A stretch of 13,620 nt of DNA from Chthoniobacteraceae bacterium (GTDB lineage Bacteria > Verrucomicrobiota > Verrucomicrobiia > Chthoniobacterales > Chthoniobacteraceae), in contig JANNXQ010000303.1 of the NCBI GenBank assembly GCA_031409655.1, positions 1 through 13,620 of the forward strand, written 5' to 3'. The translations under genes and the position numbers were made by a program. Positions 1 through 13,620 of this stretch are shown one piece after another; the stretch's first letter is position 1; each line of letters begins with the position of its first letter. The notes beneath the pieces are model-generated. The model saw nothing but the letters and a program-made list of their open reading frames with translations, made no database searches and was not told the DNA's origin.

Positions 1-39
1 CCGGCGTAAAATGTCGTTCGTGCCACGGCCGTTAACCGC

Positions 40-101
40 CATGGAGCAGGGGCGCCCACCCCCCAAGTCACGACCCGGGGCGAGGGCGCCCCTACTCCTT
101 G
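40..101. repeat. Family A REPIN-like palindromic doublet, copy 1 (probably intergenic, upstream of folP)
   Basis: 25-bp inverted arms 40-64 and 77-101 (4 mismatches), 12-nt spacer AAGTCACGACCC; matches the copies at 6826, 10076 and 12163. Confidence 0.9.
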
Positions 102-128
102 TGGGGAAGCAAACCGCCAGTGTGTGCG

Positions 129-950
129 ATGAAGCTGAAAGCTCGCGGAATCGAACTCACCTGGCCACGCCGCCCGCTGATCATGGGCATCGTGAATCTC
201 TCGGTGGATTCCTTTTCCGGCGATGGACTCGCGGACGTGGAGGCGGCTCTGGCCAAGGCCCGGCAGTTCATCGCGGATGGCGCGGACATCATCGACATCG
301 GCGCCGAGAGCGCGCGCACGAATCGCGCAGCCATCGCCGAAAGCGAAGAGGCGGCGCGGCTCGTGAGCTTCATCGAACGCTGGGACTTCCCTCTCCTTTC
401 CGTGAATACCTGGCGTCCCGCCGTCGCCCGCGCCGCGCTCAACGTCGGCGGCCACCTGCTCAATGACATCAGCGGACTGCCAACTGATGAAAACGCCCGC
501 ATCTGCGCGGAAACTGGCGCGGCCCTCCTCATCATGCACAGCATCGGCGAACCAAAGGTGCCGCATACCCACGTGGGCTACGCTGATGTGCTGGCGCGTC
601 TCGAAGAGTTTTTCGCCGCGAAGATCGCTCTGGCGGCAAGCGCGGGCGTCGCGCGCGACGCCCTGATTCTCGATCCGGGCATCGATTTCGCCAAGCAGCG
701 CGACGACAACCTGCGGATCTATCGGGAGCTCGATCGGCTCCAACGCTTCGAGCGGCCGATCCTCCTCCCGGTCTCGCGGAAGACAGTGATCGGCGACGTG
801 CTCGGCATCAAAGATCCCGCCGCACGCGATGCCGGGACCATCGCTTGCATCGTGCAGGGCATGCTCCGCGGCGCTTCCATTTTCCGCGTCCACAATGTCC
901 GCGCGGCGGCGCAGGCCGTGCGGATGATTGAGGCCGTCGAGACCGCCTGA
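129..950 (+). CDS. folP: Dihydropteroate synthase (273 aa from ATG 129)
   Basis: DHPS motifs IMGIVN..DSFS, GADIIDIGAES, LLNDISG, LIMH, LILDPG, SRK and IFRVHNV. ATG at 129 preferred over the upstream non-ATG start at 99, which overlaps the end of the palindromic repeat. Confidence 0.95.
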   Translation: MKLKARGIELTWPRRPLIMGIVNLSVDSFSGDGLADVEAALAKARQFIADGADIIDIGAESARTNRAAIAESEEAARLVSFIERWDFPLLSVNTWRPAVARAALNVGGHLLNDISGLPTDENARICAETGAALLIMHSIGEPKVPHTHVGYADVLARLEEFFAAKIALAASAGVARDALILDPGIDFAKQRDDNLRIYRELDRLQRFERPILLPVSRKTVIGDVLGIKDPAARDAGTIACIVQGMLRGASIFRVHNVRAAAQAVRMIEAVETA

Positions 951-958
951 CGGCGAAA

Positions 959-1735
959 TCACGCAGGCCGAACCGGAACCCCCTGCCCGGCGAGGAAGCG
1001 CTTCACATCGCCCACCGTGTATTCGCCAAAGTGGAAGATGCTCGCAGCGAGCACGGCATCGGCGCGACCTTCCGCCAGCACCTCCGCCAGGTGGAGCAGT
1101 GAACCCGCGCCACCGCTCGCCACCACGGGAACGCCGACGGCTTCGCTGATCCGGCGCGTGATCACGAGATCGTAGCCAGCCTTCGTGCCATCGGCGTCGA
1201 TGGAATTCAGCACGATCTCCCCGGCTCCGAGCGCCACCGCCCGTTCGGCCCACGCTGTCGCCTCCAAGCCAGCTGGCTTGCGCCCGCCTTGCACGAAGAC
1301 CTCCCAGCGATCCGGGGCCGTCTGCTTGCAATCAATACTCACTACGATGCACTGGCTGCCAAAACGCTCCGCGCCCGCGCTGATCAGTTCAGGTGTCGCG
1401 ATCGCGCTGGAGTTGATGCTGATCTTGTCCGCCCCAGCGCGGAGCATCGCGTGCATGTCGTCCGTCGTGCGGATGCCGCCGCCCACGGTCAGCGGCATGA
1501 AGCAGTGCGCGGCGGTGCGCTCGATCACTTCGATCATCGTCCCGCGGCCGTGGGCGCTCGCGGTGATATCGAAAAAGACCATCTCGTCCGCGCCTTGCTC
1601 GTTGTAGCGGATCGCGAGTTCCACGGGATCGCCGACGTTGCGCAGCCCCCCGTCCTCCGCCCGCCCGAATTGCACGCCGCGCGTTACTTTACCGTCGTGG
1701 ACGTCGAGACAGGGGATGACGCGTTTCGTGAGCAT
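959..1735 (-). CDS. hisF: Imidazole glycerol phosphate synthase cyclase subunit HisF (258 aa)
   Basis: [91 protein letters not shown]. Start placed at the ATG giving the canonical MLxKR(I/V)IPCLD N-terminus. Confidence 0.97.
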
Positions 1736-1794
1736 GGAGAAAAGGGGACGTTGGGAGATGGATGCGAGGACCGCGATGGCTGCGAACAAGAGGA

Positions 1795-1823
1795 TTGACG
1801 GACGGACGAACGTTTCCTAAACG
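1795..1823 (+). promoter_or_regulatory. Possible sigma70-type promoter for the DUF4912 gene
   Basis: TTGACG (1795-1800), 17-bp spacer, TAAACG (1818-1823) in the hisF/DUF4912 divergent gap. The -10 box lacks the conserved final T. Confidence 0.3.
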
Positions 1824-1876
1824 AGCACGTCTCGCCGCGCGACTCTCAAAGGAAAAACCGTTCATTCAAACTCACC

Positions 1877-3118
1877 ATGTCCAATAAGAAACCCGAAGCC
1901 GAAGCCTCCACGCAATTGCCAAGCAACGCTGCTGAAGCAAAAAAGCCCGGGCCTTTTCACCTGGCTCCAGAGCCAATGGATTCGGAGTCGGGCGCGGAGG
2001 AGGCGCACAAATTCGACATCGGCAGCCAGGCCCAGGATAACGCGCCCGCAGCTTCGTCCTCGACGCCAGCGCCCGCCTTTGAAGATCTGGGCGATCTCCC
2101 CACGAGCTATCAGGAGGACGTGCTCTACCTCGTGGCGCGCGATCCGCACTGGCTTTTCTGTTATTGGGATTTTGATTGGGCCCGGGTGCCGCGCGGGGAC
2201 TTCCGGGGCGGAGTGCCGCAATTTTTCCTGAAGATCACGAGCGGGGGCGTCGAAGCCGCCCTCGTGGAAATCCGCCCCGAGGCGCGCAACTGGTACGTGC
2301 CCGCCGGGAAACCGGCCACGAGCTACGCGGCGGAACTGGGCTGGTTTGACCAGGCCGGGACCTGGCACCGGGTGGTGCAATCCCGCCCCACCACCACCCC
2401 GGCAGACGAACTCGCGCCGGAACAACTCGCGACGGAGTTTGCCACGGTGCCGTCGCACATTGCCTTTGATCGGATGCTCGAGATGGTCCGCTGTCGCATG
2501 GAGGAAGGTGAGACGCTGCTCGAAGCCGTGTCCCGCATTTCCACGGAAGGCCGGATCGAATTTTCCGCCGGCAAAGCGCCCTCCTGGACTGACGAGCAGA
2601 AGCGCCTCCTTGCCGCGCTGCTCGGCGCGTCACTCGTCGATCGCGCAGGCCTCGGCTCCGCCGAGCTCGATCAACTTCTCCGCAAACATCTCCACGAGAA
2701 ACTCTCCAGCGAATCCGCCAGCGAACTCTCCCTGCGGCTCATCGAATCGCTTGCGCCCGGCACCTCCAGCCTCTTCAGCGGCATCGGCGCGAGTTGGAGT
2801 GCGCAGCCTTTCAGCGTTCATCGCGAGCGCGGATTCTACATGCATGTGAATGCGGAAATCATCTTCTACGGCGGCACGCACCCCGACGCGACGGTCTGGA
2901 TCGACGGCCAGGAGATCAAGCTCAGCCCCGACGGCAACTTCCGCTATCACTTCAAATTGCCCGATGGCGAGTACGCCATCCCGATCGTCGCGCAGTCACC
3001 CGACAAGGTGGAGAAGCGCACGGCCACGCTCAGTTTCACCCGTGGCACGGTGCGCGTGGGCAGTGTCGCGGAGACCGGCCAGCCGCCGTATCTCGATCCG
3101 CTCATCGGCCGGAAGTAG
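1877..3118 (+). CDS. DUF4912 domain-containing protein (413 aa), function unknown
   Basis: Recalled DUF4912 signature LPxSYxEDxLxLxARDPHWLFCYWD...RNWYV...YxAELG...SxxxxTP, with a C-terminal RGFYMHVNAEIIFYGGTHPDATVWIDG..I.L.PDG.FR..F.LPDG block and an acidic, disordered-looking N-terminus. Confidence 0.85.
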   Translation: MSNKKPEAEASTQLPSNAAEAKKPGPFHLAPEPMDSESGAEEAHKFDIGSQAQDNAPAASSSTPAPAFEDLGDLPTSYQEDVLYLVARDPHWLFCYWDFDWARVPRGDFRGGVPQFFLKITSGGVEAALVEIRPEARNWYVPAGKPATSYAAELGWFDQAGTWHRVVQSRPTTTPADELAPEQLATEFATVPSHIAFDRMLEMVRCRMEEGETLLEAVSRISTEGRIEFSAGKAPSWTDEQKRLLAALLGASLVDRAGLGSAELDQLLRKHLHEKLSSESASELSLRLIESLAPGTSSLFSGIGASWSAQPFSVHRERGFYMHVNAEIIFYGGTHPDATVWIDGQEIKLSPDGNFRYHFKLPDGEYAIPIVAQSPDKVEKRTATLSFTRGTVRVGSVAETGQPPYLDPLIGRK

Positions 3119-3128
3119 GCGCCTACTT
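3113..3128. repeat. Perfect 16-bp palindrome AAGTAGGCGCCTACTT spanning the stop codons of two convergent genes
   Basis: Read directly: both genes end AAG TAG and are separated by GCGC. Confidence 0.85.
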
Positions 3129-6100
3129 GGGGGTCGCCGCGGGTCCGGCCAGGAGTTGCTTCACCGCGTTTGCCACCTCCGCTGCACCGTCGGGGCTGAA
3201 GCCGGTCTTCACCCAGGCGACGTTGCCGTCTGGCCCGACGATCACGGTATGCGGGATGCCCTCGACTCCGTATTGGCGCGCCACCTTTTGGCCGGCATCC
3301 AGGGCGACATTAAATTTCCACCCGCGCGCCTCGAGGAAGCGTTTCACCTGCTCCGCGGGCTCGCTCTGGTTCACGCCGAGCAGGGTCACGCGCTCCGGCG
3401 GAAAAGCCGACATCGTCTCGATCAGTGCGGGCAATGACTTGATACACGGCCCGCACCACGTCGCCCAAAAGTCGAGGACGACCACCTTCCCCTTCCACTG
3501 CGCGAGGTCGAAGTCGCCGCCGCCGAGCAACGGCAGAATGAAAGTCTTCGCCACCTTGCCGAGCGCGGGGGAGCTTTCGCCGCCGGATTCCGGCAGCACC
3601 GGTTCCGGGGCATCGACGAGCCGCCAGTCGGCAAGCGACTTCATCGTCGGGGTGGCTTCGGGCGGAGTGGTGCGGATGGTGTGGATCTGGTCCAGCGGAA
3701 TCCGGCAGCGTCCGAACGCAGGATGACTTCCGATGACTGCGTCCGGCGCAAACTTTTCCACCGCCAGACCGAGCCGCGCGCCGCTCGTGAGCAGGAGCCA
3801 GTGGGTCGGCGAACCGAGCACGCCGCCAAACTCCGCCGCGAGCACGGCGGCGAGTTTCTCGTGATTGGCCGGTGAATTCGTCACCGTGAGATGGCCGGTC
3901 TTTGGCTGCCAAATCACTTTGGATTCATTCGAGAAGAGGACGCCTCGGCTGGCGAGGGTCGCCTGCGCCGAGGCCTCGAAAGGAAACGCGGACGGCCGCA
4001 GCCAATACATCTTCTCCCGCAATTCCGGCGCTGCCGACGCTGCCCCTTCGAGCACTTCGAGGATGATGGTGTCGTTTTCCACGCGGTGGCGCAGTCCGAA
4101 TTGACCGCAGATTTGATCGAGCGCTTCCGCCACCGTCTGTCCCCCAAACTGCATCGTGATTCGGACGGAACCAATCGGATCGGGCAGTCTGAACTTCAGG
4201 CCGCTGACCTCCCTCTGCAGCACGCCGGTCAGCGTGCCCAGACTCGCCCCGCTGTAGCGGATGTTTCGCGTGAGCCTCTGCTCGAGCAGTTTGAGGGCGG
4301 TATTCTGAGTCGCAGGCGGCGGCGCGTCCTTGTCGGGCTTCTTCAGCCAGATCGCCGCCTGCACGCGGTCACGCGGAACGCGGAGATTTTCCAGTCCGGA
4401 ACGGAAGCCAAAGTGGCTCGCCGTGGCCGCTTCGATCTCGCCGCGCAGGACGTCGCCATTCGTCGCGAGCAGGGCATGCCGTGGCGGATCGTCTTTGCGG
4501 AAACGCGGGATGGTCAGGGCCTGGAGCTTCGCATCCACACTCACCTCCGGCAGCCAGGCACGACCGGGATTGGAGGTTGCGGAAAAATCCTTCAGGGTCA
4601 CCGCCCGGACGGTATTACCCCAGGCGCTCGCCGGTTCGATGACGAGCCCCGCACCCGCACGTTTAGTAGGACTGATGGCAATTTTACGCGCCAGCACGTC
4701 GTTGAAAAACAGCTCCACCTGTTTGTCTGAAATGCTCAGGCGGACGGCGACGGACTGGCCTTGGTCGATGGTCATCTGTTGCTCGTGGTCGAGTAGGCCA
4801 TCCGTCGATTCGATGCCCGAATAGAGGCGGCCGCCCATATTTCCCATGACCAGATTGGTCGATTGGGCGCTCTCCGTCCCCGCGCAGAACAAGCGCAGTC
4901 GGATCACTGCGAAGCTCGCCGCATTGAATGAGAACTTGATCTCGCTGCTCTGCAATACCGAGGGATGCCCGATGGCCGTGCCCGCATCCATGCTCAGCGA
5001 GTCTTCCTTTTTGCGAACGCCCGGCTCGGTGCCTTTCACAATCCGCCAGCCGGCATCGCCAAAACCACGCAAGTTCCGCCCGCCGCCGCCTCCAAATTGA
5101 ATCGCGTCGAGGGTCTCGACCGGCAGCTTCGTCACCTCGACGACCCCTGAATCAATCTCCACGCCAGTGCGGTCGAGGCTGCGCAGGATCCCCGGGAGGA
5201 CATCGCCGCTCTGCATGTAAAAAAGCGCGAGAGCCCCGAGCGGTTCGGCGATCGGAAGAGGGGCGCGCCGGATTTCACTCTCCAGCCCCTTTGCCGGGAG
5301 TGCCGGTCTCACCCCGCCCACGGGCAGCCAGCGCAGCCTCGCATCACCGGTGCTCGCGAGCTTTCCGTGGAGCGTCAGCTTGGGCAGGACGAGCGTGTCC
5401 CATTCGGTCAGCGGCGGCTCGGGCGCGACGGCGTCGGACTTTTTCGTCTGCCGGAGGAGCTGACGCAGCCCCGCCATCTGCGAGCCGAGTAGCTCCGCCG
5501 AAAATCCAGTGCGCAGCGCGACCCGACCATCCTTGATCGCGACCATGCCCCCGTGCAGCAGCGTGCCGTCGCCAAAAACGAGGGTCGTATCGACTTCCAC
5601 CTTTTGAGGCAGGTCCGCGGAAAAGACCAATGCGTCCACTTCACTCAACGGATGGCTCACTCCAGAATCCTGGCCCGCGGTCTTGAGCGAGATCGCGCCG
5701 TCCGCGCCCGCGCCGATCTGGCCCTCGACTGTCCGGCCATCGGAAAACTCCACCCGCGGAAACTTTCCGGAAGTCTTCGCCGGAGCCTTGCCGTCCCATT
5801 TCCGCACCCGCAGAAATTCCAGAGAGAGGTCGCGCCCTTTGTTTTGCAGCACCACTTGTTGGTTCGCGTTGCTCGCATCCGGCGGCACTTCCCACTCGAC
5901 CATCGGCTCTCCCGTTACCGTGAAGACGGAGCATTTCTGCGCCTTCCGATCCCAGCAGATGCGCAAGGCCACTTCGCGATCGCTATCGACCAGCGTGCGG
6001 ATGCTCTTGAAGCTGCGGCCCGCCGTGACCACCAGTTCATCGTCCCATGTTTCGACCCGCAGGCGATGCTTCCCGCCAGCCCCGAGCGAAAGTTGGAAGT

Positions 6101-6932
6101 CCGGCCGTTTGGTGGACCGCACGCGAAACTCCACATCCACCAACTCCGGCAGCACCACGTCGAGCGCGGCGCCGCGATTCCAGTAGGGCAACTCCAGCGC
6201 CCCGGCGGCCCCGGTGCGGAGGAGGGGAACTTGCGACGCCAGCGCGGTGACGTTTTTCGTGGTGTCGGCCACGATCCGCCAGCGCGATTCCCCCGCCGGG
6301 CCCGCTGCGATCAGGCTTCCACCCGTGAGCCGGCGCGCACTGAGCACCTCGGAACGCTTCAGCGCGACCTCGCCGTGCCGGGCACTGCGGACCGTGATCG
6401 TCGCCTCCGACACCGCCACGACGTTGCCGAAAAGATGACTCCCATCGCGCAGCGCAAAGCTAAAGGGCTCGCTGCTCGTCGCCGGCTCCAGCACCCGATC
6501 GATCCGGCGCAGCGCCGACCACTGCAAGACCAGCGGCTCATCAAAGAACGGAGATCGCCAGGTGAGTTCGGTCGCGCTCGCCTCGACGGGCTCACCAGCG
6601 AGGGATTCGCCGTTGTTCCAGCGGAGCGTGGCACCATCCGACGCGGGCGTGGCTTTGATCAATGCGGCCGTGGCCGGACTGAGATTGATGACCCGGATCC
6701 GCCGGCCGTCGGCTGCTTTGCGGAGTTGGAGGAGGAGTTCGTCTTCCGCACCGGTCCCGGTCGCGGAAAGTGCGACGAGGAGCAGCCAGACGAACAGTGC
6801 GAAACGTGCGGCGGCGGGCCGGACCCAAGGAGCAGGGGCGCCCCCGCCCCGTGGAGATACTCGGGGCGAAGGCGCCCCTGCTCCTTGACCTCGTCGCGCA
6901 CGGTCAGTTTGCAAATACGCCCTGTCCTTCAT
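3123..6932 (-). CDS. Large exported multidomain protein (1269 aa) with C-terminal TlpA/ResA-like thioredoxin domain
   Basis: C-terminal KGKVVVLDFWATWCGPC...YGVEGIPHTVIVGPDG (WCGPC at 3444-3458). N-terminal hydrophobic signal-like stretch FALFVWLLLVALSA. Start ATG 6932 overlaps the upstream TGA (ATGA, 6929-6932); the ORF-track extension to 7076 overlaps the upstream gene. Confidence 0.85.
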   Translation of the reverse strand: MKDRAYLQTDRARRGQGAGAPSPRVSPRGGGAPAPWVRPAAARFALFVWLLLVALSATGTGAEDELLLQLRKAADGRRIRVINLSPATAALIKATPASDGATLRWNNGESLAGEPVEASATELTWRSPFFDEPLVLQWSALRRIDRVLEPATSSEPFSFALRDGSHLFGNVVAVSEATITVRSARHGEVALKRSEVLSARRLTGGSLIAAGPAGESRWRIVADTTKNVTALASQVPLLRTGAAGALELPYWNRGAALDVVLPELVDVEFRVRSTKRPDFQLSLGAGGKHRLRVETWDDELVVTAGRSFKSIRTLVDSDREVALRICWDRKAQKCSVFTVTGEPMVEWEVPPDASNANQQVVLQNKGRDLSLEFLRVRKWDGKAPAKTSGKFPRVEFSDGRTVEGQIGAGADGAISLKTAGQDSGVSHPLSEVDALVFSADLPQKVEVDTTLVFGDGTLLHGGMVAIKDGRVALRTGFSAELLGSQMAGLRQLLRQTKKSDAVAPEPPLTEWDTLVLPKLTLHGKLASTGDARLRWLPVGGVRPALPAKGLESEIRRAPLPIAEPLGALALFYMQSGDVLPGILRSLDRTGVEIDSGVVEVTKLPVETLDAIQFGGGGGRNLRGFGDAGWRIVKGTEPGVRKKEDSLSMDAGTAIGHPSVLQSSEIKFSFNAASFAVIRLRLFCAGTESAQSTNLVMGNMGGRLYSGIESTDGLLDHEQQMTIDQGQSVAVRLSISDKQVELFFNDVLARKIAISPTKRAGAGLVIEPASAWGNTVRAVTLKDFSATSNPGRAWLPEVSVDAKLQALTIPRFRKDDPPRHALLATNGDVLRGEIEAATASHFGFRSGLENLRVPRDRVQAAIWLKKPDKDAPPPATQNTALKLLEQRLTRNIRYSGASLGTLTGVLQREVSGLKFRLPDPIGSVRITMQFGGQTVAEALDQICGQFGLRHRVENDTIILEVLEGAASAAPELREKMYWLRPSAFPFEASAQATLASRGVLFSNESKVIWQPKTGHLTVTNSPANHEKLAAVLAAEFGGVLGSPTHWLLLTSGARLGLAVEKFAPDAVIGSHPAFGRCRIPLDQIHTIRTTPPEATPTMKSLADWRLVDAPEPVLPESGGESSPALGKVAKTFILPLLGGGDFDLAQWKGKVVVLDFWATWCGPCIKSLPALIETMSAFPPERVTLLGVNQSEPAEQVKRFLEARGWKFNVALDAGQKVARQYGVEGIPHTVIVGPDGNVAWVKTGFSPDGAAEVANAVKQLLAGPAATPK
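6826..6887. repeat. Family A REPIN-like palindromic doublet, copy 2 (in frame in N-terminus of the TlpA-domain gene)
   Basis: Arms 6826-6850 and 6863-6887 (2 mismatches), spacer GTGGAGATACTC; translates as QGAGAPSPRVSPRGGGAPAPW. Confidence 0.95.
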
Positions 6933-8068
6933 CGTTCGTAGATCGGCAGAAACCGATAGTTCAGCGCCAGCGCGAGGAGCGACATGCCCGTGCCATACGC
7001 GCCCTGGCCGATCGCGCCATCCTCGCCTTGCAGTTCGTGCAGTTCCCGCACCTTGGCTCCGTTCCACTTTTGCCACGCCGCGTAGTCGCCTTGAAAGAGT
7101 GCCTGCGCCATGTAGTAGCGATTGTATTCCGGGTAACTCGTTTCGCGCTGTTCGAGTCCTTCCACGATCCGCTTGAGGCTGGCCTTGTATTGCTCCGTTT
7201 CCTTGGTCTTGGAAATCGCCCCGACCAGCGCCGAGATCGCCGAGAGATTCATCGAGCCGCCCATGCCCCCCAGCCCGCCGGAGTACGCCACCGAACCATC
7301 CTTACCCGTGCTCCGGCGCATGTATTCCATGGCGGCGTCCACCATCTCGTCCGCCACCTCCAGACCAGCATTCCGCGCCGCGAGCAGACCCATCAGCACC
7401 GCTCCCGTGACGGACGTATCGGCATCCGTCGCATCGGGCGAGTAGCGCCAGCCGCCCCACTTGTTCTTCTTCTGCGCAGTGGCCGCACAGCGGATCGCCA
7501 GCTCCAGCGTCGCGCCGATGCTCCGAACCGCCTTCTCGCCCTCCCAGAGCAGCACCTCATCGACCGAGCCATACGCTTCGCACAGCGCGAGCAGCGCAAA
7601 GCCGTGGTGATACATGCTGTCCGGCAGATAGCCGGTCTTCTCATCCTGCCGGCGGATGATCGAGCGGATCGCCCGGCGGATCGTCGCCGCATGGCGCCCG
7701 TAGTTCGGATCGTCGCCGCTTGCGAGGAAGGCCATGAGACAAATGCCATCGACGCCCGCGCCTTCGTTACTCCCCTTCCACGAGCCTTCCTCGGATTGCG
7801 CCCCGGCCAGCCAGGTGAGCCCACGTTCATAGACGGTCTCCACCTCCGGCGGAATCTGTCCGCCAAAGCGGAGGGTGGAATCCTGCGCCAGTGCAGTCGC
7901 GGCAAAGAGAAGGAGGAGCGCGCAGATCATCCCTGGGAGCGCCTCCGTCCCCGTGCGGCCTCGGGCCCATCGCGCAGCGCAAATCACTCCGGGGCACGAT
8001 CGAAGTTTGCGCTGCGCGCATCGGAAGATTGCCGCACGGGGACGGCGGCGCTCCCACGTCGCGCTCAT
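6929..8068 (-). CDS. Exported prenyltransferase/squalene-oxidase (QW) repeat protein (379 aa from 8068; alternative start 7930 gives 333 aa)
   Basis: QW-type motifs WLAGAQSEEGSW, IIRRQDEKTG, GGWRY..DADTSVT, LQGEDG; also SMYHHGFALLALCEAYG. Signal-like ICALLLLFAATALAQ. ATG 8068 overlaps the upstream TGA and is preceded by GAAGGAGAAAAAGGA (SD-like). Confidence 0.85.
   Translation of the reverse strand: MSATWERRRPRAAIFRCAQRKLRSCPGVICAARWARGRTGTEALPGMICALLLLFAATALAQDSTLRFGGQIPPEVETVYERGLTWLAGAQSEEGSWKGSNEGAGVDGICLMAFLASGDDPNYGRHAATIRRAIRSIIRRQDEKTGYLPDSMYHHGFALLALCEAYGSVDEVLLWEGEKAVRSIGATLELAIRCAATAQKKNKWGGWRYSPDATDADTSVTGAVLMGLLAARNAGLEVADEMVDAAMEYMRRSTGKDGSVAYSGGLGGMGGSMNLSAISALVGAISKTKETEQYKASLKRIVEGLEQRETSYPEYNRYYMAQALFQGDYAAWQKWNGAKVRELHELQGEDGAIGQGAYGTGMSLLALALNYRFLPIYER
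7934..8056. repeat. Family B 123-bp nested palindrome (REPIN-like), in N-terminus of the QW-repeat gene
   Basis: Outer arms 7934-7959 TGGGAGCGCCTCCGTCCCCGTGCGGC and 8031-8056 (1 mismatch in 26). Perfect 13-bp inner arms 7971-7983 CGCGCAGCGCAAA and 8006-8018. Single copy in the window. Confidence 0.85.
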
Positions 8069-10149
8069 TCCTTTTTCTCCTTCACCCGACTGGTGTGCAG
8101 GCGCTGCACGTTCTCCCAGTAGTTGGTGGTGTTGCCGAATTCCACGCCGCCAGTCCAAAGCTCCCATTGCTCTTTCGTTAAAATCCCCTTCAGCTCTTTC
8201 TCCGGCACGGCCATGACGGGGAGAAACATACTGTAGCTCTGGAGATACCAGATGTTGCTGTAAGAAGAGGAGAACATCGACCCGATGTCCGGCCCATAGT
8301 CCTTCACCATCTTCGCGATCTGCGGCTCGAGTTTGCTCCCTTGCTCTGTCGTCAGCGCAATGCGGCGGTCCAACTCCGCCATGATGAGATTCGCGATGAC
8401 CTCGTCGCGCCAGGCACCGCGCGCATCGATCTCCTTCTTCCAGGCCGCCCGCTGCGCCTCGGTGAGTTCGGCGTTCACGGTCGCCTCCCACAGCATTCCA
8501 AGATCGGCGTCACCACTGCTCCGCCGCCCGGAGCTGTAGCGGTCAAGACTGATCAGCCGTTGCTGCACATTCTCCGGCGTCACGTCGCGCAACTGAGAGC
8601 GAATGGTTTGATCCGTATTCGCCTTCCAGACCGCCAGTTCGCCTTCCGCCACGCCGCGCGCGGCGATCGCAAGCTGACGAGTCGCTTGCGCCGAAAGGCC
8701 CGCCACGCGCGCGGCGTCTTCCGCTTTGACGAGATGGACCGCGAGCAGCCGCTTCCTTTCAGTGGCCGCCTTTTCGTGGAAATGATCCGAGATCGCGTTC
8801 TCCACATCCTCGGGCTCGCCGGGTTGCGGCGGTGGAGCCGTCTTCGTCGCTGGCGTGAGCGCGCGGGCGACCACCAGTCCGACCCGTGGCGCGGCGCTTT
8901 TTGCGTTGCACACTTCCTGCCAGCGCTGGCGCTGCGTCTCGTCGAGGATCGCTTTCAATTCTTCCTCCTTCACCGTGCGCCCGCAGACGAAGAGCTTCCC
9001 TAAATTGATCCGGTAATAAGGCTGTCCGATTTCGCCCGGGAGCACCGAGGGATCGGCTCGGACTTCGCGCTCGACCAACGGCCGCAAGCGCTCGCGCTGG
9101 TCCTCGGTGAAGGCGACCTGTTCGTCGAGTTGCGCGATCAAAACGCCCGCCAGCGCCTTGCTCTGCCGCTCCCGATATTCCTCCTGCATTCCCCGCAGGC
9201 GGCTCGCTTCTTTCGCCGACAAGAACTTCGCCACACCCTCCTCCCAGGCCGCTTTCTGGACCGCGATGTCGGACTCTTCCATGGGAACATGCAGCCCGGA
9301 ACGCACCACTTCCTCCCGCTGCTCCTGCTCCATGGCGAGGACGTTTCGCTCGGCGCGTTTTCGGACGTTTCCGAGGGCTGTCTCCACCGCGGCTTTGGCA
9401 ATGGCGTCGAGTGTCGCAGCACGGTCCTTCGAGAGCGCCAGCGCCGTCTTCGTCGATTCCACTTTCGACAGCAGCCCCTGCTCTTGCCCCACGCGCGTCT
9501 GCTCGATGGCTTTTCGGAGCACGTCCGCAGTCTCGCGCAGGACGGCCTCCTTTTTTTCCCCGCTCGCCTTTTCCCAGACGTTCGCTTGTTCGGGAGAAAG
9601 GACGCCTTTGAGTCCTTCAGCCCATTTCGGGTCTTCAAACGGGCGAAAATACCCTCCGAAAAAATCCGCAAACTGCGGCTGATCCATTTGCGATAAAATC
9701 TGATCCACGACTTCCGGTTGATCCACGTACGGACTTAGGGCATCCCTCATCCAACTCGAAAACTTCGGCGCCCAGACCTGCACGGAGGACTCGATCAGCG
9801 GATCGACGAATAGCCGCAGCCGCGCTTGTGCATCGGCTCCGAGGTCGGTGGTTTTCGCCACCAGGTCGATCTCCCGCTGCATTCGCTCCGCCCATTGTTT
9901 GCGTTTCGTCTCGTTGGCCTTCCCCAGAAACTCCGTGAGCTTCGCCTCCACCTCTGGCCCCAGATTGGGTTGCCGTTTGGCGTCAGCTTTGGTCTCCGCA
10001 CCGGTGAGCACGCTCAGCCCAATCACGAGCGATAGTACCGCGCTCAGCAAGAAGAAGTGGTCGCCGCTGTGCATCCAAGGAGCCGGGGCGCCCTCGCCCC
10101 GTGGATCAAACTCGCGGCGAGGGCGCCCCTTCTCCTTGAGCCCGTTCAT
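8065..10149 (-). CDS. Exported alpha-helical repeat protein with recurring L(T/S)xxQ motifs (694 aa), hypothetical
   Basis: Open frame with hydrophobic FFLLSAVLSLVIGLSVL near the N-terminus and repeated ..LSPEQ..W / LDETQ..RW / LTEAQ..AW / LTKEQ..LW units. ATG 10149 overlaps the upstream TGA (10146-10149); alternative ATG at 10074. Confidence 0.8.
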   Translation of the reverse strand: MNGLKEKGRPRREFDPRGEGAPAPWMHSGDHFFLLSAVLSLVIGLSVLTGAETKADAKRQPNLGPEVEAKLTEFLGKANETKRKQWAERMQREIDLVAKTTDLGADAQARLRLFVDPLIESSVQVWAPKFSSWMRDALSPYVDQPEVVDQILSQMDQPQFADFFGGYFRPFEDPKWAEGLKGVLSPEQANVWEKASGEKKEAVLRETADVLRKAIEQTRVGQEQGLLSKVESTKTALALSKDRAATLDAIAKAAVETALGNVRKRAERNVLAMEQEQREEVVRSGLHVPMEESDIAVQKAAWEEGVAKFLSAKEASRLRGMQEEYRERQSKALAGVLIAQLDEQVAFTEDQRERLRPLVEREVRADPSVLPGEIGQPYYRINLGKLFVCGRTVKEEELKAILDETQRQRWQEVCNAKSAAPRVGLVVARALTPATKTAPPPQPGEPEDVENAISDHFHEKAATERKRLLAVHLVKAEDAARVAGLSAQATRQLAIAARGVAEGELAVWKANTDQTIRSQLRDVTPENVQQRLISLDRYSSGRRSSGDADLGMLWEATVNAELTEAQRAAWKKEIDARGAWRDEVIANLIMAELDRRIALTTEQGSKLEPQIAKMVKDYGPDIGSMFSSSYSNIWYLQSYSMFLPVMAVPEKELKGILTKEQWELWTGGVEFGNTTNYWENVQRLHTSRVKEKKE
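10076..10138. repeat. Family A REPIN-like palindromic doublet, copy 3 (in frame in N-terminus of the LTxxQ-repeat gene)
   Basis: Arms 10076-10100 and 10114-10138 (3 mismatches), 13-nt spacer GTGGATCAAACTC; translates as KEKGRPRREFDPRGEGAPAPW. Confidence 0.95.
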
Positions 10150-13100
10150 TTCCGAGCCGCCTGGTTTTCGAGCAGGCTGAAGTACGCGTCGAGGCCGGGC
10201 TTGAATTCCGCCGGGAATTCTTTGCCCGCGCGCCCCGTCGCCTGACCGATGGCCCGCGCGGCGACGCTGCTCTCCGCGTCGGAGCCGGGGCCGAGATCGG
10301 CGAGCGCGGCGGAGGACGCCGTGGCCGCGCGGCCACCACCGCCGGGATTCGATCCGCCACCGCCGCCGCCTTTCGGGCTCATGCGTTTGGCTTGGAGCAG
10401 GAGTTCGATCGCTTCGGTCTCGGCGGCGATCGCGGTCGGGCCGGTTTCCGGCGTGACGAGGATACCTTGCGCTTCGTCCATCACCGTCACGACGGCTGAA
10501 AGCAGCGCCAGTTCCTTGGGAAATTTCGCCGCACCCTCCGGCAGCGCGCGGATGTCGCTGATCGCACTCGCGGTGTGTTGCGCGATGCTCGTCTGCTTTT
10601 CGCCAAGCACTTTTGCATCGGTGGAAAACTTCGCCTCTTCCAAGGCGGCCCGTGCATTTTCCATCTCGCGGGTTTCGTCGCGCAGCTTCATCTCGTCGCG
10701 CAGGGCTTGCATGACCTTGAGCACGATCTCCGGCGGCAGGCTGTCGCCGCTGCAACTCGAGCAGGATTTGCAATTGCTCGCCGCGACCATTTCCTCCGAC
10801 CAGCGATCCAGCGTGTCCGCCCAATACTCGGAACCCACGAGTCCCTGCCCGGTGAGATTGATCGCCACCTTCTCGCCGCCGCGGGCCAGCGCGCGGACGA
10901 CTTCGGTCTTCTTCATCTGATCGAGGATGTTCTTAAAATGGCTGTCCTGCTTGCGCTGGAAGTAGGCCTCGAGGTCGCTCTGGATCACGCGCACGACATC
11001 GCTCTGCGATTTCGCGTGTTTGGCGATCGGCTCCACGGCTTTCACGGGCTCGCGCTCAATGCCGAAGGCGTCGAGCGTCTTCTGATTGATGTCCGAGGCG
11101 ATGGCCATCTGCTGCCGCGACGCTGCTTTGAAGCGCTTCACGAAGGTGCTCGCTTCGAGACTCGCGAGGATTTCGCCGAGCTGATCGGAGACCTTGGCAA
11201 ACTCGGCGAGCAAATCCTTCTGCTCGGTAATCGCGGAATCGAGTTTCTCCTGCGCGGGCGACTCCGGTGGTTTCGGGGCTTCGTCGTCTTTCTTCGCGGG
11301 CGCGGCGGCGAGAGTGGTCTGGGGCAGGCCGAGTTTGCTGGCACCCGGCGGTTTTGGCGGGGCGTTTGGATCGGTCGGTTTGGGTTCGGGCGGTTTGCTG
11401 AAGCCGGCTTCGCGATCCGCGATGCTCGGCGCGGCGGGTTTTGGCAGAGCGTTGGGATCGATAGCCTGCGGAGTGGCTGGGGCCGAGGGAAGTGGCGCGC
11501 CTTGGGCGACGCTTGGCGCACTCTTCGCATCCTTCGCTTCGGAAGGTTGCCCAGGCTTGGCCTCCGACTGCTGCGGAGGCGCGGCGCCGGGCTTTCCGCT
11601 GGAAGGTTTCCCCGCAGTGGCGCTCGCGGTTTGTTTGAGCAGATCGGAGACACTCGGCATCCGGTTCGCGGCGATGTCCTTCAGCGACTTCAGCATCGTC
11701 GCCCACGATTCGAGCCGGTTCGCATCGAACTCCGGATTCTTCGTCGCCTGCTCGACGAGGCTGCGGCCGGAATTCGTCAGGCTATCGACGCGCGCGGCAT
11801 TCGCGTTTTCGGCGGAAGCCTGTTGCGAGACTTTGCGGCGATTCTCCGGGCGATCGAGTTCGGCGGCGTCGAGCGCGCGCAGTTCCTTGTTCGTCTGGTG
11901 GAGCTGTTGCTCGCGCTCGTAGCTTTCGCGGGCGACTTCGAGCCACTTGCCGAATTGCTCCGTGAGCCAGAGCGCGTGGTCGGTCTTGTCGAGCACATGG
12001 AGGATGAAGCTCGCCGACTTCGCGCGCTCCCGGCCCGGCAGATAGTCGTCGGTCCAGGCCCGCACTTCGAGGGTCTGCGGCGCCACCCCTTCGCGCGTCG
12101 CGCAGAAAGTCGCGCGTGCCCCCAGTTCCCGCTTCTCGGGTTCGCCCGCGGCAGCGATTTTCCAAGGAGCCGGGGCGCCCTCGCCCCGAGTTGCGTCACG
12201 GGGCGAGGGCGCCCCGCCTCCTTGAGCGCTCCATTCGAGCCCCACGCGCTGCACGCCGAAGTCATCGCTCGCGGCGAGGTCGAAGATGACGACTTCGGAG
12301 TCGAGCACGACTTGCTCGAGCGATTCGCGGCGCGCGATGATCCGCGGCGCCTCGTCGTCCAGCGCCCGCACTTTGAGCACGAGCGGATCGCGTGGGGTGA
12401 GGCCGTCCTGATCCTTCCAGGTGAACTTCCGTTCGCGGTCCGCGCTGACCGGCTCGTAACTCGTCACGATCTTCTCGCCATCGACTTTCTGCGCGAGGCC
12501 ATCGAGTTCTGCCGCCGCGAGCGCGCGGCTCGCCTTTGCTTCAAACGCGGCCTCCGCGCCCTTGAGCACGCTCACCGCACCGCCGCGCACGTCGAGGTGC
12601 TGCTCGGATTTGTATTGGAGGTAGGCCGGCAGGCGCAGCCGCACCGCGAGTTCCGTGAGCTCGGGACGCGGACGCGGCTGGAGCTGGATGGACTTCCGCA
12701 CATCGCCGAGCGCGAGCGCGAGCGCGGCGTCCTGCTTCTGCGGCGGAAAGGCGAGGGGATACGTGCCGGCGTCGAGTTTCGCGCGCACCGTCGGCTGCTG
12801 GCCGATCCGCGCGGTGCTTTGCTCCGGTGAGCGCCGGGTATCCGCCGCGAGCCGCACGGGCAGCTCGAAGGGCTCCGCATATGGCACCACCAGCCGGGCG
12901 GGCAGCGGCTCGACTTTGGCAAAGGTGTAACGCTCCACCGCGCGCCACGGCGTGCTCCAGCGGACGAAGGCATTGCGCGCCGCTTCATTCACCAAGGCAA
13001 ACGCCAGCACCGCCACGGCGCACGTTCCCGCCGCGGCCCAGCCCCACTGCCGATGCCGCGCTTCCGGCACGGCATGGGTGAAATCCTTGTCCTTCACCGC

Positions 13101-13502
13101 GTCGGCCGCCTGCGCCATCGCCGCCTCCACCAGCCGCTCGCTGCGCCCGGCCGCCGCGTGATCCATGCGCGAAAGCTCCACGATACCGAGGAGCTGATCG
13201 CCGAGCCGCGGGAAGGTCCGGCGCAAGAGCCGCGCTGCATCTTCCAGCCGCCGCTGCCGCCAGACCCACGCGTGCCACTTCAATGGCAGGCCGAGTCCGA
13301 GGACCGCCGCCCCGGCGACGAGCAGGCTCAGGCGCAGCCAGCCCGGTGTTTCAAAGAAACGATCGAGCGCGAAGACGAGCAGGTAAGAGAGCGCGATGCC
13401 GAAGAGGGCCGCGAGCAAGCCCTCCGCAAGTTTCACGACCCAGACGCGGCGGCGGAAATCGGCCAGCTTCGTTTCGAGGATCGGTGGGAGGTTCGTGTTC
13501 AT
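10146..13502 (-). CDS. Large membrane-anchored protein (1118 aa): ~3 N-terminal TM segments, beta-rich region, coiled-coil C-terminal half with Pro/Ala/Lys linker (DUF4175-like architecture)
   Basis: Hydrophobic stretches LLAALFGIALSYLLVFALD, LSLLVAGAAVLGLGL, AAAGTCAVAVLAFALV. Motifs P.LGDQLLGIVEL, PAYLQY, DDFGV and a C-terminal FPAEFKPGLDAYF. An in-frame stop lies shortly upstream of ATG 13502. Family assignment is from recall only. Confidence 0.8.
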   Translation of the reverse strand: MNTNLPPILETKLADFRRRVWVVKLAEGLLAALFGIALSYLLVFALDRFFETPGWLRLSLLVAGAAVLGLGLPLKWHAWVWRQRRLEDAARLLRRTFPRLGDQLLGIVELSRMDHAAAGRSERLVEAAMAQAADAVKDKDFTHAVPEARHRQWGWAAAGTCAVAVLAFALVNEAARNAFVRWSTPWRAVERYTFAKVEPLPARLVVPYAEPFELPVRLAADTRRSPEQSTARIGQQPTVRAKLDAGTYPLAFPPQKQDAALALALGDVRKSIQLQPRPRPELTELAVRLRLPAYLQYKSEQHLDVRGGAVSVLKGAEAAFEAKASRALAAAELDGLAQKVDGEKIVTSYEPVSADRERKFTWKDQDGLTPRDPLVLKVRALDDEAPRIIARRESLEQVVLDSEVVIFDLAASDDFGVQRVGLEWSAQGGGAPSPRDATRGEGAPAPWKIAAAGEPEKRELGARATFCATREGVAPQTLEVRAWTDDYLPGRERAKSASFILHVLDKTDHALWLTEQFGKWLEVARESYEREQQLHQTNKELRALDAAELDRPENRRKVSQQASAENANAARVDSLTNSGRSLVEQATKNPEFDANRLESWATMLKSLKDIAANRMPSVSDLLKQTASATAGKPSSGKPGAAPPQQSEAKPGQPSEAKDAKSAPSVAQGAPLPSAPATPQAIDPNALPKPAAPSIADREAGFSKPPEPKPTDPNAPPKPPGASKLGLPQTTLAAAPAKKDDEAPKPPESPAQEKLDSAITEQKDLLAEFAKVSDQLGEILASLEASTFVKRFKAASRQQMAIASDINQKTLDAFGIEREPVKAVEPIAKHAKSQSDVVRVIQSDLEAYFQRKQDSHFKNILDQMKKTEVVRALARGGEKVAINLTGQGLVGSEYWADTLDRWSEEMVAASNCKSCSSCSGDSLPPEIVLKVMQALRDEMKLRDETREMENARAALEEAKFSTDAKVLGEKQTSIAQHTASAISDIRALPEGAAKFPKELALLSAVVTVMDEAQGILVTPETGPTAIAAETEAIELLLQAKRMSPKGGGGGGSNPGGGGRAATASSAALADLGPGSDAESSVAARAIGQATGRAGKEFPAEFKPGLDAYFSLLENQAARK
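12163..12224. repeat. Family A REPIN-like palindromic doublet, copy 4 (in frame inside the 1118-aa gene)
   Basis: Arms 12163-12187 and 12200-12224 (1 mismatch), spacer GAGTTGCGTCAC; translates as QGGGAPSPRDATRGEGAPAPW. Confidence 0.95.
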
Positions 13503-13620
13503 GGCGCGGGATGGGTGGTGACATCAGTTCACAGGCGCAGACGTTAAAAACAAAGTGCGCGCTCCCCAGACTCCGGGCGAACGCCTCAATGGCTTGCGGG
13601 GCGGCATCATGATCGTGCGG

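Follow-up and report, generated by a model that had tools for sequence, protein, structure and literature searches.

Several described systems combine repeats, or mRNA hairpins, with the start or the interior of bacterial genes. In Opitutus terrae, GTAG-type REP dimers and REPINs occur together with a RAYT gene, and some REPs are intragenic (Di Nocera et al. 2013, PMC3733652). A MIRU (Supply et al. 1997, via the review PMC12548453) is a small repeat at a start codon; it carries an ORF that is coupled to the following gene at -4 nt, and according to that review its insertion affects expression little. Work on the short ORFs of integrons (attC short ORFs and the attI1 ORF-11/17/18; PMC8876359) describes an mRNA hairpin that halts ribosomes between genes, with downstream translation restored by termination-reinitiation on a short ORF that runs through the attC hairpin. 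Palindromic elements of Rickettsia are translated in frame within proteins with a near-neutral effect, and a Yersinia MITE is part of the predicted signal peptide of YPO1552 (both PMC2229807). All of these sources are used here in part, and statements on them refer to the parts used.

Here, we analysed a stretch of 13,620 nucleotides (the window) from a Chthoniobacteraceae bacterium (contig JANNXQ010000303.1), in which palindromes occupy three successive stop/start overlaps. We consider it probable that such insertions survive only where translational coupling is preserved, through a two-outcome filter exerted by purifying selection, with signal-peptide n-regions as a safe harbour.

Palindromes in a four-gene cassette

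The window contains a conserved four-gene cassette on the minus strand. It opens with gene 1 (10146..13502, 1118 aa), which has no Pfam or NCBIfam match and whose stop overlaps the start of gene 2. Gene 2 (8065..10149, 694 aa) is predicted to be secreted and, like gene 3 (6929..8068, 379 aa), has nothing above the Pfam/NCBIfam cut-off, apart from a weak match of gene 3 to the squalene-cyclase type that falls under it (E 0.0014). Gene 4 (3123..6932, 1269 aa) carries a ResA/TlpA-like thioredoxin domain at the C-terminus (AhpC-TSA, Redoxin). As the original prediction had it, ATGA overlaps (10146..10149, 8065..8068 and 6929..6932, minus strand) mark the gene starts at 10149, 8068 and 6932; counted from the first base of each ATG, palindromes of families A, B and A start 11, 12 and 45 nt further on, with the h-region coming later. 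They comprise a 63-nt family A REP dimer in gene 2 (10076..10138, mRNA-sense fold -51.8 kcal/mol, residues 4-25), a 123-nt nested family B palindrome in gene 3 (7934..8056, -95.6 kcal/mol, residues 5-45) and a 62-nt family A REP dimer in gene 4 (6826..6887, -59.8 kcal/mol, residues 16-36).

In genes 2, 3 and 4, the frame continues from the coupled ATG through the palindrome to the signal-peptide core. The h-regions lie at 10006..10056 (gene 2, residues 32-48), 7889..7930 (gene 3, residues 47-60) and 6768..6803 (gene 4, residues 44-55), all on the minus strand; the best 12-residue hydrophobic windows begin at residues 32, 46 and 44, with a mean hydropathy of 2.7-3.0 and 6-11 Lys/Arg per n-region. 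By eye and by a hydrophobicity proxy, the three N-termini fit what would be expected of a Sec signal peptide (basic n-region, h-region, small residues). The predicted signal peptides, element included, span about 51 aa (gene 2, cleavage site placed by eye), 61 aa (gene 3) and 62 aa (gene 4), and the putative mature N-terminus of the gene 3 product, where Gln-Asp follows a small residue, is kept in 11 relatives.

The original prediction omitted a fourth copy, of family A, which lies in frame within gene 1 near codon 425 (12163..12224), a fifth, also of family A, at the very beginning of the contig and upstream of its dihydropteroate synthase gene (40..101), and the bridging mini-ORF outcome described below. 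The copy within gene 1 is common to the relative G001, and G010, G012, G013 and G023 have a shorter loop instead. Five copies per 14-kb window are not unusual alone (102 of 1000 random placements reach five), and local hopping or clustering was not detected (27 close pairs versus 22.6 expected, p=0.17). An arm variant found in 13 copies is shared by those at 10076 and 12163, which is suggestive only. Rfam at gathering score gave no match in the window. Error-free contig pieces from runs X1-X3, which belong to one study, enter the elements from either side, and as far as contigs can tell, the elements are not an assembly artefact; X1 may be the source sample. No joint cleanly lacking an element, hence no empty allele, was found in the contigs of four DNA runs.

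Element families and their mobilization

Families A and B are of the REP/REPIN type, with 110 and 102 copies genome-wide, respectively. Family A is an inverted dimer with 26-nt arms and a variable loop of ~10 nt, mostly 62-63 nt in total, that folds into a single long hairpin; its copies are dispersed and largely lie outside genes, 14 of the 110 being gene-internal and 9 at coupled N-termini. Its taxonomic range is narrow, a search of 41 genomes giving matches in 4, and family B matched only in the genus's 4 genomes among 27 searched. The cognate RAYT gene (C187:31223-31867; REP_Tyr_transpos 83.1 bits, NCBIfam cut-off 80) has A dimers on both flanks and is most likely what spreads family A. 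The GTAG tag is present on 4/4 arms beside this gene, but on only 44 of the 167 scored family A arms genome-wide, with GCAG on 67 (53 arms unscored). For family B, a copy within 1.5 kb of a Y1_Tnp match was found in 0 of 13 cases, in a genome 94.9% complete and divided into 306 contigs. The flanks of A and B elements are unrelated to each other, the start lying 4-72 nt before the element and the stop -1 to 137 nt after it. A GGAGG within the B element of gene 3, 11 nt ahead of the ATG at 7930, was considered as a new ribosome-binding site and rejected, since the genome makes no use of such sites (see below); this variant is rare (2/135 arms).

Two outcomes at coupled junctions

Genes were called with our own hexamer model, and signal peptides were scored genome-wide by the hydrophobicity proxy. 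Where an ATG-type overlap is followed by an A or B element, 14 of 15 junctions are read through (9 in frame and 5 by relay), versus 3/36 (same offset, p=7e-9) or 11/36 (least favourable frame) of the controls, which are junctions without an overlapping start and unmatched in promoter content. Considering all repeat families, 35/45 ATG-type junctions are read through versus 17/117 (or 31/117) controls. In the relay outcome, a bridging ORF of 27-88 codons ends on the next start codon. At 32 ATGA junctions with an element, a count that left out window genes 2 and 3, the three frames occur 16, 1 and 15 times. Neither outcome fits 10/45 ATG-type and 33/46 GTGA junctions, and relays are easily formed (54% of starts are ATGA and ~71% of element frames are open). 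A MIRU-like mini-ORF, which overlaps the stop of the gene before it as well as the start of the gene after it, was found at 7 A/B junctions elsewhere and at none of the three window junctions.

The in-frame A/B cases all have a hydrophobic N-terminus (11/11, versus 293/603 control coupled genes, p=0.0004), so that the genome-wide enrichment on exported-type proteins that had been anticipated was found, as measured by the proxy. Relay cases are hydrophobic in 4/7, and for the non-A/B families the enrichment is not significant (7/11 versus 293/603, p=0.37). Within their first 75 nt, coupled genes whose N-terminus is hydrophobic carry A/B elements at a density of 482/Mb, compared to 3.4/Mb in gene interiors, 203/Mb in non-coding sequence and none over 23 kb of coupled N-termini that are not hydrophobic; the claim that this niche is occupied above chance was therefore correct. 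Shine-Dalgarno-like words at -16..-5 precede 51 of 1140 starts, versus 83 in a control window, and translation in this genome is initiated without Shine-Dalgarno sites.

A different reading of these data is that the elements are effectively intergenic, with ribosomes initiating at 10074 and 7930, just past the hairpin, or using a non-canonical codon, and with the ATG upstream being a relic. In its favour, an in-frame ATG lies one base past the A element in gene 2 (10074) and three bases past the B element in gene 3 (7930), an internal Met is similarly placed in G012 and G003 (gene 2) and in G001 (gene 3), and many N-terminal REPs have been argued to be extragenic, their start calls being wrong (Di Nocera et al. 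2013, PMC3733652). Since these ATGs and the nearby Met of relatives exist, internal starts are possible in genes 2 and 3. However, gene 4 has no in-frame ATG, GTG or TTG between the element and residue 70, and in 8 of the 11 in-frame cases the stretch from the element to the h-region contains no ATG. Of the downstream starts that the original prediction had allowed for, those of genes 2 and 3 have candidate codons and that of gene 4 has none among ATG, GTG and TTG. Moreover, a relic start would not hold frame 0 or the relay frame, as the ATGA junctions do; a start 1-3 nt past a stem of -52 or -96 kcal/mol would probably be unfavourable in a genome with no Shine-Dalgarno signal; and initiation at 7930 would give gene 3 no basic n-region. 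We regard the intergenic reading as quite unlikely.

Coupling is conserved and the elements are not

Neither A nor B was found at the three junctions in any relative (7, 11 and 10 examined per junction), and the closest one, G001 (94% identity in gene 1), is without all three copies; the insertions are lineage-specific. The coupling is ancestral: the overlap is kept in 6/7 relatives between genes 1 and 2, in 11/11 between genes 2 and 3 (10 ATGA, 1 TGATG) and in 10/10 between genes 3 and 4. Comparison of the relatives' sequences indicates that the coupled ATG is the ancestral start of genes 2-4 and, given the absence of the three copies, that these are recent passengers and not a conserved regulator. 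The ancestral start, the gene 4 N-terminus and the hydrophobicity of all in-frame cases favour the first option of the original prediction, namely that the n-region is a safe harbour.

Its second option, that the hairpins were co-opted at every junction, was not supported. According to this view, hairpins and long n-regions would adjust the cassette's coupling, segmental mRNA stability or subunit ratios. Three successive junctions are indeed filled, versus 11 of 304 hydrophobic coupled starts occupied by A/B genome-wide, and three genomes each have a different, unrelated palindrome in the gene 3 n-region, those of G003 and G019 also being in frame. In addition, two G002 relays precede proteins that have relays in G000 too. 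Against this, no conserved hairpin was found at the cassette junctions, most relatives having no unusual structure there (z -2.0 to +1.5 at 26/28 relative junctions), G001 lacks the copies despite its similarity, and element family, length and offset vary freely. We hold co-option to be the least probable of the explanations considered.

At the relay loci, direct coupling in relatives was observed at C280 (4/5) and C47 (3/4) and, among syntenic relatives, at C131, C296 and C105 (1/1 each) and at KsgA (1/3), where G003 has a palindrome with a 15-codon ORF that stops short of the next start. The relay before the C32 ABC ATPase has 0/4 syntenic relatives directly coupled, and that at C194 has a single, non-syntenic ortholog. 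In G002 (722 kb), 3/3 ATGA junctions with a palindrome are relays versus 3/16 controls; G001 has relays at 2/3 ATG-type junctions, and the G003 loci gave no countable junction.

It can also be envisaged that insertion is targeted, a transposase or repair step favouring stop/start overlaps and rebuilding the overlap, as proposed for MIRUs, so that mutational bias outweighs selection. C280 has a clean 146-nt insert exactly at the overlap, which opens with a recreated stop, the original start coming after the insert, and ATGA stands before 37/208 element junctions versus 41/1222 convergent-gene stops. Yet the bases from ATG to element (4-72 nt) are different each time and outside the element consensus, the same pattern is found in several unrelated repeat families, and targeting alone leaves the in-frame avoidance of cytoplasmic proteins unexplained. 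This scenario appears very unlikely to us.

A probable filter on insertions and its implications

In the favoured reading, that of survival under preserved coupling, the palindromes would be selfish REP/REPIN-type elements, landing in secreted-protein operons that, in an organism without Shine-Dalgarno sites, would depend on stop/start overlaps. A hairpin of 50-95 kcal/mol at a junction would presumably block re-initiation and deprive the next gene of ribosomes unless an elongating ribosome unwinds it, and insertions would therefore persist in two forms. In the first, which would apply to all three window junctions, the insertion is in frame behind the original coupled ATG and the element becomes extra n-region, mostly basic and Pro/Gly-rich; this would be tolerated only with a signal peptide or membrane anchor at the N-terminus. 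In the second, the insertion is out of frame, and a short bridging ORF would begin at the old overlap and end at a stop codon that itself overlaps the start downstream. Judged from sequence, the extensions and mini-ORFs are probably translated and the long signal peptides, with their extended n-region, probably cleaved normally; the filter itself would be purifying selection.

Such a filter would amount to a sequence-level rule for the survival of REP-type repeats within operons and, for this lineage, would answer the doubt whether N-terminal REPs merely reflect misassigned starts. Automatic annotation would be expected to shorten such signal peptides and overlook bridging ORFs. The loci also offer natural test cases for whether the ribosome must translate through a hairpin for coupling, which is the principle of engineered bicistronic designs, and for the length and foreignness tolerated in a Sec n-region (43-45 residues here and ~100 in G019). 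A broader version, which we think unlikely, is that in bacteria without Shine-Dalgarno sites coupled junctions offer palindromic parasites, whatever their family, a general niche, insertion rebuilding the overlap. If true, the repeats would permanently supply extended signal peptides along with dozens of translated bridging peptides of 30-90 aa per genome; some of these, peptides or extensions, would by now determine the subunit ratios of secreted complexes or the route by which they are exported.

Comparison with known systems

In the open-access full text, the two-outcome rule was not found in print, and intragenic REPs, MIRU mini-ORFs and attC short ORFs are its precedents. The REPs of O. 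terrae (PMC3733652) resemble the elements described here in being inverted palindrome dimers with a RAYT gene between repeats and termini supplying stop codons, and in having in-frame copies of 20-30 aa in verrucomicrobial genes, some N-terminal. Unlike here, the part of that paper used makes no tie to stop/start overlaps, signal peptides or bridging ORFs and deems many N-terminal copies probably extragenic; none of the peptides it lists is, by eye, like the A/B translations. The Rickettsia elements and the MITE fusion (PMC2229807) differ in that the part used reports no bias towards n-regions located behind coupled starts. The attC sites are integrase recombination sites of cassettes, whereas the hairpins here are chromosomal REP-type parasites in native operons. 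The MIRU (PMC12548453) resembles our relay outcome. However, our elements differ from the MIRU in being strong palindromes that bring neither a fixed ORF nor an overlap of their own, the start and the stop being supplied by variable flanks; several unrelated families are involved, and a second outcome exists, the signal-peptide fusion. What we describe works like a MIRU and is not one, as ORF ends and overlaps are not built into the element.

Cassette and palindromic elements

The four minus-strand genes of the cassette (gene 1, 13502-10146; gene 2, 10149-8065; gene 3, 8068-6929; gene 4, 6932-3123; together 13502 to 3123) have an ATGA overlap at every junction. As the original prediction had it, the starts at 10149, 8068 and 6932 are each followed by a palindrome and only then by a hydrophobic core. 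In gene 2 this is a family A element (10076-10138, 11 nt after the ATG, residues 4-25, -51.8 kcal/mol), in gene 3 a family B element (7934-8056, 12 nt, residues 5-45, -95.6 kcal/mol) and in gene 4 again family A (6826-6887, 45 nt, residues 16-36, -59.8 kcal/mol), with the core beginning at residues 32, 46 and 44, respectively. Additional A copies are found in frame within gene 1 (12163-12224) and at 40-101. Where they run into the elements, contig fragments of three runs, all belonging to one study, agree with the window sequence with zero differences. The C-terminal part of the gene 4 product is a thioredoxin-like domain, and genes 1-3 gave no family match over the cut-off. The neighbours at 99-3118 are unrelated to the cassette: dihydropteroate synthase (99-950, plus), a HisF-type cyclase (959-1789, minus) and a DUF4912 protein (1877-3118, plus).

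The 6.85-Mb source genome, whose gene content suggests a Chthoniobacter-like member of Verrucomicrobiota, contains 110 A and 102 B copies (nhmmer), and 467 further palindromic repeat copies of other kinds, many made up of 6-7-base units. Several hundred palindromes there are inverted arrays of such units, of at least six types, many in operon junctions; at C71, C247 and C257 they provide the hydrophobic stretch of the signal peptide. Of 41 genomes searched for family A, 4 have matches; for B the figure is 4 of 27. One of the 13 Y1_Tnp matches in the source genome, on contig C187, has A dimers on both flanks and passes the NCBIfam RAYT cut-off; no B copy is near any of the 13. Family A is a REP dimer whose transposase is most likely the C187 RAYT, and B is REP-like, its transposase not being found among these matches.

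The family A RAYT (locus L027, C187:31223-31867) starts 3 nt past its upstream element, and its stop codon is supplied by the downstream one. A second RAYT (L030, C213:32822-33496), 59% identical to it, has A-like variant dimers on its flanks, and one of these dimers comes after an ATGA overlap. Two long open frames, one of 1374 aa and one of 934 aa that resembles alanyl-tRNA synthetase, contain RAYT-like domains (L029, C102:35377-35604, and L032, C138:15902-16189, respectively) bordered by repeats of their own; relatives of the C187 RAYT in the related genomes G001 and G002 likewise lie within frames of 1100-1392 aa.

Genome-wide junction test

Gene calling with a self-trained hexamer model, repeats being masked, gave 5363 genes, and junctions were retained if a repeat between co-directional genes began at most 75 nt from the upstream stop (n = 208; A/B, n = 63). 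Of the 15 A/B junctions at which an ATG overlaps that stop, 14 are read through: nine continue in frame into the following gene, and five have a bridging ORF that ends in an overlap with the start of that gene. As a control, the 36 A/B junctions that lack such an overlap were given a virtual start, with 3/36 read through at the same offset and 11/36 in the least favourable frame. Across all repeat families, 35/45 ATG overlaps are read through versus 17/117 or 31/117 in the control. GTGA junctions fit more poorly (13/46), as expected from the chance frequency of GTGA, which stands at the end of 171 of 1222 convergent genes. One bridging case (C10) is ambiguous, with an in-frame ATG also ahead of its element.

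The proposal that signal-peptide n-regions are a safe harbour for the elements is supported. The N-terminus is hydrophobic in all 11 in-frame A/B cases (9 starting with ATG, 2 with GTG), versus 293/603 element-free coupled genes (threshold 1.8, p = 0.0004; at 2.0, 10/11 versus 266/603), and in 4/7 bridging cases. The excess among in-frame cases of other repeat families is not significant (7/11), partly because the repeat itself forms the hydrophobic stretch in three. The anticipated N-terminal enrichment was likewise found: hydrophobic coupled genes have 482 A/B copies per Mb over their first 75 nt and the 310 non-hydrophobic ones have none there, versus 3.4 per Mb inside genes (16 copies, of which two are doubtful) and 203 per Mb in non-coding DNA. 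The copy at 12163-12224 and 13 other family A copies are internal and in frame in varied proteins, with several element frames used.

History of the junctions in relatives

Gene 3 was matched in 22 of 41 genomes, and the 11 best operons of these were compared. The stop/start overlap is kept in 6/7 relatives for gene 2, 11/11 for gene 3 and 10/10 for gene 4, mostly followed by ordinary short signal peptides, and A or B occurs at none of these junctions. G001, whose gene 1 is 94% identical, shares the internal copy in frame and lacks the other three. Given these absences, the alternative that the hairpins were co-opted at every junction to tune expression is not supported; the elements are probably neutral passengers filtered by selection, not a regulatory device. 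Since the overlaps are kept and A/B are absent, the coupled ATG is, on this sequence comparison, ancestral, and the elements came in later and independently. Unrelated palindromes lie in frame in the gene 3 n-regions of G003 (z -7.8) and G019 (19-nt arms, ~100 extra residues), and gene 4 of G003 holds a weaker palindrome (z -1.9). The gene 1 copy supplies ~22 residues in place of a ~15-residue loop, which suggests that a 62-nt element can be brought back into frame when flanking bases are lost. In G023, gene 3 (L039) has a frameshift directly after the signal-peptide cleavage site, an assembly error or a broken gene; the gene 2 ortholog of G010 (L041) has ~140 extra residues past the signal peptide, which presumably resemble a PDZ-type domain.

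The 15 A/B junctions that are read through elsewhere in the genome, beyond the window, were sampled by querying eight of them in five relatives. Element-free direct coupling was found in 4/5 relatives at C280, where the alignment gives a clean 146-nt insert positioned at the overlap, in the single syntenic relative at each of C131, C296 and C105, and in 1/3 syntenic relatives at the KsgA junction. At C47, 3/4 relatives are directly coupled, one with another repeat in the n-region; C32 is a counter-case, with gaps of 23-121 nt in four syntenic relatives. For C194 a single ortholog was found, and it is not syntenic. De novo palindromes in 722 kb of G002, regions picked partly around REP hits, gave bridging ORFs at 3/3 ATGA junctions versus 3/16 controls and 1/4 GTGA junctions in frame, and 77 kb of G001 gave one in-frame signal-peptide case, one bridging ORF and one unexplained case, small numbers from kin of the source genome. 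Loci L157 and L179 of G002 and junctions C170 and C127 of the source genome, orthologous by N-terminal similarity only, are apparently bridged by mini-ORFs in both genomes with different repeat types.

Initiation and comparison with known systems

SD-like words precede 51 of 1140 starts (-16 to -5) in the source genome, versus 83 in a control window, and leaders are C-rich and G-poor; initiation is thus likely to rely on either an open structure or coupling. Low SD use is described for Bacteroidetes and Chlamydia in a portion of PMC6728339 that does not name Verrucomicrobia. According to review excerpts, attC hairpins block translation of what lies downstream except where a short ORF runs across them (PMC8876359), and during coupling hairpins are unwound by ribosomes (PMC12548453). 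A REP hairpin within a coupled junction would be purged by selection unless translated, either within a bridging ORF or as added n-region wherever this does no harm or is cleaved away. Were translation to start downstream, the elements would be ordinary intergenic repeats: gene 4 has no other canonical start ahead of its h-region, which speaks against this; in genes 2 and 3 internal ATGs exist, and both these and the coupled ATGs may be in use.

Among open-access full texts, no paper was found that connects signal-peptide n-regions following a coupled start with REP-type repeats, or that states the two-outcome rule of in-frame n-region or bridging ORF. Known precedents are REPs read in frame in a verrucomicrobium (PMC3733652), the mini-ORFs of MIRUs (PMC12548453) and pieces of signal peptide that derive from MITEs (PMC2229807), and the pattern, which is real and statistically supported, is a variant of known behaviour.

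Follow-up and report, generated by a model that had tools for sequence, protein, structure and literature searches.

The window, by which we mean the whole stretch of 13,620 nt that was analysed, contains four copies of a palindromic element. An earlier note on this DNA had described these four, and all of them are present. Three lie within open reading frames on the minus strand, and a second, unrelated repeat doublet occurs where two genes adjoin. The features are as follows.

40..101, no strand assigned: REPIN copy, intergenic, 27 nt 5' of the folP start (ATG 129)
3123..6932, minus strand: host gene for a 1269-aa protein whose C-terminal domain is an AhpC/TSA redoxin
6826..6887, minus strand: REPIN copy, in frame, codons 16–36 of the 3123–6932 gene
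7934..8056, no strand assigned: doublet of a second, unrelated inverted-repeat family, with arms of 26 nt separated by 71 nt, at a two-gene junction
8065..10149, minus strand: host gene, 694 aa, without assigned family
10076..10138, minus strand: REPIN copy, in frame, codons 5–25 of the 8065–10149 gene
10146..13502, minus strand: host gene, 1118 aa, matching no family of Pfam or NCBIfam, conserved in its family
12163..12224, minus strand: REPIN copy, in frame, codons 427–447 of the 1118-aa gene

The arm pattern gave eight matches in the window and none in 200 shuffles of it. The doublet architecture proposed in the earlier note holds, and its dimensions (two 25-bp arms around a spacer of 12–13 nt) can be refined to pairing over approximately 26 nt with a loop of 10–11 nt. 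Each single arm also folds by itself into a 6-bp stem with a 4-nt loop, in agreement with the idea that the element is a doublet of REP hairpins, and the 12163–12224 copy, taken as single-stranded DNA, has a predicted folding energy of −35.6 kcal/mol (z −9.6). As had been noticed, the minus-strand open frames at three of the copies encode the peptide RG(E/G)GAPAPW.

The suggestion that several proteins are interrupted applies fully to only one of the four copies, 12163–12224, which lies mid-gene. The 6826 and 10076 copies reach no further than codon 36 of their ORFs, in N-terminal leaders. The former is followed by the hydrophobic stretch of what is likely a signal peptide; all six orthologues of its host gene are without the insert and begin at the ATGA overlap, our gene prediction placed the element outside the gene with a start downstream of it, and no other in-frame ATG, GTG or TTG was found 5' of the hydrophobic stretch. 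For the 10076–10138 copy, translation is uncertain because an alternative ATG directly follows the element; four of five orthologues of this gene start at the ATGA/GTGA overlap, the exception being that of the congener G001. The folP start next to the intergenic copy is matched by the start codon of its orthologues.

The element forms a genome-wide, mostly extragenic family

Searching the genome with the arm yielded 215 matches, 175 of them above 28 bits, versus none in the reversed control. These matches pair up as 90 doublets of the 62-base element (180 arms), many of the other 35 being weak or truncated at contig ends, and the high copy number predicted from the window was thus confirmed. 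Based on the gene prediction made in this analysis, 60 doublets are intergenic, 18 lie at gene ends and 12 are in frame mid-gene; the mid-gene share is therefore 13%, or about one in eight, compared with 66% of the genome. Lengths divisible by three were found in 7 of the 12 mid-gene copies versus 20 of the 78 others (Fisher p 0.038).

The constant end of the arm reads CAAGGAG, with positions 90–99% conserved, plus two variable bases. Among the 180 arms the variable bases give GTAG in 45, GCAG in 60 and other variants in 75, and in other genomes these positions read AT or CC; no compensatory pairing of the two bases was found. GTAG was accordingly rejected as the defining end, and the conserved GTAG/GTRG at the hairpin foot that marks most members of the GTAG-tagged REP superfamily is not conserved in this family. 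A TAG-bearing arm variant (49 of the 180 arms) supplies the stop codon of seven genes. Rfam gave no match in seven sources, and no phage contig matched the full exact doublet pattern. The unrelated family at 7934..8056 is likewise repeated, with 39 arms at ≤2 mismatches in the genome (none in the control) and 109 loci by 16-mers.

A RAYT gene is flanked by complete doublets

The earlier note had proposed looking for the gene of a REP-associated tyrosine transposase (RAYT) between such arms, and one was found on contig C187 (31223–31867), directly flanked by two complete doublets, with its stop codon falling within the downstream arm. The predicted protein of 214 aa carries intact HUH and Tyr motifs (NHVH, WQ, YIRRNP) and passes the NF047646 model with 83.1 bits (cut-off 80). 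By length and motifs, matched by eye rather than by profile, it is nearest to subclass 2.7 in Table 1 of Quentin 2018 (PMC6006769). In L134, and in four of five further arm-rich genomes tested, the closest RAYTs are likewise flanked by these doublets. Since the RAYT is flanked here and in five other genomes, we conclude that the element is a REPIN, in line with its being a genome-wide short palindrome, mostly extragenic, whose main unit is the inverted doublet. Arms also occur in G113 (36 arms), where no RAYT of the C187 clade was found, in G041 (31 arms), where no RAYT matched at E 1e-20, and in G001 (23 arms), where RAYT matches reach 41–46% identity only. In a quick tree (109 of 110 rows kept, one short row dropped) the C187 RAYT belongs to a 22-row clade with SH-aLRT 97, no member of which is fused on both sides.

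The two arms could also be described as terminal inverted repeats of 25–26 nt belonging to a conventional, DDE-mobilised MITE, with an incidental link to the RAYT, and the 3-bp direct matches between flanks that 5 of 90 copies show, where 1.4 were expected (one test in a set of ten, uncorrected), would fit such an origin. We regard it as extremely improbable, given that every arm is a hairpin of its own, that orthologous RAYTs are flanked by doublets in six genomes, that none of the 90 copies shows a 4–5 bp target-site duplication and that longer flank matches are as frequent as in the shuffle.

In-frame copies appear to be tolerated by their host genes

The peptide encoded by 12163–12224 is absent from 13 of 13 aligned homologues of other genera, and at six further in-frame sites no orthologue holds an intact copy. 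At the 12163 site the insert takes the place of approximately 14 loop codons, with a predicted beta-strand on either side. An AlphaFold model with a mean pLDDT of 93 puts it in the loop between strands 142–151 and 172–177, where pLDDT of the block drops to 64, and its surroundings in the 1118-aa protein are predicted to form two Ig-like beta-sandwiches. In-frame copies likely add a 21-residue loop to the host protein. They occupy all three reading frames, and 6–41 nt of the target are lost at in-frame sites, a loss that cannot be dated because the empty-site orthologues are only 53–92% identical. Among the 15 joints listed for metagenome contigs of four DNA runs from one study, no empty site of the same strain was present; a related metagenome contig, approximately 88% identical, has 79 letters where the 12163 site has 100. 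At the PabB site, G001 has a loop of equal length with partial resemblance to the element, and at the RND-transporter site, where two of five loci could be aligned across the site, G001 and G002 hold a different repeat doublet.

Two in-frame elements, the 12163 copy and one on C214, are common to this genome and G001. In both hosts the frame is intact in the two species, with dN/dS values of 0.06–0.15 on both sides of the element (for 12163, 0.06 upstream and 0.12 downstream), indicating that the 12163 host is a gene under purifying selection rather than a pseudogene. Only at the two N-terminal copies is it plausible that the ORFs are dead or mis-called and the peptides never made, with the alternative ATG after the 10076 element and the predicted 6826 gene start downstream of the repeat; for the family as a whole we consider this very unlikely in view of the two conserved frames and of the recognisable family domains in most mid-gene hosts.

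We also considered whether the family is adapted to coding, being poor in stops in all frames or targeted to genes and supplying useful loops, an idea that extends the coding-tolerant source of new peptide sequence suggested in the earlier note. Five or six frames are stop-free in 59 of the 90 elements, all three frames are used, and the C214 element is unchanged at the protein level between the two species (one synonymous, no non-synonymous change). Against this stand the strong depletion of mid-gene copies, the single in-frame case among 19 doublets inspected in G136 and three further genera, the rarity of stops that high GC content alone would produce and the frequent TAG arm variant, which ends genes. 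Moreover, the 12163 element differs from its G001 counterpart by three changes, all non-synonymous (no synonymous change), and is therefore drifting, which speaks against a source of useful peptide, and other repeat families of the same genome likewise have in-frame copies, so that a special adaptation of this one to coding is not supported. Adaptation to coding thus appears improbable, and the peptide looks tolerated more than useful.

Whole RAYT cassettes occur inside essential enzymes

Relatives of the C187 RAYT lie whole and in frame within other proteins at 40 of 110 loci, across several phyla. Their hosts include LeuRS, CarB, ClpB, ValRS, DnaE and the only alaS of this genome; the catalytic residues of the fused RAYTs are intact, and the junctions or linkers are REP-encoded. 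No Hint/intein Pfam family was detected in 13 host proteins scanned at E 1e-9, and no Rfam intron in seven sources. Automatic JGI names already label RAYT fusions of this kind. No description of RAYT cassettes within housekeeping proteins was found in the literature that we could search (including PMC6006769, 10.1101/119735, 10.1101/2021.07.10.451892, PMC8266576 and PMC3184786).

Such cassettes raise the question of whether the in-frame REPINs are footprints of in-frame arm-RAYT-arm cassettes whose transposase gene was lost later. The frequency of whole in-frame cassettes among the C187 relatives is compatible with this, as are the outward-facing, CAAGGAG-ended arms of the LeuRS cassette L093 and the repeat family that flanks the ClpB RAYT of G001 and G002 and recurs in the RND transporter of these two genomes with no RAYT. 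We nevertheless find a footprint origin rather unlikely: the clade of the cognate RAYT has no doubly fused member, complete doublets and not single arms flank the C187 gene, and at 11 of the 12 cassette sites, those that are comparable, the G000 orthologue lacks this element (HsdR gave no match).

Discussion

Taken together, the element is a REPIN of approximately 90 copies that is likely mobilised by its RAYT, and whose 12 in-frame copies are likely survivors of untargeted insertion, kept in frame within variable loops. By analogy with the biochemistry of TnpAREP (PMC8266576), the RAYT would bind the single-stranded arm hairpin, cut nearby and transfer the doublet to a new strand, and some of the constant bases CAAGGAG could serve as the guide in place of GTAG. 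Insertions that shift the frame or hit protein cores would then be purged. The loss of 6–41 nt of target, either at insertion or by later trimming, could restore the frame for copies of 62 and 64 nt, and the Gly/Pro/Ala/Arg-rich peptide would be translated as a neutral loop or, in signal-peptide leaders, be cleaved away.

The family resembles known REPIN-RAYT systems, or REPtrons (Bertels and Rainey 2011, PMC3116915; Quentin 2018, PMC6006769), in its dispersed, mostly extragenic inverted doublets of short hairpins and in their position around a single-copy RAYT, but differs in its constant end, which is GT[AG]G in those systems, and in its more common genic copies (12 of 90 mid-gene, versus 14 of 1,067 16-mers overlapping genes in P. 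fluorescens SBW25). In-frame REP doublets as such are not undescribed, contrary to the earlier note, because intragenic REP dimers have been published for Opitutus terrae of the same phylum: Di Nocera 2013 (PMC3733652) lists about 70 intragenic GTAG REP entries (GTAG-17/18/19 dimers). In-frame dimers encode 15–30 residues in unrelated proteins there and REP ends supply stop codons to adjoining ORFs, as here. The O. terrae REPs are GTAG-tagged, unlike three quarters of our arms, and the peptides listed are unlike those of our family. The palindromic elements of Rickettsia (RPE) are also inserted into unrelated proteins with the frame kept (cited in both PMC3733652 and PMC3184786); they belong to another phylum and appear to differ in sequence, RPE-1 is longer, and RPE-4/6 (CGTC-type) have no linked transposase (PMC3733652), whereas the present family has one. 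This family and its CAAGGAG end motif appear new. With its non-GTAG constant end, the RAYT-REP pair lends itself as a natural case for testing the guide-sequence model of REP cleavage, and its dated in-frame insertions, for which both empty and filled orthologues exist, are material on how repeats add loops to proteins.

In published work RAYTs figure as domesticated single-copy genes whose benefit is unknown, and the main classification left out long fused forms, taking them for fusions or errors of annotation (PMC6006769). We see an even chance that this REPIN stands at the small end of a protein-invading RAYT lineage, in which REP-RAYT-REP cassettes of approximately 250 codons enter essential enzymes in frame without splicing (LeuRS, AlaRS, ValRS, CarB at two sites, ClpB, DnaE, PriA, XseA, MqnA/D, HsdR), retain an active HUH/Tyr site on which purifying selection acts and, like inteins, are exchanged at fixed positions. 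Inteins with homing endonucleases place a nuclease domain, with the frame kept, into essential single-copy proteins at sites that recur. The cassettes are alike in placement and differ in that the enzyme is an HUH Y1 nuclease and the linkers are REP-encoded. If this holds true, a single-stranded DNA nuclease would be tethered to core enzymes, and fusion to an essential gene would let an HUH transposase avoid loss. The in-frame cassettes matter more than the REPIN itself and bear on the persistence of RAYT transposases.

A high-copy REPIN family with a non-GTAG end

Searching the window with the arm pattern gave eight matches, against none in 200 shuffles, and confirmed the four elements placed there by the earlier note:

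40-101, intergenic, REPIN copy
6826-6887, minus-strand open frame, REPIN copy
10076-10138, minus-strand open frame, REPIN copy
12163-12224, minus-strand open frame, REPIN copy

On folding, the complete element forms a single long hairpin (z -9.6), and the arm by itself is, as had been proposed, a hairpin with a 6-bp stem and a 4-nt loop. Three copies, all in open minus-strand frames, indeed encode the shared peptide RG(E/G)GAPAPW. The constant end CAAGGAG is 90-99% conserved per position across arms, while GTAG occurs in only 45 of 180, which sets this family apart from the GTAG REP superfamily; part of CAAGGAG may act as guide in place of GTAG. CAAGGAG, present in all copies (e.g., window 6826-6832), resembles a Shine-Dalgarno sequence, and it might affect translation where copies lie near starts or inside genes. 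No target duplication of 4-5 bp was found at the doublets.

A weight matrix built from eight arms, with the reversed genome as control, identified 215 arms above 14 bits (control 14) and 175 above 28 bits (control 0). The high copy number predicted earlier was borne out, as 180 of the 215 arms form 90 doublets, of which 71 measure 62-63 nt; the 35 matches left unpaired are in many cases weak or cut at contig ends. According to our own dicodon gene caller (5,528 genes, 90% coverage), 60 doublets are intergenic (30 co-directional, 22 convergent, 1 divergent and 7 at contig edges), 12 lie mid-gene in frame, 7 contribute a stop codon, a C-terminus contains 4 and an N-terminus 2, and the remaining 5 overlap a called start. 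The suggestion of a coding-tolerant family is supported only in part: in-frame mid-gene copies occur, but with mid-gene DNA making up 66% of the genome, they are far scarcer than its share would give. Mid-gene copies more often have a length that is a multiple of three (7/12 versus 20/78 of the others, p = 0.038), and in-frame copies are read in all three frames. Mid-gene hosts include an RND transporter, PabB, GlpD, XdhAB, two PVC haem proteins, an acyltransferase and an FtsX-type permease. Within the family, 19 of 151 genomes, from 9 of 29 genera, carry the arm; a search of 16 genomes from the order's other families did not find it.

Several other repeat families in the genome also have in-frame copies. 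One further feature lies in the window:

7934-8056, second inverted-repeat doublet family, at a gene junction, readable in frame

This second family has approximately 109 loci in the genome, 5 of them mid-gene. Short tandem-unit repeats (7-nt-like) are abundant (e.g., C53:24540-24630 and C127:17380-17475), some in frame and coding for peptides such as TSNIEHR and SSFILHP.

The cognate transposase

Among the 13 Y1_Tnp matches in the genome, one gene (C187:31223-31867) lies directly between two doublets and is the arm-flanked RAYT that the earlier note had proposed to look for. Its stop codon falls within the downstream arm, it passes NF047646 (REP-associated tyrosine transposase) with 83.1 bits (cut-off 80), and its motifs, NHVH and YIRRNP, are closest to subclass 2.7 in Table 1 of Quentin 2018 (PMC6006769). 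The closest relative among 80 GTDB loci (L134; 64% identity) has an internal stop and the same flanking doublets. Relatives with 60-64% identity are flanked by the same doublets in four of five arm-rich genomes tested; in genome G153, a doublet was seen only upstream of the RAYT within the stretch examined. Genome G113 has no such close relative, and none was found in the fragmented assemblies of G041 and the congener G001, where arms are present. A quick tree of 109 domains placed the C187 RAYT in a 22-row clade of stand-alone genes (SH-aLRT 97), most of them flanked by CAAGGAG-ended hairpins of differing sequence. Taxonomically, the named relatives of this RAYT and of its fusion proteins suggest a placement in Chthoniobacteraceae (Verrucomicrobiota).

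A second stand-alone RAYT of this clade in the window's own genome, G000 (C213:32822-33560, L109), has doublets on its flanks that share the CAAGGAG end but have other hairpins, and that seem to be low in copy number. Separately, a diverged direct repeat of ~35 nt, matching the neighbouring gene's 3' end, flanks the whole C187 RAYT unit (C187:31130-31980, L007) and may be an insertion relic.

Insertions within host genes

The element at 12163-12224 codes for residues 427-447 of an 1118-aa protein. As anticipated for an acquired peptide, all 13 aligned homologues from other genera (nine at 53-80% identity, four distant) are without it; their loop is shorter by 7 residues, meaning that the 21 codons took the place of about 14. 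An AlphaFold prediction for residues 276-510, built from 20 sequences (mean pLDDT 93), places the insert in a loop that connects two strands of an Ig-like sandwich; confidence dips locally there. The insertion is shared with G001, and between the two genomes dN/dS of the host gene is 0.06 over the 426 codons upstream and 0.12 over the 669 downstream. At C214, a second insertion common to both genomes, host dN/dS is 0.12-0.15, and the element has one synonymous change. At these two sites the host ORFs do not look like pseudogenes: purifying dN/dS on both sides indicates that the host kept its function despite the insertion, implying that the element is translated along with it. The 21 codons at 12163 show 0 synonymous and 3 non-synonymous changes, and from these very small numbers the element peptide looks unconstrained, which does not support a useful role for it as new peptide.

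The other two genic copies differ. In all six orthologues of the 6826 gene the start codon overlaps the upstream stop as ATGA, and a hydrophobic leader follows at once; the element would add to the N-terminal end of a likely signal peptide and so be removed with it. An ATG directly after the 10076 element makes translation through it uncertain.

The four co-directional genes at 3123-13502 form an ATGA-coupled operon conserved in several genera (1118-aa Ig-like, 694-aa unknown, conserved ~330-aa and redoxin-domain proteins), three without a Pfam or NCBIfam family.

At 6 of the other 11 mid-gene sites, we compared orthologues, none of which carried an intact copy. Net gains were 54 nt (XdhAB) and 57 nt (PVC haem protein) for 63-nt elements, 51 nt for a 64-nt element (GlpD) and 39-45 nt for a 69-nt element (acyltransferase); being smaller than the element, they indicate that part of the target sequence is always missing. 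For two intergenic G001 copies whose G000 sites are empty, poor alignments give gains of 66 and 71 nt, near clean insertion. When XdhAB is aligned to a solved XdhA, the insert coincides with a gap. At the RND transporter site (L047, which holds this element in G000), G001 and G002 have a different REP doublet (L116, L117), and the PabB loop carries other repeats or possibly a decayed copy; both sites are permissive hotspots. Locus L228 and G000 C56, when compared, likewise seem to show an element replaced.

RAYT cassettes inside host proteins

Querying with the C187 RAYT yielded 30 loci in the family search and 80 in GTDB, 110 in total, which we scored as fused when one frame ran for over 120 codons upstream of the domain and over 100 downstream. 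At 40 of them the RAYT domain lies within a long ORF, with HVH kept in 39/40 and the Tyr in 40/40. Among 3,231 candidate proteins, 856 of at least 376 aa match, and most of the 120 listed (P0001-P0120) have host domains (CarB, MqnA/D, LeuRS, HsdR). Pfam identified hosts in 12 of 13 proteins scanned: LeuRS, ClpB, CarB, HsdR, MqnA/D, ValRS, PriA, SNF2, poly(A) polymerase, XseA, DnaE and AlaRS. In one CarB, both halves are complete on either side of a cassette located between E. coli residues 481 and 488. The linkers are encoded by inverted REP arms that differ among genomes at the same site. Two single-copy genes of G000 carry a whole RAYT domain in frame, with REP-encoded linkers on either side:

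C138:14165-16969 (L012), alaS, sole copy, with RAYT cassette
C102:32776-36900 (L009), single-copy 1374-codon ORF with RAYT cassette

Across loci L084-L103 and L145-L212 and the listed proteins, in-frame cassettes lie in LeuRS, CarB (two sites), ClpB, ValRS, DnaE, PriA, XseA, HsdR, MqnA/D and methylases; one site can hold different REP families, and the catalytic motifs are intact.

For five pairs with a common site, dN/dS of the RAYT part is 0.03-0.16 (one pair saturated) and its dS exceeds that of both host flanks, which fits cassette exchange, yet could be explained by codon bias. The fused RAYTs fall outside the clade of the window element's own RAYT in the quick tree, and at 11 cassette sites G000 shows no footprint of that element, which points to kinship rather than direct descent. 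We found no paper on RAYT cassettes inside proteins in the literature searched, subscription papers and preprint supplements being outside reach; in Quentin 2018 (PMC6006769), unexpectedly long RAYT proteins were discarded as fusions or annotation errors.

Mechanism and relation to known systems

The observed anatomy, RAYT pairing, gene depletion, loop position and host conservation fit a mechanism that we regard as likely as a whole. By analogy with TnpAREP, whose CT/CA cleavage sites lie on both the 5' and the 3' side of the REP, with a foot tetranucleotide as guide (PMC8266576), the RAYT would recognise the single-stranded DNA hairpin, nick it and strand-transfer the doublet; selection would then leave only frame-preserving insertions in loops or at ends.

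The idea that in-frame REP doublets were undescribed did not survive: Di Nocera 2013 (PMC3733652) ranks O. terrae first for intragenic GTAG repeats, with ~70 entries; over half of these are dimers or groups encoding 20-30 residues, and REP ends often provide stop codons. Such doublets were hence already known in Verrucomicrobiota, although the peptides of this family are not among the O. terrae rows seen there. By the definition of Bertels and Rainey 2011 (PMC3116915), the family has the features of REPINs, its mobility being probable. Taken together, the REPIN-RAYT family of the window element is real; it ends in a sequence other than GTAG, and a minority of its copies lie in frame and are tolerated there.
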